Made by a program: the position numbers and the translations under genes. A DNA stretch of 64,000 nucleotides from positions 20,461-84,460 of the forward strand of contig JBDGWG010000003.1 in the NCBI GenBank assembly GCA_039585235.1, in the 5' to 3' direction. This DNA comes from Gemmatimonadota bacterium. GTDB taxonomy: Bacteria; Gemmatimonadota; Gemmatimonadetes; Palauibacterales; Palauibacteraceae. The notes beneath the pieces are model-generated. The model saw only the letters and a list, made by a program, of their open reading frames with translations. It searched no databases and had not been told where the DNA came from. Numbering within the stretch: position 1 is the first letter of the stretch; the number at the start of each line of letters is the position of its first letter. This document shows, in pieces, positions 1 to 64,000 of the stretch.

Positions 1-265
1 CGGCCGGGGCAGTGAAGACGCGGGTACATTCGGGAGGCGAATGAAGACGGCGCTGTCCGAACTCTCGGAAGTAGAGCGGTTCGACTACGTGGTCGTGAAC
101 GACGACCTGGAGGATACCTTGGAGGCGGTCGAGGCCATCGTGTCTGCGGAGCGCTATAGAGTGAAGCGGTTGAGTCCGGATGCGAGGGATCTCGTCCGGG
201 ATCTCAGCGAATCGTTGAATCGGATGCTGAGTGCATCCTTAGAACAGGAAGCGAGAAGCGAATGA
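1..265 (+). CDS. gmk: Guanylate kinase, C-terminal fragment (5' end lies outside the window)
   Basis: C-terminal motif FDYVVVNDDLEDTLEAVEAIV is typical of Gmk. The gene is followed directly by rpoZ and coaBC, the conserved gmk-rpoZ-coaBC order. Confidence 0.7.
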   Translation, partial: GRGSEDAGTFGRRMKTALSELSEVERFDYVVVNDDLEDTLEAVEAIVSAERYRVKRLSPDARDLVRDLSESLNRMLSASLEQEARSE

Positions 266-477
266 AGGTCTTTACTCCTGATGACCTCGTGCCGGCCGCG
301 TCGGACAAGTACCTGGGGGTACTCGTCTCGGCCAAGTACGCGCGAGAGCTGAACGCCCTCCCTCTTGAGCGCTCGCCGTACGGCGCCGAGAAGCTCACTA
401 CGATGGCTCTCGCGGCCATGTCGTCGGGCCAGCTGGAGTATCGACTGGTTCGTAAGCGCAGCGCCCCGGCGGAGTAG
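262..477 (+). CDS. rpoZ: DNA-directed RNA polymerase subunit omega
   Basis: 71 aa with the RpoZ-like motif KYLGVLVSAKYARELN. ATGA overlap with the gmk stop. Conserved gene order. Confidence 0.8.
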   Translation: MKVFTPDDLVPAASDKYLGVLVSAKYARELNALPLERSPYGAEKLTTMALAAMSSGQLEYRLVRKRSAPAE

Positions 478-482
478 TGTCG

Positions 483-1673
483 ATGCTGGACGGGCGTCGC
501 ATTTTGCTGGTGGTGTCGGGCGGAATCGCCGCCTACAAGAGCGCGATCCTCGTTCGCCGGCTGCGCCGGTCCGGTGCCCGGGTTGACGTGGTGATGACGG
601 CCTCCGCCGAGAAGATGGTCGGGGCCGCCACGTTTCACGCGCTCAGCGGTCGTCCCGTGTTGACGGACCTGTGGACGGAACCGCTCGCACATGTCGAGCT
701 CGGACGGGAGGCGGACCTGGCGATCGTGGCTCCGGCCACTGCCAATACCCTGGCCAGGATGGCGCATGGCCTCGCGGATGACATGGCGACGGCGACTCTC
801 CTGGCGGCTGCCTGCCCGGTGCTCGCCTGTCCCGCGATGAACCTGCGAATGTGGAGCCACGCCGCGACGCAGTCTAACGTGGAGACGCTCGCGGCGATGG
901 GAGTCCACATCCTGGGGCCCGAGGAAGGCGAGCTGGCCGAGGGCGAGGAAGGTCCGGGCCGCATGTCCGAGCCGGAGATCATCTTCCTGACGGCCGTCCG
1001 CCTTCTGCTGAGCGATTCGTCGTTCGCCGGGCGGAAGGTAGTGGTTACTGCGGGTCCGACTCGCGCGCCGGTGGACCCGGTGCGCTTCGTGGGCAACCGA
1101 TCTTCCGGGCGGATGGGGACGGCCCTCGCGTCTGCGGCCTGGCTTCGCGGAGCTGAGGTCGTCATGATCGCCGGGCCGACCTCCGTCGCCCCCCCCCACG
1201 GGCCGCGGCTGGTCCGAGTGGAGACGAGCGAGGAAATGGGAGAGGCGCTGAAGCGGGAATTAGGCGACGCCTCGGTCCTGGTCATGGCGGCCGCGGTGTC
1301 GGATTTCGCCGTCGCGAACCCATCTCAGAAGAAGATCAAGAGGGGTGACTGCGATACGCTCGAAGTTCGCCTCGAGGTGGGTCCCGATCTCCTGGCGGCG
1401 ACCCGCGAGCTGAGGAAGGCGCGCGGCGTGTTCACCCTCGGGTTCGCACTCGAGACGGACGATCCCGTGGGGAACGGTCGGAAGAAGCTGAAGGACAAGG
1501 GCCTCGATATGATCGCCGTCAACGAAGCTGGCCGAGCCGACCGCGGCGTCGAAGCGGAAACGAACCAGGTGACGCTCATCGACGAAGCGGGAGTGGTCGA
1601 TGAGATGCCTCTGATGTCCAAGTCGGCGGTGGCCGAGAGACTTCTCGATCACCTCGGAAATCGGCTCTCGTGA
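483..1673 (+). CDS. coaBC: Bifunctional phosphopantothenoylcysteine decarboxylase / phosphopantothenate-cysteine ligase
   Basis: N-terminal flavoprotein motif ILLVVSGGIAAYK and a C-terminal CoaB domain; about 397 aa. GTG at 477 is an alternative start. Confidence 0.88.
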   Translation: MLDGRRILLVVSGGIAAYKSAILVRRLRRSGARVDVVMTASAEKMVGAATFHALSGRPVLTDLWTEPLAHVELGREADLAIVAPATANTLARMAHGLADDMATATLLAAACPVLACPAMNLRMWSHAATQSNVETLAAMGVHILGPEEGELAEGEEGPGRMSEPEIIFLTAVRLLLSDSSFAGRKVVVTAGPTRAPVDPVRFVGNRSSGRMGTALASAAWLRGAEVVMIAGPTSVAPPHGPRLVRVETSEEMGEALKRELGDASVLVMAAAVSDFAVANPSQKKIKRGDCDTLEVRLEVGPDLLAATRELRKARGVFTLGFALETDDPVGNGRKKLKDKGLDMIAVNEAGRADRGVEAETNQVTLIDEAGVVDEMPLMSKSAVAERLLDHLGNRLS

Positions 1674-2548
1674 TGGAGATGGACCCACGAGAAGCCGTGC
1701 GGAGCTACCTGCAGGGTCGTGAGGCGCTGGGCGAGCCCGAGATGTTCCTGCCCGCCGGCAGCAGGGGGGAGGTGCTCGAGCAGGTTAGGACGGCCGGGGC
1801 AGATGCCGCGAGCCCGACGGCCGGCGGTACCGATGTCGGGCACCTCGCGCGTGCAGGCACGCGGGAGGAGATCCTCGGGATCGCGGACATGGCCAGCCTT
1901 CGCGAGGTCGCGGAGGGGTGCACTCGGTGCGAGCTTCATGCTACGCGGACGAAAGTGGTATTCGCGGACGGATCCGTCGATGCGAAGGTCCTGTGCGTGG
2001 GAGAGGCCCCTGGAGCCAACGAGGATCGAACGGGGCTGCCGTTCGTAGGAAGGGCAGGGAAACTGCTGGACCGTCTTCTGCTAAGCGTGGGGTTTCCGAG
2101 GTCGGAGGTGTTCATCTGCAACGTTCTCAAGTGCCGGCCTCCCGGGAATCGAAACCCGCTTCCTGGTGAGATCGACGCGTGCTCTCCCTTCATGCTGCGG
2201 CAGCTGGAGCTCGTGGGGCCAGCGGTCATCGTCGCGTTCGGTACGTTCGCGGCACAAACGTTGTTGGGTGCGCGCGACTCGCTCCGGCACATGAGGGGTC
2301 GCGCCCATCGGTACCAGGGGTTTCCGCTCGTAGTGACGTATCACCCGGCGGCCCTGCTCAGGAATCCCGGGTGGACACGACCGACGTGGCAGGACCTCCA
2401 GTTGGCCCGGCGGATCGTGGATGGAGATCATGGCCACACGATGAACCGCGCGCAGACGGATGAGGATGAACCCCTGACGCGCTCGAAGCCTCGGGCTGCG
2501 GAGGACAGGTCGACCGACCAATTGATCCTCGGAGGTCACGATGGCTGA
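1670..2548 (+). CDS. Uracil-DNA glycosylase, family 4 (phage-type DNA polymerase-associated UDG)
   Basis: Motifs CTRCELH, VLCVGEAPGANED, LPFVGRAGKLL and FICNVLKCRPPGNR are diagnostic of family-4 UDG. Confidence 0.8.
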   Translation: MMEMDPREAVRSYLQGREALGEPEMFLPAGSRGEVLEQVRTAGADAASPTAGGTDVGHLARAGTREEILGIADMASLREVAEGCTRCELHATRTKVVFADGSVDAKVLCVGEAPGANEDRTGLPFVGRAGKLLDRLLLSVGFPRSEVFICNVLKCRPPGNRNPLPGEIDACSPFMLRQLELVGPAVIVAFGTFAAQTLLGARDSLRHMRGRAHRYQGFPLVVTYHPAALLRNPGWTRPTWQDLQLARRIVDGDHGHTMNRAQTDEDEPLTRSKPRAAEDRSTDQLILGGHDG

Positions 2549-3935
2549 GCCTTCGGTGATCCCGGTTGATACCGCAGTCTCGGGGCGGCAGGTTCCGTGG
2601 TCGGAGGAGGCCGAGATATCCGTCCTCTCAGCCATGCTGATCGACGGTGACGCGGTGGCCCGGGCCATCGAGATGGTGGGAGACGGCTCGTTTTACAGGG
2701 AGGCCAACCGGAGGATCTACCGCGCCATGGTGCGGCTGTATTCCCGGGGCGAAGTAGTCGACGTCGTGACCCTGTCGGATGAGCTGAAGTCGGCCGCGGA
2801 GCTCGACGGGGCGGGAGGAATGTCATACCTGGCCCGGCTTGTCGACGCCGTCCCGACGGCGGCCAACATAGAGTACCACTGCCGGATTCTGCGGGACAAG
2901 GCGGTCCTCAGGCAGCTGATCGAGTCGGCGACTGACATCGTTCGGGAGGCCTACGACTCTCCGGCCGGTGAGGTGGATGACACCCTGGACCGCGCCGAAC
3001 AGAAGATCTTCCAGATAGCCCAGTCGTCGCAGCGTCAGGGCTTCGTCTGGATCAAGGAGATCCTGTGGCCCACGTTCGAGCGGATCGAGGAGTTGCAGAG
3101 CAGCCCGGGCTCCGTCACGGGCGTGGCAAGCGGCTTCCCGGATCTCGACAATCTGACGGCGGGCTTTCAGAAGGGTGACCTGATCATCGTGGCAGGGCGG
3201 CCGTCCATGGGGAAGACGGCGCTGGCCATGAATTTTGCGCAGCACGCGGCGATCGACAAGGAAGTGCCGGTCGCGGTGTTCTCGCTCGAGATGTCGAAGG
3301 AGTCCCTGGTGCAGAGACTCCTGTGTTCGGAGGGTCGCGTCGACGCGGGCCGGCTGCGACGCGGCCGCCTGCAGGACGACGAGTATGCCAGGTTGGCCAC
3401 AGCGGCCGGCCACCTGAACACCGCGCCGATCTGGATCGATGACACGCCGGCGATCACCGCCCTCGAGGTTCGCGCCAAGGCCCGTCGGTTGGCCTCCGAA
3501 GTGGACCTGGGACTGGTCATCGTCGACTACCTTCAGCTCATGACCGGTCCGGGCAACGCGGACAACCGGCAGCAGGAGATCAGCGCGATCTCGAGGTCCA
3601 TCAAGGCGGTGGCCAAGGAACTCAACGTCCCTGTCGTGGCTCTCTCGCAGCTTTCCCGCGCCCCGGAGCAGCGGACCGACAAGCGGCCGGTTCTGGCCGA
3701 TCTGCGCGAGTCGGGCGCGATCGAGCAGGATGCCGACGTCGTGCTGTTCGTGTATCGGGAAGAGGTCTATCGACGACCGGAGGATCTCGTGGACGATTCC
3801 GGTGAGTCGATCGAGGGGAAGACCGACCTGATTATCGGCAAGCAGCGGAACGGGCCCACCGGTACCGTCGGACTGTACTTCCACAAGAGCTACACGCTCT
3901 TCGAGTCGAGGACCCGCACATCGGACGCGCACTGA
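2541..3935 (+). CDS. dnaB: Replicative DNA helicase
   Basis: 464 aa. N-terminal motif EAEISVLSAMLID. Walker A GRPSMGKTA. C-terminal motif GKQRNGPTG. Confidence 0.92.
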   Translation: MAEPSVIPVDTAVSGRQVPWSEEAEISVLSAMLIDGDAVARAIEMVGDGSFYREANRRIYRAMVRLYSRGEVVDVVTLSDELKSAAELDGAGGMSYLARLVDAVPTAANIEYHCRILRDKAVLRQLIESATDIVREAYDSPAGEVDDTLDRAEQKIFQIAQSSQRQGFVWIKEILWPTFERIEELQSSPGSVTGVASGFPDLDNLTAGFQKGDLIIVAGRPSMGKTALAMNFAQHAAIDKEVPVAVFSLEMSKESLVQRLLCSEGRVDAGRLRRGRLQDDEYARLATAAGHLNTAPIWIDDTPAITALEVRAKARRLASEVDLGLVIVDYLQLMTGPGNADNRQQEISAISRSIKAVAKELNVPVVALSQLSRAPEQRTDKRPVLADLRESGAIEQDADVVLFVYREEVYRRPEDLVDDSGESIEGKTDLIIGKQRNGPTGTVGLYFHKSYTLFESRTRTSDAH

Positions 3936-4019
3936 TCGCCGCCAAATTGAGAGGATGTTGAGGGTCGCGCCTCAATTGGGTACCGGACAGGCCACCGAAA
4001 CAGGAAGCCCGATGAGGCC

Positions 4020-5387
4020 ATGAGCCGCGTCAAGACCTTGTTCGTGTGTCGCGATTGCGGGGCGGGGACTCCGCGGTGGGAAGGTCGCTGCCCGACGTGC
4101 GGCGAGTGGAACTCGCTGGACGAGAGCAGGACGTCTCCCGCCGTCCGGGGGTTCCGTGAAGGGCGCGCGGTGAGCCGGGTGAGGGCCCTGGGCGCAACTG
4201 GCGACGCCTCGATCGGCCGACTCGCCACCGGCTTCGGCGAGGTCGATCGTGTGTTGGGGGGCGGCATCGTTCCGGGCTCGGTCGTACTACTCGGCGGAAC
4301 TCCCGGGATCGGCAAGTCCACCCTGTTGCTACAGGTCGCCGGTCACCTGCGGGATCGTGGGCACGCGGTGCTCTACGTGTCGGGCGAGGAATCGGCGGAG
4401 CAGGTGGCCATGCGGGGTGCCCGCCTGGGCACGCCGGACGACCTGGCGTTCCTTGGATCGAACGATCTCGAAGAGGTGATCGCCGCCGTTCGCGATACGC
4501 GCCCGGAAGTGGTGTGCGTGGATTCAGTCCAGACGATCAGCTCCCGGCAGCTGACGTCGACTCCCGGCGGTGTGGCGCAGGTCCGCGAGGCAGCATCCGT
4601 CCTGCAGCGAGAAGTCAAGGAAACGGGGTCGGCCTGTGTCTTGGTTGGCCACGTGACGAAGGGCGGCGCGCTGGCCGGTCCGCGCACACTGGAGCACCTG
4701 GTCGACGTGGTCCTCCATTTCGAGGGGCAGCGATCGGGCGATCATCGCATCCTGCGCGGCTCGAAGAACCGGTTCGGGAGCGTCGATGAGATGGCGGCGT
4801 TTCGGATGGACGCCTCGGGCCTGGTGCCCGTGCCGGATCCGTCAACCCTGTTTCTCACGCCGAACGGGGCCGAATCGAGCGGGGCGGCGGTGGCCGTCCC
4901 GGTTCACGGTAGCCGACCGATCCTCGCGGAGGTTCAGGCGCTGGTCGCGCGGGCCCGGTTCGCCGTGCCGCAGCGCGTGTGTACGGGGTTCCCGGGACGC
5001 CGGTTGGCGATCCTGCTGGCCGTCCTCGAGAGGAAGGGCGGCGTGGCGCTGGGAGAGCAGGACGTGTTCCTCAACGTGGTCGGCGGGCTCCGAATGGGCG
5101 ATCCAGCGGCGGACCTGGCTGTCGTAGCGGCTCTCCTGTCGGCCGGAGCGGATCGCCCGTTCACTCCAGGCACGGCGTTCTTCGGCGAGGTGGGCCTCGG
5201 GGGCGAGGTGCGCGGAGTGTCCCATGGAGAGGCCAGGATCAAGGCGAGTATGGGCGCAGGGCTACGCACGGTCGTGGCACCGGAGGCTCTGCGGGCTGAT
5301 CTGACGGGTGGGTCCGACGCGAACCTCCGATTCGTGAGGCACGTGCGCGAGGTGGGCGAGTTTCTGGTCCCGGTCGGTACGCCGTGA
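4020..5387 (+). CDS. radA: DNA repair protein RadA/Sms
   Basis: N-terminal zinc ribbon CRDCGAGTPRWEGRCPTCGEWNS. Walker A GTPGIGKST. KNRFG motif. Lon-like C-terminal domain. Confidence 0.92.
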   Translation: MSRVKTLFVCRDCGAGTPRWEGRCPTCGEWNSLDESRTSPAVRGFREGRAVSRVRALGATGDASIGRLATGFGEVDRVLGGGIVPGSVVLLGGTPGIGKSTLLLQVAGHLRDRGHAVLYVSGEESAEQVAMRGARLGTPDDLAFLGSNDLEEVIAAVRDTRPEVVCVDSVQTISSRQLTSTPGGVAQVREAASVLQREVKETGSACVLVGHVTKGGALAGPRTLEHLVDVVLHFEGQRSGDHRILRGSKNRFGSVDEMAAFRMDASGLVPVPDPSTLFLTPNGAESSGAAVAVPVHGSRPILAEVQALVARARFAVPQRVCTGFPGRRLAILLAVLERKGGVALGEQDVFLNVVGGLRMGDPAADLAVVAALLSAGADRPFTPGTAFFGEVGLGGEVRGVSHGEARIKASMGAGLRTVVAPEALRADLTGGSDANLRFVRHVREVGEFLVPVGTP

Positions 5388-6094
5388 AGGGCGCGTCGGC
5401 GGTGATCGTGGCGGCCGGCAAGGGTGAGCGCCTCGGGTCGCCGAAGCAGTTCGTGCCTCTGGGGGGGATACCGCTCCTCCTTTGGAGCGTCAGGGCGTTC
5501 GACAGCCATCCCCGAATTGGCGAGGTCATTGTCGTGCTGCCTGCCGAATCGGCTGCGACGCCGCCGGATTGGCTGAGAGGGCAATCCGTGCGATGGTGCG
5601 CCGGTGGAGAGACCCGGCGAGAGAGCGCGGGAGCCGGTGTGCGGTCGGCGGAGGTCGACTCGGCCATCATCCTGATCCACGATGCGGCCCGCCCGTTCGT
5701 CTCCCATGAAGTGATCGACCGGGTAATCGAGGCAGCGTCCAGGACGGGAGCGGCGCTACCGATCCTTCCCGTCGTCGATACGATCAAGCAGACCGAGGCG
5801 GGGCAAGTTCTGGAGACCGTGAAACGCCAGGGGCTCGGGCGCGCGCAGACGCCCCAGGGATTCGACTCCGCCTTGATTCGGGGGCTGCACTCCCGGGCGG
5901 CACAGGCGGGCAAGTCCGTATCGGACGACGCGGCCCTGTGCGAGCTGGAGGGGCATCCGGTCGCCGTGGTCCAGGGAGACGCTTGGAACCTGAAGATCAC
6001 GACGGCCGCGGATCTGGAGCTCGCCGAGTGGTTGCTCGACTCGGGCAGGATGAGCGTCCCCGGAGCTCAGAGCCCCTCCGGTGGCGCGGTATGA
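5384..6094 (+). CDS. ispD: 2-C-methyl-D-erythritol 4-phosphate cytidylyltransferase
   Basis: Motif VIVAAGKGERLG...PKQF is typical of IspD. GTG start overlaps the radA stop. Confidence 0.85.
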   Translation: MKGASAVIVAAGKGERLGSPKQFVPLGGIPLLLWSVRAFDSHPRIGEVIVVLPAESAATPPDWLRGQSVRWCAGGETRRESAGAGVRSAEVDSAIILIHDAARPFVSHEVIDRVIEAASRTGAALPILPVVDTIKQTEAGQVLETVKRQGLGRAQTPQGFDSALIRGLHSRAAQAGKSVSDDAALCELEGHPVAVVQGDAWNLKITTAADLELAEWLLDSGRMSVPGAQSPSGGAV

Positions 6095-6728
6095 GACGAT
6101 CGCGGTCTCAGCCGGGACCGCGAGCATGGATCGGGCCGTACGGAAGGCCGTGGAAGTTCTGGAGGCCGGCGGCGTGCTGGGGCACCCGACGGACACGGTA
6201 TACGGAATCGGTGGGGCGGCGCGAAACGAAGTCGATCGGCGCGTCGCGGAGCTCAAGGGGCGGTCGGTGGAGCGATCTCCAGTCCTCCGAATCGCCCTGG
6301 ACGCAGACGTGCTCCGGGCTTTCTTTCCCGAGCTCGAATGGACCCTGCCGGCCGAACGGCTGGCCGCCCGGTTCTGGCCGGGCGCCCTGACGATGGTATT
6401 GGCGGACGGCTCGGGGCGCGGAGTCGCCGTGCGGGCCGAGGGACACCCTGTCATGCGAGCGGTTCTGAAGGCGTGGAATGCTCCCATCGGGTCCACCAGC
6501 CTGAATTCTGTTGGTGAGCCGCCGGCCGTGACGGCACGGCAGGCGGGTGCGGTCCTCGAGATGATGCCGGACGTGGACGTTCCCGTATTACTCATGGACG
6601 CGGGACATCTCTCGGGGCCTCCGCCTTCCACCCTGGTGTCGTTCCTGACGGCCACTCCGGAGTTTCTTCGTGAGGGAGCAGTCTCCCGCGCTGCGATCGA
6701 GGCCTGCCTCGAAGGGGCGAGGCCGTGA
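6081..6728 (+). CDS. tsaC: L-threonylcarbamoyladenylate synthase (YrdC/Sua5 family)
   Basis: Motif GGVLGHPTDTVYGIGG. The real start is probably the internal ATG at 6126. Confidence 0.75.
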   Translation: MARYETIAVSAGTASMDRAVRKAVEVLEAGGVLGHPTDTVYGIGGAARNEVDRRVAELKGRSVERSPVLRIALDADVLRAFFPELEWTLPAERLAARFWPGALTMVLADGSGRGVAVRAEGHPVMRAVLKAWNAPIGSTSLNSVGEPPAVTARQAGAVLEMMPDVDVPVLLMDAGHLSGPPPSTLVSFLTATPEFLREGAVSRAAIEACLEGARP

Positions 6729-7186
6729 CGTCGCTATTGTTCGTGTGTACGGGCAACACGTGTCGCAGCCCCCTGGCCGAGGCCTTTGCCCGTCTGGAGG
6801 CCGAGCGCCGGAGTATGGACGTCACGATCGCGTCCGCTGGCACCTTCGCGGCCGAAGGATCTCCCGCGTCGGCTCACTCGATCCGCGCGGCGGAGCGCCG
6901 GGGGGCGGACCTGTCCGCACACCGATCCCGGCGGCTCCGTCCGGAGACGCTGGAGGGCGCGGATCTAGTGCTCGCCATGACGCCCGGTCATCTGACGGCC
7001 GTGCGGACGCAGCATGGCCGCGAGCTGAACGCGGCGCTGGTAACCGACTACCTGCCCCTCGATCACGACCGATTCGGGGAGGCGGTGTCCGATCCGTTCG
7101 GGGGTGGCGAGGAGAAGTATGAAGAGGTTGCGCGGCTTCTGGAGCAGTGCGTCGCGAGCATTCTTGATCGGTTGGCCGAGAGGTGA
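6725..7186 (+). CDS. Low-molecular-weight protein-tyrosine phosphatase
   Basis: P-loop LLFVCTGNTCRSPLAEA (CX5R motif). About 153 aa. Confidence 0.75.
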   Translation: MTSLLFVCTGNTCRSPLAEAFARLEAERRSMDVTIASAGTFAAEGSPASAHSIRAAERRGADLSAHRSRRLRPETLEGADLVLAMTPGHLTAVRTQHGRELNAALVTDYLPLDHDRFGEAVSDPFGGGEEKYEEVARLLEQCVASILDRLAER

Positions 7187-8021
7187 TCGATCGGCGATTC
7201 GGGCTGCTCGGCGATCCCGTTGCTCACTCGCTGTCTCCACGGATGTACAGGGCCGCGTTCGCTCATCTGCAGATCCCGGCCAGCTACGAGGCGCACAGGG
7301 TCCCCCGCGGAGATGACGAAGGTGTGCGGCGCACGATGCGAAACCTGGCGGCCGTGGGCGGCGGGAACGTCACGGTTCCGCACAAGGAAGTGGCCGCCCG
7401 GTGGCTCGATGCCCGCACGACGGAGGTGGAGCACACCGGTGCGTGTAATTGTTTCTGGCTCGATGAGCAGGGCCGACTCGCCGGAGACAACACCGATGTC
7501 ACCGGTTTTCTGGCGGCCGCAGCAGATCTAGAAGGCCTGCAGCTCGACGGTGGGGCGGTTCTGCTCATTGGAGCCGGTGGTGCAGCCCGGGCGGTCGCCG
7601 CGGCGTGCGCTTCGGCGGGCGTCCGTCGAATGGACGTTTGGAACCGGTCGGCAGGCCGCGCTGAATCTCTGGTCTCGGAGCTCGGGCTCAGCGGGATCGC
7701 TTCGGTGATTCGGGAGCCGGAATTTTCGTCGGAGACCTACGATCTCGTGGTGAACGCCACGAGCCTCGGCCTCGAGCGCACGGATCCCCTGCCTCTGGCC
7801 ATGGAGGCTGGCCGCTTTCGCTACGCCTTCGATCTGGTGTACGGTCCTGGAGGCACGGAGTGGACGCGGCACGCGTCAGCGGCCGGGATCGTCTCGATCG
7901 ACGGTCTCTCCATGTTGTTGAACCAGGCCGTGCTGAGCCTCGAAAGATGGTTCGGCGAGCTGCCCGACCGGGAAGGGGTGGTGCGGGCGATGTGGAAGGA
8001 AGCCGGCGGCCCGGTGACCTC

Positions 8022-8025
<4 letters not shown>
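7183..8025 (+). CDS. aroE: Shikimate dehydrogenase
   Basis: N-terminal motif FGLLGDPVAHSLSPRM. NAD(P)-binding motif LIGAGGAARA. Confidence 0.82.
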
Positions 8026-9862
<1,837 letters not shown>

Positions 9863-9885
9863 GCCAGGAGGCGGGCGTGCTTCGC

Positions 9886-11076
9886 ATGAACCTGGCGGAC
9901 CTGGCGCCCTCCAATCTGGAGGGACGCCGGGTCCTGATCCGCGTCGACTACAACGTGCCGCTCTCCGAAGACGGGTCGGTTTCGGACGCCACTCGCGTGC
10001 GGGCGACCCTGCCGACGCTTCGGCACGTCCTGGAAGCAGGAGGCCGGCCCATCCTCATCTCGCACCTGGGGCGCCCCAAGGGCCAGGTCGTGCCATCGAT
10101 GTCGCTGGCTCCGGTCGCCCCCATATTGGCGGAGCAGCTGGGTGCGCCCGTGCGGTTCGTACCTGCGACGGATACGGACCAGGCGATCCTCGCCAGTGAG
10201 AATCTGGGACGAGGCGAAGTCCTCCTGCTCGAGAACACTCGGTTTCTGGCGGGTGAGACCGCGAACGAGCCGGCCCTGGCTGAGCGATTCTCCCGACTCG
10301 GCGATCTGTTCGTGAACGACGCGTTTGGCAGCACCCACCGGGCCCACGCATCTGTGGTCGGAGTGACCGAGTACCTGAGACCCGCCGTGGCGGGTTATCT
10401 GGTGCAGCGAGAGCTCGAGGCCCTTGCCAGTTTGCGAGAGGCCGAGCGGCGGCCGTTCGTACTCATACTCGGCGGGGCTAAGATCGGTGACAAGATCGGG
10501 CTGTTGGAAGCGTTCCTCGGAAGCACCGATGCGGTTCTGATAGGCGGAGCGATGGCCAACACGTTCCTCGCGGCTATCGGCGCTCCCACCGGACGCTCCC
10601 TGGTTGAGGAGGAGGCAGTACCGATGGCGAGCCGATTCCTGGATATGGGTGGGGACAGGTTGCACCTCCCGACTGATCTGGTCGTTGCGGATCCGGCGGT
10701 TCTGGACGCGAGCGACTCCAGGGTCGTGGATGCAGGAGCGGTTCCGCCTGAGCTCGCGGCCCTCGATATCGGACCGGACAGCCGTGAGGCTTTCGCATCT
10801 GAGGTGAGTGCGGCCGGAACAGTGTTCTGGAACGGTCCCATGGGCCTGTTCGAGAAGCCCGGTTTCGACGAGGGTACGGCGGCGGTGGCGCGCGCCGCGG
10901 CGGAGTGTACGGCGGCCGGAGGGTTCACTGTGATCGGAGGAGGGGACTCGGCCGCCGCGATCCGGCAAGCCGGCCTGACCGACTCGATTTCCCACGTGTC
11001 TACCGGTGGCGGGGCCTCGCTGGAGTACCTGGCGCAGGGCACGCTGCCGGGAATCGAAGCCCTGGATCCAGCTTGA
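9886..11076 (+). CDS. pgk: Phosphoglycerate kinase
   Basis: Motifs RVLIRVDYNVPL and ISHLGRPKG are diagnostic. A GTG at 9877 is an alternative start. Confidence 0.92.
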   Translation: MNLADLAPSNLEGRRVLIRVDYNVPLSEDGSVSDATRVRATLPTLRHVLEAGGRPILISHLGRPKGQVVPSMSLAPVAPILAEQLGAPVRFVPATDTDQAILASENLGRGEVLLLENTRFLAGETANEPALAERFSRLGDLFVNDAFGSTHRAHASVVGVTEYLRPAVAGYLVQRELEALASLREAERRPFVLILGGAKIGDKIGLLEAFLGSTDAVLIGGAMANTFLAAIGAPTGRSLVEEEAVPMASRFLDMGGDRLHLPTDLVVADPAVLDASDSRVVDAGAVPPELAALDIGPDSREAFASEVSAAGTVFWNGPMGLFEKPGFDEGTAAVARAAAECTAAGGFTVIGGGDSAAAIRQAGLTDSISHVSTGGGASLEYLAQGTLPGIEALDPA

Positions 11077-11082
11077 GGTATC

Positions 11083-11841
11083 ATGCCTGATGACGAGAGG
11101 CCGATCTTCGCGGCCAACTGGAAGATGCACATGGGACCGGCGGAAGCGAAGGCCTTCGTGGGGACCTTCTCGGATCTGCATGCGGAGCGTGAGGGCGCGC
11201 GTGTCGTGTTCTTTCCACCATACCTCAGCGTCGCTGCGTTCCTCTCCGCCTCCGGTAGTCGACGCGACCTGGAGGTGGGCGTTCAGGACGTCCACCAGGA
11301 GGTCTCCGGCGCCCACACTGGGGCCGTTTCGGCTCTTATGGGCAGACAGGCGGGAGTTAGCTGGGCCCTGGCGGGCCACTCGGAGCGCCGCCGGGAGTTC
11401 GGGGACGATGACGAAAGGGTAGCTGCCAAGATTAGTAGAATCCTCGAGGCGAGTCTGCACCCGGTCCTGTGCGTGGGCGAGACACTCCAGGAGAGGGAGG
11501 CTGGTCAGCTGGACTCCGTTCTGTCACGTCAGCTCGCCACGGTTCTGGAGGGCCTGTCCCCGGAGGAGGCTGGACTCCTTACGTACGCCTACGAGCCGGT
11601 GTGGGCGATCGGGACTGGCCGAACCGCCTCGCCTGCAGACGCGGCCGAGGCGCACGGCATCGTCCGACGAGAGATCGCACGATGCGGCGGCTCGATGGAC
11701 GCCCCCATTCTGTACGGCGGGAGCGTTAAGCCCGGCAATATCGAAGAACTTCTGGCGACCCCCGGTGTCGGCGGTGTCCTCGTCGGCGGGGCGAGCCTGG
11801 ACCCAGATGGCTTTGCCTCCATATGTGCTGCGGGGATCTGA
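11083..11841 (+). CDS. tpiA: Triosephosphate isomerase
   Basis: Motifs AANWKMH, AYEPVWAIGTG and GGSV. Confidence 0.9.
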   Translation: MPDDERPIFAANWKMHMGPAEAKAFVGTFSDLHAEREGARVVFFPPYLSVAAFLSASGSRRDLEVGVQDVHQEVSGAHTGAVSALMGRQAGVSWALAGHSERRREFGDDDERVAAKISRILEASLHPVLCVGETLQEREAGQLDSVLSRQLATVLEGLSPEEAGLLTYAYEPVWAIGTGRTASPADAAEAHGIVRREIARCGGSMDAPILYGGSVKPGNIEELLATPGVGGVLVGGASLDPDGFASICAAGI

Positions 11842-11911
11842 CGGGCGGACGCGCATCGCCTACCTGATGACGTTGACTCCGTTCTCTGGGATGCCTAGTT
11901 TCGGATTCGGT

Positions 11912-11943
11912 GCGGGGCCATTACGGTGGCCCGCGCCTTTTTT
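11912..11943 (+). terminator. Rho-independent terminator-like hairpin plus T6 tract between tpiA and secG
   Basis: gcggggcca-ttacgg-tggcccgc stem-loop followed by gcc TTTTTT. It lies upstream of the true secG ATG at 11965. Confidence 0.5.
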
Positions 11944-11964
11944 GTCACACGCGGAAGAGGTGGA

Positions 11965-12366
11965 ATGTATACGCTACTGATCGCACTGATCAGCGTCATC
12001 GCGGTCGTGCTCATTCTGATCATACTGCTGCAGTCAGGGAAGGGTGGAGGGCTTGCTGCCGAGTTTGGCGGCGCATCTTCATCGACCGATTCCTTCATGG
12101 GCGGTCGCCAGGCGGCCAACTTCCTGACTCGGGCCACGTGGATCGGTGGCGGAGCCTACCTCGCGCTCGCTCTTCTGCTGTCGGTCCTCTCGGCTCGGCA
12201 GTCTGCCCCCCCGGAGTCGATTCTCCGGGAAGAGTTCGGTCAGCCAGCAGCTCCTCCGTCGTCGATCCTTGAGACGGAAGGACAGGAGGCGCCTGCCGCT
12301 CCGGTCCCGGTCCAGACTCCGCAGGACGACGAATCGGGTGGAGAAGAGGAACCGGACGGCGACTGA
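11965..12366 (+). CDS. secG: Preprotein translocase subunit SecG, with an acidic/Pro-rich C-terminal tail
   Basis: Motif LIALISVIAVVLILIILLQSGKGGGL is typical of SecG. The RBS ggaagaggtgg precedes the ATG. Conserved gap-pgk-tpiA-secG order. Confidence 0.8.
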   Translation: MYTLLIALISVIAVVLILIILLQSGKGGGLAAEFGGASSSTDSFMGGRQAANFLTRATWIGGGAYLALALLLSVLSARQSAPPESILREEFGQPAAPPSSILETEGQEAPAAPVPVQTPQDDESGGEEEPDGD

Positions 12367-12378
12367 GCCGAGGTAGGA

Positions 12379-12984
12379 TCAGGAGCCCGCTGACACGGCG
12401 GGGTCCGGTTTGAAACGGCTGTCGTCGGGCGGCAGGTCCAGGTAGTCGACGAACCGGCCGTTGTCCACCTGATTCCCCAACCACTCGTCAAACCCGGACG
12501 CCGTGAGTCCTCGCGGGGCCTGACCCGACCTGGCGGTGCTGATGGCCAGGTCGTTTGCGTACTCGTTCTTTGGATGGTCGGCGTGTCCGCGTACCCACCG
12601 CCACTCCACCTGGTGTGTCGCTGCAATCGCCACGAGCCGGCGCCATAACTCCAGGTTCTCGATCTGGCCTCCCTTCCGGCGCCAGCCCCGGCGAGACCAC
12701 CCGTGCACCCATTCTTTCATCCCGCGTACCAGGTACTGGCTGTCCGATGTGAAGACCACGTCGCAGCGAGTGCGGAGGGCCGACAGTCCCACGATGCCGG
12801 ACATCAACGCCATGCGGTTGTTGGTGGTATCCGGATCGAAGGAGGCGAAATCCCTTCGGTACCACCCCTTGCGAGCATCGAACCGCTCGAGCATACCGGC
12901 GGCCGCCCCTGGCCGCGCGAGGTCCTGCCGCTGGTTGCCGAGGCACGATTCGTCCGCGTAGATATAGACCAGACTGGATGACAT
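12379..12984 (-). CDS. rnhA: Ribonuclease HI with an approximately 45-aa C-terminal extension
   Basis: Motifs IYADESCLGN and WVRGHADHPKNEYANDLA are typical of RNase HI. Confidence 0.8.
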   Translation of the reverse strand: MSSSLVYIYADESCLGNQRQDLARPGAAAGMLERFDARKGWYRRDFASFDPDTTNNRMALMSGIVGLSALRTRCDVVFTSDSQYLVRGMKEWVHGWSRRGWRRKGGQIENLELWRRLVAIAATHQVEWRWVRGHADHPKNEYANDLAISTARSGQAPRGLTASGFDEWLGNQVDNGRFVDYLDLPPDDSRFKPDPAVSAGS

Positions 12985-13004
12985 GATGCTCCGGGTGTTG
13001 GGAA

Positions 13005-14165
13005 GTGTCCCTAAACTCTAATTGGATGCCGGTGGTGACCCTGACGCAAGATCTTGACGGGTATCTACTCCTGGAGGATGGGGAGATCTGGTGGGGCAAG
13101 CTCGGTGGTGGCGAGACCGCTGCGGCCGGCGAGCTGGTCTTCACCACGAACCTCACGGGATACCAGGAAGTGCTTACCGACCCTTCGTTCGCAGGGCAGA
13201 TCGTTGTGATGACCGCCCCCATGATCGGCAACTATGGTGTGACTCCGATCGACGAGCAGGCTCGGAAGCCCTGGGCCTCGGCGTTCGTGGTCCGGGAGCT
13301 GTCCAGGGTAACGAGCGGTTGGCGGGCAGTTGGCGGCCTGGACAGCTATCTGGCCGATCACGGAATCGCGGTTCTCGTGGGGACTGACACGCGGGCGATC
13401 ACCCGGCACGTGCGGGAGCGGGGAGCCATGCGTTCGCTCATCGCCCCCGCCTCACTCCCGGTCGAGGAAGGCATGAAGCGCCTGACCGCGCACCCGCGCA
13501 TGGAGGGTCTGGACCTGGCAACCGAAGTGTCTACCACTGAGCCCTATTCGCTTGAGGCCAGGGGGACCGAGAGGGGACTCGTCGTATGCCTGGATTACGG
13601 GGTCAAGCTCAGGAGTCTCGAGCTGATATCGGCGGAGGGCTACCGGATCGAAGTACTTCCGGCGGGCACGGCGCCGCCCGAGATCCTGGCGAAGCGTCCT
13701 ACTGGGGTGTTCGTGTCGAATGGTCCGGGTGACCCGGCGGCAGTACCTCGGGCATCGGAAACCGTACGGGCGGTGAGTGATGCGGGTGTGCCGGTATTCG
13801 GAATCTGTCTCGGTTGCCAACTGGTGGCGCGCGCGTTCGGTGGTCGCACGTACAAGCTTCCCTACGGCCACAGGGGAGGGAATCACCCCGTCCGTAACCT
13901 GGAAACGGGGGCGGTGGAGATCACGTCGCAGAATCACGGGTTCGCGATCGCCGAGGAGAACGGTTTCGCGGAAGGAGCCGACGAGCTCAAAGTGACGCAC
14001 CGGAACCTCAACGACGGCACCGTAGAAGGCCTTTCGCACGTGTCTCGCCCGGTGTTCGCGGTGCAATTCCATCCCGAGGCGGCGCCCGGTCCGCACGACA
14101 GCCGGCACCTTTTCGCGCGGTTCGTGGAAGCGATGTGCGCAACTTCCGCTGTGGCAACCGGTTGA
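13005..14165 (+). CDS. carA: Carbamoyl-phosphate synthase small (glutamine amidotransferase) subunit
   Basis: N-terminal CarA domain (LLLEDG...TGYQEVLTDPSFAGQIV). GATase triad context GICLGCQL...HRGGNHPV. Confidence 0.88.
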   Translation: MSLNSNWMPVVTLTQDLDGYLLLEDGEIWWGKLGGGETAAAGELVFTTNLTGYQEVLTDPSFAGQIVVMTAPMIGNYGVTPIDEQARKPWASAFVVRELSRVTSGWRAVGGLDSYLADHGIAVLVGTDTRAITRHVRERGAMRSLIAPASLPVEEGMKRLTAHPRMEGLDLATEVSTTEPYSLEARGTERGLVVCLDYGVKLRSLELISAEGYRIEVLPAGTAPPEILAKRPTGVFVSNGPGDPAAVPRASETVRAVSDAGVPVFGICLGCQLVARAFGGRTYKLPYGHRGGNHPVRNLETGAVEITSQNHGFAIAEENGFAEGADELKVTHRNLNDGTVEGLSHVSRPVFAVQFHPEAAPGPHDSRHLFARFVEAMCATSAVATG

Positions 14166-14255
14166 CACGGTTTCTCCTACCACGCTAGTTTCCACCGATC
14201 TGGAGGCGCCGCGCGGACGAGGTGACTCGCCCCGGATCGCGGGCGCATCCACCAC

Positions 14256-15182
14256 ATGGAGGCTCATCTCCACACGTGGGAGCCAGTTAGCGTGCACCGG
14301 CGCATGACGGTTCTCAGCATTGTTCTGCTTCTAGCGTTCTTCGCGATCGGCGCCGGCGTCGTCGTGCGCCTGATACTCGGCGGCCCCCTGGTGTCGCGCG
14401 ATCGCATCGCCGTCCTTCCGGTGTACGGTGTCATCGAGTCCGACGCGGCGTTCATGAAGAACCTCGTGGAGTTTCGTGACGATGAATCCGTGCGGGGATT
14501 CGTGATCGAGATCCGTTCGCCGGGCGGTTTGGCGGGGACGGCTCAGAGCATGTACTCCGAGCTCGCGCGCCTGCGGGACTCGGACGACCGGCCGGTCGTA
14601 GCGTGGATCGGAGAAGTCGGCGCGTCCGGTGGCTACTACGTGGCGCTCGGAGCGGACAGCATCCTGGCTCTTCCCAGTTCCATCACCGGGTCCATCGGCG
14701 TGATCATGGAGTTCCCGAATGCCGAGGAACTGCTGCGAAAGGCCGGCGTGGGCCTGGAGGTTGTCAAGAGCGGGGAGCTGAAGGACATGGGATCACCCGT
14801 CCGCGACATCACGGAGGAGGAGAGGCGGGTGCTGCAAGAGCTCGTAGACGACGTCTACGAGCAGTTCGTGTCCGCGGTTAGCGAGAATCGTGGAATGGAA
14901 AGGGCCAGCGTTCTCGCCCTGTCCGATGGCAGGGTGATGTCAGGCGCCCGCGCGGCTGAGCTTGGTCTCGTGGATCGCACGGCGACTCTGGCTGAGACCC
15001 TGAATATGGTGGGTCGCATGACTGGACTGGGGGATGATCCGCGCACCGTGCGACCGCTGGAGCGAAGACTGGGATTCTGGGATGTGGTTCGTGGGGTCGA
15101 GGAGTCGAGGCTGCACTCGCTTGTGAGGCGCATTCTCGACCGGTCCTTCATGGGTCCGCGACTCCGTTATCAATGGCCGTGA
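14256..15182 (+). CDS. sppA: Signal peptide peptidase SppA (36K type)
   Basis: N-terminal TM helix followed by an S49 peptidase domain (IRSPGGLAGT...GASGGYYVA). The start is probably the ATG at 14304. Confidence 0.8.
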   Translation: MEAHLHTWEPVSVHRRMTVLSIVLLLAFFAIGAGVVVRLILGGPLVSRDRIAVLPVYGVIESDAAFMKNLVEFRDDESVRGFVIEIRSPGGLAGTAQSMYSELARLRDSDDRPVVAWIGEVGASGGYYVALGADSILALPSSITGSIGVIMEFPNAEELLRKAGVGLEVVKSGELKDMGSPVRDITEEERRVLQELVDDVYEQFVSAVSENRGMERASVLALSDGRVMSGARAAELGLVDRTATLAETLNMVGRMTGLGDDPRTVRPLERRLGFWDVVRGVEESRLHSLVRRILDRSFMGPRLRYQWP

Positions 15183-15230
15183 TCTTTGGAGCTGGGCCGG
15201 AACACCATCCACCGGCAAGGGGGGATTCAC

Positions 15231-15518
15231 ATGACCAAGGCTGATCTCGTCGAACAGGTACACGAAGCGATCGGACCCGGCGTGACCAAGAAGGACTGTG
15301 CGGCAGTGATCGACGCCTTTCTGAATGCGGTGAAGCAGTCGATCGCGAACAGAGAGCACATCGAGATCCGGGGCTTCGGGACCTTCAAAGTGAGGAATCG
15401 ACGGCCGAGGATCGCGCGGAATCCGAGAACGGGCGAATCGGTGACCGTGCCGGCGCGGGCCGTGCCCATTTTCAAGCCGTCCCGTCTGTTCAAGAAACAG
15501 GTCGAAGACGCCTTCTAG
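15231..15518 (+). CDS. HU/IHF-family nucleoid-associated DNA-binding protein
   Basis: 95 aa with motifs MTKADLVEQV and IEIRGFGTFKVRNRRPRIARNPRTGE, typical of HU/IHF. Confidence 0.8.
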   Translation: MTKADLVEQVHEAIGPGVTKKDCAAVIDAFLNAVKQSIANREHIEIRGFGTFKVRNRRPRIARNPRTGESVTVPARAVPIFKPSRLFKKQVEDAF

Positions 15519-15538
15519 TCCGCGACCGATCGCTCACC

Positions 15539-15567
15539 GCGGCCGCCTCCACAGTGGAGGTGGCCGC
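15539..15567. terminator. Bidirectional GC-rich hairpin between the convergent HU/IHF and aminotransferase genes
   Basis: gcggccgcctccac-ag-tggaggtggccgc: a 13-14 bp stem with one mismatch. No T-tract. Confidence 0.45.
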
Positions 15568-15578
15568 CCGCGGGCGCT

Positions 15579-16739
15579 TCAGGAAAAGAACGTCCTGACG
15601 CGGGCGAGGCCTTCGGCCAGGTCCTCATCCGATACCGCGTAGTTCAGTCGGAGGAAACCGGGAGTGCCGAACGGCTCGCCCGGGACCGTGGCCACTCCGG
15701 CCTCCGTGAGCAGCTGCTCCGCGACGATCATTGAGTCGGACGTGCCCGTGAGCCGCGCGTATACGTAAATCGCCCCCGCAGGTACCCGTACCTCGAGCCC
15801 GGGCACTCCCGCCAGAGCATTTACCGCCGTATCTCGTCGGCGACGAAGGATATCACGAAAACCCCTGATGATGTCGTCGCGCTCGGGAGAGGCGAGCACC
15901 GCGGCGGCTGCGTGTTGGGACGGACCCGCGGCGCCCGAGGTGGTCTGGCTCTGAAGGGCGGACATCTTTTGTACGACCTGCTCGGGGGCCACGGCATACC
16001 CGATTCTCCAGCCAGGCATGGAGAAAGCTTTAGATACTCCGTCCAAATGCACCACGAGGTCACGTTCGTGGGGCACGTCGCAGATCGAAGGCGCCGAGTC
16101 TCCCTCGTAGTACAACCGGCGGTAGATCTCATCCGAGACGATCCACACATCGTTCGCGGCAGCCCAGGCCGCGACTTCGGCCATGAGATCCCGCTCGTAC
16201 ACGTCGCCGCTCGGATTGCTCGGCGAATTCAGGAAGAGCCCTCGGGTGGCGGGCGACTTCAGACGCTCCAGGTCCGAGACGTCGATGCGGAAGCCACTCG
16301 CCCAGTCGGGCCGAACGACCACCGGCGTCGCTCCCGAGAGCCCTACGATCGCCAGATACGTGGGCCAGTACGGCGCGGGAACGAGGACTTCGTCTCCACT
16401 CTCGAACAGGCAGTAAGAGACGTTGAACAGGGCCTGCTTCACGCCGGCCGAGATTAACACGTTCGCGGGCTCGACCCGGGCATGAGTGGTCGTCGCACTT
16501 ACGTAGGAAGCCACCGCCGCCCGGAGCCCGGGTATGCCTGGAGTGGGCGGGTATCCGGCCTTTCCCGATCGGACGAATTCCACGCCAGCCTCGATCCCGA
16601 CCTGTGGAGTGGGGAAGGACGGCTCCCCCGCGGACAGGTCGATGACCGACTCGCCGGCGGCGCGCATCTGCTTGGCCCGGGCGCTGATGGCGAGAGTGGC
16701 AGAAGGGACGAGGGAAGCTACGTTCCTGGAGAACTGCAT
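15579..16739 (-). CDS. Pyridoxal-phosphate-dependent aminotransferase, class I (aspartate aminotransferase-like)
   Basis: 386 aa with the class-I aminotransferase architecture; the PLP-lysine region is VSKAFSMPGWRIGY. Confidence 0.85.
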   Translation of the reverse strand: MQFSRNVASLVPSATLAISARAKQMRAAGESVIDLSAGEPSFPTPQVGIEAGVEFVRSGKAGYPPTPGIPGLRAAVASYVSATTTHARVEPANVLISAGVKQALFNVSYCLFESGDEVLVPAPYWPTYLAIVGLSGATPVVVRPDWASGFRIDVSDLERLKSPATRGLFLNSPSNPSGDVYERDLMAEVAAWAAANDVWIVSDEIYRRLYYEGDSAPSICDVPHERDLVVHLDGVSKAFSMPGWRIGYAVAPEQVVQKMSALQSQTTSGAAGPSQHAAAAVLASPERDDIIRGFRDILRRRRDTAVNALAGVPGLEVRVPAGAIYVYARLTGTSDSMIVAEQLLTEAGVATVPGEPFGTPGFLRLNYAVSDEDLAEGLARVRTFFS

Positions 16740-16894
16740 GTGGCGCTCTCGGGTCCGGATGATTGTTGGAGATCCAGCCTCGCACTAGTTTCGAGGCAGC
16801 GTGACGTCGGGGGCGGAACACACGTCGCTCCACGGAAGCGAATGTTATTGAAGGCGCGGGGACGACGTCAAGATCGGCTTCTTGAGAGTGATAC

Positions 16895-17167
16895 ATGATC
16901 AGAGACACCACCACACGCCTGGCTCCTGAACAGGTACTGAACGGAGCCCGGCGGTTCTTCACGGCCGAGGATTCGCTGTCCCCGGCGACCGTCGTGGACG
17001 AGAGCGACCGGCACGTGACCGTCGCCACCTTCCGGAGCCGACTCGCGATTTCGGTCTGGACGGATGAGGAGGGCGGAGGGACCAGGGTGCGCGTGAGCAC
17101 GCTGCGCCGGCAGGATGCCGTCGGGCGGTTCTTGTCGTGGCTCGAGACGGTGGATCCGGCTGGGTGA
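16895..17167 (+). CDS. Hypothetical 90-aa protein translationally coupled to moaD
   Basis: Protein-like amino-acid composition. Its stop TGA at 17165-17167 overlaps the GTG start of moaD at 17164 (GTGA). No recognisable family. Confidence 0.4.
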   Translation: MIRDTTTRLAPEQVLNGARRFFTAEDSLSPATVVDESDRHVTVATFRSRLAISVWTDEEGGGTRVRVSTLRRQDAVGRFLSWLETVDPAG

Positions 17168-17418
17168 CGGGTCGGTTCGAGGTCGACGTCTTTCTGTTCG
17201 GGAGACATCGGGAGTTGGCGGGCGCCGCCGTGATCTCAGTCGAGTTGGCGGCGGGCGGGACAGTGGCCGATCTGCGGAGGACCCTGAGCGGACACCCTTC
17301 GCTGGGAAGTGCAGTGGAAGGTTCCGCCGTCGCCCTGAACAGGAGGTACGAGCCCGACGATTCTCCGGTTGTCGCCGGAGACGAAGTCGCGGTCATTCCT
17401 CCTGTGGCGGGTGGTTGA
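17164..17418 (+). CDS. moaD: Molybdopterin synthase sulfur-carrier subunit (ThiS/MoaD fold, C-terminal GG)
   Basis: Small protein ending ...VIPPVAGG, immediately upstream of moaE and moaA. The exact start is uncertain (GTG 17164 or ATG 17137). Confidence 0.65.
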   Translation: MTGRFEVDVFLFGRHRELAGAAVISVELAAGGTVADLRRTLSGHPSLGSAVEGSAVALNRRYEPDDSPVVAGDEVAVIPPVAGG

Positions 17419-17459
17419 CCGTGGCCCGGTCACCAGCCGCGAGATCGGCGTCGGATGGC

Positions 17460-17930
17460 GTCGTGGTTGCCGAAGTCACGGAAGACGAGCTGGACGGAGC
17501 CGATCTGCTGCGGCGCATGGGCAGCACGTCCGACGGCGCGGTGATCGTGTTCGAAGGAAGGGTTAGAGATCACAACTCAGGACGCTCGGTCGCGTGTCTG
17601 CACTACGACGCGTACCGCGAGATGGCGGACGAGGTACTGCGCGACATAGTCCGGGAGGCGATTCAAGACACCGGGGTGTCCGCGATCGGAGTGCGTCACC
17701 GGGTCGGCAGCCTGGGGCCACGGAGCGTTAGCCTCGTGGTCGCCGTGTCGGCCGCCCACCGGCGACCGGCGTATGAGGCTTCGGCCTACGTGATAGAGGA
17801 GCTCAAGAGGCGCCTTCCACTGTGGAAGAGGGAAGAGTACGGCGATGGCACGAGCCAGTGGTTGGATGGCCAGATGCCGCCAGTCGGCTCAACGGACGCA
17901 GGACCGGAGCCGGAGCGGAGGGGCGAATGA
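17460..17930 (+). CDS. moaE: Molybdopterin synthase catalytic subunit
   Basis: Motifs GAVIVFEGRVRDHN, AVSAAHRRPAYEA and LKRRLPLWKRE are MoaE-like. A GTG start was chosen downstream of the moaD stop. Confidence 0.8.
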   Translation, partial: VVVAEVTEDELDGADLLRRMGSTSDGAVIVFEGRVRDHNSGRSVACLHYDAYREMADEVLRDIVREAIQDTGVSAIGVRHRVGSLGPRSVSLVVAVSAAHRRPAYEASAYVIEELKRRLPLWKREEYGDGTSQWLDGQMPPVGSTDAGPEPERRGE

Positions 17931-18934
17931 CGGTGGAGCAGGGTGCTCACTCGATGCAGGATCAGTTCGGACGTCGGATCGACTACCTGCGTATCTCGGT
18001 CACTGACAAGTGCAATCTCCGCTGCACCTACTGCATGCCGGTGCAGGGGCTCGATTGGATCGACCGGGGCGAGTTCCTGACGTACGAGGAGATCGCCGAC
18101 GTCGTCCGCCAGATGGCCGGGCAAGGGTTGAGCCGGGTACGGCTTACGGGTGGTGAGCCGCTCGTCCGGCGTGACCTTCCGGATCTCGTTCGCATGCTCG
18201 CGCTGATCCCGGGAATCGAGGACATCGCGGTGTCGACGAATGCGGTGCTCCTTCCTCAGTTCGGCCGCGAGCTCAGGGAGGCGGGTGTCAGCCGGCTGAA
18301 CGTGAGCCTCGACACCCTGCGCAGGGACCGATTTCGCGATGTGGCACGGCGCCCGGAGCGGTTCTTCGATGCCACTATCGAGGGGATCGAGGCCGCCGAG
18401 CGATTGGGGTTCACGCCCCTCAAGATCAACACGGTGCTCATGCGGGGCCTGAACGACGACGAGATCGAGGACTTCGCCGCCATCACGAGAGAGCGCCCGT
18501 GGCACGTGCGCTTTATCGAGCTGATGCCGACGGGGGACAACCTTCACCTTTCAGAGCGCTTCCTGCCCACGGACTCGGTTGTCCGGCGCTTGCGGGCGAT
18601 CGGGGATCTGCGCTCCGCCAGCGGGCCCATCGGAAACGGACCGGCCACCTGCTTCCGGTTCGACGGAGCTCCGGGCACGGTCGGGTTCATCGCGCCTCTG
18701 TCCCACAACTACTGCGATAGCTGCAACCGGATGCGCCTGACGGCGGATGGTAAGCTGAGAACCTGCCTGTTCGGTACGCACGAGGTGGATCTGAAAACGC
18801 CGCTACGCGCCACGGGAGATATTCTACCCGCCGTCCGGACGGCCCTGGCCGGGAAGCCGGAACGACACCTGCTGCAGCTCGGAACTGCACGCGGCAGTGG
18901 CGGCCTGAGGGCCCTGAGCCAGGTAGGTGGCTGA
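17927..18934 (+). CDS. moaA: GTP 3',8-cyclase (molybdenum cofactor biosynthesis protein A)
   Basis: Radical-SAM motif CNLRCTYCMP with the LRISVTDKC context. C-terminal cysteines (CxxC) present. ATGA overlap with the moaE stop. Confidence 0.9.
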   Translation: MTVEQGAHSMQDQFGRRIDYLRISVTDKCNLRCTYCMPVQGLDWIDRGEFLTYEEIADVVRQMAGQGLSRVRLTGGEPLVRRDLPDLVRMLALIPGIEDIAVSTNAVLLPQFGRELREAGVSRLNVSLDTLRRDRFRDVARRPERFFDATIEGIEAAERLGFTPLKINTVLMRGLNDDEIEDFAAITRERPWHVRFIELMPTGDNLHLSERFLPTDSVVRRLRAIGDLRSASGPIGNGPATCFRFDGAPGTVGFIAPLSHNYCDSCNRMRLTADGKLRTCLFGTHEVDLKTPLRATGDILPAVRTALAGKPERHLLQLGTARGSGGLRALSQVGG

Positions 18935-18938
18935 AGGC

Positions 18939-18958
18939 GCAACCGGCGGTTGCGCTTC
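18939..18958 (+). terminator. GC hairpin directly after the moaA stop
   Basis: gcgcaacc-ggcg-ggttgcgc perfect 8-bp stem. No T-tract. Confidence 0.35.
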
Positions 18959-19070
18959 GACGTAGGCACGGTAGGTTGAGTTAGGGGAGTGCTGGCGGCG
19001 TGTCCCCCGCGGCGCCCGCTTTCCCGAACGGCAAGCCCCAATCCAACCTTTCCACTCAAGGACGGTCACC

Positions 19071-19997
19071 GTGGACAAGATAACCGTAGTCGGAGCCGGT
19101 CACGTCGGTGCGACGGCCGCGCAGCGGATCGCCGAGCGAGAGCTGGCGGGCGTCGTCGTGCTGGTCGACATTCTGGAAGGCGTGCCGCAGGGCAAGGCCC
19201 TCGACCAGTGGGAGTCGGCGCCTGTGGAGGGCTTCGACACCATGGTCATGGGAGCCCAGAGCTACGAAGAGACTGCAGGGTCGGGTGTGTACGTCGTCAC
19301 CGCCGGATTGGCTCGGAAGCCAGGCATGAGCCGCGACGACCTGGTGCAGAAGAACACGGCCATCATCCGGAGCGTTTCAGAGGAAATCGCGCGTTACAGC
19401 CCGGACTCCATCATCGTGATGGTCACGAACCCTCTGGACGTAATGGCCTACGTGGCCAAGGCAGTAACAGGCTTCCCGCGCGAGCGAGTCATCGGCATGG
19501 CGGGGATTCTCGATACTGCAAGGTTCCGGAGCTTCATCGCCATGGAGCTGGATGTCAGCGTCGAGGACATTCAGGCGCTGGTCCTCGGTGGCCACGGCGA
19601 CAGCATGGTGCCGATCGTCAGCACGGTCAGCGTGGGCGGCATCCCTCTCACTCAGCTTCTGAGTGCGGATCGGATCGAGGCACTTGTGCAGCGCACGCGC
19701 AAGGGAGGCGGCGAGATCGTGAAGCTGCTGGGAACGGGATCGGCCTACTACGCTCCATCTGCCGGCGCCGTACAGATGGTCGAAGCGATAGCAAGAGACA
19801 AGAAGAGGGTTCTGCCGTGCGCCGCGTGGCTCGAAGGGGAGTACGGTCTTGACGGGCTCTTCCTCGGCGTGCCCTGCAAGCTGGGAGCCGACGGGCTCGA
19901 GGGCGTGATCGAGGTAGAGCTGTCGGGCGCCGAGCGCGAGGCCCTCGGAGCTTCTGCGGAGGCCGTGCGCAGCACGATGGAGCTGGTCCAGCTCTGA
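19071..19997 (+). CDS. mdh: Malate dehydrogenase (LDH-like family)
   Basis: Motif ITVVGAGHVGAT, arginine in the substrate loop LARKPGMSRDDL, and NPLD. Confidence 0.9.
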   Translation: MDKITVVGAGHVGATAAQRIAERELAGVVVLVDILEGVPQGKALDQWESAPVEGFDTMVMGAQSYEETAGSGVYVVTAGLARKPGMSRDDLVQKNTAIIRSVSEEIARYSPDSIIVMVTNPLDVMAYVAKAVTGFPRERVIGMAGILDTARFRSFIAMELDVSVEDIQALVLGGHGDSMVPIVSTVSVGGIPLTQLLSADRIEALVQRTRKGGGEIVKLLGTGSAYYAPSAGAVQMVEAIARDKKRVLPCAAWLEGEYGLDGLFLGVPCKLGADGLEGVIEVELSGAEREALGASAEAVRSTMELVQL

Positions 19998-20038
19998 GCC
20001 GTCTGCCTAGAGGCCCCGCTGGCTGGCTTCCTGACTCG

Positions 20039-20069
20039 CGGGACCGCGCCCCGCGCGGGCGCGGTCCCG
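20039..20069 (+). terminator. GC-rich hairpin after mdh
   Basis: cgggaccgcgcc-ccgcgcg-ggcgcggtcccg perfect 12-bp inverted repeat. No T-tract. Confidence 0.45.
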
Positions 20070-20079
20070 CCCCCGGGCG

Positions 20080-20649
20080 ATGACGTATCTCGAGTTCCTC
20101 GGTCGGTGGTACAACGTCGCATTCCTGTTGGCCGGCGCAGGCGGCCTGGTCTGCGCGTTCTGGGGCAGGCTCCGGGGGCGGGATCTGTTTCGGCCAGCGG
20201 CCACGCTCGTGGTCACGTCGTTCACCGGTCTCACCTGCAACGGCACGATCCACGACCTGGGACTCGGTTCACCGGCTTCCCGGTTTCCCTACGTCCTCGT
20301 CGGGTCTGCGGCTGCGGGATGGTTGGCCGGCCGATGGCTGTGGCGATTCCGGGCACGCCATTTCCGCTCGATCTCGGCGGTGCGGTTCAACCGGCCGGGG
20401 CACGAGGGGGTCGAGGCCCGGCTGGTCACACGCCGCGCCGGGCCGGAATCGGGCTCGGGGAGAGCCCAGTGGCAGGACGGCGACGGAACGCTGCACATCG
20501 TACACGTCCATACGGCGGGTGAGGAGATCGGCTTCGGACGTCGCGTTCGCTTGAGCCGCTTCGACCCGGACGTCGAGTCCTACCTGGTAACGGCCTTGCC
20601 ACGTCGCCGGCGGGCTGATCACTCCTCCAACGCCGCTTCACCCGTGTGA
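20080..20649 (+). CDS. Hypothetical membrane protein, possibly NfeD/YqiJ-like (three TM helices plus a C-terminal OB-like beta domain)
   Basis: Three hydrophobic helices in the N-terminal 100 aa. The C-terminus (GVEARLVTRRAG...DGDGTLHIVHVHTAGEEIGFGRRVRLSRFD) has the alternating pattern of NfeD C-terminal beta-barrels. Family assignment is tentative. Confidence 0.45.
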   Translation: MTYLEFLGRWYNVAFLLAGAGGLVCAFWGRLRGRDLFRPAATLVVTSFTGLTCNGTIHDLGLGSPASRFPYVLVGSAAAGWLAGRWLWRFRARHFRSISAVRFNRPGHEGVEARLVTRRAGPESGSGRAQWQDGDGTLHIVHVHTAGEEIGFGRRVRLSRFDPDVESYLVTALPRRRRADHSSNAASPV

Positions 20650-20740
20650 CCGTCCGGCCACTGGGGTCGTCTTTGGGGCGAACTGCCTCGACTGAAAGCG
20701 AGGACCGGCTCGACCGGTCGGAAAACGGAGGAACCCCCAA

Positions 20741-21796
20741 ATGAAGACACGACTGCGGATTCTGATGCTGGCCGCACTGGTAGCCGGTGGGGCCGTGGGC
20801 TGCGATGAGAGCTCGACCGAGCCCTTATCCGGCGACCCTTTGACCGAGCTCGGTGTCAACGCGGACATGGAGCTCCAGGTCGTCGGAGACGCTGACCTGG
20901 CCGAGGTCCTGATCGACGACATGTCGCTCTCGATGGCGACGCCGATGGACGGACCTCCGTTCGGTTCCGGGCGCGAGTGCTTCCGGGACGCCCGCCAGCT
21001 GCTGCGCGACGGAGACGAGGATGCGGCCCGCACACAGGCACGTGAGTGCCGGATGAACCTGGTTCGTGCCATGCTGGAGCGGCACGGTGAGGCGGCGCTC
21101 GACGAGCTGTTCGGTCGCGTGGAGAGCCTCGTCGAGAGGATAGGGGAGGCCAGCGATGAGTTCGCCCGACTTGCCGACCTCGAGGCGAAATTGCAGGAGC
21201 TGCTCGGGGAAGCGTATGCCCTGCGCGACGGAGGAGACCTCGCGGGGGCGGGGGAGCGTCTGGTGCTGGCTCTCCAGATCGCGGACCGGATGCGGCACCG
21301 GCACCCGGACTTCGACCGTGATCCCGCGGCGGTGGCCCGGCTCGCGATGGCTCGCAGTGGAGAGGCGATTCGCCTCGCCGAGAGACTGATCCTGGAACCG
21401 ACCCTGAAGCAGGAAGTGCTGCTCTTCCGAGCGGCCGAGCTGCGGCGGCGTGCGCAGTTCTCCTTCGAGCACGGCTGGTACCGTCGTGCAGTGGCGCAGG
21501 CACACCGGGCAGAGCAACTGTCCCTGGTGGCCGTCCTGAACGGTGAGCGTCCTACGGTGGAGGATGCCGAGCGACTGCTCGCTCTCGCGGATGAGATGAT
21601 CGCCAGCGCACAGGCAGCCATAGGTGACGCTCCGACGGAGGCGCAGCAGAGGATTCTGGAGCACGCCATCCGTCTGAGAAACCGTGGGGCGGAGGCGATC
21701 AATATGTGGCAGTGGCGGGGTGTGGGACTGCTATGGCGCTCCGCGGTCACGGCGGCTGTACTCATTCCGGACGCTACCCCGACGGATTCCGCCTAG
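20741..21796 (+). CDS. Hypothetical all-alpha-helical lipoprotein (signal peptide plus lipobox AVGC)
   Basis: N-terminus MKTRLRILMLAALVAGGAVGC-DESS. The remainder is Ala/Arg/Glu/Leu-rich and predicted helical. No family recognised. Confidence 0.55.
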   Translation: MKTRLRILMLAALVAGGAVGCDESSTEPLSGDPLTELGVNADMELQVVGDADLAEVLIDDMSLSMATPMDGPPFGSGRECFRDARQLLRDGDEDAARTQARECRMNLVRAMLERHGEAALDELFGRVESLVERIGEASDEFARLADLEAKLQELLGEAYALRDGGDLAGAGERLVLALQIADRMRHRHPDFDRDPAAVARLAMARSGEAIRLAERLILEPTLKQEVLLFRAAELRRRAQFSFEHGWYRRAVAQAHRAEQLSLVAVLNGERPTVEDAERLLALADEMIASAQAAIGDAPTEAQQRILEHAIRLRNRGAEAINMWQWRGVGLLWRSAVTAAVLIPDATPTDSA

Positions 21797-21840
21797 TCGA
21801 GGGCGAAACGACAGCCCGGGAAGTCAGGTCTGGAAGCGAA

Positions 21841-21869
21841 GAGGGGGCGGCGCCACGCGCCGCCCCCTC
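21841..21869. terminator. Bidirectional hairpin between the convergent lipoprotein and HD-GYP genes
   Basis: gagggggcggcgc-cac-gcgccgccccctc perfect 13-bp stem with a 3-nt loop. Confidence 0.55.
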
Positions 21870-21901
21870 CGATGTATGGAACCATGCCTACGGGGAGCGT
21901 C

Positions 21902-23062
21902 TCAGGTGATCGGAAGCTCCGAGTCGCGTAAGGCCCGGGTCACCGTCAGGTCCGGGCGGGCGGCCAGATCGAGAGTATCAGGCGCATCGATCCGCTTCCA
22001 ATCCGCGTCCCACACCAGCTCCACCTTGGGGCGGAGGAGGTTCGACGGGTCGGTCGCCACGACGCGTCCGATCTCACCGGAGCTGATTTGCACGTAGCTG
22101 TCCAGCGGGAACGCCGAGATCTCGTTGACCAGGGCTGAGACCACCTGCGGGGCGAAGTATTCCTCCTGCATGCCGACTACGCGCTCCAGGGCCTCCAGGG
22201 CCGTGAAGGGTGATCGGTACGTGCGCGGGTGGGAAAGAGCTTCAAACACGTCCGCCACGCCGAGGATCCTGGCGATCGGGTCAATATCCCCGTCGAGCAT
22301 GCCATAGGGGTAGCCCTGACCACGGGCCCTTTCGTGCTCCTGGAGCACGGCCCGTTTCAGCCACTCGCAGCGTGGTGCACAGCGCTCCAGGATCTCCGCC
22401 CCGTACACCGGATGTTGCCGGAGAGCCTCCCGTTCCCGCTCGGACCAGGCTCCCTGGTTGCGGAGCATCTCCCGTGGCAGTCGCGCCATTCCGATGTCAT
22501 GGAGCAGGCCGGCATGTATGACATCGACGGTGTCCTGGACGTCCGCCACCATTCCGAGGGAGATCTTGCCCCCAAGCACGGCTACGTTCACGCAATGGCT
22601 GGCCAGGTCATAGCTCTCGTGCGGCTGCAGGCTGCGGTTGACTAGTCCGTTGTCACGCAGGAGGTCAGTGTGCATCCGTTCCGCGAGCGGGCGACCTCGG
22701 TCGATATCCGCGTCCTCCCCCTCGCGAATCAACGCGAGCGTCTCCTCCACGTACTCCCGCGCTTCCTCGTACAGGCTGTTCGGGGCAACGGGGCCGGGCG
22801 AGCGGGCGCGAACCTGTCGATCGCCGGACGCGCCTAGCGCCGTGGATGCCCGGCGAGCCAGTTCGGCAAGAAGCGTCGGGTCGACGGTGGTGAGCACGAG
22901 ATCGTCCGCTCTGAGCTCCTCGGAGAGCTGTTTCAGGCTGTCCGCATATCGCGCGGCCCCGGGGAACCGCTCGAGCGCTTCGCGCAACTCCGGCGTCAGC
23001 TCGGGTTCCCCGAGCAGCACGACCAATCTCCGGTCCCCGGGTTCGCCCATTTCGTCGCTCAT
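21902..23062 (-). CDS. HD-GYP domain cyclic-di-GMP phosphodiesterase-type protein with a degenerate N-terminal receiver-like region
   Basis: HD motif LLHDIGM. HPxxG motif in RQHPVYG. GYP motif GQGYPYG. The N-terminal ~110 aa lack the canonical receiver Asp residues. Confidence 0.82.
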   Translation of the reverse strand: MSDEMGEPGDRRLVVLLGEPELTPELREALERFPGAARYADSLKQLSEELRADDLVLTTVDPTLLAELARRASTALGASGDRQVRARSPGPVAPNSLYEEAREYVEETLALIREGEDADIDRGRPLAERMHTDLLRDNGLVNRSLQPHESYDLASHCVNVAVLGGKISLGMVADVQDTVDVIHAGLLHDIGMARLPREMLRNQGAWSEREREALRQHPVYGAEILERCAPRCEWLKRAVLQEHERARGQGYPYGMLDGDIDPIARILGVADVFEALSHPRTYRSPFTALEALERVVGMQEEYFAPQVVSALVNEISAFPLDSYVQISSGEIGRVVATDPSNLLRPKVELVWDADWKRIDAPDTLDLAARPDLTVTRALRDSELPIT

Positions 23063-23181
23063 TTTGTTCTTTCCAGCGTCGGTTTCGGTTCTCTCTACGG
23101 TGCTTGGCCGATGTACGTGTCCGGGCCGAATAGTGCAAGTTCCGGGCTCGCGCGGCGCCCCGCCGGACTACATGTTGACGC

Positions 23182-23507
23182 ATGCATAGAAGATTCCTGC
23201 TTCTCGGGGCGATCTCGGCGTTCGTCGGCGTAGCGGCGGGGGCCTTTGGTGCACACGGTCTGGAGTCCCGACTGGCGACCGAGTCGGTTGCGGTCTACGA
23301 GACCGGAGTGCGTTACGAACTGATTCACGCTGTGGCACTCCTGTTCACCGGATTGGCAGTAGACCGGCGTCCGCGAACTCGGCGTCGTGACTCCCGTGGG
23401 CGGAGTATGCTTCCTTCTCGGCTGGGCTCTCGCGATCCTGGCCGGGACGCGCTCTGCCTGCGCCGATCATCGCTACGACGCGACGCGGGGCCGCGGGGGT
23501 AAGTGAA
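23182..23507 (+). pseudogene. DUF423 (YgdD/TMEM256-like) membrane protein gene disrupted by an internal deletion and frameshift
   Basis: The N-terminal 60 aa (GAFGAHGL...YELIHAVALLFTGLAV) match DUF423 TM1-2. The C-terminal motif VTPVGGVCFLLGWALAILAG is in a different frame, starting around 23388. About 35 aa corresponding to TM3 are missing between them. Confidence 0.5.
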
Positions 23508-23510
23508 GGA

Positions 23511-24062
23511 TCACAGCCGCGGAGGCGTTACTCCGGTCTGGCCCTGGTACTTGCCCTTCTTGTCTGCGTAGCTCGTCTCGCATGCCTCGTCCGACTCGAA
23601 GAAAAGCACTTGTGCGATGCCCTCGTTTGCGTAGATCCTGGCGGGAAGGGGAGTGGTGTTGCTGATCTCCAGGGTCACGTGGCCCTCCCACTCGGGCTCG
23701 AACGGCGTGACGTTCGTGATGATGCCGCACCGTGCGTAGGTACTCTTTCCCACGCAGATCGTGAGGACGTTACGCGGTATGCGGAAGTACTCCACCGATC
23801 GGGCGAGCGCGAAAGAGTTCGGCGGCACGATGCAGACGTCACCCTTGTACTCGATGAAAGAACGCTCGTCGAAATGCTTCGGGTCTACGACCGGCGAAAG
23901 GGCATTGTGGAAGATCCGAAACTCGTCCGAAACGCGCATGTCGTATCCGTAGCTGGACAGCCCATACGAGATCACTCCCTTCCGGACCTGGTTCTCCGTG
24001 AACGGCTCGATCATTCCTTGCTCACGCGCCAGACGTCGAATCCACCGGTCGGCCTTGATCAT
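23511..24062 (-). CDS. dcd: dCTP deaminase
   Basis: Motifs [18 protein letters not shown] and GIAQVLFF are typical of Dcd. 183 aa. Confidence 0.9.
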
Positions 24063-24075
24063 AGTCTGTCTCTTC

Positions 24076-24924
24076 CTATTCCCCTGGGCAGATTTCCGCC
24101 AAGAGTTCCTCGACGGTCGCCGCGATCTCCGTCGCCCGCTCCTCTGGAACCGAATGTCCGCAGCCCGAAGACAGCTGGAAGGTGCCTCCCAGGCGGTCAG
24201 CCCACCTGCGCGCCGAGTCCGGGCGCACGCGTCGGTCCTCAGAGCCCGCTACGACGCTGACCGGCATGCCGGCGCGCCGGCCCCAGCGTTCCAGCTCAGC
24301 CGGATCCCAGTCCGACAGAATCCGTGGCAGCCCGGCGGCCCGGCCAGCGTCACGCCACGGGTCGGCGTATCGGGCGATCAAATCTGCTGAAATCGCGCTC
24401 CGGTCGGCGAACACGCGCCGGACGAGCATATAGCGCGTGAGCGGCCGGCGGAAGAGCCTCACAGCCGGCGAAACCCAGGTCCGCACAGTTAAGTGTCGCA
24501 GGGCGGCCAGTAGCGCTGGACGTGTCAGGTCCGGCGTCACGGGATTGACCAGCAGAAGGCCTCGGGCGTTGACCTGGGACGCGGCGGCAATTGCGATCGC
24601 CGCTCCGTGAGAGTGTCCGGCGAGCAATGGACGGGCCACCCCCACGGCGGACAGAACAAGGCGCAGCCGCCGAACCTCCGACACCAGGTCATATCGGGCG
24701 TTCGGGGACGCATCCGACTCCCCGCGACCCAGCAGGTCGACGAGCAGGAACCTTCGGCGGTGGGCCAATCGCTCGGCTACTGGCAGCCAGGTCGCCCGAT
24801 TCGCGCTCAGGCCGTGCAGGCACACGACAACCGGGCGAGCCTCTTCAGGTCCCCGGAACTCTGCTGCCATTCGACCATCGGGCGTGCGGACCCGGATGAC
24901 CTCTTGTCCCGGAACGCCTGCCAT
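24076..24924 (-). CDS. Alpha/beta-fold hydrolase
   Basis: Oxyanion-hole region HGLSAN and nucleophile elbow GHSHG. The start is assigned to the internal Met (MAGVPG...) because the upstream extension overlaps the nuoA promoter region. Confidence 0.72.
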
Positions 24925-25025
24925 GCTCTCTTGTGTCACACGGCCCCGCAAGCTACTTGTCGACCTGCCGGAAACGCTTGAAATGACAGCAGAATAGCGT
25001 GTTCTATGGGGCCGCGCTCGTGTTC

Positions 25026-25055
25026 TTGACGCCTCGTCGCAGACCGGGCTATTAT
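25026..25055 (+). promoter_or_regulatory. Candidate sigma-70-type promoter of the nuo operon
   Basis: TTGACG, an 18-bp spacer, then TATTAT, 44 bp upstream of the nuoA ATG. Confidence 0.4.
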
Positions 25056-25065
25056 CGGCGCGATT

Positions 25066-25081
25066 CGTGAACAAATTCACA
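25066..25081 (+). promoter_or_regulatory. CRP/FNR-family-like palindromic operator cGTGA-N6-TCACa downstream of the candidate nuo promoter
   Basis: Perfect inverted repeat GTGAA-caaa-TTCAC in the AT-richer nuoA leader. Confidence 0.3.
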
Positions 25082-25098
25082 AACGGCCTGGACAGGCG

Positions 25099-25455
25099 AT
25101 GAAGCAGGCATACCTCGGCGTCGTGGTACTGTTCGTAGTCGGCTTGCTCACCTCGGGCATGTTCCTCTTGCTATCCCACCTGGCGAGCGCCTATCGGCCT
25201 ACGGCCGTCAAGGCGATGCCGTATGAGTCCGGGATCGACCCCCTGGGTGACACGAGGGAGCGGTATTCAGTCAAGTTCTACATTGTGGCGATGCTGTTCA
25301 TCGTGTTCGACATCGAGACGATCTTCTTCCTGCCCTGGGCCGTGATCTTCCGAGACCTTGGACTCTTCGGATTCATCGAGATGTTCATCTTCATCTTCGT
25401 CCTCGCCGTGGGGCTGGCCTACGCGTGGAAGAAGGGTGCGCTGGAGTGGGACTGA
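25099..25455 (+). CDS. nuoA: NADH-quinone oxidoreductase subunit A
   Basis: 118 aa with three TM helices. Motif YESGIDP...ERYSVKFY is typical of NuoA/ND3. Confidence 0.9.
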   Translation: MKQAYLGVVVLFVVGLLTSGMFLLLSHLASAYRPTAVKAMPYESGIDPLGDTRERYSVKFYIVAMLFIVFDIETIFFLPWAVIFRDLGLFGFIEMFIFIFVLAVGLAYAWKKGALEWD

Positions 25456-25458
25456 CGA

Positions 25459-26160
25459 ATGGCCGATGAGCGAAGGAGGCTTCCGACAGTAGACCCGACG
25501 GGCGGGGACATGGACACGGGAGTTCCCGCGTCGTGGATCACTACCAAGGTAGATGCGGTCGTCAACTGGTCGCGTCGTAATTCGCTGTGGCCGATGCCGC
25601 TCGGAACGGCGTGTTGCGCTATCGAGATGATGGCATCGGCGGGCTCCAAGTACGATATCGCTCGCTTTGGTGCCGAGCGTTTTTCGTTCAGTCCGCGCCA
25701 GGCCGACCTCATGATCGTGGCGGGACGCGTGACCTACAAGATGGCGCCGATCCTCAGGCGGATCTGGGACCAGATGCCGCAGCCCAAGTGGTGCATCTCT
25801 ATGGGGGCGTGCGCCAGCTCGGGCGGGATGTTCGACAACTACACGATCGTGCAGGGGATAGACCAGATCGTACCGGTCGATGTCTACGTTCCGGGGTGTC
25901 CGCCGCGGCCGGAGAGCCTTCTGTACGGCCTCATGATGATTCAGGAGAAGATCAAGGGAGAGTCCGTGTTCAACGCGGTCCACCGGGACGAGAGCCCGGA
26001 CTCCGTGGGCCAGCCAAACCTGCCGCCGGAGGCGATCGAGCTCGTGGCGCAGCCGTTCGGAAACTCCACACGGCAGAATCGAATCAGCGGTGTCGAGCGT
26101 TCCTCAGCCGTTTTCCGTCCCAGAGATCGCCGCGAGCGTCTCCTGGAGCACGAGGACTGA
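25459..26160 (+). CDS. nuoB: NADH-quinone oxidoreductase subunit B
   Basis: N2 cluster cysteines [10 protein letters not shown]...GACASSGG...VPGCPPRP. Confidence 0.92.
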
Positions 26161-26163
26161 GCC

Positions 26164-28005
26164 ATGTCTTCAGCCGTTACACGACCAGTACCCGACCTTG
26201 TGATCGGCGCGGAGCTGCCCGCTGACCCGGAGCAGGATCCGTCGGTCGGGGCGCTGCGGAACCGGTTCGGCGAGGCGATCCGCGAGGTCCGCAGCGATGC
26301 GGTCGGCACGCCGGTGATCACGATTGAACCGGCTCGAGTCCACGAGACGCTGCACTTCCTGAAGACGGAGCCAGGTCAGGAATACGACCTGCTGCTCGAC
26401 GTGATGGGCGCTGATCCGGGCGGCGGCCTGGTGATCCAGGTGTGGTACCAGCTGTGGTCCCTGAAGCGCGGTCGCCTCCTGCGGCTCCTGGTACTCCTGC
26501 CGAGGTCGGAGCTGTCCGTCCAGAGCGTCGCGGACCTGTACGGAGCGGCCGATTGGCTCGAGCGCGAAGTCTACGACATGTACGGTGTGCAGTTCGACGG
26601 GCATCCCGACCTCCGACGCATCCTGATGCCGGAGAACTATGACGAGGGATTTCCGCTCAGGAAGGACTTTCCGCTCCGCGGTCGCTTTACGCGGTCCGAG
26701 CAGGTCCGGCGGGCCCTCAATCGGTCGACGGAAGATGTTTATGCGCGCGAGGAGCTCGCGCTGGCCGGCGCTCTGGAAGTGGACCCTCACTCGCCGGACA
26801 TCGACGCTCCGGATGAGTCGGACGGGGAGGATCATCTCGGCGGCCAGAAGATGGTCATCAACATGGGACCGCAGCACCCAGCGACGCACGGCGTGCTTCG
26901 TCTCGTGTTGCAGCTGGACGGCGAGACTGTCATCCGCTGCATCCCTCACATTGGCTACCTCCATACGGGTTTCGAAAAGACGTGCGAGTACCGCGAGTGG
27001 AACCAGGTGATCCCCTACACGGACCGGATGGACTACCTGGCGCCCATGCTCTACAACATCGGCTACGTCCAGGCCGTCGAGAGCCTGCTCGGTCTTGAGA
27101 TCACGTCCCGGTGCCGCGTCGTGCGCCTCATCCTGAGTGAATTGAACCGGATTCTCGGTCACCTGCTGTGGTTGGGCACAGGGGCGATGGACATCGGCGC
27201 GACGACGGTGTTCCTGTATACGTTCCAGGAGCGCGAGCGTATCTACAATCTCCACGAGGCCTATTGCGGCGGACGAATCACCACTTCAGTGACCCGTGTC
27301 GGAGGCATGCTCGCGGACCTGCCCGCCGGGTGGCTCGAGGCCTGCCGGGAGTTCGTCAACGGCCTGCCTGCGACCCTCGACGAGGCCGAGCGACTGCTCA
27401 CGCGAAACTCGATCTGGCAGGCTCGGATGATCGACGTCGGGGTGATCGACGCCGAGACCGCTCTGGACCTCGGGCTCACGGGGCCGAACCTTCGGGGCAG
27501 TGGCGTGGCGTACGACGTTCGGAAGGCTCGTCCCTACCTCGGATACGATGAGTACGACTTTGACGTGCCCGTGGGCGAAGTGGGCGACACGTACGATCGC
27601 TACCTTGTGCGCCTGGAGGAAATGCGCCAGAGCGCGAGGATCATCCAGCAGGCCCTGGACAGGGTGCCGGCCGGCCCGATCAACGTACAGGACCCGGCCG
27701 TGATCCTGCCCGACAAGAGCGAGGCGATGTCCTCGATCGATGCGATGATCTCTCACTTCAAGCTCGTTATGGAGGGCCTGCAGGTTCCGGCGGGCGACGT
27801 GTGGTACTCGATCGAGGCCACGAAAGGCGAGCTCGGCTTCGGGCTCATTTCCGACGGTGGGTCCAAGCCCGTTCGTTGCCGGTTCCGCGGTCCGTCGTTC
27901 GTGAACCTCGCCTCGCTGCCGCACCTGGTGGAAGGCGGGCTCGTGTCAGACGTCATCGCGTGCAATGCGTCGATCGACATAGTCCTGGGCGAGATTGACA
28001 GATGA
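26164..28005 (+). CDS. nuoCD: NADH-quinone oxidoreductase fused subunits C/D
   Basis: 613 aa. NuoC domain motif EREVYDMYGVQFDGHPDLRRI. NuoD domain motifs MVINMGPQHPATHGVLRL and DIVLGEIDR. Confidence 0.9.
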   Translation: MSSAVTRPVPDLVIGAELPADPEQDPSVGALRNRFGEAIREVRSDAVGTPVITIEPARVHETLHFLKTEPGQEYDLLLDVMGADPGGGLVIQVWYQLWSLKRGRLLRLLVLLPRSELSVQSVADLYGAADWLEREVYDMYGVQFDGHPDLRRILMPENYDEGFPLRKDFPLRGRFTRSEQVRRALNRSTEDVYAREELALAGALEVDPHSPDIDAPDESDGEDHLGGQKMVINMGPQHPATHGVLRLVLQLDGETVIRCIPHIGYLHTGFEKTCEYREWNQVIPYTDRMDYLAPMLYNIGYVQAVESLLGLEITSRCRVVRLILSELNRILGHLLWLGTGAMDIGATTVFLYTFQERERIYNLHEAYCGGRITTSVTRVGGMLADLPAGWLEACREFVNGLPATLDEAERLLTRNSIWQARMIDVGVIDAETALDLGLTGPNLRGSGVAYDVRKARPYLGYDEYDFDVPVGEVGDTYDRYLVRLEEMRQSARIIQQALDRVPAGPINVQDPAVILPDKSEAMSSIDAMISHFKLVMEGLQVPAGDVWYSIEATKGELGFGLISDGGSKPVRCRFRGPSFVNLASLPHLVEGGLVSDVIACNASIDIVLGEIDR

Positions 28006-28565
28006 CCGATTCCGGGGATCAAGTGAACAAACCCATGCACCCGGCGGCGGCGAGCTCACAGCCTTTCCAGGTAGCGGATATCAGGCCGACCGAGCGGCTG
28101 TTTGAGGATTCCGAGGGTCGCGACCGCCTGGAGAAGGCCGTGAGCCGATATCCGGAGAAACGGGCGGCCCTCCTGCCGATGCTCGGTTACGCCCAGGAAA
28201 GAAACGGCTGGGTTTCGGACGAGAGCATGGAGGAAATCGCGGACGCGCTGGATCTCACCCCCGCCTACGTCCGATCGGTGGCCACCTTCTACACGATGTA
28301 TCACAAGCACCCGGTCGGTCGCCACCTGATCCAGGTGTGCACCTGCATCTCGTGTCACCTGCTGGAGGCCGAGGAGGTGTTCGAGCGCTTCCTTGCGGAG
28401 ACCGGCACACGGGCCGGTGAGATCTCGGCGGACGGAAAGTACACCGTGATCGAGGCGGAATGCCTCGGCGCGTGTGGATTTGCCACGGCGGTCCAGGTCA
28501 ACGATCGCTATTTCGAAAACGTGACGCCGGATCAGGTTCCGGCGATCCTGGACGAATTGGACTAG
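28002..28565 (+). CDS. nuoE: NADH-quinone oxidoreductase subunit E
   Basis: 2Fe-2S thioredoxin-like fold with cysteines in VCTCISCHL and ECLGACGFA. Confidence 0.88.
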   Translation: MTDSGDQVNKPMHPAAASSQPFQVADIRPTERLFEDSEGRDRLEKAVSRYPEKRAALLPMLGYAQERNGWVSDESMEEIADALDLTPAYVRSVATFYTMYHKHPVGRHLIQVCTCISCHLLEAEEVFERFLAETGTRAGEISADGKYTVIEAECLGACGFATAVQVNDRYFENVTPDQVPAILDELD

Positions 28566-28579
28566 GCGGGCGACAACCG

Positions 28580-29851
28580 ATGGGGTACCCGTACAGCCAC
28601 GATCTGGAAACAAGCACACTCCTCTCCCGCCACTTCGGGGATGAGAAGGCGCGTACGCTCGCCGGTTGGAGAGAGCTGGGCGGCTACGCGACGCTCCCGG
28701 AGGCGCTGGAGATGGAGCCCGACAGGATCACCGAAGTGGTGAAGAACTCGGGATTACGCGGACGGGGAGGCGCCGGCTTCCCCACCGGCGTGAAGTGGAG
28801 CTTCATGCCGCAGGAACCGGACGGTCCCCATTACCTGTGCTGCAATGCGGACGAGAGTGAACCGGGGGCCTTCAAGGATCGGGAGATCCTCCGTTGGGTG
28901 CCGCACCTGTTGATCGAGGGATGTCTGATCGCCGCCCGTGCCATCCGGGCCCAGCACGTCTACATCTACGTGCGCGGGGAGTTCTTCCCGTTCAGCGGAA
29001 TCCTGCGCGATGCCGTCGTTGAGGCCTACGAAGGCGGTTACGTTGGGGAGAACATCCTCGGCAGTGGCTGGAGCTGCGACGTAACCGTCCACCTCGGGGC
29101 TGGGGCGTACATCGCGGGTGAAGAGACCGGACTCATGAGCTCGCTGATGGGCGGGCGCGCCGAGCCGTGGATCAAGCCTCCGTTCCCGGCGCAGTCCGGA
29201 GCGTTCGGGCGGCCGACGACGGTGAACAACGTCGAGACCCTGGCGGCCGTGCCCATGATCCTGCAGGAGGGGGCCGACTGGTACCGTCAGTGGGGAACCG
29301 AGAAGAGCCCGGGCACCAAGCTGTGGTGCTGCTCCGGCCACCTCGTCAGGCCCGGCACCTATGAGCTTCCTCTAGGCATCGCGCTCAAGAACGTGGTCTA
29401 CGATGTGTGCGGTGGCGCGCCGAACGGAAAGAAGATCAAGGCGGTCATTCCCGGAGGGTCATCCACCGCGATGCTGACGGCCGACGAGCTGGACTGCGAG
29501 AGCACGTACGAGGGAATGATTGAAGCCGGTACGGCGCTCGGAACGGCCTCGCCCATCGTCATGAACGAAGATACGAACATCGTTCGGGCGATGCGCCGCA
29601 TAGCCCAGTTCTATGCCCACGAGTCATGCGGGCAGTGCGTGCAGTGCCGCGAGGGCACATCCTGGACCGCGGAAATCCTTCACCGGATCGAGGGAGGGGA
29701 GGGGACGCCCGAGGATATCGACACCCTGTACCACCTGTGTGAGCAGATGACGGGTCGCACGATCTGCCCACTGGCGGACAGCGTCGTTTTCCCTTTGCGC
29801 TCCTCGCTCGACAAGTTCCGGGACGAGTACGAGGCACTGATCAGAAGTTGA
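28580..29851 (+). CDS. nuoF: NADH-quinone oxidoreductase subunit F
   Basis: FMN/NADH-binding motif GRGGAGFPTG. 4Fe-4S motif ESCGQCVQCREG. The start is taken at the internal ATG, downstream of the nuoE stop. Confidence 0.9.
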   Translation: MGYPYSHDLETSTLLSRHFGDEKARTLAGWRELGGYATLPEALEMEPDRITEVVKNSGLRGRGGAGFPTGVKWSFMPQEPDGPHYLCCNADESEPGAFKDREILRWVPHLLIEGCLIAARAIRAQHVYIYVRGEFFPFSGILRDAVVEAYEGGYVGENILGSGWSCDVTVHLGAGAYIAGEETGLMSSLMGGRAEPWIKPPFPAQSGAFGRPTTVNNVETLAAVPMILQEGADWYRQWGTEKSPGTKLWCCSGHLVRPGTYELPLGIALKNVVYDVCGGAPNGKKIKAVIPGGSSTAMLTADELDCESTYEGMIEAGTALGTASPIVMNEDTNIVRAMRRIAQFYAHESCGQCVQCREGTSWTAEILHRIEGGEGTPEDIDTLYHLCEQMTGRTICPLADSVVFPLRSSLDKFRDEYEALIRS

Positions 29852-29882
29852 GACACGAGCCATATCGAGGAATCGCCGACGG

Positions 29883-31460
29883 ATGAGCGACGTAGCGAAG
29901 AACATCACACTGACCATCGACGGCGTTGACGTCTCGGTCCAGAGAGGCGCCACGGTTCTGCAAGCCGCGGAGCGCGCGGGCATCGTGGTGCCTCACTATT
30001 GCTACCACCCTGGAATTCCGAGCCGTCCGGCCCAGTGCCGCATGTGCCTGGTGGAGATCGAGGGTCAGCCGAAGCTCCAGCCATCCTGCGTGTTCCCGGC
30101 CGGGGATGGGATGATCGTGCACACGACGAGCGAGTCGGCGGAGACGGCGCGCAAGTCGGTGATCGAGTTCCTGCTGTTGAATCATCCTCTGGATTGCCCG
30201 ATCTGCGATGCGGCCGGGCAGTGCATGCTCCAGGACTATGCGTTCGAGACGGGTCAGCTTCGGAGCCGGTATGCCGAGGCCAAGCTCGTGCTCGGGCGGG
30301 ACCGCGTTGCCGACGACATCCTGTACTTCGGCGACCGCTGCATTGTGTGCACCCGGTGCGTGCGGTTCATGGAGGACATCGCGGGGGACAATGCCCTGGT
30401 AGTGGCCCAGCGCGGTCACAAGGCGTACATCGACACGTTCCCCGGCAAGGACCTCGACAGTGCTTTCCGGGGCAATATCGTGGACGTGTGTCCCGTCGGA
30501 GCCCTCGTGCACGAGGACTTCGTCTTCAAGGCCAGGGCGTGGGATCTGGACACTGCGCCCGGCATCTGCCCCGGCTGCTCGACAGGCTGCAACATCGATA
30601 TCAACGTCAAGGAAAACCAGGTCGTGCGGACTAAGCCCCGATTGAATCCGGAGGTGAATTCGTACTGGATGTGTGATCACGGCCGGCGCTGCCTGGTGAT
30701 GGCGAATCGAGGTGTGCGAGCCGAGGCCCCCATGATACGTGCGCAGGGCGAGCTCGAGCCGGCCGGCTGGCTTGCGGCCCTGACCTGGGTGGCGGAGCAA
30801 CTGGGTGATGGAGACGGAGTTGCAGTGGTGTCGGCGGGCGCCGCGAATGAGAGCCTGTTCTATGTTCGAGCCCTGCTGGATCGACTCGGAATTCAGGGCG
30901 GCACGTTCACGGTGGAGCAGGGAGAGGAGGCCGCACTGACCGGCTTCCCGAAGCTCCGGCTGCGCGCCGAGCGGGCGCCCAACGCCGACGGGGCCGAGCT
31001 GCAAGGATTCAGACGGTCCGACGGGCTTCCGACGGTCGAAAACGGAGCGACCCTTGTGGTTCTCGGTGACGCGCTGGCCGATGCTTCCGCGGAGTATGGC
31101 GCGAACGCAGGGTTCTTCCTTTACATAGGTTCACACCTGTACCCCGCTGCTCGGAATGCGACGGCGATCCTGCCTGCGGCAACCGTCCCGGAGATGGAAG
31201 GCACGTTCGTCAACTACGAGGGTCGTGTGCAGCGCTTCCACCGGGCGCTCAGGTCGCCGGGGGTGGCGCGCCCGGCCTGGCTGTCGCTCAGTCGTCTGCT
31301 AGAGCATCTCGGCGCCGCAGACGGCGTTCTCGAGGTCGGGGATGCCTTCGCTGCCATGGCGGCGGACACGGTCGGGATGGAAGGTCTGAACTGGGGCGCT
31401 CTCGGCCTCAGAGGTGAACTTCTCAGCGAGGCCGGGCAGCCGGCCGTCGCCGCGGAATAG
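29883..31460 (+). CDS. nuoG: NADH-quinone oxidoreductase subunit G, short (525 aa) form
   Basis: N-terminal 2Fe-2S motifs CYHPGIPSRPAQCRMCLVE and HPLDCPICDAAGQC. 4Fe-4S motif CIVCTRCVRF. The C-terminal molybdopterin-like domain is truncated. Confidence 0.88.
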   Translation: MSDVAKNITLTIDGVDVSVQRGATVLQAAERAGIVVPHYCYHPGIPSRPAQCRMCLVEIEGQPKLQPSCVFPAGDGMIVHTTSESAETARKSVIEFLLLNHPLDCPICDAAGQCMLQDYAFETGQLRSRYAEAKLVLGRDRVADDILYFGDRCIVCTRCVRFMEDIAGDNALVVAQRGHKAYIDTFPGKDLDSAFRGNIVDVCPVGALVHEDFVFKARAWDLDTAPGICPGCSTGCNIDINVKENQVVRTKPRLNPEVNSYWMCDHGRRCLVMANRGVRAEAPMIRAQGELEPAGWLAALTWVAEQLGDGDGVAVVSAGAANESLFYVRALLDRLGIQGGTFTVEQGEEAALTGFPKLRLRAERAPNADGAELQGFRRSDGLPTVENGATLVVLGDALADASAEYGANAGFFLYIGSHLYPAARNATAILPAATVPEMEGTFVNYEGRVQRFHRALRSPGVARPAWLSLSRLLEHLGAADGVLEVGDAFAAMAADTVGMEGLNWGALGLRGELLSEAGQPAVAAE

Positions 31461-31468
31461 GGGGCAGA

Positions 31469-32746
31469 ATGGAGGCGGTTACCGGCACGGCCTTCGTTGT
31501 TGCCACGATCCTGAAGACCATTGTCTTCTTCATCATCCTTCTGCTCGGCGTCGCGCTGTCGACCTACATGGAGCGCAAGGTCGCCGGCTTCATGCAGGAC
31601 AGAAGTGGCCCCAACCGCGTCGGTCCGCTGGGCCTCCTCCAGGTCATGGCCGACGGCCTCAAGTTCATCCTCAAGGAAGAAGTCACGCCGGCCGCTGCGC
31701 ACAAGAAATTCTTTCTTCTTGCGCCTGTCCTGGCCCTGTTCCCGGCGACGGTGCTGTTCGGAGTCATCCCGCTCGGATCTCCGCTGCCCACGCCCTGGGG
31801 CCGGGTGGACATGATCGTAGCCGACGTGCCGATCGGCTTCCTTTACGTATTGGCCGTCGCTTCGCTGGCCGTGTACGGGCTGGTGATGGCCGGCTGGTCG
31901 TCCAACAGCAAGTACTCGTTCCTGGGAGGCCTGCGCGGCTCGGCTCAGATGATCAGCTACGAGATCGGACTGGCCATGAGTCTGGTTCCGGTCCTGATGC
32001 TCGCGGGCAACGTTGAGATGCCCGTGCTCGTCTCCATGCAGCAGTCCTTTGCCGAGGGACCGGCGACGTACGGAATGTGGTTCGCTCTGCCGCTGATGCT
32101 TTCCGGTTTCTTCCTCCTGGTGTCGGGTCTCGCGGAAACGAACCGGGTTCCGTTCGATCTGCCGGAGGCCGAAGCCGAGATCGTGGGTGGCTACCACACG
32201 GAATACTCGTCCATGAAATTCGGCATGTTCTTTCTTGGCGAGTATTTCCACCTGATTACCACCGGGGCTTTGATCTCGGTGTTCTTTCTCGGAGGCTGGG
32301 ACATCCCGTTCTGGCAGGGAGACAATATCCGCGTGCTGGCCGATGGCACGGTGGTCGGCGATCCCACGTGGTGGAAGACACTGCTGACGTTAGTGGCGTT
32401 TACCCTGAAGACCACGGTGTTCGTCGTGTTCTTCATGTTTATCCGGTGGACGATTCCGCGGTTCCGGTATGACCAGCTGATGGACCTGGGCTGGAAGGTC
32501 TTCATTCCGGCTCTCATGGTATACATCATGCTTATGGCGGCCGCGATCCTGGCTCTGGACTCGGCCGGCATAGCCGTGGGTCGTTCGTTCGCTGCGGCTC
32601 TGTTCGGTATCAACCTCGTGCTCATGCTGATCTTCCTGTACGGGCTGGACCGTGGTCGCCTAGTCCGCGGGGCGACGGCGAGCACCAGAAGAACGGCAGA
32701 GACGAGAGCGGCCACCGTCGTGCTGCGTGGAAGCGAGGGAGACTGA
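31469..32746 (+). CDS. nuoH: NADH-quinone oxidoreductase subunit H
   Basis: Multi-TM protein with motifs MERKVAGFMQDRSGPNRVGPLGLLQ and EAEAEIVGGYHTEYS. Confidence 0.9.
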   Translation: MEAVTGTAFVVATILKTIVFFIILLLGVALSTYMERKVAGFMQDRSGPNRVGPLGLLQVMADGLKFILKEEVTPAAAHKKFFLLAPVLALFPATVLFGVIPLGSPLPTPWGRVDMIVADVPIGFLYVLAVASLAVYGLVMAGWSSNSKYSFLGGLRGSAQMISYEIGLAMSLVPVLMLAGNVEMPVLVSMQQSFAEGPATYGMWFALPLMLSGFFLLVSGLAETNRVPFDLPEAEAEIVGGYHTEYSSMKFGMFFLGEYFHLITTGALISVFFLGGWDIPFWQGDNIRVLADGTVVGDPTWWKTLLTLVAFTLKTTVFVVFFMFIRWTIPRFRYDQLMDLGWKVFIPALMVYIMLMAAAILALDSAGIAVGRSFAAALFGINLVLMLIFLYGLDRGRLVRGATASTRRTAETRAATVVLRGSEGD

Positions 32747-33244
32747 ATGCCCGGTGAGGTGAGGATCGTCGAGAGGCCGGAGCGCGAGAGCTCGTACGTG
32801 CGGGCCATCAGCAAGGGCCTCGGAGTCACCTTCGGGCACTTCATGCGTCCGGACAAGCCGACGCAGCAGTATCCTGACGAGAAATGGGAGTTGGGCCCCC
32901 GGTGGCGAGGCACGCACCGAATGGCCGTGCACGAAGACGGTCGAGCGAAGTGCGTGGGCTGCGGCCTGTGCCCGACGGTGTGTCCGGTCAACTGTATCAA
33001 ACTGATTCCCGCGGAGGACGAGAACGGGGAGCGGTACGCGGCGGTCTACGAGATCGACGAGTTCCGCTGCATCTTCTGTGGTTTCTGCCAGGAGGTGTGT
33101 CCCGTCGAGGCGATTCACTTAGGGGTTCACTACGAAAACGCCGAGTACAGCCGCGAACGCTGGGTGTACGACCTGGCACGGCTGTGCGAGAATGACCATC
33201 CGGTCACGGCGCTGTGGGATCCCGCTGACCCATCGTCCGAATGA
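32747..33244 (+). CDS. nuoI: NADH-quinone oxidoreductase subunit I
   Basis: Two 4Fe-4S ferredoxin motifs: CVGCGLCPTVCP and CIFCGFCQEVCP. Confidence 0.9.
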   Translation: MPGEVRIVERPERESSYVRAISKGLGVTFGHFMRPDKPTQQYPDEKWELGPRWRGTHRMAVHEDGRAKCVGCGLCPTVCPVNCIKLIPAEDENGERYAAVYEIDEFRCIFCGFCQEVCPVEAIHLGVHYENAEYSRERWVYDLARLCENDHPVTALWDPADPSSE

Positions 33245-33768
33245 TCGTAGACTTCTTCTTCGTATTGTTCGCCGTCATGGCGATCGGCGGGGCCGCCGCC
33301 ATGGTGCTGGCGCGTAATCCGGTGGCGAGCCTGCTGTATCTGGTCATGGCCTTCTTCGCGATGTCGGGGATCTTCGTCCTGCTGGACGCGCACTTCATCG
33401 CCGCCGTGAACCTGATCGTGTACGCCGGGGCCATTCTGGTCCTGTTCCTTTTCGTCATCATGCTCCTGAATCTGGGCCGCACAGACAAGACGGACCTGCG
33501 TGGCGCGGTGTACAGCATTCTCGGCATCGTCGTCGCGGGCGCCGTATTCGGGCTGCTGCTCGTTACGCTGAAGGGCGGCCACACAACGTCGATGGCGGGG
33601 GGCATGGGTCAGGCGACCATGGACGCCATGCTCCGATCGCGCGGCGCGGTCGGCGTGGTGGCCGATCCGATGTTCCGGAGCTACCTGGTTCCGTTCGAGA
33701 TCACTTCGCTGCTCCTGCTCGTGGCCATCGTGGGCGCCATCGTGCTGGCGCGCCGAAGGGCACCGTGA
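33241..33768 (+). CDS. nuoJ: NADH-quinone oxidoreductase subunit J
   Basis: Hydrophobic 175-aa protein with NuoJ-like TM topology at the operon position between nuoI and nuoK. Confidence 0.82.
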
Positions 33769-33775
33769 GTCCGGA

Positions 33776-34075
33776 ATGGATATCGAGACCTATACACTGA
33801 TACTCGGAGCGCTTCTGTTCGCGATCGGGACGGCCGGCGTCATGCTCCGGCGGAACGCGATCATCATGTTCCTGTGCATCGAGCTGATGCTCAACTCGGT
33901 GAACCTGACGCTCGTCGTGTTCTCGCGATCGCTCGGCATCGAGGCGCAGGTGTTCGTGTTCTTCGTCATGGCCGTTGCGGCCGCGGAAGCCGCGGTCGGC
34001 CTGGCCATCATCATCGCCATCTTTCGGCACTACGAGCTCGTGGATGTCGATCGCTTTAATCTGCTGAAATGGTGA
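33776..34075 (+). CDS. nuoK: NADH-quinone oxidoreductase subunit K
   Basis: 99 aa with three TM helices. Motifs LSAMLF-like and [11 protein letters not shown]. Confidence 0.88.
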
Positions 34076-36102
34076 ACTTCCTCGAGTCGGTCCTTCGGGT
34101 CGCCCAGCACGCCGAGGCCGGGTTTCAACCGGTCCTTCCGGGGCTCATTCTTCTGCTCCCCCTGGTGGGGTTCTTGATCAACGGTCTCGGGGCGTTCATG
34201 TGGCGCGACAACAAGCGCGTGCCGAGCATCGTGGGACCGCTGGCCATCATCGGAGCCTTCGCGGTCGTCGTGGCCAATTTCCTGGCGATGCGTGGCGCAA
34301 TGCCGCACGATCCAGCCGTCGTATCGCTGTGGACCTGGATGGCGGTCGGCGACCTGTCCATCGGTGTGGATCTGCAATTCGACCAGCTCTCGATTCTCAT
34401 GATGCTTGTGGTCACCGGAGTATCTTCGGTCATCCACGTGTACAGCATCGGCTACATGCGGGAAGATCCGGGGTACTCCCGATACTTTTCGTACCTGAAC
34501 CTGTTCGTGTTCTTCATGCTGATCCTCGTGATGGGCGCGAATTTCCCGATCATGTTCGTCGGTTGGGAGGGCGTCGGATTGTGCTCTTACCTGCTGATCG
34601 GATTCTGGTACGAGAATCGGGAGTTCGCCTCGGCAGGGAAGAAGGCGTTCATCGTGAATCGGATCGGGGACTTCGGATTCCTGGTCGCGATGTTCATGAT
34701 CTTCACCCACTTCGGGACGTTGAACTTCGTCCAGGTGTTCGCCGCAGCCCCGGAGACGCTCGTCTTCTCGGGCGGAGTCGCAACATTGATCACCCTGCTT
34801 CTGTTTCTCGGCGCCACGGGTAAGTCGGCCCAGATACCGCTGCACGTGTGGCTTCCTGATGCCATGGCAGGCCCGACGCCGGTTTCCGCGCTGATTCACG
34901 CCGCGACGATGGTGACCGCCGGAGTCTACCTCGTGGCCCGCGCGGGCGTTCTCTTCGCGATGGCGCCGGTGTCGCAGGCCGTCGTGGCGTCCGTCGGCGC
35001 CGGTACGGCGCTGTTCGCGGCGACGATTGCCACGCAGCAATTCGACATCAAGAAGGTGCTGGCTTACAGCACGGTATCGCAGCTCGGGTACATGTTCCTC
35101 GCCGTCGGCGTTGGCGCGTTCACGGCGGGCGTCTTCCACCTCATGACGCATGCCTTCTTCAAAGCCCTCTTGTTCCTGGGGTCGGGAGCGGTGATTCACG
35201 CCATGCACGGCGCGCTTCACAAGGTGCACCGGCACGACGACCCGAACGACATGCGGAACTACGGCGGCTTGAAGAACGTGATGCCGATCACGTGGGCCAC
35301 GATGTGGGTCGGAACCGTGGCGATCGCCGGGATCTTCCCGTTCGCCGGCTTCTTCTCCAAGGATGAGATCATCTGGAGCGCAGGCTCGTACGGCTACGCG
35401 GTGCTCTGGGTCGTGTCGATCCTGGCGGCGGTGCTCACGGCGGCCTACATGACGCGCCTGATGGTTCTTACGTTCCACGGCGAGAACCGCACTGGGGGGG
35501 ATGCGAGGCCGCACCTGCGAGAGGTGCCGGCCGTAATGTGGGTGCCATTGGCGATCCTCGCGGTTCTCTCGGTGGTCGGCGGGTGGCTGCAGATCCCGGC
35601 CGCCCTTCCGTTGTTGCCGGCGGTGGACTCGCTCCACCACTGGCTGGAGCCGGTGATGGAACCGGCCCGGCGTGTCATGATGGAGCACGGATTCCACCAG
35701 GCGCATGCATCACCGCTCGGCGGAGGCGAGGCCGTGTGGGCGATCAGCTCGACGGTCATGGCGCTCATCGTCGTGCTCCTGACGTTCCGGGCGCTCGTGC
35801 GCCGCCGGTACCGGCCTGCCGCGGAGTCGGAGGCTCCGACGGGGTTCGCCGGCATCCTGTACAACAAGTGGTACGTCGACGAGCTGTACGATCGTCTGAT
35901 CATCCGGCCGCTTCTTGCGCTGTGGAGAGGCTGCTGGCGGATCGTGGATGCTGGCCTGATCGACGGCACGTTGAACACGATGGCCTCTGGAACCCGAATG
36001 GTCGGATGGATGGGAAGCCTGTTCCAGACGGGTCGGGTGGCCGGCTACATGTTCTGGTTCGTCACGGGCGTAGTGCTGATTCTAGCCCTGCTCCTTCTGT
36101 GA
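34069..36102 (+). CDS. nuoL: NADH-quinone oxidoreductase subunit L
   Basis: 677-aa Mrp-antiporter-like subunit with motif [28 protein letters not shown]. Confidence 0.9.
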
Positions 36103-36126
36103 CGAACCCAGCAAGCGAATAGAGCG

Positions 36127-37719
36127 TTGAGCAATTTCTTCGAGAGCCATTGGGTCCTGACCCTGCTGCTGATCCTGCCGATGGCAGGGGCCGCCACGTG
36201 CTTCATGGTGCGGGAGCAGCAGGCCCGCCATGTGGCCCTGTTTACGAGTGTGGTCGCGTTCGCGATCTCACTCCCGCTGTTCTGGACGTTCCGTTCCGGG
36301 TCCGCTGCCTTGCAGAATTACGTCTCGGTTCCGTGGATCGAGGCCTGGGGAATCGGATATACCATCGGGATCGACGGCATCTCCATCCTGATGGTGCTTC
36401 TGACGACGTTCGTGACGCCTCTCGCCGTGCTAGGCTCCTTCTCGTACATCCAGCGAAACCAGAGGGCGTTCTACGCCATGCTGCTTCTTCTGCTGGCCGC
36501 GATGATAGGCGTCTTCGTGGCCCTGGATCTGTTCCTGTTCTTCCTGTTCTGGGAGATCATGCTCATTCCGATGTACTTCATCATCGGAGTATGGGGCGGA
36601 AAGCGCCGCATCTACGCTGCCGTGAAGTTCTTCCTGTTCACAGCGATCGGTTCCCTGCTGATGCTGGTCGCGATCGTGGTGATCGTATACCTGTACTACA
36701 GGCAGTACGGGGTGCTCACGTTTGCGTACAACGACCTGGTGGAGCTTCCGATTGCCCGGGACCTGCAGTTCGTCCTGTTCTCGGCCTTTGCGCTTGCTTT
36801 TGCGATCAAGGTGCCGCTGTTCCCCGTGCACACCTGGCTGCCGGACGCGCACGTTGAGGCACCGACCGCCGGTTCCGTGATTCTGGCAGGAGTGCTCCTC
36901 AAGATGGGCACTTACGGATTCCTCCGGTTCGCGCTCCCATTCTTCTCTCATGCGGCAACGAGCCCCGTCGTGATCGGGACCATCATGGTTCTGAGCCTGA
37001 TCGGTATCATCTACGGGGCTTGGGTAGCCGCCGTGCAGCCGGATGCCAAGAAGCTGGTGGCGTACACGTCGATCGCTCACCTCGGCTTCGTGATGATGGG
37101 CCTGTTCTCGCTGACGATCCTGGGAATTCAGGGCGGCATCCTGCAGATGGTGAACCACGGGATATCCACGGGAGCCCTGTTCCTCCTCGTCGGGATGGTT
37201 TACGAGAGACGGCACACGCGAATGATCGAGGACTTCGGCGGGATCGCGAAAGTGATGCCCGTGTTCGCGGCTTCGTTCCTTCTCGTCGCGCTGAGCTCGA
37301 TCGGTCTTCCGGGGACGAACGGCTTCATAGGGGAATTCTTGATTCTCATCGGGACGTTCGAGCGCTATCCGGTGGTCGCGTTCATCGCCGCAACCGGCGT
37401 GATCTTCGCGGCCGCGTACATGCTGCCCATGGTGCAGCGGATGCTCTACGGAGAGCTCGACAGGGAGGAGAACCGGGCCCTGAGCGATATCGGAGTTCGT
37501 GAACGCCTGGTCCTGGCGCCGGCACTCGTGTTGATCGTGCTGATCGGAGTCTACCCCCAACCGTTCCTTTCGCGAACTTCTGCGTCGGTGGAGGCGCTGA
37601 TCGACCAGGTCGAACGTCGGGCCATCTCCGCACCGACCGTAATGGGTGCTTCCGACCTGCGCTTCGACCATATGCTGATCCTCGGATTTGATGAGCAGAG
37701 CGAGAGGATAGACAGGTGA
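36127..37719 (+). CDS. nuoM: NADH-quinone oxidoreductase subunit M
   Basis: 530-aa antiporter-like subunit with motif WLPDAHVEAPTAGSVILAGVLLK. Confidence 0.9.
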   Translation: MSNFFESHWVLTLLLILPMAGAATCFMVREQQARHVALFTSVVAFAISLPLFWTFRSGSAALQNYVSVPWIEAWGIGYTIGIDGISILMVLLTTFVTPLAVLGSFSYIQRNQRAFYAMLLLLLAAMIGVFVALDLFLFFLFWEIMLIPMYFIIGVWGGKRRIYAAVKFFLFTAIGSLLMLVAIVVIVYLYYRQYGVLTFAYNDLVELPIARDLQFVLFSAFALAFAIKVPLFPVHTWLPDAHVEAPTAGSVILAGVLLKMGTYGFLRFALPFFSHAATSPVVIGTIMVLSLIGIIYGAWVAAVQPDAKKLVAYTSIAHLGFVMMGLFSLTILGIQGGILQMVNHGISTGALFLLVGMVYERRHTRMIEDFGGIAKVMPVFAASFLLVALSSIGLPGTNGFIGEFLILIGTFERYPVVAFIAATGVIFAAAYMLPMVQRMLYGELDREENRALSDIGVRERLVLAPALVLIVLIGVYPQPFLSRTSASVEALIDQVERRAISAPTVMGASDLRFDHMLILGFDEQSERIDR

Positions 37720-39257
37720 TCCTGGACTTCAGCTCTCCGATCGACTACGTGTGGGCGCTCCTGCCTGAGGTCGTCCTCGCTGCCACGGGCCTTCTCGTGC
37801 TGCTCATCGACGTGTTTCAACGTGGGGACCGATCGGGGCCGAGCCGCGCGTGGGTCCGGTGGACGGCCGTCGCCGGTGTGCTGATCGCCCTCCTGGCCAA
37901 CGGGTATCTGCTGGAGTTCGAGGTGGCGGTGCGGACCGGCATGATCGCGTTGGACACGTTCCGGGTCGCCATGAATTTCGTGATTCTCGGAGCCACGGCC
38001 CTCGCCCTTCTGCTTGCGTTCGACTATCTGCGGCGCGAGGGGCTGGACATCGGGGAGTTCTACTTCCTCGTGCTGATGGCGGCCATCGGGATGATGCTGC
38101 TAGCCGGATCACGCGATCTGATAGTCGTGTTCGTGTCACTCGAGCTGATGTCACTGGCCGTATACGTCCTGACGGGATTCAACCGAAGGGACGCGAGGTC
38201 GGCCGAGGGAGCGCTCAAGTATTTCCTCATGGGCGCCTTCGCGAGCGGGTTCCTGCTCTACGGAATCGCTCTGCTGTTCGGGGCGACGGGGAGCACGAAC
38301 CTGGCGCTCGTCACATCCGAGGTGGCTCGCGGGGCCTCGGAGGGCAACTTCCTCCTTCACGCCGGAGTGGCGCTGGTCGTGATCGGCTTTGCGTTCAAGG
38401 TTTCTGCGGTTCCGTTCCACATGTGGACTCCCGATGCGTACGAGGGCGCTCCGACTCCCGTAACGGGATACATGGCGGCCGGTGTCAAGGCGGCGGGCTT
38501 CGCGGCCCTGCTGCGCATCGTCACCGTCGAACTCGCGCCGGCGGCGTCGGTTTGGGGGGTCATACTCTGGTGGCTCGCCGTCCTCACGATGATCGTGCCG
38601 AACTTCATCGCGCTCGCGCAGGACAACGTGAAACGCATGCTGGCGTACTCGTCCATCGCTCACGCGGGCTATCTGCTGGTGGGAGTGGTTGCGGGAAGCG
38701 CCGCGGGACGATCCGCCACACTTCTCTACTTGGCCGTCTATGCCGTCATGACGCTCGGCGCGTTCGCCGTCGTCGGAATAGTGGCAGGGGACGGTGACTC
38801 GCGAACGGGTCTGGCGGACTATCGGGGCCTCGGGTGGCGTCGTCCGCTGCTCGGCGCGTTACTCGTGGTCTTCCTACTGTCGCTTGCCGGGTTCCCGCCG
38901 ACCGGTGGATTCATCGGCAAGCTGTACCTTCTCATCGCCGCCGTGGACGCGGGTCACGTGTCGCTGGCCGTCATCCTCGTCCTCACGAGCTTCGTGTCCT
39001 ACTACTATTACCTCCGGGTCATCTGGAAGATGTACTTTGAAGAGGCTCTTGATGAGGCACCCCTTCCCGCTGTTCCGGGCGCCGCGTTCCGTCTTGCCGC
39101 CGTCGCCGCCGCGCTGGTGATCCTGGTCGCCGGCCTGATTCCGGGATGGGCGATTCAGACTGCGGAGCGCGTCGGCGAGGATCTGAGTCCCCGACAGGTC
39201 ACACCGCTCTCGCAGCCCATTGCCCCGGCAGGAGTGACCGAGACGAGCACGGACTGA
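37716..39257 (+). CDS. nuoN: NADH-quinone oxidoreductase subunit N
   Basis: 513-aa antiporter-like subunit with motif WTPDAYEGAPTPVTGYMAAGVK. Last gene of the operon. Confidence 0.88.
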   Translation: MILDFSSPIDYVWALLPEVVLAATGLLVLLIDVFQRGDRSGPSRAWVRWTAVAGVLIALLANGYLLEFEVAVRTGMIALDTFRVAMNFVILGATALALLLAFDYLRREGLDIGEFYFLVLMAAIGMMLLAGSRDLIVVFVSLELMSLAVYVLTGFNRRDARSAEGALKYFLMGAFASGFLLYGIALLFGATGSTNLALVTSEVARGASEGNFLLHAGVALVVIGFAFKVSAVPFHMWTPDAYEGAPTPVTGYMAAGVKAAGFAALLRIVTVELAPAASVWGVILWWLAVLTMIVPNFIALAQDNVKRMLAYSSIAHAGYLLVGVVAGSAAGRSATLLYLAVYAVMTLGAFAVVGIVAGDGDSRTGLADYRGLGWRRPLLGALLVVFLLSLAGFPPTGGFIGKLYLLIAAVDAGHVSLAVILVLTSFVSYYYYLRVIWKMYFEEALDEAPLPAVPGAAFRLAAVAAALVILVAGLIPGWAIQTAERVGEDLSPRQVTPLSQPIAPAGVTETSTD

Positions 39258-39327
39258 CGGCATCGGGCAGTAGCGTAGCAGGCGCCTGGACCACGCCCCG
39301 TCGTGTCCGTCCCGCCGGGCCGACAGG

Positions 39328-39355
39328 GCGTCCGCTGAAAGGACGCATTTCTCTC
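39328..39355 (+). terminator. Rho-independent terminator-like hairpin with a T-rich tail after nuoN
   Basis: gcgtcc-gctgaaa-ggacgc followed by aTTTcTcTc. Confidence 0.5.
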
Positions 39356-39369
39356 ACGCACGGGTTCCA

Positions 39370-40749
39370 ATGAACGTATCGAGCACCATATTCAGGGAAT
39401 ACGACATCCGGGGGATCGTAGGGGACGACCTGACGGTCGAAATCACGGAAGCAGTCGGCAGAGCCTACGCCACGCGGTTGAGGGGACAGGTGGACCGACC
39501 CACCGTAGTGGTAGGGCACGACAACAGGCCGAGCTCCCCCGGACTCGCCGAAGCTCTCGCGGCGGGCCTGAACGGCGCCGGAGCCAGCGTCGTTCTCGTC
39601 GGGACCGTGCCGACACCCGCGCTCTATTACGCGGCGCAGGAGCTCGAGACGGACGGCGGCATACAGATCACCGGGTCCCACAATCCGCCCGAGTACAACG
39701 GCATCAAGATGATCGTGGGGGACCGCCCCCTGTACGGTTCGGCCATCCAGGAGCTGAGAGAGCTCGTGCAAGCGGATCACTACGTCGAGGGTCCGGGCCG
39801 AACCGAGCGCCTCGAGATCCTGGATCGGTACGCCGATGAGATCGGCCGCAGGGCGAAGGTGGACGGACAGATTCGCATGGTCCTCGATTGTGGCAACGGC
39901 GCCGGCTCTGTGATTGCCCCGCGAGCGCTGGCGGCGGCCGGGATCGATGTGGACTGCCTGTACTGTGAGTCCGACGGCACGTTCCCCAACCATCACCCGG
40001 ATCCGACGGTGGACGAGAACGTGGTCGACCTCATCGCTCGGGTGAAGAGTACGGGTGCGGATCTAGGGGTGGCCCTGGACGGGGACGCCGATCGGATCGG
40101 GGCGGTGACGGAGTCGGGTGGAATCGTCCGTGGCGACCACCTGCTGCTTCTATACGCGCTGGACGCGCTGCCCCGGTATCCGGGAGCGGAAATCGTCTTC
40201 GACGTGAAATGCTCGAAGGCGGTTCCGGAACTGATCGCCGGAGCCGGGGGCATTCCCATCATGTGGAAGACGGGGCACTCACATATCAAGGAGCGAATGA
40301 AGGAATCCGCATCTCCGATAGCAGGTGAGATGAGCGGACATATGTGCTTTGCGGACAATTATTTCGGGTTTGACGATGCGATCTTTGCTGCCGCTCGGCT
40401 GGCCGGCCTCGTCCAGCGTAGCGGGAAGACGTTCTCTGAGTTGACGGCTGCCATCCCGGCCTACCCTTCCACGCCGGAGCTCCGCGTCGACTGCCCCGAG
40501 AACCTCAAGTTCGAGGTGGTCGCCCGGGCCGTAGAGCACTATCGGGCAACTCGTCCCGTGAACGACATCGACGGCGCGCGGATCGAGTTCGAGGACGGAT
40601 GGGCCTTGATCCGGGCGAGCAACACACAGCCCGTGATCGTCATTCGATTCGAGGCGAATTCAGTGGAAGGTCTGAAGGCGATTCGCGATGAGGTGGCCGG
40701 ATATCTCGGCGGAGAAGGGGTCGGCGTGCCCGAGATTGTCGGGAGCTGA
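39370..40749 (+). CDS. Phosphomannomutase/phosphoglucomutase (alpha-D-phosphohexomutase family)
   Basis: Active-site motif TGSHNPPEYNGIK. Metal-binding motif ALDGDADR. 459 aa. Confidence 0.85.
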   Translation: MNVSSTIFREYDIRGIVGDDLTVEITEAVGRAYATRLRGQVDRPTVVVGHDNRPSSPGLAEALAAGLNGAGASVVLVGTVPTPALYYAAQELETDGGIQITGSHNPPEYNGIKMIVGDRPLYGSAIQELRELVQADHYVEGPGRTERLEILDRYADEIGRRAKVDGQIRMVLDCGNGAGSVIAPRALAAAGIDVDCLYCESDGTFPNHHPDPTVDENVVDLIARVKSTGADLGVALDGDADRIGAVTESGGIVRGDHLLLLYALDALPRYPGAEIVFDVKCSKAVPELIAGAGGIPIMWKTGHSHIKERMKESASPIAGEMSGHMCFADNYFGFDDAIFAAARLAGLVQRSGKTFSELTAAIPAYPSTPELRVDCPENLKFEVVARAVEHYRATRPVNDIDGARIEFEDGWALIRASNTQPVIVIRFEANSVEGLKAIRDEVAGYLGGEGVGVPEIVGS

Positions 40750-40756
40750 TGGTAGC

Positions 40757-41731
40757 ATGAGCCCCCACGGTCGCTCGGTCGTCGTGGCTATCGGGGGCAA
40801 CGCCCTGTCGCCAGCCGGAGAGTCCGCGTCGGTGGCGAACCAGTTCCGCCACACCCGGGAAAGCATGGAGCCGATCGTGGCCCTCGCTCTGCAGGGTTGG
40901 CGCATCGCCGTCGTGCACGGAAATGGGCCGCAGGTCGGCGATGAGCTGCAGAGAAACGAGGTAGCTCGCTCGAGGGTCGAGCAGCTCCCGTTGGGAGTCC
41001 TGGTCGCGGCTACGGCGGGATGGATCGGGTATATGATTCAGCAGTCCCTGCAGAACGCCCTGCAGGCGGCCGGGAGTGACCGCCGCGTGGTCACGCTGAT
41101 CACGCAGGCTCTGGTCGATCCGGAGGATCCGTCGATCCGCGAACCGGTCAAGTTCATCGGCCGCGGAATCAGGCCGGGCGTGGCCGAGGAGTTACGGGAG
41201 GAGGGCATCCAGATCGAGGCGGACTCGCGCGGCAACCTGCGTCGGCGAGTGCCCAGTCCCGTGCCCGTCCAGATCTGCGAATCCAGAATGGTTGCCGAGC
41301 TGGTGGCCCGGGGGGACATCGTCATCGCGGCGGGCGGCGGGGGAATCCCCGTATACCGGGATCCGCAGCTGGGTCTGGACGGTGTGGACGCGGTGGTGGA
41401 CAAGGACAGGGCGGCCGCGCTTCTCGGCCACGAGATCGACGCAGCCATGCTTCTCATCCTGACGGATGTCGACGGCGTGTATGAAGACTGGGGCACCGAG
41501 GATGCGCGGCTGGTGTCCAGGATGACCGCATCGGAGGCAGGTGCGCTGCTGGCGTCCGGGGCTCTCGGAGCCGGGAGCATGGGGCCGAAGGTGGAGGCGG
41601 CAGTGCATTTCGTCGAAGGAGGAGGGGAGCGGGCGATCATCGCCGCTCTGCACAACGGGCCGGCGGGTCTTGCGGGGACCTCGGGGACGACGGTCACGCC
41701 GAACAGAATACCGTCCGGCGGTTTCGAGTGA
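40757..41731 (+). CDS. arcC: Carbamate kinase-family protein (amino-acid kinase fold), orphan
   Basis: Motifs VVVAIGGNAL, VVHGNGPQVG and IAAGGGGIP. About 324 aa. No arcA/arcB/arcD nearby. Confidence 0.7.
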   Translation: MSPHGRSVVVAIGGNALSPAGESASVANQFRHTRESMEPIVALALQGWRIAVVHGNGPQVGDELQRNEVARSRVEQLPLGVLVAATAGWIGYMIQQSLQNALQAAGSDRRVVTLITQALVDPEDPSIREPVKFIGRGIRPGVAEELREEGIQIEADSRGNLRRRVPSPVPVQICESRMVAELVARGDIVIAAGGGGIPVYRDPQLGLDGVDAVVDKDRAAALLGHEIDAAMLLILTDVDGVYEDWGTEDARLVSRMTASEAGALLASGALGAGSMGPKVEAAVHFVEGGGERAIIAALHNGPAGLAGTSGTTVTPNRIPSGGFE

Positions 41732-41753
41732 ACACGAGACGGCGAAGGCAGTC

Positions 41754-42896
41754 ATGAACATTCACGAGTATCAGGCCAAAGAGATCCTTCGTGCCCATGG
41801 AGTGCCGGTTCCTCCGGGCGAGATCGCGACGACCCCTGAGGAGGCGGAACGCATCGCGGCCGCTTTCGGAGGTATGGTCGTCGTGAAGGCACAGGTCCAC
41901 GCCGGAGGACGGGGGAAGGCGGGGGGCGTCAAGCTGGCCGACGACGCGGCCGACGCGCGATCGAAGGCCGAGGCGATCCTCGGACTGGAGATCAAGGGGC
42001 TCACGGTCGAGAAGGTCTTGATCACGCCGGCCGAGGACATCGCCACGGAGGCTTATCTGGGCATCGTGATGGACCGGGGTTCGCAGAGCGATGTCATCAT
42101 GGTCTCATCCGAAGGCGGAATCGACATCGAGGAAGTCGCTGCCACGAACCCCGATGCCATTCACAAGCTGGCGATCGACGCCAGGTATGGGCTCCTTCCG
42201 CACCAGGCATCCGTCCTTGCCTTTGGTCTGTACGGTGACGCGAGGCTGGCCAGGCAGGCGGCACGGATCATTACTCAACTCTATGAGGCGTACAGGGCGG
42301 CTGGCTGCACTCTGGCGGAGATTAATCCGTTGATTTCGACGCCGGCCGGTGAGGTCAAGGCGATCGACGCCAAGATGAACATCGACGATAACGCTTTGTT
42401 CAGGCTTCCCGACGTCGAGGCGATGCGCGACGAGTCGGCGGAGGATCCGGCCGAGCGCAAGGCGCGCGAGGCCGGTCTGAGCTATATCCAGCTGGACGGC
42501 GACGTCGGCTGCTGCGTGAATGGAGCCGGCCTCGCGATGGCTACGATGGACCTTGTGAAACACTACGGAGGAGAGCCGGCCAACTTCCTGGACATCGGGG
42601 GCTCCTCGAACCCCGACAAGGTAGTCACGGCCTTCGAGATCATCACGTCGGATCCGAACGTCAAGTCGATCCTGTTCAATATCTTCGGAGGCATCACGAG
42701 GTGCGACGATGTGGCAAACGGGATTGTTGAGGCGACGCACCGGATCGATGTGGGCCTTCCCATCGCGATCCGTCTGACCGGGACCAACGAGGAGGTGGCC
42801 GTCGAAATCCTGAAGAAGAGCGGATTCGAGGCCATGACGGACATGGACGAGGTGGTAAGGCGGGCAGTCGCACTGGCGGCGGTCGCTTCGAGCTAA
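41754..42896 (+). CDS. sucC: Succinyl-CoA ligase [ADP-forming] subunit beta
   Basis: Motifs [15 protein letters not shown]-grasp [18 protein letters not shown], and [11 protein letters not shown]. Confidence 0.92.
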
Positions 42897-42938
42897 GCAA
42901 AGCGGGAATTGGCACAGACAGTAAGAGGATCTTCAGTC

Positions 42939-43814
42939 ATGAGCATATTCATCGACGGCGATACGCGCCTGGTCGTGCAGGGGATTACGGGTCGCGACGG
43001 CTCCTTCCACGCGCGCCAGATGATCGAGTATGGGACCAGGGTCGTCGCGGGGGTGACCCCGGGCAAGGGCGGACAGTTATTCGACGACGCTGTTCCCGTG
43101 TTCGACACGGTGGCCGAGGCGGTGGACGAGACGGGGGTGAACGCCAGCGTGATCTACGTGCCGGCAGCGTTCGCGTCCAGCGCAATCTTCGAGGCGGCGG
43201 ATGCAGGGGTGCGCCTCATCGTGTGCATCACGGAGGGGGTGCCCGTCGCGGACATGATGACCGCGCTGCCTTACGTGCGGGGAAAGGGCGCCCGCCTGAT
43301 CGGCCCGAACTGTCCTGGCCTGATCGCGCCGGGCATTGGCAAAGTAGGGATTCTGCCGGGTCAGATCGTGACTCCGGGCCCGGTGGGAATCGTGAGCCGC
43401 TCCGGGACCCTGACGTACGAGGTGATCTTCCAGCTCACTCGGCACGGAATAGGCCAGTCCACCTGTGTTGGCATCGGTGGAGATCCCCTGATCGGTACGG
43501 ATTTCGTGGACTGCCTGCGGGCATTCGAGGAGGACCCCGACACGAGTGCCGTGGCCGTGATCGGAGAGATCGGGGGCACGGACGAGCAGGTAGCCGCCGA
43601 GTTCGTGCGCGATCACATGTCGAAGCCGGTCGTCGGCTTCATCGCAGGTCAGACCGCGCCACCAGGTCGCCGCATGGGCCATGCGGGAGCCATTATTTCC
43701 GGCTCAGAGGGTACGGCGGCTGAGAAGATGGCCGCGTTCCGTGACTGCGGTATAGCTGTGGCAGAGCGGCCAGCCGACCTGGTGGGCCTCATCGAGGCGA
43801 GACTGCCTGACTAA
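42939..43814 (+). CDS. sucD: Succinyl-CoA ligase [ADP-forming] subunit alpha
   Basis: CoA-binding motif [13 protein letters not shown]. Phospho-His region SRSGTLTYE. Confidence 0.92.
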
Positions 43815-43829
43815 CTGCCTGACTAATAG
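43803..43829 (+). repeat. Tandem 12-bp direct duplication (ctgcctgactaa x2) at the sucD stop, giving in-frame stops TAA-TAA-TAG
   Basis: Read directly: ...aga ctg cct gac taa ctg cct gac taa tag. Confidence 0.7.
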
Positions 43830-43838
43830 AGGGACACT

Positions 43839-44270
43839 TTGAGTATGACTGAGATGGATACGCTGACCATCATCAAGCCGGATGCCCTCGGGTCGGGCAG
43901 GGCAGGCAAGATCATCGCGCACCTGGAAGCGGCCGGATTCCATGTCGTCGCGGCCCGGGTGAAGCATCTCACGCGCGGTGAGGCCGAGGAGTTCTACGCG
44001 GTTCACCGTGAGCGGCCGTTCTTCGGCTCGCTCGTCGACTTCATGACCTCGGGGCCGTGCATGCCGCTTCTTCTGAGGCGACAGAACGCGGTCGCAGAGC
44101 TGCGGCGGGTGATCGGGGCGACTGACCCGGCAGAGGCGGACGAGGGTACGGTTCGGGCGCTCTATGCGGAGAGCAAAGAGCGAAACGCGATCCACGCTTC
44201 CGACTCGCCGGAGAACGCCGAAATGGAGATCGCCTTTTTCTTCGCTGGCATGGAGCGGCTCCAGGGCTGA
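43839..44270 (+). CDS. ndk: Nucleoside diphosphate kinase
   Basis: Motifs TIIKPDA and NAIHASDS, with the active-site His. Confidence 0.92.
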   Translation: MSMTEMDTLTIIKPDALGSGRAGKIIAHLEAAGFHVVAARVKHLTRGEAEEFYAVHRERPFFGSLVDFMTSGPCMPLLLRRQNAVAELRRVIGATDPAEADEGTVRALYAESKERNAIHASDSPENAEMEIAFFFAGMERLQG

Positions 44271-44312
44271 CGAGCACTCCGGCGGTGATTGACAAAACCT
44301 ACTTGAAGGGCT

Positions 44313-44888
44313 ATGAATAGCGGCTTCCCGGCAGGGCGGGTCGATCTCGACAGGCTCCGAAGGGGGCCTGTCGAGTGGTCGGGCGCGCTTTCTGGCGAGC
44401 TCGATGCGTGGGGACTCGAGCGATGGGATGTCGCGGCTCCCCCACGGTTGATGTATCGGGCCGAGCCGGGAGGGCACGGGGGAGTGCGGGTCGTGGGGCA
44501 GCTGGCAGCAACTCTGATCGTGAGTTGCCGGCGCTGCCTGCGCGACATGCAGTGGCCGATGGAGATCGAGTTCGATTTCCGGTTCGACCCGGCGGTGCCA
44601 GAAGGCGAGGAGGGGGAGGGCGTGTTCACGATGGATCCGGACGCTGCCGCCCTGGACCTTTCGCGGCCACTCCGCGAGGAGCTGGTGCTGGATTCGCCGG
44701 AGTATCCGGTATGCCGGGAGGGGTGTCTCGGGCTGTGCCCGATCTGCGGCGCGGACCTGAACGAATCTGCCTGCGAGTGCAGCGGGAAGGAGCCGGACCC
44801 CCGCTGGGATGTGCTGAGGAAACTGGTTTCGGGCGGACAGCCAAGGGCGGCCGCCAAAGATGACGGAGACGATAGCAACGACGGATAG
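44313..44888 (+). CDS. yceD: YceD/DUF177 family protein (large-subunit ribosome accumulation protein)
   Basis: Cys-rich C-terminus CRRC...CPICGADLNESACEC, located immediately upstream of rpmF. Confidence 0.72.
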   Translation: MNSGFPAGRVDLDRLRRGPVEWSGALSGELDAWGLERWDVAAPPRLMYRAEPGGHGGVRVVGQLAATLIVSCRRCLRDMQWPMEIEFDFRFDPAVPEGEEGEGVFTMDPDAAALDLSRPLREELVLDSPEYPVCREGCLGLCPICGADLNESACECSGKEPDPRWDVLRKLVSGGQPRAAAKDDGDDSNDG

Positions 44889-44899
44889 GGAGTCGGATC

Positions 44900-45082
44900 A
44901 TGGCGGTACCCAAGAGACGGACCTCGAAGCAGCGCAAGCGGAAGCGCCGTACGCATCATGTCGCGGCGAACACCGCTCACCAGGCCTGCCCGAGATGCGG
45001 CGATCCTCGGAGGCCACACCGGGTGTGTCCCACGTGCGGCCACTACGGCGAGCGGGAGATCGTCCGAACCGAAGAGTTCTGA
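44900..45082 (+). CDS. rpmF: 50S ribosomal protein L32
   Basis: N-terminus MAVPKRRTSKQRKRKRR with a zinc ribbon CPRCG...CPTCG. Confidence 0.9.
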   Translation: MAVPKRRTSKQRKRKRRTHHVAANTAHQACPRCGDPRRPHRVCPTCGHYGEREIVRTEEF

Positions 45083-45108
45083 CCGGCCCGCGGCCGAGCC
45101 AGGGTGAC

Positions 45109-46119
45109 ATGCATCGCATCGCGCTGGACGCGATGGGAGGAGACGGCGCGCCCCGAGTCATCATCGAGGGCGCGCTGTCTGCCGTTCGGGAGTGGCCGCA
45201 CCGGTTCGACATACTGCTCGTGGGCATTCCCGAGCGCCTGCGCCCAGAGCTTCCATCGGACATTCCCGGTGGGATCGAGATCGTGCCCGCGAGTGAAGTC
45301 GTGGAAGGTCACGAGTCCCCGGTCAGGGCGATCCGTCGCAAACCCGACAGCTCGATAACGGTGGGCCTCGGCCTTCTTCAGCGCGGTGCCGCCGACGCCT
45401 TCATCAGTGCGGGGTCCACCGGCGCGGTAATGGCGGCCTCGAGGCTTCTCCTGGGACTGCTCCCGGGAGTGGATCGGCCCACCATCGGTACCATGTTTCC
45501 AACTGCGGGCTCGCCCGTCCTGGTCGTCGACGCCGGCGCGAACATCGACACGCGTCCCCACCAGTTGCTGCAGTTCGCACACCTCGGCTCCGTATACGTG
45601 CGCGACCTGCTGGCCATAGAGGCCCCGCGGGTAGGCTTGCTCAACGTGGGAGAAGAACCGTCCAAGGGAGACGACCGCGCGGTGGCGACGCACAGGCTAC
45701 TCGAGGAAGATGAGGAGCTGAACTTCGTGGGAAACATCGAGGCGCACCGGATCGTCGAAGGTGCCTGCGATGTGCTCGTGTGCGATGGCTTCGTGGGCAA
45801 TGTGCTGCTGAAGTTCTACGAGTCAGTAGCAGGTTTCATGGTCGGTGTCCTGGAGCGTGAGCTCGATTCCGAGTCGTGCGGAGAGGGCCTGAGGGAGGCA
45901 TACCGCAGGGTCGACTACGCCGAGTACGGAGGGGCTCCGCTCCTCGGTGTGGACGGGGTCTCGGTCATCTGCCATGGCGCATCGTCAGCCCGGGCAATCA
46001 AGAACGCGATTCGTATGGCGGGTACGTGCCTGGAGTCCGGCATGGTGGCGGACCTGGCGTCCGAGCTCGGACCGACGAGCCGGACGGCACGCGTGTGGCG
46101 GCGGATTCGCCGCCGCTGA
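45109..46119 (+). CDS. plsX: Phosphate acyltransferase PlsX
   Basis: N-terminal motif IALDAMGGDGAP and the PlsX domain. The start is at the internal ATG, after the rpmF stop. Confidence 0.9.
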   Translation: MHRIALDAMGGDGAPRVIIEGALSAVREWPHRFDILLVGIPERLRPELPSDIPGGIEIVPASEVVEGHESPVRAIRRKPDSSITVGLGLLQRGAADAFISAGSTGAVMAASRLLLGLLPGVDRPTIGTMFPTAGSPVLVVDAGANIDTRPHQLLQFAHLGSVYVRDLLAIEAPRVGLLNVGEEPSKGDDRAVATHRLLEEDEELNFVGNIEAHRIVEGACDVLVCDGFVGNVLLKFYESVAGFMVGVLERELDSESCGEGLREAYRRVDYAEYGGAPLLGVDGVSVICHGASSARAIKNAIRMAGTCLESGMVADLASELGPTSRTARVWRRIRRR

Positions 46120-46175
46120 ATCGGAATCCACCCCGCTCCGTGCGCAGCGCGGCGCTTCTGGAGGATGCACGAACG

Positions 46176-47129
46176 ATGTCTGCCCGAGAGATAGCTCTTC
46201 TTCTGCCCGGACAGGGCTCGCAGTTCGTCGGCATGGGCAGGGATCTGGCCCTCGTCCATCCACGGGCGGCGGCGGCGTTCGAGCGCGCTAACGATGTTCT
46301 GGGCGTCGACCTGCGGAAGATTTGCTGGGAGGGGCCCGAGGACGAGCTGACTCGTACGGAGAACGCCCAGCCGGCGATATTGCTGCACAGCTATGCCGTG
46401 TGGATCTGCATGCCCGACGCGGTTCGAAAGAGGGTAACGGTCGCAGCCGGCCACTCGCTCGGAGAATTCACGGCCTACCTGGCTGCTGGAACGATCGACT
46501 TCGAAGACGCACTGCGGATCGTGCGGATACGCGGAGAGCTCATGAGCAGGGCGGGGACGGTGCGGCCGGGCACGATGGCGGCGTTGATCGGTCTCGACGC
46601 GGGGACTGTGCAGGATCTCTGCTCGTCGGTATCGGAGGGCATCGTCGTTCCCGCGAACTACAATGCACCGGGCCAGATCGTGATCAGCGGAGACGTTTCG
46701 GCGGTTGAGGTAGCCCGGGAACGAGCGCTCGCCGCAGGAGCGAAGCGGGCGGTTCCCCTGAACGTCAGCGGGGCTTTCCACTCTCCGCTCATGGCGGAGG
46801 CTCGTGACGGGTTGGCGCATGCCCTGGGCAGTTTACAGGTGCGCAATCCGGAATTCCCTGTCGTTGCGAACGCCGTGGCGTCCCCCGTCATCGACGCCGC
46901 ACGGGCCCGCGAGCTGCTCGTGGAGCAGTTGACGTCACCCGTCCGATGGGTAGAATGCGTCCGATCGATTATTGCGACGAAACCGGACGTGTGGTTCGAG
47001 GTGGGGCCGGACAGAGTCCTGACCGGGTTGATGCGACGCATCGACCGAACGATGGACGTTCGCTCGATCGAGGGTCCGGAAGACCTCGACGCCGGCGGAG
47101 TATTCCACGAGGAGGGCGACGATGCGTGA
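46176..47129 (+). CDS. fabD: Malonyl CoA-acyl carrier protein transacylase
   Basis: Motifs LLPGQGSQFVGMG and active-site AGHSLGEFTA. Confidence 0.9.
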   Translation: MSAREIALLLPGQGSQFVGMGRDLALVHPRAAAAFERANDVLGVDLRKICWEGPEDELTRTENAQPAILLHSYAVWICMPDAVRKRVTVAAGHSLGEFTAYLAAGTIDFEDALRIVRIRGELMSRAGTVRPGTMAALIGLDAGTVQDLCSSVSEGIVVPANYNAPGQIVISGDVSAVEVARERALAAGAKRAVPLNVSGAFHSPLMAEARDGLAHALGSLQVRNPEFPVVANAVASPVIDAARARELLVEQLTSPVRWVECVRSIIATKPDVWFEVGPDRVLTGLMRRIDRTMDVRSIEGPEDLDAGGVFHEEGDDA

Positions 47130-47856
47130 ACTCGAAGGCAAGGTGGCCGTCGTCACCGGCGGATCGAGAGGTATCGGCCGGGCCGCGACGGGCGAGCTCA
47201 GCCGAGCCGGGGCATCGGTGGCGGTCGTGGCGAGATCCGAGGAGCGGGCGCAGGCCACGGTCGATGGACTGAACGGGAAGTGCGCAGCTTTCGCATGCGA
47301 TGTGGCGGAGTCGACGCAGTGTGTTGACCTCATGATGGCGGTCGAGGAGCGTCTGGGGCCGATCGATATCCTCGTAAACAACGCGGGCATCACGCGAGAC
47401 AATATTCTGGTGCGTCTGAAAGACGAAGACTGGGAGGCCGTCCTGAACACGAACCTCCGGGGCGCATTCAACACGACGCGGGCCGTGGCCCGTGGCATGA
47501 TGAAGCGGCGAAGCGGCCGCATCATCAATATCGCCAGTGTGGTAGGCTTGACGGGGAACCCGGGACAAGCCAACTATGCGGCGTCCAAGGCAGGTCTGGT
47601 CGGCTTTACGAAATCCGTCGCCCAGGAACTCGCGGCCCGAGGTGTTCTGGCCAACGTCGTCGCACCGGGTTTCATCGAGACGGACATGACCGCCGAGCTT
47701 CCCGACGAAGCGCGGGAAGCCCTGTCTGAGCGTATTCCGCTCGGGCGGTTCGGGACTCCTGATGATGTGGCTGGAGCCATTCGCTTCTTGGCGGGACCAG
47801 CGGCCACCTACATTACCGGACAGGTACTGGTGGTGGACGGTGGCATGGTGATGTAG
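47122..47856 (+). CDS. fabG: 3-oxoacyl-[acyl-carrier-protein] reductase
   Basis: SDR cofactor motif VTGGSRGIG and the NNAG motif. Active site YAASKAG. Confidence 0.9.
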
Positions 47857-47889
47857 CCGGCGCTTCGTCGGGAAGGCCGGATGGAACGA

Positions 47890-47905
47890 AACAACAACAA
47901 CAACA
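47890..47905 (+). repeat. (AAC)5 A/C-rich tract in the acpP leader
   Basis: aacaacaacaacaacag lies 12 nt upstream of the acpP ATG, in a genome that is otherwise about 67% GC. Confidence 0.6.
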
Positions 47906-47917
47906 GAGGTTTGGATC

Positions 47918-48151
47918 ATGTCCGACGCTGCTGACAGAGTCAGAGAGATCATCGCCAATGAGCTGGGCGTGGAGATGGAGAAAGTCGCCGACGAGGCGTC
48001 GTTCGTCGAAGACCTCGGTGCGGATTCGCTCGACACGGTGGAGCTCGTGATGGCATTCGAGGAGGAGTTCGGGGTGGAGATTCCCGACGAGGACGCCGAG
48101 CAGATGCAAACGGTGGGTGACGCCATCCGTTATCTCCAGGACAAGGAGTAA
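47918..48151 (+). CDS. acpP: Acyl carrier protein
   Basis: 77 aa. Phosphopantetheine attachment site [11 protein letters not shown]. Confidence 0.93.
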
Positions 48152-48182
48152 CCTCCCACCCCCTTAGGAGGAGGAGATACGG

Positions 48183-49439
48183 ATGTCCGACGTGCGGCGC
48201 GTGGTGGTCACGGGCCTTGGTCTCGTCACGCCGGTCGGCCTTGACGTAGAGGGAACGTGGGATGCGCTGATCGCTGGACGCTCCGGCGGAGCGCCGATCA
48301 CGCAATTCGACGCATCCGATCAGTCCGTGCGGTTCGCGTGCGAAGTCAAGGGTTTTGACCCCCAGCAGTACATGGAGCGGAAGGAGGTCCGGAGGGCCGA
48401 CCGTTTCCTGCACCTGGTGATGGGCGCAACCCAGCAGGCCGTGGACCAGGCGGACATCGATTCGGCAGTCGTCTCGATTCCCTCTGAGCGCTTCGGCGTC
48501 ATTGTAGGCAGCGGCATTGGTGGTCTCACGACCATGGAGACCCAGCACGCGAAGCTTCTGGAGCGGGGGCCGGGGCGGGTTTCGCCATTCTTCATTCCGA
48601 TGTTCATCGGCGACATGGCGCCCGGCATGATATCGATGAAATACGGGGCCCGGGGACCGAACTACGCCACCGTGTCCGCATGCGCTTCCAGCGGCCACGC
48701 CGTCGGCGCGGCATTTCGGTCCATCCGTACCGGGGAAACCGACGTGATGATCACCGGTGGGACCGAGGCGACGGTCACCCCCCTGTGCATCGCCGGCTTC
48801 GCTTCGATGAAGGCCTTGTCCGAGCGCAACGACTCGCCCGAAACGGCCTCCCGCCCGTTCGATCTCACTCGGGACGGATTCGTGCTGGGAGAGGGCGCGG
48901 GGATCCTCGTACTGGAGGAGATGCAGCATGCCGTGGCTCGCGGCGCCACGATTCTGGGTGAGATCGCGGGCTTCGGGCAGAGCGCCGATGCGTACCACAT
49001 GACGCTGCCGGCTCCCGGTGGGATGGGCGCACAGATCGCGATGCGACTGGCGATGAGGGATGCCGGCCTCGAAGCCGGGGAAGTGGATTACATCAACGCC
49101 CACGGCACGTCCACCCCGGCCAATGACGCGACGGAGACGATCGCGATTAAAGCCGTCCTCGGAGATCGAGCGCGAGAGATCGTCGTAGGCTCGACGAAGT
49201 CCATGACAGGTCACACTCTGGGGGCTGCCGGAGCGATCGAGGCCGGGGTTTCGTTGCTCGTCTGCGAGCGAGGCGTGATTCCGCCTACGATCAACTACGA
49301 GACGCGCGATCCGGAGTGCGACCTGAACTACGGCATCGGGGGACCGACCGAGGGGCCGGTGCGGGCGGTTCTGTCGAACTCGTTCGGGTTCGGCGGCCAC
49401 AACGTGACCCTGGCCGTGCGGCGCTGGGAGGGCGCGTGA
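48183..49439 (+). CDS. fabF: 3-oxoacyl-[acyl-carrier-protein] synthase II
   Basis: KAS active-site Cys in ATVSACASS, His in the HGTST context, and GHTLGAAG. 418 aa. Confidence 0.92.
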   Translation: MSDVRRVVVTGLGLVTPVGLDVEGTWDALIAGRSGGAPITQFDASDQSVRFACEVKGFDPQQYMERKEVRRADRFLHLVMGATQQAVDQADIDSAVVSIPSERFGVIVGSGIGGLTTMETQHAKLLERGPGRVSPFFIPMFIGDMAPGMISMKYGARGPNYATVSACASSGHAVGAAFRSIRTGETDVMITGGTEATVTPLCIAGFASMKALSERNDSPETASRPFDLTRDGFVLGEGAGILVLEEMQHAVARGATILGEIAGFGQSADAYHMTLPAPGGMGAQIAMRLAMRDAGLEAGEVDYINAHGTSTPANDATETIAIKAVLGDRAREIVVGSTKSMTGHTLGAAGAIEAGVSLLVCERGVIPPTINYETRDPECDLNYGIGGPTEGPVRAVLSNSFGFGGHNVTLAVRRWEGA

Positions 49440-50587
49440 TCTTTCCCAGAGCGGATGGGGAGTTGCACGTTCGGCCACGATCCGCGGCTCTCATTCCGAT
49501 CGCGGCCAAGGTCGAGGCAGGTGAGCGCATCTCGCGCGACGATGCGATCGCGCTCTTCGAGACCGACGACCTTCTTGCCGTGGGCAGCATGGCGGACCTG
49601 GTGAACCGGCGGCTGAACGGGGACCGGGTGTTCTACGTGGCCAACCAGCACCTCAACCCGACCAATGTCTGCATCCTCAACAAGGTTTGCGTGTTCTGCT
49701 CATACGGCGTGCGTCCACTCGCGGAGGACGCGTACACGATGACCCTCGACGAGGTGTATGCAGAGGCGGAAGCGGCCCGGACCTCGCCGACGCGGGAGTT
49801 CCATATCGTCGGCGGCCTGCATCCTAAACTGCCGCTTTCGTACTATGCGGACATGATCCGAGGCCTGAAGGAAAGGCATCCCGCCGTTCACATAAAGGCG
49901 CTGACGGCTGTCGAGATCGCACACCTCGCCCGCATCGAAGGAATCAACACCCTGGACGTGCTCCGGGACCTGCAGGACGCCGGTCTGGACGCGATGCCGG
50001 GCGGTGGCGCGGAAGTGTTCAGCCCCGCGGTGCGGTCGACCATCGCGGACCGAAAGCTGGCGGCAGACGCGTGGCTTGGAGTGCATCGGGAGGCCCACGA
50101 ACTGGGAATCCCGACCAATTGCACCCTTCTGTACGGTCATGTCGAGACGGCGGCGGACAGGGTGGATCATATGATCATGCTGAGGGACTTGCAGGACGAG
50201 ACCGGGGGCTTCAGCACGTTCATACCCCTGGCCTGGCATCCCGATAACACGGCCCTGGGACGGGAGATGGGTCTGGAGGGTGATCGGACTGGAGGCGTGG
50301 ACGACCTGAAAGCCCTGGCGGTCGGACGCATCCTCCTCGACAACGTGCCGCATATCAAGACCCACTGGATCATGGTGACGACCAAGATTTCGCAGATCGC
50401 GCTGTCCTTTGGAGTGGATGACCTGGAGGGCACGGTGGTGCTCGAGAAGGTCACCCATGCGGCCGGGGCCGACACACCCACAGGGCTGGACCTGAACGAG
50501 ATCGTCGACCTGATTCGGGATGCGGGCAAGACGCCGGTTGAGAGGGACTCCTTATACAACGCCGTGGAGGAGCCGGTGGTCGCATGA
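49436..50587 (+). CDS. Radical-SAM menaquinone (futalosine-pathway) enzyme, MqnC/MqnE family, paralogue 1
   Basis: CxxxCxFC radical-SAM motif in NVCILNKVCVFCSY. MqnC/MqnE-like CofH/CofG fold. GTGA overlap with the fabF stop. Confidence 0.75.
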   Translation: MIFPRADGELHVRPRSAALIPIAAKVEAGERISRDDAIALFETDDLLAVGSMADLVNRRLNGDRVFYVANQHLNPTNVCILNKVCVFCSYGVRPLAEDAYTMTLDEVYAEAEAARTSPTREFHIVGGLHPKLPLSYYADMIRGLKERHPAVHIKALTAVEIAHLARIEGINTLDVLRDLQDAGLDAMPGGGAEVFSPAVRSTIADRKLAADAWLGVHREAHELGIPTNCTLLYGHVETAADRVDHMIMLRDLQDETGGFSTFIPLAWHPDNTALGREMGLEGDRTGGVDDLKALAVGRILLDNVPHIKTHWIMVTTKISQIALSFGVDDLEGTVVLEKVTHAAGADTPTGLDLNEIVDLIRDAGKTPVERDSLYNAVEEPVVA

Positions 50588-51702
50588 CCGCGGTCGTGAG
50601 CCGTCCGACAGCGGGGCTGGCGCCGGTCGATGCGGCCGAACTTGCAGAGTGCGCTTCGCTGTATGACCGGCCCTTGCTCGAGCTCGGGGCTATGGCTCGC
50701 GAGCGGGCGCCCAACGCGGCCCCCGGGGGTACCGTTTCTTACATCGTTGACCGGAACATCAATTACACGAACGTCTGCGTCACGGACTGTTCGTTCTGCG
50801 CTTTCTATCGACGACCGGGTCACGAGGAAGGGTACGTTCTGTCGAACGAGCAGATCGGGGCCAAGATCGACGAGGCCAAGGCGATCGGCGCCGTTCAGAT
50901 CCTGATGCAGGGCGGACACAATCCGTATCTGAAGCTCGACTACTACACCGGGCTGCTCGACTACATCAAGACGCATCACCCGATTCACGTACACGGATTC
51001 TCTTCGTCCGAGCTCGATGTCATCGCGAGGGTTCACAAGCTGGACGTGGCCACGGTGATCGATGAGCTCAAAGACGCGGGCCTGGATTCCGTACCGGGGG
51101 CTGGCGCCGAGATACTGGTGGACGACGTCCGGGACCAGATCGCGAAGAAGAAGATCGGAACGGCCCGCTGGCTCGATATCCACAGGACAGTTCACGAGCA
51201 CGGACTGCTGAGCTCCGCGACGATGATGTTCGGGGCGGGAGAGAGTCGGGCGGACAGGGTGGAGCACATGATCCGCGTGCGAGATCTCCAGCGCGAGACG
51301 GGGGGATTCACCGCATTCATTCCGTGGACTCTCCAATCCGACGGTACGGGGATGGAGGGTACACCTGAGCCGACGGCCTCGGAGTACCTGAAGACCATCG
51401 CCATATCCCGGCTCGTCATTCATAACGTGCCGAACCTCCAGGTCAGTTACGTCACCCAGGGGCCCAAGGTAGCGCAGGTGGCCCTGCATTTCGGCTGCAA
51501 CGATTTTGGATCGCTGATGATGGAAGAAAACGTCGTGTCGGCCACGGGCACGGACTTCATCATGCCCCGATCCACGCTGGTGGAGTTCATTGAGGAGGCG
51601 GGTTTCGAGGCCGTGCCCCGATACCAGGACTACTCTCCGGTCAGGCCGGATCTCGACTGGTACTGCGGTTGCCGGGTATGCATGGACAGGAGAGATCCCT
51701 GA
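50584..51702 (+). CDS. Radical-SAM menaquinone (futalosine-pathway) enzyme, MqnC/MqnE family, paralogue 2
   Basis: Motif YIVDRNINYTNVCVTDCSFCAFYR. ATGA overlap with the upstream paralogue. Which of the two is MqnC and which MqnE cannot be decided by eye. Confidence 0.75.
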   Translation: MTAVVSRPTAGLAPVDAAELAECASLYDRPLLELGAMARERAPNAAPGGTVSYIVDRNINYTNVCVTDCSFCAFYRRPGHEEGYVLSNEQIGAKIDEAKAIGAVQILMQGGHNPYLKLDYYTGLLDYIKTHHPIHVHGFSSSELDVIARVHKLDVATVIDELKDAGLDSVPGAGAEILVDDVRDQIAKKKIGTARWLDIHRTVHEHGLLSSATMMFGAGESRADRVEHMIRVRDLQRETGGFTAFIPWTLQSDGTGMEGTPEPTASEYLKTIAISRLVIHNVPNLQVSYVTQGPKVAQVALHFGCNDFGSLMMEENVVSATGTDFIMPRSTLVEFIEEAGFEAVPRYQDYSPVRPDLDWYCGCRVCMDRRDP

Positions 51703-52112
51703 TGAGTCGACGCGTGCTCGTGATAATGGGCTCCGAGTCGGATCGGCCGGTGATGCAAAGCGGGGTGGATGTGCTCGCGGAGGCCGGGGTGGATGTGGAG
51801 GTGGTGGTGAGCAGCGCGCATCGCGATCCCGTACGGACCGCCGAAATAGCATCGGCAGCGGAGTCGAGCGGGTTCTTCGTGGTCGTCTGCGGGGCTGGAC
51901 TGTCTGCGGCGCTCCCAGGAGTGGTCGCCGCTCACACCCGCCTTCCCGTGATTGGCGTGCCGATCTCGGCAGGTACCCTCGGAGGGCTCGACGCCCTCCT
52001 GTCTATCGTCCAGATGCCCCCGGGCGTTCCCGTCGCCACAGTGGGCATCGATAACTCGCGGAACGCGGCTCACCTGGCGCTCCGTCTGCTCGGGGTCGGT
52101 CGCGAGTCCTGA
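51702..52112 (+). CDS. purE: N5-carboxyaminoimidazole ribonucleotide mutase
   Basis: Motifs VLVIMGSESD and class-I SAHR.P, plus GAGLSAALPGVVAA. The start overlaps the upstream stop (TGATG). Confidence 0.88.
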   Translation: MSRRVLVIMGSESDRPVMQSGVDVLAEAGVDVEVVVSSAHRDPVRTAEIASAAESSGFFVVVCGAGLSAALPGVVAAHTRLPVIGVPISAGTLGGLDALLSIVQMPPGVPVATVGIDNSRNAAHLALRLLGVGRES

Positions 52113-52139
52113 CTCTGGCGCCAGCCGATAGGAGACTCT

Positions 52140-52655
52140 GTGCGCGTCGGCATCGGGTATGACTCACACCGTTTCGAGCCCGGGCGGTCTCTCGTCCTGG
52201 GAGGGGTTCGCATCCCTGATCACCCGGGTCTAGAGGGGCATTCCGACGGGGACGCCGTGGCTCATGCGCTGATCGACGCCGCCCTCGGCGCGGCGGCGCT
52301 GGGCAACATCGGTCATCATTTCCCCGACACGGATGTCCGGTGGCAGGGGGCGGACTCGATGGAGCTGCTGGCTGCGACGGTTCGACTCATCGAGGAGCGC
52401 AACTACCAGGTGGTGAACGCGGACATCACGATCGTCACGGAGAGCCCGCGTGTGAGCCCATGGGTTGATCCGATGGCGGAGCGCCTTGCAGAGCGCCTGC
52501 GCATCTCCAGGTCGTGCGTTTCCATCAAGGGGAAGACGAACGAGGGGCTTGGGTGGATCGGCCGGGGAGAGGGACTGGCCGTGATGGTCGTGGTACTGCT
52601 CGACCAGATCGAAGATATCGACACACTGCATGCCTCGATCCGCACGGGCGGGTAG
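52140..52655 (+). CDS. ispF: 2-C-methyl-D-erythritol 2,4-cyclodiphosphate synthase
   Basis: Motifs RVGIGYDSHRF, HSDGDAVAHA and GNIGHHFPDTD. Confidence 0.9.
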   Translation: MRVGIGYDSHRFEPGRSLVLGGVRIPDHPGLEGHSDGDAVAHALIDAALGAAALGNIGHHFPDTDVRWQGADSMELLAATVRLIEERNYQVVNADITIVTESPRVSPWVDPMAERLAERLRISRSCVSIKGKTNEGLGWIGRGEGLAVMVVVLLDQIEDIDTLHASIRTGG

Positions 52656-52664
52656 GGCGCCGAC

Positions 52665-53297
52665 ATGCAGGAGCAGCTGGAGGCCCTCCTTCACCTGGTC
52701 AGTGGCGTACCGGTCGAGACCGTCTACCTGCTCGTAGGTCTGGGTGCTGCCGTCGAAAACCTCTTTCCGCCCGTTCCGTCGGACCTAGTCGTGGTCGCCG
52801 GGGGCATTCTGGCGGATCGGGGAATCCTGGACGTCCGCCTCGTGTTCCTGGTGGCCTGGGCCAGCAACCTGCTGCTCGCTCTCTCCGTGTACGTCGCGGC
52901 TCTTCACTTCGGTGGCGGCATCTTCTCGACGCGCTGGGGTCGCTGGCTACTCAGACCGGCGCAGCTCGAGAGGATGTCGCTGTTCTACGCGGACTTCGGG
53001 ACGCTGACGATCCTGGTGAGCCGTTTCTTCCCCGTGTTCCGGGTGCTCGTTCCAGCCTTCGCGGGGATCAGTCGCCTCGGATTCTGGCGTACCGCGCTCC
53101 CACTGACAATCGCCTCAGCCGTGTGGTACGCGGCTCTCGTGTTCGGAGGGGTCCTCGCCTCCCGCAACATCCCTCGCATCGTCGGCGCCCTTACCGCCGT
53201 CAACACCACGGCGGGTGCGGTGGCTCTGCTGGTTGCCCTGGCCCTGGCGTGGCTGTGGTGGCGTTCCCGCCGGAGCGACGGCGAGGGAGCACCGTAA
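52665..53297 (+). CDS. DedA/TVP38 family membrane protein
   Basis: Motif VENLFPPVPSD together with the DedA TM pattern (LVSRFFPVFRVLVPAFAG). Confidence 0.8.
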   Translation: MQEQLEALLHLVSGVPVETVYLLVGLGAAVENLFPPVPSDLVVVAGGILADRGILDVRLVFLVAWASNLLLALSVYVAALHFGGGIFSTRWGRWLLRPAQLERMSLFYADFGTLTILVSRFFPVFRVLVPAFAGISRLGFWRTALPLTIASAVWYAALVFGGVLASRNIPRIVGALTAVNTTAGAVALLVALALAWLWWRSRRSDGEGAP

Positions 53298-54250
53298 TGG
53301 GAGGTCGTGGGGGAGAGCGTTCACGCGCCGCGAAGCCGGATGACGTGAGGCGTAGCTTCCGCCTCGAGGAGTTCTCGGATTTCCTCCGCTACGAAAGGGG
53401 CCTCGCTCCCCGCACGGTAGAGGCATATCTGGGAGACTGTGCGGCGCTCGCGAATTTCGCGACCGCGCGCGGGCTGACGGACCCAGGCACCGTCGATTAC
53501 CAGGCGTTGAGGGCGTATCTGGTCGATCTCGCCGGGCAGGGGTTGTCGGCTCGCAGCGTGGCCCGGCGCCGGTCGGCCCTGCGCACGTACTTTGGTTTTC
53601 TGGTCGAGGAGGGTCACCTGTCGCATGATCCCACGGAGAAGCTCGAGAGTCCCCGGCTCGACAAGACTCTTCCAAGTGTGCTGACCTATGCGGAAATCGA
53701 GTCGATCTTGGACACGGTCGGATCTCTGGCTCCGGATGCCCACCCCAACGCCACGCGCGACGCGGCCATGCTCGAGACCCTATACGGGGCAGGCCTGCGG
53801 ATCTCGGAACTCATAGGCCTGCGGATGCGGGACCTGTCTCTGGAGGAAGGTCTGATCGCGGTGCAGGGAAAGGGAGACAAGCGACGTCTGGTGCCGCTCG
53901 GAGGTCGTGCGGTCCGGGTGCTACAGCTATACCTTCGAGAGCGACGGCCGGAGCTCGACCGGCGCCGGTCGGAGGGGATGGTCTTCCTCAATCAGCACGG
54001 GCGTCCGCTGAGCCGCATGGGTGCCTGGAAGATCGTCGGGAAGCACGTGCGCAATGCCGGGGTCGAGAAGAAGGTCACTCCGCATACGTTCCGGCACAGT
54101 TTTGCGACGCATCTACTGGAAGGGGGCGCGGATCTGGTTGCCGTGCAGGAGATGTTGGGGCACGCGGACATATCTACGACCCAGATCTATACGCATGTGG
54201 ACCGCCGATACCTTCAAGAAGAGCATCGCCAGCACCATCCGCGGGGGTAG
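53297..54250 (+). CDS. xerD: Tyrosine recombinase XerD/XerC
   Basis: Motifs LERGLAPRTVEAY, RD..MLE.LYGAGLRISEL, HTFRHSFATHLLEGGADL..VQEMLGHADISTTQIYTHV. Start TAATG overlaps the dedA stop. Confidence 0.88.
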   Translation: MGGRGGERSRAAKPDDVRRSFRLEEFSDFLRYERGLAPRTVEAYLGDCAALANFATARGLTDPGTVDYQALRAYLVDLAGQGLSARSVARRRSALRTYFGFLVEEGHLSHDPTEKLESPRLDKTLPSVLTYAEIESILDTVGSLAPDAHPNATRDAAMLETLYGAGLRISELIGLRMRDLSLEEGLIAVQGKGDKRRLVPLGGRAVRVLQLYLRERRPELDRRRSEGMVFLNQHGRPLSRMGAWKIVGKHVRNAGVEKKVTPHTFRHSFATHLLEGGADLVAVQEMLGHADISTTQIYTHVDRRYLQEEHRQHHPRG

Positions 54251-54256
54251 CGCCGG

Positions 54257-54805
54257 GTGAGCGCCGTCTCTCGCGTACTCAACCTGTCGCGCAATCGGCA
54301 AGCCGTGAGGCGGTTCGCCGATCGCATGATCCCGCCCGAGATTCTGGCTCGGATTCTGGAATGTGCCCGGTACGCTCCGTCGGCGCGTGAGGACCAGCCC
54401 TGGCGCTTCATCGTGGTTCAGGATGCGCTCACCCGTCACCGGATCGCGCGAGCCGTGTTCCAGGGCGAGCTCATACGGACAGCTCCGGCGCTTGTCATCG
54501 GATGCGCGCGAGTCCACTCCAACATCGCGGGCAGCGGCCGCCCCAGCCATCCGGTCGACCTGGCCGCGGCCACGGAAGCGATGGTCCTGGCGGCTGCGGA
54601 CATGAGCCTTGCGACTGCGTGGGTCACCGGGTTCAGGGAAGGCGAGATCCGGGATGCGCTGGCCATTCCCGCCGACGTTCCCGTGGTCACGCTTCTGGCC
54701 CTGGGGTACCCCGACGGCTTCCAGCGTCTGCCGCAACGCCGGCCCGACGAGGAGATCATCGCGTGGGATGGCTGGGGCGCGACGGGGGGGCGACAGGAGC
54801 GGTGA
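54257..54805 (+). CDS. Nitroreductase-family protein
   Basis: Motif RRF...IPPEILARILECARYAPSA..DQPWRF and 182 aa, consistent with the nitroreductase fold. Confidence 0.72.
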   Translation: MSAVSRVLNLSRNRQAVRRFADRMIPPEILARILECARYAPSAREDQPWRFIVVQDALTRHRIARAVFQGELIRTAPALVIGCARVHSNIAGSGRPSHPVDLAAATEAMVLAAADMSLATAWVTGFREGEIRDALAIPADVPVVTLLALGYPDGFQRLPQRRPDEEIIAWDGWGATGGRQER

Positions 54806-54807
54806 GG

Positions 54808-56298
54808 ATGCGGGGTGCGCCGGCTCGCGGTCGTCGTCGGACGATCCTGCTTCTATGTCTGGTCGCCGGCTTGGTGGCTCCGTCTGTGCGGGCCCAGGAG
54901 GTCGCCTTTCATCCACGCCGTGGGAACGCGCTCGACGCGAGACTCGCGGACTTCCTCGCCCGGGGCGATGTGCAAGTGTGGACCCGGGATACGGTCGTGT
55001 CCTCCGATGGGCGCGTGGCGGGCGACGTTCTCGTGCTCGAGGCGCAAGTGCGCCTGGCCGGCTCGGTCGACGGAGATATCTACGTCGTGGACGGCGATCT
55101 CCTCATCAGGCCGGGTGCCCGCGTCTCGGGAGACATCGTCGTGCTTGGGGGGGGCTACTTCGGGTCCGGCATGTCCGAGATTGCCGGAGATGTCACCTGG
55201 CGTCCTGCGGATCGTTATTCGGTTCTGCCGGCGGACGCCGGCCTCGAGATTCATCCGGTTGCGGACGTTCCGGATGTCGTTGACTTGCACGGGTTGTACG
55301 GCTTCGAGGCACCGATCTACGAGCGCGTGGATGCCGTGACCGCTGTGTGGGGAATCACGCTGCGTGCGGCTACGTGGGCCTGGAGACCCACGCTCGAGCT
55401 GGTGGGGAGGTACCGCTCCGGACAGGGAGAGTTCGAGGGTACGGTGCGGCAGTTCTGGTATCCAGGTCCGGTCGAATTCGGGATCGAAGCCGAGCGCGTC
55501 GTGCGCACGAACGAGCGATGGATCCGCGCCGGTGTATCGAACTCGCTCTCTTACCTGTTTCTCGGCGACGATTTCAGAAACTACTACGGAGCCGACCGGG
55601 TTGCGCTCGTAGTGCGGGGAAGTGGGGACCGCTGGTGGACACCCCTCTTCCGGCTGGAATGGGAGGACGCTTGGAGCCGGAACGCGGGTGATCACTTCAC
55701 GTTCTTCGGGTCGGATACGGTGCGCGAGAACCCGACCATAGACGACGGTGAGACAGGCAGCGCAGCTCTGGCGGTCTCGGTGGACCGCCAGACAGGCGAT
55801 GCGGGGCGGCTCGTCGGTCAGGTCCTCCTGGAGGCGGCGGACTCCACGGTGGCCGGGGACTTTTCCTACCTACTCGGGGAGGTCACGGCGCGATGGACCA
55901 CTCCGGGCTTCGCGTCCCACGAACTGGACATCGTCGCACTGGCCAGAGGTGACCTGGCCGGAGACCTGCCAGGGCAGAGGTGGACCGGATTCGGGGGCCG
56001 AGCGACCCTTCCGACGCTCGGCGTGATGGGGGTCAGAGGGCCTCGCGTGGTGTACGGCCAGGTCGGCTATTCAATTCCCATCGAAGCCCTGCGCGCCGGT
56101 GAGCTGGGAGCCGTCGACGTGTTCGCCCGGGCCGGTACTGGAGCGGCCTGGGATGACGGCCAATCGGCCGACTGGCAGGTGAATCTGATCGCGGGCCTCC
56201 GGTTCTGGGTCCTCGAGGGAGGTGTCGCGGTGGATCCGGGCGCCAGTGGTGGAGACGTTCGAGGTTATGCGATCTTCAGGTTTCCCGGGGATCTCTGA
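54808..56298 (+). CDS. Secreted hypothetical protein: N-terminal DUF4097/bactofilin-like beta-helix repeats plus a C-terminal putative beta-barrel domain
   Basis: Signal peptide ILLLCLVAGLVAPSVRAQE. Repeats GDVLVLEAQVRLAGSVDGDIYVVDGDLLIRPGARVSGDIVVLGG. C-terminal half is rich in W/Y/F/G with alternating hydrophobic residues. It contains a G8 homopolymer. Confidence 0.55.
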   Translation: MRGAPARGRRRTILLLCLVAGLVAPSVRAQEVAFHPRRGNALDARLADFLARGDVQVWTRDTVVSSDGRVAGDVLVLEAQVRLAGSVDGDIYVVDGDLLIRPGARVSGDIVVLGGGYFGSGMSEIAGDVTWRPADRYSVLPADAGLEIHPVADVPDVVDLHGLYGFEAPIYERVDAVTAVWGITLRAATWAWRPTLELVGRYRSGQGEFEGTVRQFWYPGPVEFGIEAERVVRTNERWIRAGVSNSLSYLFLGDDFRNYYGADRVALVVRGSGDRWWTPLFRLEWEDAWSRNAGDHFTFFGSDTVRENPTIDDGETGSAALAVSVDRQTGDAGRLVGQVLLEAADSTVAGDFSYLLGEVTARWTTPGFASHELDIVALARGDLAGDLPGQRWTGFGGRATLPTLGVMGVRGPRVVYGQVGYSIPIEALRAGELGAVDVFARAGTGAAWDDGQSADWQVNLIAGLRFWVLEGGVAVDPGASGGDVRGYAIFRFPGDL

Positions 56299-56496
56299 TC
56301 GTGCGCCCTTTGACATCGCGTTCCGGAACGGATTACGTTACGGAGCGTGAAGTTAGCGCCATCACGCATTCGATTCCGACCTCCTGAGGTCGCTGTGCCT
56401 TCCGGCGAAGACCGTGCGTCGGCGTCCCTTCCGCAGCCATTCTTCAGCTATCAGAACCGTGGCCCGCAGGGCACCGTGATACGGAATTGAAAGTGA

Positions 56497-59002
<2,506 letters not shown>

Positions 59003-59006
<4 letters not shown>

Positions 59007-59578
59007 GCTCAATTCCCGGGGGGCTGGCCCTCGAGGTGCGAGTCGTCCTGCTCGATGCAGACGGCGTGATGACAGACGGGGGATTGTACGCTTTCGAGGG
59101 AGAAGGCGGCACCGTCGAAGGGCGTCGCTTCCACGTGCACGACGGGCTCGCGATCCACATGTTGCGGCGGGCCGGTCTCGAGGTAGCGGTCGTTTCCAGC
59201 AAGATCTCGGCGCCGGTGAGGCTACGGGCGGAGTCCCTCGGGATCACCGAAATCCACCAGGTCTCGCCATTCGGCAAGCTCGAGGCCGTAGCGCACATAC
59301 TCCGCCGTGCAGGGGCGACGTGGGACCAGGCCGCCTTCCTGGCCGACGATCTGGCGGATCTTCCGGTGCTGCGGGAGGTAGGCCTACCGGCAGCCGTGGC
59401 GAACGCCGTGCCCGAGGTCAAGGAGGCAGCGACCTGGGTCGGCGACGCTTCCGGGGGCGCGGGCGCGGTCCGGGAGTTCGTCGAGGCTCTCCTCGGAGCG
59501 CGAGGCGAATGGGCGTCGCTCGTCGAGGAATACGTTACGGAGTGTGTCGAGCACTGGAGGTCGAAAGAGAGTGGGTGA
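59003..59578 (+). CDS. kdsC: 3-deoxy-D-manno-octulosonate 8-phosphate phosphatase (HAD superfamily)
   Basis: HAD motif I, LLDADGVMTDG. Located between kdsA and kdsD. Confidence 0.8.
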
Positions 59579-60566
59579 CGCCAGCGTCGACCCGGCGCGC
59601 GAGTCGAGGATCATCGAACGGGGCCGGGAAGTGCTGAGGATCGAGAGCGAGAGCGTGGCCTCACTGGCGGATCGCCTGGGGGCCACGTTCGCCGAAGCGG
59701 TCGGATTGATCGAGGCGATCTCGGGTCGCATCGTGGTTACGGGCATCGGCAAGTCGGGAATCGTCGCCCGAAAGCTCGCTTCGACCTTCTCATCGACAGG
59801 AACGCCGGCGATCTTCCTACACCCGGTGGAAGCGGCTCACGGCGATGTCGGCATGCTGGTGCGAGGAGACCTCGTGCTCGCCATCTCGAAGAGCGGCGAG
59901 TCCTCCGAGATGGAGAGCCTGCTGCCGGTTATCGAGCGTCTGGGTGTTCCCGTGATCTGTCTGACAGCGGAGCCCACATCGACTCTCGCGCGGCGGGCGG
60001 ACCTCGTACTGGACGTCAGCGTACAGATTGAGGCGTGTCCGCACGACCTGGCGCCCACGGCCAGCAGCACGGCGGCTCTCGCCATGGGAGATGCCCTGGC
60101 GATGGCTGTCTCCGAGGTGCGGGGCTTCGGGCCGGACGACTTCGCCCGCCTGCATCCGGGGGGAGAGCTCGGACGGCGTCTAACGTGGACTGTCCTCGAC
60201 GTGATGATCACCGATCAGCAGCGAGTGCCGCGGCTCACTCTCGACGGCGATCTCGGAGCCGCGATGCACGAGATCGCTCACAGACAGGGGACGGTGCCCG
60301 TACTCGACTCCGATTCGTGCGTGGTCGGGGTCATCACGGCAGGGGATCTGACGCGCTATGCCGACGAGCATCCAGACTTCCTGGCGCACACCGTCGATCG
60401 TGCCATGAACCGGGCGCCGAAGACGATCGGGCCGGGCGAGATGGCTACGGAGGCCCTGGTGCGGATGCAGGAACATGGAATCATGGCGATGCCGGTGGTA
60501 GACGGAGAGAACAGGCTGATGGGTATGGTCCACCTGCACGATCTCTTGCGGGCGAGGCTCGCGTGA
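59571..60566 (+). CDS. kdsD: Arabinose-5-phosphate isomerase (SIS plus tandem CBS domains)
   Basis: SIS-domain motifs GRIVVTGIGKSG and LAISKSGES. Two C-terminal CBS domains. GTGA overlap with the kdsC stop. Confidence 0.88.
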   Translation: MGDASVDPARESRIIERGREVLRIESESVASLADRLGATFAEAVGLIEAISGRIVVTGIGKSGIVARKLASTFSSTGTPAIFLHPVEAAHGDVGMLVRGDLVLAISKSGESSEMESLLPVIERLGVPVICLTAEPTSTLARRADLVLDVSVQIEACPHDLAPTASSTAALAMGDALAMAVSEVRGFGPDDFARLHPGGELGRRLTWTVLDVMITDQQRVPRLTLDGDLGAAMHEIAHRQGTVPVLDSDSCVVGVITAGDLTRYADEHPDFLAHTVDRAMNRAPKTIGPGEMATEALVRMQEHGIMAMPVVDGENRLMGMVHLHDLLRARLA

Positions 60567-61150
60567 GCATACATCGGATCCACACCGTCGGTCACCCGGC
60601 AGGCGTCGCCCTTATCTGCGCGCTCGTGGCGCTGGGCTGCGAAGAAGAAAGCCAAAGACCGCTGGCGTCCGATACGCTTCTGGCACGCGAGGCCGACCAA
60701 GTGCTTGTTGGCGTGGAGATGAACCTGACTCGGGCCGGCGTTCGCAGCGCCCTTCTGGCAGCCGACACGGCGTTCAGCTTCCAGGACGCGGGCCTGCTCC
60801 AGTTGCGTAACCTGAAGATCACGTTCTACGGCGACACGGGACTTGAGGATGGAACGCTTACCGGTCGATCGGGCGAATACCGATTCGAAACGGGCGACGT
60901 GGAGGTAAAGGGCGCGGTCGAGGTCAAAGAGGCTGCCGGATCCAAGCGTCTCGTGACGCAGCGGCTACGCTATGACGCGGAAGCGGACTCGTTGTACGGA
61001 GACACCACCTTCGTGCTCTACCGGCCCGGTCTCCAGAGCAGGGGAGACAGCTTTGTCAGCGACGCGCAGCTGGAGAACGTTCAGATACTGAACCCGAGTT
61101 TTGTGTCGGAGGGGGATCCGGCTGCGGCTCGGAAGCCGCTGCCTGAATGA
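60563..61150 (+). CDS. lptC: LptC-like LPS export protein (lipoprotein-type)
   Basis: N-terminal signal/lipobox ALVALGC-EEE. Beta-rich OstA-like body. Position between kdsD and lptA. GTGA overlap with the kdsD stop. Confidence 0.62.
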   Translation: MSIHRIHTVGHPAGVALICALVALGCEEESQRPLASDTLLAREADQVLVGVEMNLTRAGVRSALLAADTAFSFQDAGLLQLRNLKITFYGDTGLEDGTLTGRSGEYRFETGDVEVKGAVEVKEAAGSKRLVTQRLRYDAEADSLYGDTTFVLYRPGLQSRGDSFVSDAQLENVQILNPSFVSEGDPAAARKPLPE

Positions 61151-62520
61151 TCACGCGCGTCGATCCGGGCACCGCCTTGCGACAGGCATCGGTGGTGCAC
61201 CTGGTCGGACTTGCGCTCGCGCACGTAGCGGTGCTGGCAGGCCCCCGCGCCGCCACGGCGCAGGACTCCCCGAGCTGTCAGCTGCGGGTCAGGGTCGTAG
61301 CGGAGGCCGGCTCGCGCGATCAGCCCAGAAGCAACATGCTGGCGATTCCTGGGGCGGAGGGGCGCTACGCCATGCACCTGGGCGGGGGACTGGTGCTCGG
61401 ACGGTGTGGCGACGCCTCGATGACAGGTGACAGCGCCGTTCACCTGGAACACATCGCCGAGGCCCTCATGATCGGCTCTGTACGATACCGGGACACCACG
61501 CGTGTTCTGGACGCGGAGCGCGTAACCTATTACGGCATGTGGGATCGAGTCGTATCCGAGGGCGATGTCCGGTTGGAACGGCTGGGGTCCGGCGCCACGC
61601 TGGAGGGGCCGCGGGTGGAATTCCTGCGGACTCCGTTCCGCGGAAGCCGCACCGTGGCCACGGGCCGTCCCCATATGACTCTGCCGACCGGAGGGCCCGC
61701 GACCGAGCCCTTCCTGGTCGATTCGGACGAGGCGGAGTTCCTGGGAGAAGAACGAGCGTTCGCGCGCGGCAACGTGGAGATTCACCGGTCGGACCTCGAT
61801 GCGACGGCGGATAGCGCTCGCTTCGATGCGGGAGGGCTTGGTGTGCTGTATGGGCGTCCGATCATTCGAGGCGAGGGATTCGAGCTGACGGGAGACAGCG
61901 TGCTGGCGCGGTTCTCGGAAGACGAGCTTCGAGAGGTAAGGTCGTTCGGGAATGCCGCGGCCACCGGCGAGGATTTCGAGTTGCAGGCGGACCTCGTGAC
62001 GGCCGAGATCACGGGGGGAGAAGTCGAACGCCTGTGGGCCTTTGGTGAAGGTCGCTCGATCGCCGTTTCGGGCAGTTTCCAATTGTCGGGTGACTCGATC
62101 GAGTTTTCCCTGACGGCGGGTCGGTTGGATTCGATTGCCTCGGTAGGGTCGGCCGCTTCGGTCGAGACGGAACCGTACGTCCCGGGAGCACCGCTGATCG
62201 AGGCGGTTCGGGATCTGGACCCTGGATCGAATTGGCTGACGGGCGACACGATCCGTGCCTTCTTCTCCGCCTCGTCGATCGACTCGCTCGGAGCGCCCTC
62301 GGAAGCTGCCCCGACTCCTGAGCGTTTGCGCGCTCTTGGCAACGCCCGATCGTTCTACGCCTCCGTGAGAGATTCTGCGCGGTCCGAGTCCCCGTCAAGG
62401 AACTACCTCCTCGGCAACAACATCGAAGTTCTGTTCCGTGACGGGGAGCCATCTGAGGTGGTCGCGAAGGACGCCATAGGCATCTACCTCGAGCCCTCAA
62501 CCGAAGGAGGCGGTGGGTGA
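61147..62520 (+). CDS. lptA: Elongated LptA/OstA-family periplasmic LPS transport protein (457 aa, multiple OstA-like repeats)
   Basis: Signal-peptide-like N-terminus. Repeated ~60-80-aa units with patterns such as GDSVLARF...VRSFGNA...LTA. Located immediately upstream of lptB. ATGA overlap with lptC. Confidence 0.62.
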
Positions 62521-63248
62521 GCGCGCAGAGCGTTCTGAGGGCCGAAGGCCTGGTCAAGACTTTCGGCAAGCGGCGTGTAGTGGACAGAGTCGACCTGGAG
62601 GTTCGCCAGGGCGAGATCGTAGGCCTTCTCGGACCCAACGGGGCAGGGAAGACCACCACCTTCTACATGATCGTGGGACTGCTCGCGGCGAACGCGGGCC
62701 GCGTCTATCTGGACCGGAAGGAGTTGACCCGGGTGCCGATGTACCGGCGCGCTCGGGCGGGAATCGGCTACCTGTCGCAGGAGCCATCGATCTTCCGTCG
62801 CCTGACGGTCGAACAGAACGTGATGGCGATTCTACAGACGCTCGACATGACCCGCTCTCAGCGATACCAGCGTCTGGACGAGCTTCTGGGGGAGCTTTCG
62901 ATCGGGCACCTGAGGAAGAGCAAAGCCGATTCGCTGTCCGGTGGCGAGCGGCGAAGGCTCGAGATCACACGTGCCCTGGTGACCAGCCCCAAGTTCATGC
63001 TTCTCGATGAGCCGTTCGCCGGGGTCGACCCGATCGCAGTGGACGACATTCAGCGCATCGTGGCCGAGCTAAGGGAACGCGGGCTCGGCGTGCTGATCAC
63101 GGACCACAATGTCCGCGAGACGCTCTCGATCACCGACCGTGCCTACCTGATGTTCGACGGTCGAATCCATATCGAGGGTCCGGCGGAGAAGCTCGTCGAG
63201 GATCCGGAGGCTCGCAAGATGTATCTGGGACTCGACTTCGAGCTATAG
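62517..63248 (+). CDS. lptB: LPS export ABC transporter ATP-binding protein
   Basis: Walker [13 protein letters not shown] signature [11 protein letters not shown]. Walker [11 protein letters not shown]. 243 aa. Followed by rpoN. Confidence 0.9.
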
Positions 63249-63382
63249 ACTACTCGCCCCACCGGTCGGCGCGCGGCGCTCATGCAAGGGGTGTGCCGTG
63301 CGGACCCCGTTCGCTATCTTACTTACATGCAGCACGGCCCGAGGGTCGCCAAACGAGATCAAGCGGAGTAACCAGGTAGCAC

Positions 63383-64000
63383 ATGGCCACTTTCAAGAGG
63401 GGGCTCTCACAGAGCCTCGGCATGCGGCAGGAGCTGAAGATCAATCCTCGCCTGTACCAGGCGATGGATCTGCTCTATATGCCGCTGCTGGATCTACAGG
63501 CTCACCTCAAGCTAGAGGTCCTGGTCAATCCGTTCCTCGAGTTCACTGAAATGGCCGAGGAAGAGATCCCGGAGGAAGCGCAGGAAGAGGAGGAAGACGA
63601 GGACGAGGTCGATTGGGAGGAGATCCTCCTCAACGGCTTTGACGCGGGCGGCCGTCGCAGCCAGTACGAGGACAAAGAGCATTACATGCCCACTCCCGCA
63701 GCGCCGCCGGATCTATGGGAGCACCTGCGCGAGCAGCTGAACCTTCTCAAGCTGGGGCCGAGGGAGTTCGCGCTCGGCGAGGAGATCATAGGCAACATCG
63801 ATCGCGAAGGGTTCCTGGCTTGCAGCCTGGAAGAGGTGGTCGGTGCCGCGAACACGTGGCTAGCCGAGAGCGAACCGGAGTTGTGGGCTGAGATGGAGCC
63901 TTTCACGTTGGACGAGGCCGAGTCCGTGCTCGGGATCATCCAGGGCTTCTATCCGAGCGGTGTCGGAGCCCGTGACCTCCAGGAAACTCTGCTGATCCAG
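63383..64000 (+). CDS. rpoN: RNA polymerase sigma-54 factor, N-terminal part (continues beyond the window)
   Basis: Region I motif LSQSLGMRQELKINPRLYQAMDLLYMPLLDLQAHLKLEVLVNPFLE, followed by an acidic linker. Conserved lptB-rpoN adjacency. The frame is open to the window end. Confidence 0.8.
   Translation, partial: MATFKRGLSQSLGMRQELKINPRLYQAMDLLYMPLLDLQAHLKLEVLVNPFLEFTEMAEEEIPEEAQEEEEDEDEVDWEEILLNGFDAGGRRSQYEDKEHYMPTPAAPPDLWEHLREQLNLLKLGPREFALGEEIIGNIDREGFLACSLEEVVGAANTWLAESEPELWAEMEPFTLDEAESVLGIIQGFYPSGVGARDLQETLLIQ

Follow-up and report, generated by a model that had tools for sequence, protein, structure and literature searches.

Two conserved genes downstream of mdh in Gemmatimonadota, predicted to encode a divergent YqiJ/NfeD2-type membrane protein and an all-helical lipoprotein

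Genes and Genomic Context

The window analyzed in this study, which is the whole 64-kb stretch of DNA examined, contains two adjacent open reading frames, here called A and B, located between mdh and a convergently oriented HD-GYP-type gene (Table 1). An earlier reading made from the sequence alone (hereafter the sequence-only reading) had described both as ORFs of unknown function, and this is borne out: A and B are two real, conserved, and uncharacterized envelope genes. A GGAGGA Shine–Dalgarno sequence precedes B, and inspection of the sequence revealed none comparable for A. The conserved block extends beyond the two genes, with the entire arrangement moaDEA-mdh-A-B-<HD-GYP-DUF423-<dcd being syntenic in related loci, including the HD-GYP-type gene in its orientation opposite to A and B, and in each of the two A subfamilies mdh is found next to the A gene.

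Hairpins are present on both sides of A and B, and the A and B families are both narrowly distributed, two features that would fit an accessory cassette gained by horizontal transfer and delimited by terminators. We regard such an origin as extremely unlikely. All 17 species-level genomes and the metagenome contigs carry the two genes at one and the same chromosomal position, mobile-element genes are absent within ±10 kb of A-B, GC content lies uniformly between 0.64 and 0.70 across the region with no island signature, and A-family genes of the sister clade occupy the equivalent slot after mdh. A genomic island, considered separately, was ruled out by the uniform GC content and the fixed synteny.

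Table 1. Genes and sequence features at the A-B locus (positions in the 64-kb window).
Feature	Position	Strand	Remarks
mdh (malate dehydrogenase)	19071-19997	+	Ldh_1_N/Ldh_1_C, E 1e-37/1e-31
Hairpin 1, GC-rich, between mdh and A	20038-20070	+	14-bp stem, 5-nt loop
ORF A	20080-20649	+	189 aa
Shine–Dalgarno sequence of gene B (GGAGGA)	20727-20732	+	8 nt 5' of the B ATG, read from sequence
ORF B	20741-21796	+	351 aa
Hairpin 2, GC, between convergent B and HD-GYP gene	21841-21869	.	perfect 13-bp stem
HD-GYP-type gene, phosphodiesterase-like, convergent to A-B	21902-23062	-	HD_5, E 2e-25

Flanking Hairpins and Transcription

The two strong GC hairpins described in the sequence-only reading are present, more stable than shuffled sequences, and conserved with compensatory changes. 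Hairpin 1 folds at -38.4 kcal/mol (z -3.6) and hairpin 2 reaches a z of -4.85, with 0 of 200 shuffles as stable in either case, and among related loci compensatory changes are found in 5 of 12 pairs of hairpin 1 and in 6 of 14 pairs of hairpin 2. Hairpin 1 is kept at the equivalent place in most related loci, being missing from one (L013) and displaced in two (L019 and L022). Hairpin 2 is represented in relatives by 14 distinct variants folding at -29 to -40 kcal/mol, in which the stem is lengthened by an A/G-rich stretch on its 5' side and a T/C-rich one on its 3' side. Neither hairpin is followed by a T-tract in the window sequence, and neither was called in a scan for consensus terminators.

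The further proposal that terminators insulate A and B as a unit had to be abandoned, because only 9 nt lie between the end of hairpin 1 and the ATG of A, leaving no space for a promoter; transcription of A-B must therefore start within or upstream of mdh, which is its likely source. Hairpin 1 is most likely an mdh terminator or attenuator that is read through for A-B expression; it would stop most mdh transcripts, with the predicted read-through giving low-level expression of A and B. Hairpin 2 is read as a predicted bidirectional terminator, at which transcription arriving from either side would end.

Protein A, a Divergent Relative of YqiJ

The AF2 model of A (pLDDT 91.5) consists of helices at residues 10–32, 37–60, and 65–94 (helix pLDDT >90), after which residues 100–172 form a beta domain of six strands that matches the OB domains of NfeD proteins in fold comparison, in agreement with the three TM helices and OB-fold C-terminal domain that had been proposed for this 189-aa protein. 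In 27 sequences, the helical segments exhibit a hydropathy of 1.2–1.5 and are almost devoid of charged residues (K/R/D/E), and the signature motifs of the family are WYN (10–12), GLTxNGxIHDLGLGSP (50–65), and GSGRAQWQD (125–133). Counts of K+R are 0.6 at the N-terminus, 3.4 in loop 1, 0.9 in loop 2, and 5.6 after TM3, a distribution which, by the positive-inside rule, strongly favors a predicted N-out/C-in topology of this inner-membrane protein, with a cytoplasmic OB domain. The OB domains of NfeD proteins are oriented to the cytoplasm (PMC11222466, PMC13086221), and A would insert in the same way as is seen in QmcA-YbbJ and FloA-NfeD.

Kinship of A with NfeD and YqiJ, as suggested in the sequence-only reading, holds at the level of fold and remote homology but not in direct domain scans, in which A alone gave no NfeD/YqiJ match (PF01957, PF07290, PF21001) at E<1 in Pfam, nor one in NCBIfam. 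Searched against 1.84 billion representatives, a profile of the A family retrieved only 39 proteins. The distant matches number 17, at E-values of 8e-7 to 5e-4; 11 of these 17 exceed the gathering score of the Pfam family YqiJ_N, and several also harbor sub-threshold YqiJ_OB or NfeD matches. Alignment of the A family with a set of YqiJ-like proteins plus E. coli YqiJ using hhalign yielded a probability of 99.55% (E 2.4e-23, 174 columns), a value to be read with the fact that the YqiJ-like intermediates were themselves picked by the A profile, and alignment with the single E. coli YqiJ or YbbJ sequence was not significant. Judged from these profiles and from the predicted fold, A is a highly divergent member of the YqiJ/NfeD2 superfamily.

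[quoted passage not shown] YqiJ-like proteins and A also share an N-terminal FLxxWYNL motif and the OB motif GRAxxxDxxGxLHxV. In contrast, the acidic, Asp-rich insert found between TM1 and TM2 of the YqiJ-like relatives is absent from A, which possesses an invariant TM2 motif of its own, GLTxNGxIHD, unlike YqiJ/YuaF. Short NfeD/STOPP proteins, such as PH0471 of P. horikoshii, 3CP0 of C. glutamicum, and E. coli YbbJ (paired with QmcA), differ in that their identity to A is only 7–16%, PF01957 does not match A, and A lacks a stomatin partner gene.

NfeD proteins have been described almost entirely as operon partners or stabilizers of SPFH cages, with their own function called unknown (PMC2636767, PMC11222466), and YqiJ and YuaF are defined by operon pairing with the flotillins YqiK and YuaG (PMC2636767, PMC11237479). 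A differs from them in that neither its operon nor the 64-kb window contains a flotillin or SPFH gene. The Pfam annotation lists no Band_7/SPFH family among genes within ±10 kb of this locus or in any related locus, and E. coli QmcA and YqiK used as queries in tblastn and phmmer found no match in the window, confirming that A stands without an adjacent SPFH partner. A literature search for orphan NfeD genes returned nothing relevant. Characterized NfeD proteins contact their SPFH partner through the OB domain, on the cytoplasmic side (PMC11222466); the OB domain of A would most likely oligomerize and bind a cytoplasmic partner there, perhaps an SPFH protein encoded elsewhere in the genome, or perhaps none. 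As a phylum-restricted branch with a 3-TM plus OB architecture, a fixed core-genome locus, and no SPFH gene nearby, the A branch could constitute a natural test for SPFH-independent roles of NfeD proteins.

Protein B, a Predicted Periplasmic Lipoprotein

The N-terminus of B, MKTRLRILMLAALVAGGAVG followed by cysteine, has a basic n-region, a hydrophobic h-region, and the lipobox AVGC, with a signal peptide at aa 1–20 and the lipobox residue Cys21 (codon 20801–20803) found in 71 of 73 relatives, the remaining two being truncated. AF2 gives an all-helical model (pLDDT 83, pTM 0.81), with a disordered tether to about aa 34 ahead of a 13-helix body. The description of B as a secreted helical lipoprotein is thereby upheld; B is a lipoprotein, its lipidation being predicted from the signal sequence. 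The residue at position +2 is Asp in 52 of the 73 relatives, and Asp at +2 of a lipoprotein is an inner-membrane retention signal in E. coli. Cys80 and Cys103 covary strictly, with both present in 49 relatives, both absent in 24, and one alone in 0. The invariant core of the family is ERLxLALQIAxRxR at aa 172–185, in which E172 and R173 occur in 73 of 73 relatives.

These features suggest a protein that would be exported, lipidated at Cys21, and disulfide-bonded between C80 and C103 (all predicted), and that would be suspended in the periplasm by a tether of ~15 residues, with Asp +2 hinting at retention at the inner membrane. B is probably a binding or structural protein, acting through an invariant Glu/Arg-rich surface, rather than an enzyme. 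By the labels of the genomes in which it was found, the family is confined to Gemmatimonadota, all 17 genome loci being so labelled except one labelled Akkermansiaceae. The 13-helix body is without a counterpart among solved structures, and the B profile found no match among PDB sequences; B thus adds an uncharacterized family of periplasmic lipoproteins with a predicted fold unlike any solved structure.

B is labelled "HEPN domain-containing protein" by JGI, implying a HEPN reading. The sequence-only reading had recognized no domain in B, which remains true in that no convincing domain was found, but has to be qualified by a borderline match to Pfam HEPN (PF05168) at 22.9 bits versus a cut-off of 22. 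A genuine tandem HEPN protein, with R183–H188 as its Rx4H motif, would be an RNase, a toxin, or a nucleotide binder. Consistent with this proposal, Pfam HEPN matches 14 of 27 B-family members at E<0.01 (best 1.3e-7), matches occur at two sites (about aa 74–145 and about aa 223–287), suggesting a tandem repeat, and close family members all retain R183, R185, and H188. The match on the window protein, however, is restricted to model positions 2–65 of 117; most HEPN matches take in only the first part of this 117-position model, roughly half to two-thirds of it, and the match position is inconsistent among family members. On the helix hairpin matched by HEPN, DUF4398 and DUF1771 score about as well, a sign that the hairpin is a generic one rich in A/R/E. 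The likeness of B to HEPN and DUF4398 proteins (the latter being PF14346, which includes the P. aeruginosa lipoprotein PA2901, PDB 4fm3) concerns only part of one domain. R183-x4-H188 falls outside the segment matched by Pfam HEPN in the window protein, and the catalytic-type His is not conserved, position 188 being Gln in 9 of 73 relatives of the wider family. A profile search of PDB sequences with B found no HEPN at E<10, and B has no similarity to solved structures of the four-helix HEPN fold. Furthermore, B is assigned to the periplasm, where it would not meet RNA, by its lipoprotein signal and its covarying cysteines, and the locus has no MNT or antitoxin neighbor and no match to a PADLOC defense model, a result on which a defense-system reading of the locus was also rejected. 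In light of these observations, we consider a HEPN function of B very unlikely.

Are A and B a Functional Pair?

The two genes share a strand and lie next to each other at every one of the 26 loci of the clade, including relatives in which B is only ~40% identical, and are separated by a spacer of 91 nt (70–128 nt in relatives) with no intervening hairpin, the window spacer folding as shuffles do (z 0.22) and hence being unstructured. Such an arrangement could reflect a dedicated trans-envelope pair in which lipoprotein B docks on the periplasmic face of A, at its N-terminal amphipathic helix and HDLGLGSP loop, and the OB domain relays or scaffolds; an NfeD-type protein would then have been re-used with a lipoprotein replacing, or added to, the SPFH partner. 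Conservation of A outside the OB domain is highest in its two predicted periplasmic pieces, and the frequent Asp at +2 of B, with its meaning in E. coli, is also consistent with a partner held at the inner membrane. Any contact between the two proteins would be limited to the short periplasmic N-terminus and the TM2-TM3 loop of A. Since the OB domain, the SPFH-binding side, is predicted to be cytoplasmic and B periplasmic, B would be unable to replace an SPFH partner at the OB domain.

The sister A subfamily provides a second comparison. Instead of B, a lipoprotein with PA and M28 peptidase domains is encoded downstream of A in 24 of 25 loci, and this M28 lipoprotein is retained with either mdh or sdhB as the upstream gene. 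The TM2-TM3 loop of A reads HDLGLGSPxxRFP in the B-linked clade and HDYWPxxQ in the M28-linked clade, so that the loop motif changes with the lipoprotein gene that follows: all 26 B-linked loci have HDLxLGSP, and HDYWPxxQ goes with the M28 lipoprotein in 24 of 25.

The two-gene system of the sequence-only reading nevertheless finds only partial support. Because the whole neighborhood is syntenic, adjacency carries little independent weight for functional coupling, and the correlation between loop and partner separates two clades, amounting to about one evolutionary event. Each gene also occurs without the other: B homologues of 30–35% identity lie at a different locus with no A homologue, and one A gene of the sister subfamily (L043) has no downstream lipoprotein. 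A dedicated pair is thus, in our judgment, unlikely. We favor, with moderate confidence, the reading that A and B are separate conserved envelope genes of the Gemmatimonadota (Palauibacterales-like) chromosome, transcribed as the tail of mdh, and they are probably neighbors rather than a proven two-part machine.

A broader proposal is that Gemmatimonadota have re-purposed a clade-wide, SPFH-independent NfeD/YqiJ branch as the inner-membrane partner of periplasmic lipoproteins (B in one clade, the PA+M28 aminopeptidase in the other), with the TM2-TM3 loop tuned to the client and the OB domain serving as scaffold or relay; this we hold to be distinctly improbable. If true, a lipoprotein-partner reading would place an NfeD-type function outside flotillin and stomatin cages. 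Beyond these points, A and B are conserved hypothetical genes of an uncultured lineage, for which sequence alone gives neither phenotype nor mechanism.

Two further genes were also considered as candidates. A 164-aa gene beside the distant B homologues, inspected as a possible A homologue, is unrelated. The SppA gene 5 kb upstream, which carries a weak "NfeD1b_N" label and was considered as a split long NfeD, is an ordinary SppA (TIGR00706, 211 bits).

Two genes and their hairpins

Both open reading frames of the sequence-only reading, which proposed an NfeD/YqiJ-like membrane protein (A) and a helical lipoprotein (B) as an insulated, terminator-flanked pair, lie exactly where it placed them, and both are real genes. 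In a collection of 5.8 billion proteins, relatives at 32-100% identity number 54 for A and 53 for B, many clusters of A and of B have longest contigs of equal length, and the AF2 models are confident (pLDDT 91.5 for A; pLDDT 83.1 and pTM 0.81 for B). An antisense frame spans all of B and further long antisense frames occur in the region; we regard these as artefacts of high GC, given that homologues of the plus-strand product, B, are conserved and its predicted fold is confident.

Features of the A-B locus and of related loci (L-numbers)
Feature	Sequence	Position	Strand	Remark
mdh	window	19071-19997		upstream neighbour of A
Hairpin 1	window	20038-20070		between mdh and A
Gene A	window	20080-20649	+	189 aa
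Gene B	window	20741-21796	+	351 aa
Antisense frame	window	20638-21765	-	375 aa
Hairpin 2	window	21841-21869		between B and HD-GYP-type gene
HD_5/HD-GYP-type gene	window	21902-23062	-	convergent with B
DUF423 gene	window	23182-23502	+	looks disrupted
Peptidase_S49 gene (SppA)	window	14256-15182	+	308 aa
Short B, deepest branch	L006	562-1377		~271 aa
Short B, deepest branch	L025	about 812-1630		~271 aa
~164-aa protein gene	L026	2333-2827	-	divergent to distant B homologue
~164-aa protein gene	L027	4252-4746	-	divergent to distant B homologue
~164-aa protein gene	L028	4270-4761	-	divergent to distant B homologue
~164-aa protein gene	L029	4235-4732	-	divergent to distant B homologue
Sister A subfamily locus	L030	5001-7227
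Sister A subfamily locus	L034	1111-2759
Sister A subfamily loci	L035-L057

Hairpin 1 has a 14-bp stem (-38.4 kcal/mol, z -3.6) and hairpin 2 a 13-bp stem (z -4.85), each matched by 0 of 200 shuffles. Relatives carry equivalents of both at the same places with differing stem sequences, and RNAalifold finds compensatory changes at 5 of 12 pairs of hairpin 1 and 6 of 14 of hairpin 2. No T-tract occurs at either hairpin in the window, and neither was called by a consensus terminator scan; in relatives hairpin 2 is lengthened by A/G-rich and T/C-rich arms, the appearance expected of a bidirectional terminator shared by convergent genes. The hairpins do bracket A and B, but the pair is not insulated from mdh. 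Because hairpin 1 ends 9 nt before the ATG of A, leaving no room for a promoter downstream of it, transcription of A and B would have to start from or inside mdh and pass through the hairpin, such read-through expressing both genes. A lacks a Shine-Dalgarno sequence; the 91-nt spacer between A and B is unstructured (z 0.22) and holds GGAGGA 8 nt upstream of the ATG of B.

Protein A is a divergent YqiJ/NfeD2 relative

A profile of the A family found just 39 proteins among 1.84 billion representatives. Its distant matches number 17 (E 8e-7 to 5e-4), 11 of them scoring above the gathering threshold of Pfam YqiJ_N; several also show sub-threshold YqiJ_OB or NfeD matches; they share with A an N-terminal FLxxWYNL and the OB motif GRAxxxDxxGxLHxV. 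Using hhalign, the A alignment matched these sequences plus E. coli YqiJ with 99.55% probability (E 2.4e-23, 174 columns), the comparison set having itself been picked by the A profile, while comparison with E. coli YqiJ and YbbJ as single sequences was not significant. We place A in the YqiJ/NfeD2 superfamily as a very divergent member, differing from its YqiJ-like relatives in lacking their acidic TM1-TM2 insert and in having its own invariant TM2 motif, GLTxNGxIHD.

Lys plus Arg counts are 3.4 in loop 1, 5.6 in the post-TM3 segment, 0.6 at the N-terminus and 0.9 in the TM2-TM3 loop, and the positive-inside rule predicts the first two to be cytoplasmic and the last two outside. Because the rule puts the post-TM3 segment in the cytoplasm, the OB domain is also predicted to be cytoplasmic, in agreement with published accounts of the NfeD-FloA and YbbJ-QmcA pairs (PMC11222466; PMC13086221, which cites Tan et al. 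2024). A is then probably an N-out/C-in membrane-anchored OB-fold scaffold with its site of action in the cytoplasm, as with NfeD proteins elsewhere, its partner encoded elsewhere in the genome or absent.

The literature describes YqiJ/YuaF-type proteins as sharing operons with flotillin-like SPFH2 partners (PMC2636767; PMC11237479). The earlier claim that A has no such partner holds across the range covered: the Band_7/SPFH family is recorded for no gene within ±10 kb of A-B or in related loci, and E. coli QmcA and YqiK as queries (tblastn, phmmer) retrieved nothing in the 64-kb window. The precomputed NfeD1b_N label on the Peptidase_S49 gene is weak; with a TIGR00706 match of 211 bits, the gene encodes an ordinary SppA and not the protease portion of a long NfeD. 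The structural inferences of the sequence-only reading were largely right; its proposal of a two-gene system has only partial support. Within a known family, A represents a new variant that falls below the profile thresholds, and its setting without SPFH is unusual.

Protein B is a lineage-specific lipoprotein

B begins with a lipoprotein signal (MKTRLRILMLAALVAGGAVG followed directly by C), and 71 of 73 family members have the lipobox Cys, the other two being truncated. Its body comprises 13 helices in the AF2 model, with an invariant core, ERLxLALQIAxRxR, in which E172 and R173 occur in 73/73 and R183 and R185 in 71/73. Of the 73 members, 49 have Cys80 and Cys103 together, 24 have neither and none has just one, as would be expected if the two form a disulfide and the protein is thus periplasmic; B is probably a periplasmic lipoprotein, disulfide-bonded, that serves a binding or structural purpose. 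In E. coli, Asp after the lipidated Cys is an inner-membrane retention signal; since this rule is not established for Gemmatimonadota, Asp at that position in 52 of the 73 members is treated only as a hint of such retention.

JGI labels B as HEPN, and it does reach 22.9 bits against the Pfam model (cut-off 22), with matches at E<0.01 in 14 of 27 relatives. The label nevertheless appears weak: the match covers model positions 2-65 of 117, its site shifts among relatives from about aa 74-145 to about aa 223-287, the matching hairpin also matches DUF4398 and DUF1771, and the apparent Rx4H motif has Gln instead of His in 9/73 relatives. A B-profile search of PDB sequences and PADLOC both returned nothing, and a functional HEPN is improbable. 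The description of B as a helical lipoprotein without a convincing known domain stands.

B occurs in 17 GTDB species representatives, 16 labelled Gemmatimonadota and one Akkermansiaceae. The latter (L022, CAXMRU010000224.1) carries the full moaA-mdh-A-B-<HD-GYP block (<, reverse orientation) at 65-89% identity and is probably a binning error, a mis-binned contig. The best description of B is as a lineage-specific protein from an uncharacterised family of helical lipoproteins restricted to Gemmatimonadota.

Are A and B one system?

The order mdh-A-B-<HD-GYP is kept at every clade locus with enough sequence, including the deepest branch, where B is ~40% identical and truncated. In this short form of B some 80 C-terminal residues are missing, as are Cys80 and Cys103, and the accompanying A reads GRARVRD where GSGRAQWQD is otherwise invariant. 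Such fixed synteny, together with uniform GC content, contradicts an acquired cassette, which we regard as highly implausible. Conservation is, however, equal across the entire block moaD-moaE-moaA-mdh-A-B-<HD-GYP-DUF423-<dcd-nuo, and A-B adjacency is therefore no independent evidence of a pair.

Beyond this clade A and B no longer occur together. Distant homologues of B (30-35% identity) occupy a different locus, followed by Peptidase_Mx and ATP-grasp genes with pilin-like genes near. A well-conserved ~164-aa protein precedes them divergently at all four loci; it is soluble, has no Pfam match and is not an A homologue. A sister A subfamily (P0121/P0124 type; OB motif GRAQVM) still follows mdh, or mdh with an inserted sdhA-sdhB pair, and is followed in 24 of 25 loci by a protein that combines a PA domain with Peptidase_M28 and starts like a lipoprotein (LAGC or AVAC), and in one (L043, no M28 gene) directly by dcd. 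Co-occurrence thus holds across the clade and fails beyond it: A is what stays anchored at this position clade-wide, while its downstream neighbour differs.

The predicted periplasmic TM2-TM3 loop of A reads HD[LF]xxG[SD]PxxRFP in 26/26 B-linked loci and HDYWPxxQ in M28-linked loci, a contrast that keeps a functional A-B link alive as a suggestion and would fit a trans-envelope pair meeting at the periplasmic face of A. It represents two clades and roughly one evolutionary event, and we consider such a pair rather unlikely. On balance we favour A and B as separate envelope proteins expressed when transcription reads through the mdh hairpin.

Within the conserved block, intact relatives of the DUF423 gene align in two frames (aa 1-61 at 23182-23364; aa 92-122 in the next frame, 23363-23455), with ~30 codons gone and a frame shift, indicating either a pseudogene or an assembly error.

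Follow-up and report, generated by a model that had tools for sequence, protein, structure and literature searches.

We consider it likely that the 496 aa protein encoded by gene X (54808..56298) is a vertically inherited outer-membrane Omp85 protein of the Gemmatimonadota, in which a beta-helix takes the place of the POTRA domains and for which the poly-G tracts inside and ahead of the gene are incidental. Positions refer to the window, that is the whole stretch of 64,000 nt that was analysed, and all features of X and of the gene upstream of it lie on the plus strand. The coding sequence comprises a signal peptide, a bactofilin-like beta-helix and an Omp85-type barrel of 16 strands. According to the models, once the protein is exported by Sec and its signal peptide cleaved, the C-terminal ~325 aa form the barrel and the N-terminal ~120 aa fold as a short bactofilin-type right-handed beta-helix instead of POTRA domains. 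The mechanism is most likely Omp85-like: the beta1 edge and gate of the barrel would receive a client or place it in the outer membrane, and the beta-helix would take over from POTRA in docking or in handling substrates on the periplasmic side.

The start region, the signal peptide and the beta-helix

An AGGAG Shine-Dalgarno-like sequence (54795..54799) can be read 8 nt 5' of the ATG at 54808, and an in-frame GTG at 54802 overlaps the TGA stop codon (54803-54805) of the upstream gene. This gene (54257..54805) belongs to the nitroreductase family (Pfam PF00881, E 2e-21) and ends 2 nt before X, and the two are probably co-transcribed. In most loci the junction between the upstream ORF and X falls between about -28 and +50 nt. 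Despite this tight coupling the nitroreductase is not a conserved partner of X, and we rejected it as a functional one, as it is replaced by a GATase-like ORF (by inspection) in the Gemmatimonadaceae-type locus L073. No sites were returned when 53200-56700 was scanned for promoters and terminators, and an Rfam scan of 54000-56700 gave no credible match.

The signal peptide described in the earlier note is borne out by inspection and by the homologs. The N-terminus reads MRGAPARGRRR-TILLLCLVAGLVAP-SVRA, followed by QE, and has the n-region, h-region and AxA-like pattern of a Sec signal peptide spanning aa 1-29 (54808..54894), with cleavage predicted between VRA and QE. Equivalent signal peptides are present in all 31 aligned homologs, and the Gln just past the predicted cut (Q30) is invariant in the 32 aligned sequences. 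In the AF2 model this region is a low-pLDDT helix (aa 8-21). A lipoprotein reading by way of Cys17 was also considered and rejected, since LLLC does not make a lipobox and the residue is not kept in the homologs.

According to DSSP of the AF2 models, a short strand (aa 31-34) and an alpha-helix (aa 41-51) in the segment aa 30-54 (54895..54969) precede the right-handed bactofilin-type beta-helix, which consists of five ~19-aa xGD(V/I)xV windings and a terminal beta-hairpin (aa 55-150, 54970..55257). About five repeats on a pitch of ~18-20 aa had been noted before, and we find xGD(V/I) starts at aa 53, 72, 89, 108 and 127 and one more at aa 96, so that the repeats are spaced 17-19 aa apart. For the N-domain, the model (pLDDT 89) has a bactofilin as its best structural match, and the right-handed beta-helix with ~18-aa windings that bactofilins have is predicted for X. 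The Bactofilin family PF04519, the sole family that Pfam gives for X, scores 24.0 bits, which is under the gathering threshold of 27.9, and 27 of 32 homologs likewise have sub-threshold Bactofilin scores in Pfam. DUF4097 (PF13349) gave no match at E<=1 for X and was absent among the families at E<=5 for the 32 homologs. Of the two folds named in the earlier note, DUF4097 and bactofilin, it is the second that stands, by the N-domain model and the sub-threshold Pfam scores. The beta-helix is among the best-conserved parts of X, and is more conserved than the strands of the barrel.

Bactofilins such as BacA and TtBac are cytoplasmic, free-standing proteins that form end-to-end polymers. The domain of X differs from these in being exported, fused to a barrel, below the Pfam threshold and apparently capped at both ends. 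Judged from secondary structure alone and not from coordinates, the capping would be provided by the N-terminal alpha-helix on one side and the C-terminal hairpin on the other. With a signal peptide in front of it and an outer-membrane barrel behind, the domain is unlikely to be cytoplasmic. For these reasons the name 'polymer-forming cytoskeletal protein', which PGAP gives in the X family, is misleading for X.

The barrel and its relation to Omp85 proteins

The C-terminal 331 aa contain 13.9% Gly and 12.4% F/W/Y, in line with the Gly- and aromatic-rich C-terminus from which a beta-barrel had been suspected. Both the beta-helix and the barrel appear in the AF2 models, and the full-length model (pLDDT 85.5) has 16 long strands that make up a barrel of the Omp85 superfamily at aa 166-490 (55303..56277). 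The top 50 Foldseek matches of this model all belong to the Omp85 superfamily. TamA is the best structural match, the TamAB hybrid-barrel state is among the matches, and TamA, BamA and Sam50 outscore the TpsB proteins. A classical (type Va) autotransporter, which has a 12-stranded translocator barrel, was rejected as the barrel of X is 16-stranded and Omp85-like; no autotransporter family matched X in Pfam.

At the sequence level the relation is found through intermediates. The Omp85 profile PF01103 gave no match at E<=1 for X or 32 close homologs, NCBIfam gave no match for X, and no significant match was found among PDB sequences, whether the query was X alone or a profile. The positional ortholog P0226 shares the gene context xerD-X-...-kdsB-pyrG-kdsA. 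It matches the family profile with an E of 5e-55 and X itself by BLASTP at 3e-36, and scores 46.5 bits against PF01103 (cut-off 24). PF01103 is found in the P0226 subclade, one member of which is named 'BamA/TamA family outer membrane protein [Gemmatimonadota]' by PGAP, and from this subclade proteins with POTRA and Omp85 domains are reached by weaker matches (E 2e-9). The BamA model TIGR03303 is matched by 2 of 76 distant family members. Judged by this chain of sequences, X is homologous to bona fide Omp85 proteins, and its Omp85 membership rests on predicted structure together with transitive homology.

Sub-threshold matches to DUF5686 (PF18939) were detected in 12 of 32 family members, with a best E of 1.3e-5 and a best score of 24.3 bits, below the cut-off of 39.2. 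The match runs over aa ~165-320, the barrel's first half, and positions ~335-486 of the 669-position model, and suggests from sequence that X and DUF5686, to our knowledge itself uncharacterised, share an Omp85-like barrel lineage.

In Omp85 proteins beta1 forms the lateral-gate or template edge, and L6 is the loop inserted into the lumen. The linker, beta1 and L1 of X carry the nearly invariant motif HGLYGFEAPIYERVD (aa 161-175, 55288..55332; G165, P169, Y171, R173), and column counts in the family alignments are 70/76 for P169, 73/76 for Y171 and 75/76 for R173. By conservation and family-profile alignment, L6 lies between beta11 and beta12 (aa 386-412, 55963..56043) with the motif PxQRWxxFGGRATLPT(F/L). 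X does have this loop, which is long and highly conserved, yet the aligned tetrad is LPT(F/L) and not the canonical (V/I)RG(F/Y). The segment GGRATLPTL (aa 396-404, 55993..56019) seems to correspond to the hallmark GGxxx(V/I)RG(F/Y) of Omp85 proteins, with Pro-Thr instead of Arg-Gly; position 402 is P in 41 and R in 4 of 76 family members, and position 403 is T in 64 and G in 2. The profile alignment to BamA and TamA is weak (1-3 bits), yet it is in register with both, so that GGxxTLPT of the X family falls on GGSSTVRGF of BamA and GGDRSIRGY of TamA from E. coli. The turns are short and variable on the side where both termini lie, and the long conserved loops L3, L4 and L6 lie opposite. The most conserved elements of the barrel are beta1 (GxxxPxYxRVD), L3 and L6, which are as conserved as the beta-helix, and it is for this reason that we propose an Omp85-like mechanism.

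In comparison with TamA and BamA, X has no POTRA domain (there is no POTRA match in Pfam in X or its homologs, and the N-domain is modelled as a beta-helix of the bactofilin type), has an invariant Pro in beta1, lacks a direct Pfam or NCBIfam match and, at 496 aa, is far smaller than BamA. POTRA domains and the Arg-Gly of L6 are normally held to be important for Omp85 function, and without them X may have no insertase or translocase activity altogether. POTRA domains are not universal in Omp85 proteins, since the non-POTRA subfamilies noNterm, WD40-Omp85 and Metallo-Omp85 have been described by Heinz & Lithgow in 2014 (PMC4104836), and the noNterm Omp85s of Leptospira consist of a barrel without the POTRA region (PMC11358297). 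X resembles these proteins in that the POTRA region is missing or exchanged for an unrelated domain. None of the ten described Omp85 subfamilies, however, has a beta-helix or bactofilin N-domain, and the non-POTRA subfamilies are described as patchy or prone to horizontal transfer, in contrast to X as a syntenic core gene of one phylum. In the literature searched we found no description of an architecture that joins Omp85 to a bactofilin or a beta-helix, and nothing on the X architecture under Omp85 in Gemmatimonad, Gemmatimonas BamA, DUF5686, or Omp85 with carboxypeptidase-regulatory.

The N-terminal domains of Omp85 superfamily proteins are periplasmic. From this family topology we infer that the beta-helix of X hangs in the periplasm. 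The signal peptide, recognised by inspection, and the sides on which the turns and loops of the barrel fall are indirect evidence for such an arrangement at the outer membrane. Surface-passenger models were originally proposed for the type Vd protein PlpD, and TpsB proteins export the beta-helical TpsA. By analogy X could be a self-exporting type V-like protein, with the beta-helix as a passenger that reaches the surface through, or next to, its own Omp85 barrel. We find this very unlikely, as X is without POTRA, the passenger-handling domain of Vb and Vd systems, and TpsB proteins score below TamA, BamA and Sam50. The beta-helix is moreover short (about 5 turns) and better conserved than the barrel strands, and the short, nearly invariant linker to beta1 leaves little slack for translocation. 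For PlpD itself it has been shown experimentally that the N-terminal domain stays periplasmic (PMC11116518). PlpD is like X in carrying a non-POTRA functional domain N-terminal to an Omp85 barrel, but it keeps one POTRA and carries an enzyme, while X has no POTRA and a non-enzymatic repeat fold.

PlpD also serves as a precedent for a structural role, as its Omp85 barrel, for which no part in assembly is known, carries a functional domain in the periplasm. X might be a tether or scaffold in which the barrel is an anchor only. The periplasmic bactofilin-like domain would then form oligomers, or bind peptidoglycan or other parts of the envelope, and thereby organise the outer membrane or attach it. 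The bactofilin fold of the N-domain speaks for such a role, and the loss of both POTRA and the L6 Arg-Gly would be in keeping with a lack of insertase or translocase activity. The apparent capping of both beta-helix ends in the model, read from secondary structure alone, speaks against end-to-end polymerisation, and the conservation of beta1, L3 and L6 goes beyond the needs of a passive anchor. We therefore regard a purely structural role as unlikely, and favour the docking or insertion of a client by an Omp85-type barrel.

The poly-G tracts

The earlier note pointed out a G8 tract inside the coding sequence and a G7 tract ahead of it, and both are in place. The G8 (55147..55154) falls in codons G114-G116 of the conserved LGGGY (CTT GGG GGG GGC TAC, L113 to Y117), and the G7 (54784..54790) is part of the final codons of the nitroreductase gene, 5' of the RBS and 17 nt before the ATG. 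It was proposed that X is a putative adhesin whose expression is phase-variable by slipped-strand mispairing. On this account a surface-exposed beta-helix on a generic beta-barrel would be switched ON and OFF by slippage at the G8, causing a frameshift, and/or at the G7. Our results largely refute this proposal, which we now take to be extremely improbable.

Firstly, the G8 is unique to this lineage; at the same site the longest G-run in each of the 54 other orthologous loci scored is 2-6 nt, and the closest relatives have GGC GGT GGC or GGC GGG GGC. Judged by these sequences, the G8 stems from synonymous Gly codons that are particular to this lineage. Secondly, the independent contig L089, which is 99.9% identical, has the same G7 and G8 lengths with no indel. 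The G7 codes for the upstream gene, and its counterpart in the 86%-identical L001 has become a G8 through substitutions and not slippage, with no indel and with the stop codon conserved. The G7 thus sits in an upstream coding region tightly coupled to X and not in a promoter spacer, for which the empty promoter, terminator and Rfam scans give no evidence either.

Thirdly, there is no homopolymer enrichment in the window, which has 64.9% GC. Against a crude iid null from base composition, computed for the window only, 5 G-runs of >=7 were observed where 26 were expected, 2 of >=8 where 9 were expected, and 2 C-runs of >=7 where 9.8 were expected. The other runs of >=7 are found in ispD, nuoL, pyrG (G8, 56547-56554) and coaBC (C9, 1189-1197), in addition to a C7 without assignment. 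Hence neither the length variation among relatives nor the enrichment or concentration in surface genes that marks phase-variable genes was seen. Both tracts look like by-products of G-rich codon use, with Gly encoded by GGG, in a genome of 65% GC; they would be incidental and no regulatory switch.

The surface location suffers from the barrel itself, as an Omp85-type barrel implies a periplasmic N-domain. The beta-helix is also well conserved, unlike the variable, exposed part of an adhesin, and a single-copy syntenic core gene is unlike a contingency locus.

Distribution, gene order and possible function

The 80 loci with X that were fetched all come from Gemmatimonadota MAGs, except for one mislabelled bin, with one locus per genome record and identities to X from 88% down to 27%. 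There are more than 159 full-length homologs of X, and 209 clusters at 50% identity, mostly full length, match the family profile at E<=1e-30. X has a fixed position in the fetched loci, xerD-(small enzyme)-X-(kdsB)-pyrG-(kdsA/C/D)-lptC-lptA-like-lptB. X is a vertically inherited, single-copy syntenic core gene of the Gemmatimonadota.

The fixed position directly upstream of kdsB, pyrG, kdsA-C-D and lptC-A-B suggests that X acts in outer-membrane biogenesis. More specifically, X could be the outer-membrane terminus of lipid or LPS transport, working with the Kdo and Lpt genes and perhaps docking the LptA-like protein or a TamB/AsmA-like bridge, much as TamA docks TamB. The order X-(kdsB)-pyrG-(kdsA-kdsC-kdsD)-lptC-lptA_long-lptB occurs in every locus with enough flank, the order being scored where flanks exist, and is kept down to 27% identity. 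TamA as the best structural match and the TamAB hybrid-barrel state among the matches point the same way, as does the LptA-like ORF (61147-62520), which is unusually long (457 aa) and has no Pfam match here and a faint LptD_N match in relatives. On the other hand, the neighbours xerD, ispF, purE and fabF, which are unrelated genes, are equally syntenic, and the linkage of X to the kds and lpt genes may just be a matter of rigid phylum-wide gene order. The gap from X to the downstream gene is about 70-250 nt in most loci, because of which an operon with kdsB/pyrG is not established, and the beta-helix differs from the beta-jellyroll and beta-taco of known lipid bridges. We thus give such a terminus a slim chance only. 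That X represents a new Omp85 subfamily acting as a dedicated Kdo/Lpt component of the outer membrane, with a docking site or gate for the long LptA-like protein or a TamB-like bridge, we hold to be rather improbable; if true, it would amount to a non-canonical route by which LPS or lipids reach the outer membrane.

Omp85 proteins are the central machinery for assembling outer membranes, in mitochondria and chloroplasts as well as in bacteria, and periplasmic POTRA domains together with the VRGF of L6 are treated as near-defining for them. X is an undescribed Omp85 architecture with a proposed function, in a subfamily so far confined to the Gemmatimonadota. The idea of phase variation through its poly-G tracts can be dropped, and annotation as 'polymer-forming cytoskeletal protein' or 'hypothetical' misleads for the X subclade. 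The beta-helix of X would be a case of a cytoskeletal fold re-used in the periplasm. As a phylum-wide single-copy Omp85 paralog without POTRA and with a rewritten L6, X is also a natural experiment from which one could learn what the Omp85 mechanism can do without.

Gene start, leader and database matches

The 496-aa protein X is encoded by the ORF at 54808-56298 (+). Its start codon is the ATG at 54808 (not 54809), with an AGGAG read from the sequence 8 nt upstream, and only 2 nt separate it from the stop of the nitroreductase-family gene before it (54257-54805, +), whose TGA overlaps a GTG at 54802 in frame with X. By sequence, a basic n-region, a hydrophobic core and a VRA/QE site are recognisable at the N-terminus; 31/31 aligned homologs carry a comparable leader, and the Gln directly behind it is invariant. 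Repeats of xGD(V/I) start at aa 53, 72, 89, 108 and 127, with an additional one at 96. The JGI gene call P0001 (470 aa, identical protein) begins at an internal GTG (window 54886, position 1489 of its contig L089) and loses the signal peptide. This start and the name 'polymer-forming cytoskeletal protein', given by PGAP to some orthologs, are both misleading.

The sole Pfam match of X was Bactofilin, below threshold at 24 bits against a cut-off of 27.9. No DUF4097, Omp85 or autotransporter match was detected in Pfam, hence the DUF4097-type reading of the earlier note is not supported; searches of NCBIfam and PDB sequences returned nothing. More than 159 full-length homologs (identity 43-86%) are nearly all without a name, 'hypothetical' or 'polymer-forming cytoskeletal protein', and those named are all from Gemmatimonadota MAGs. 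When 1.84 billion representatives were searched with the family profile, 209 clusters matched at E<=1e-30, mostly proteins of 490-530 aa aligned end to end. In 12 of 32 close homologs the first half of the barrel aligned, below threshold, with the C-terminal half of the model for DUF5686, an uncharacterised family. One member, P0157 (963 aa, on a 3.5 kb Logan contig), joins an N-terminal amidohydrolase domain (aa 97-440) to an X-like region (aa 486-955), which could reflect a genuine fusion or a gene call merged on a short contig.

An Omp85-type barrel with a beta-helix

The AlphaFold2 model of X, built on a 32-sequence alignment (pLDDT 85.5), shows in order a leader helix, a strand and a helix, the beta-helix and 16 long strands (aa 166-490). 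The two-domain design proposed earlier, a secreted beta-helix plus a beta-barrel, is thus borne out, the leader by sequence and both domains by the model. In structure comparison TamA scored highest (22.0 full length; 21.3 for the barrel only, over 273 aa at 3.9 A), followed by D. radiodurans BamA (21.1), Sam50 (about 21), Toc75 (19) and CdiB and FhaC (15-17), with porins and other 16-18-strand barrels at 10-14. Foldseek agreed with these scores; its best 50 matches were all Omp85, with a TM of 0.71 against barrel-only TamA.

The Pfam Omp85 threshold was passed by 2/76 distant family members, and two touched the BamA model TIGR03303. The 537-aa member P0226 reached 46.5 bits for Omp85 (cut-off 24), matched the family profile at E 5e-55 and X by BLASTP at 3e-36 across both beta-helix and barrel, and lies in the same gene order as X (xerD-X-...-kdsB-...-pyrG-kdsA-kdsC-kdsD); it is hence a positional ortholog. 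PF01103 is uniform in its subclade, which includes a protein named by PGAP 'BamA/TamA family outer membrane protein [Gemmatimonadota bacterium]' and whose weaker matches extend to canonical POTRA+Omp85 proteins. Taking the model together with these matches, the barrel of X is predicted to be of the Omp85 type. In a locus of this subclade (L090, 2648-3478) a PdaC/DUF3298-domain gene lies between the X ortholog and kdsB, overlapping the stop of the former by 4 nt, and is a possible lineage-specific partner.

X departs from canonical Omp85 proteins in several respects. The POTRA is absent, and a bactofilin-type beta-helix holds its place. Loop L6 (aa 386-412) joins strands beta11 and beta12 and in Omp85 proteins inserts into the lumen. 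Here it is long and ranks with the best-conserved segments, and the hallmark (V/I)RG(F/Y) is replaced by LPT(F/L) in the X family. The family-profile alignment sets GGxxTLPT over GGSSTVRGF of BamA and GGDRSIRGY of TamA, with weak scores but an identical register for both. Position 402 is Pro in 41/76 members and Arg in only 4/76, and position 403 is Thr in 64/76. Strand beta1 and its approach, HGLYGFxxPxYxRVD with a Pro within the strand, are nearly invariant. Conservation is highest in the beta-helix, L1, L3 and L6, and lowest in the short turns on the same side as the termini. In outer-membrane proteins the periplasmic turns are usually short and the outer loops longer, and this pattern fits a periplasmic beta-helix. 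None of the papers searched pairs Omp85 with bactofilin. Of the ten Omp85/TpsB subfamilies of Heinz & Lithgow (PMC4104836), some lack POTRA (noNterm, WD40, Metallo) and none has a beta-helix.

Poly-G tracts

The earlier note correctly placed a G7 run (54784-54790, +) in the last codons of the nitroreductase-family gene and a G8 run (55147-55154, +) within X, where CTT GGG GGG GGC TAC encodes L113-G-G-G-Y117, and suggested that they could be slipped-strand switches of a surface-protein gene. Homopolymers are not above chance in the window (GC 64.9%): from base composition about 26 G-runs of >=7 and about 9 of >=8 are expected, against 5 and 2 observed. Four of the five other long runs lie in housekeeping, non-surface genes, namely a second G8 at the 5' end of pyrG (56547-56554), one G7 each in ispD and nuoL, and the longest homopolymer, a C9 (1189-1197) in coaBC (Dfp, 477-1673); a C7 (12206-12212) was assigned to no gene.

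The tri-glycine encoded by G8 is strongly conserved, G115 and G116 being invariant, and outside the window lineage its codons are mixed GGN (GGC GGT GGC or GGC GGG GGC in the nearest relatives), so that the longest G-run is 2-6 nt in the 54 other orthologous loci where the motif could be placed. The independent JGI contig L089 (99.9% identity over 3.7 kb) is free of indels at both tracts. An 86%-identical relative carries G8 at the upstream site, and as the alignment is gap-free and the nitroreductase stop kept, this difference is a substitution and not slippage. A sequence scan found no sigma-70-like promoter or terminator between xerD and pyrG, and with X so close behind the upstream stop codon the G7 belongs to a coding region and not to a promoter spacer. 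Phase variation is thus unsupported by the sequences compared, and we give the phase-variable adhesin lower weight.

L089 differs from the window at four points (54704, 55090, 55108, 55282) and lacks about 38 nt inside pyrG (L089 3761-3765, window 57158-57200), which splits its pyrG call in two; the missing stretch reflects an error of assembly or else variation between strains.

Gene neighbourhood and possible function

A scan of GTDB species representatives revealed 80 loci, with identity to X from 88% down to 27%, spanning Gemmatimonadaceae, Gemmatimonadales and Longimicrobiales; it used family-specific peptide patterns and says nothing on absence from other phyla. All are Gemmatimonadota except L014 (CAXMRU010000224.1), binned as 'Akkermansiaceae bacterium', which has a 74%-identical ortholog in full Gemmatimonadota gene order and is probably bin contamination. 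X is a single syntenic locus per genome record, and every locus with enough flank has the one-strand order fabF-(2 radical-SAM)-(purE)-ispF-DedA-xerD-(small enzyme)-X-(kdsB)-pyrG-(kdsA-kdsC-kdsD)-lptC-long LptA-like-lptB. The window is strongly asymmetric on the + strand (G 22,318, C 19,187), and this strand carries every gene identified between 44 and 64 kb.

Most lineages have a nitroreductase as the small enzyme, tightly coupled to X. Locus L073, of the Gemmatimonadaceae type, has another ORF in its place, GATase-like as judged from its sequence, which rules out the nitroreductase as a functional partner. Downstream of X the gap is about 70-250 nt as estimated by tblastn, and in the L005 gene call X and kdsB overlap by 4 nt. 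In the window the X-pyrG gap (56299-56502) measures 204 nt, and close relatives keep it at 203-206 nt. Its predicted folding is somewhat better than that of shuffled sequences (z -2.8); it contains TTGACA (56310-56315), had no Rfam match and could include a promoter or leader for pyrG. The ORF at 61147-62520 (+, 457 aa), in the LptA position between lptC and lptB, is far longer than typical LptA and kept in nearly all related loci; it had no Pfam match, its relatives (447-454 aa) gave only a 'faint' LptD_N match, and the ORF could encode an elongated form of Lpt bridge protein.

A TamA-like or LptD-like partner of the adjacent lipid/LPS transport genes would agree with the phylum-wide association of X with Kdo/LPS-transport genes, but that with unrelated housekeeping genes is equally wide. 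Vertical inheritance and the character of a core gene follow more firmly from the synteny than does a specific pathway, and we give this alternative lower weight.

X is exported, with a bactofilin-type N-domain, an Omp85-type barrel, an altered L6 and a conserved beta1. By Omp85 topology, and with PlpD as experimental precedent for a periplasmic domain on an Omp85 barrel (PMC11116518), we infer that the beta-helix is periplasmic; the adhesin reading does not hold on this placement, and a type-V-like protein with a surface passenger is also less favoured. The beta-helix most likely substitutes for POTRA as a rigid periplasmic docking or hand-over module, and the beta1 edge and lumenal loops would dock or insert a client in the Omp85 manner during outer-membrane biogenesis. 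Less weight goes to the barrel being no more than a passive tether or scaffold. X probably functions in envelope biogenesis. In its architecture it represents a new variant within a well-known superfamily, conserved phylum-wide and largely mis-annotated.
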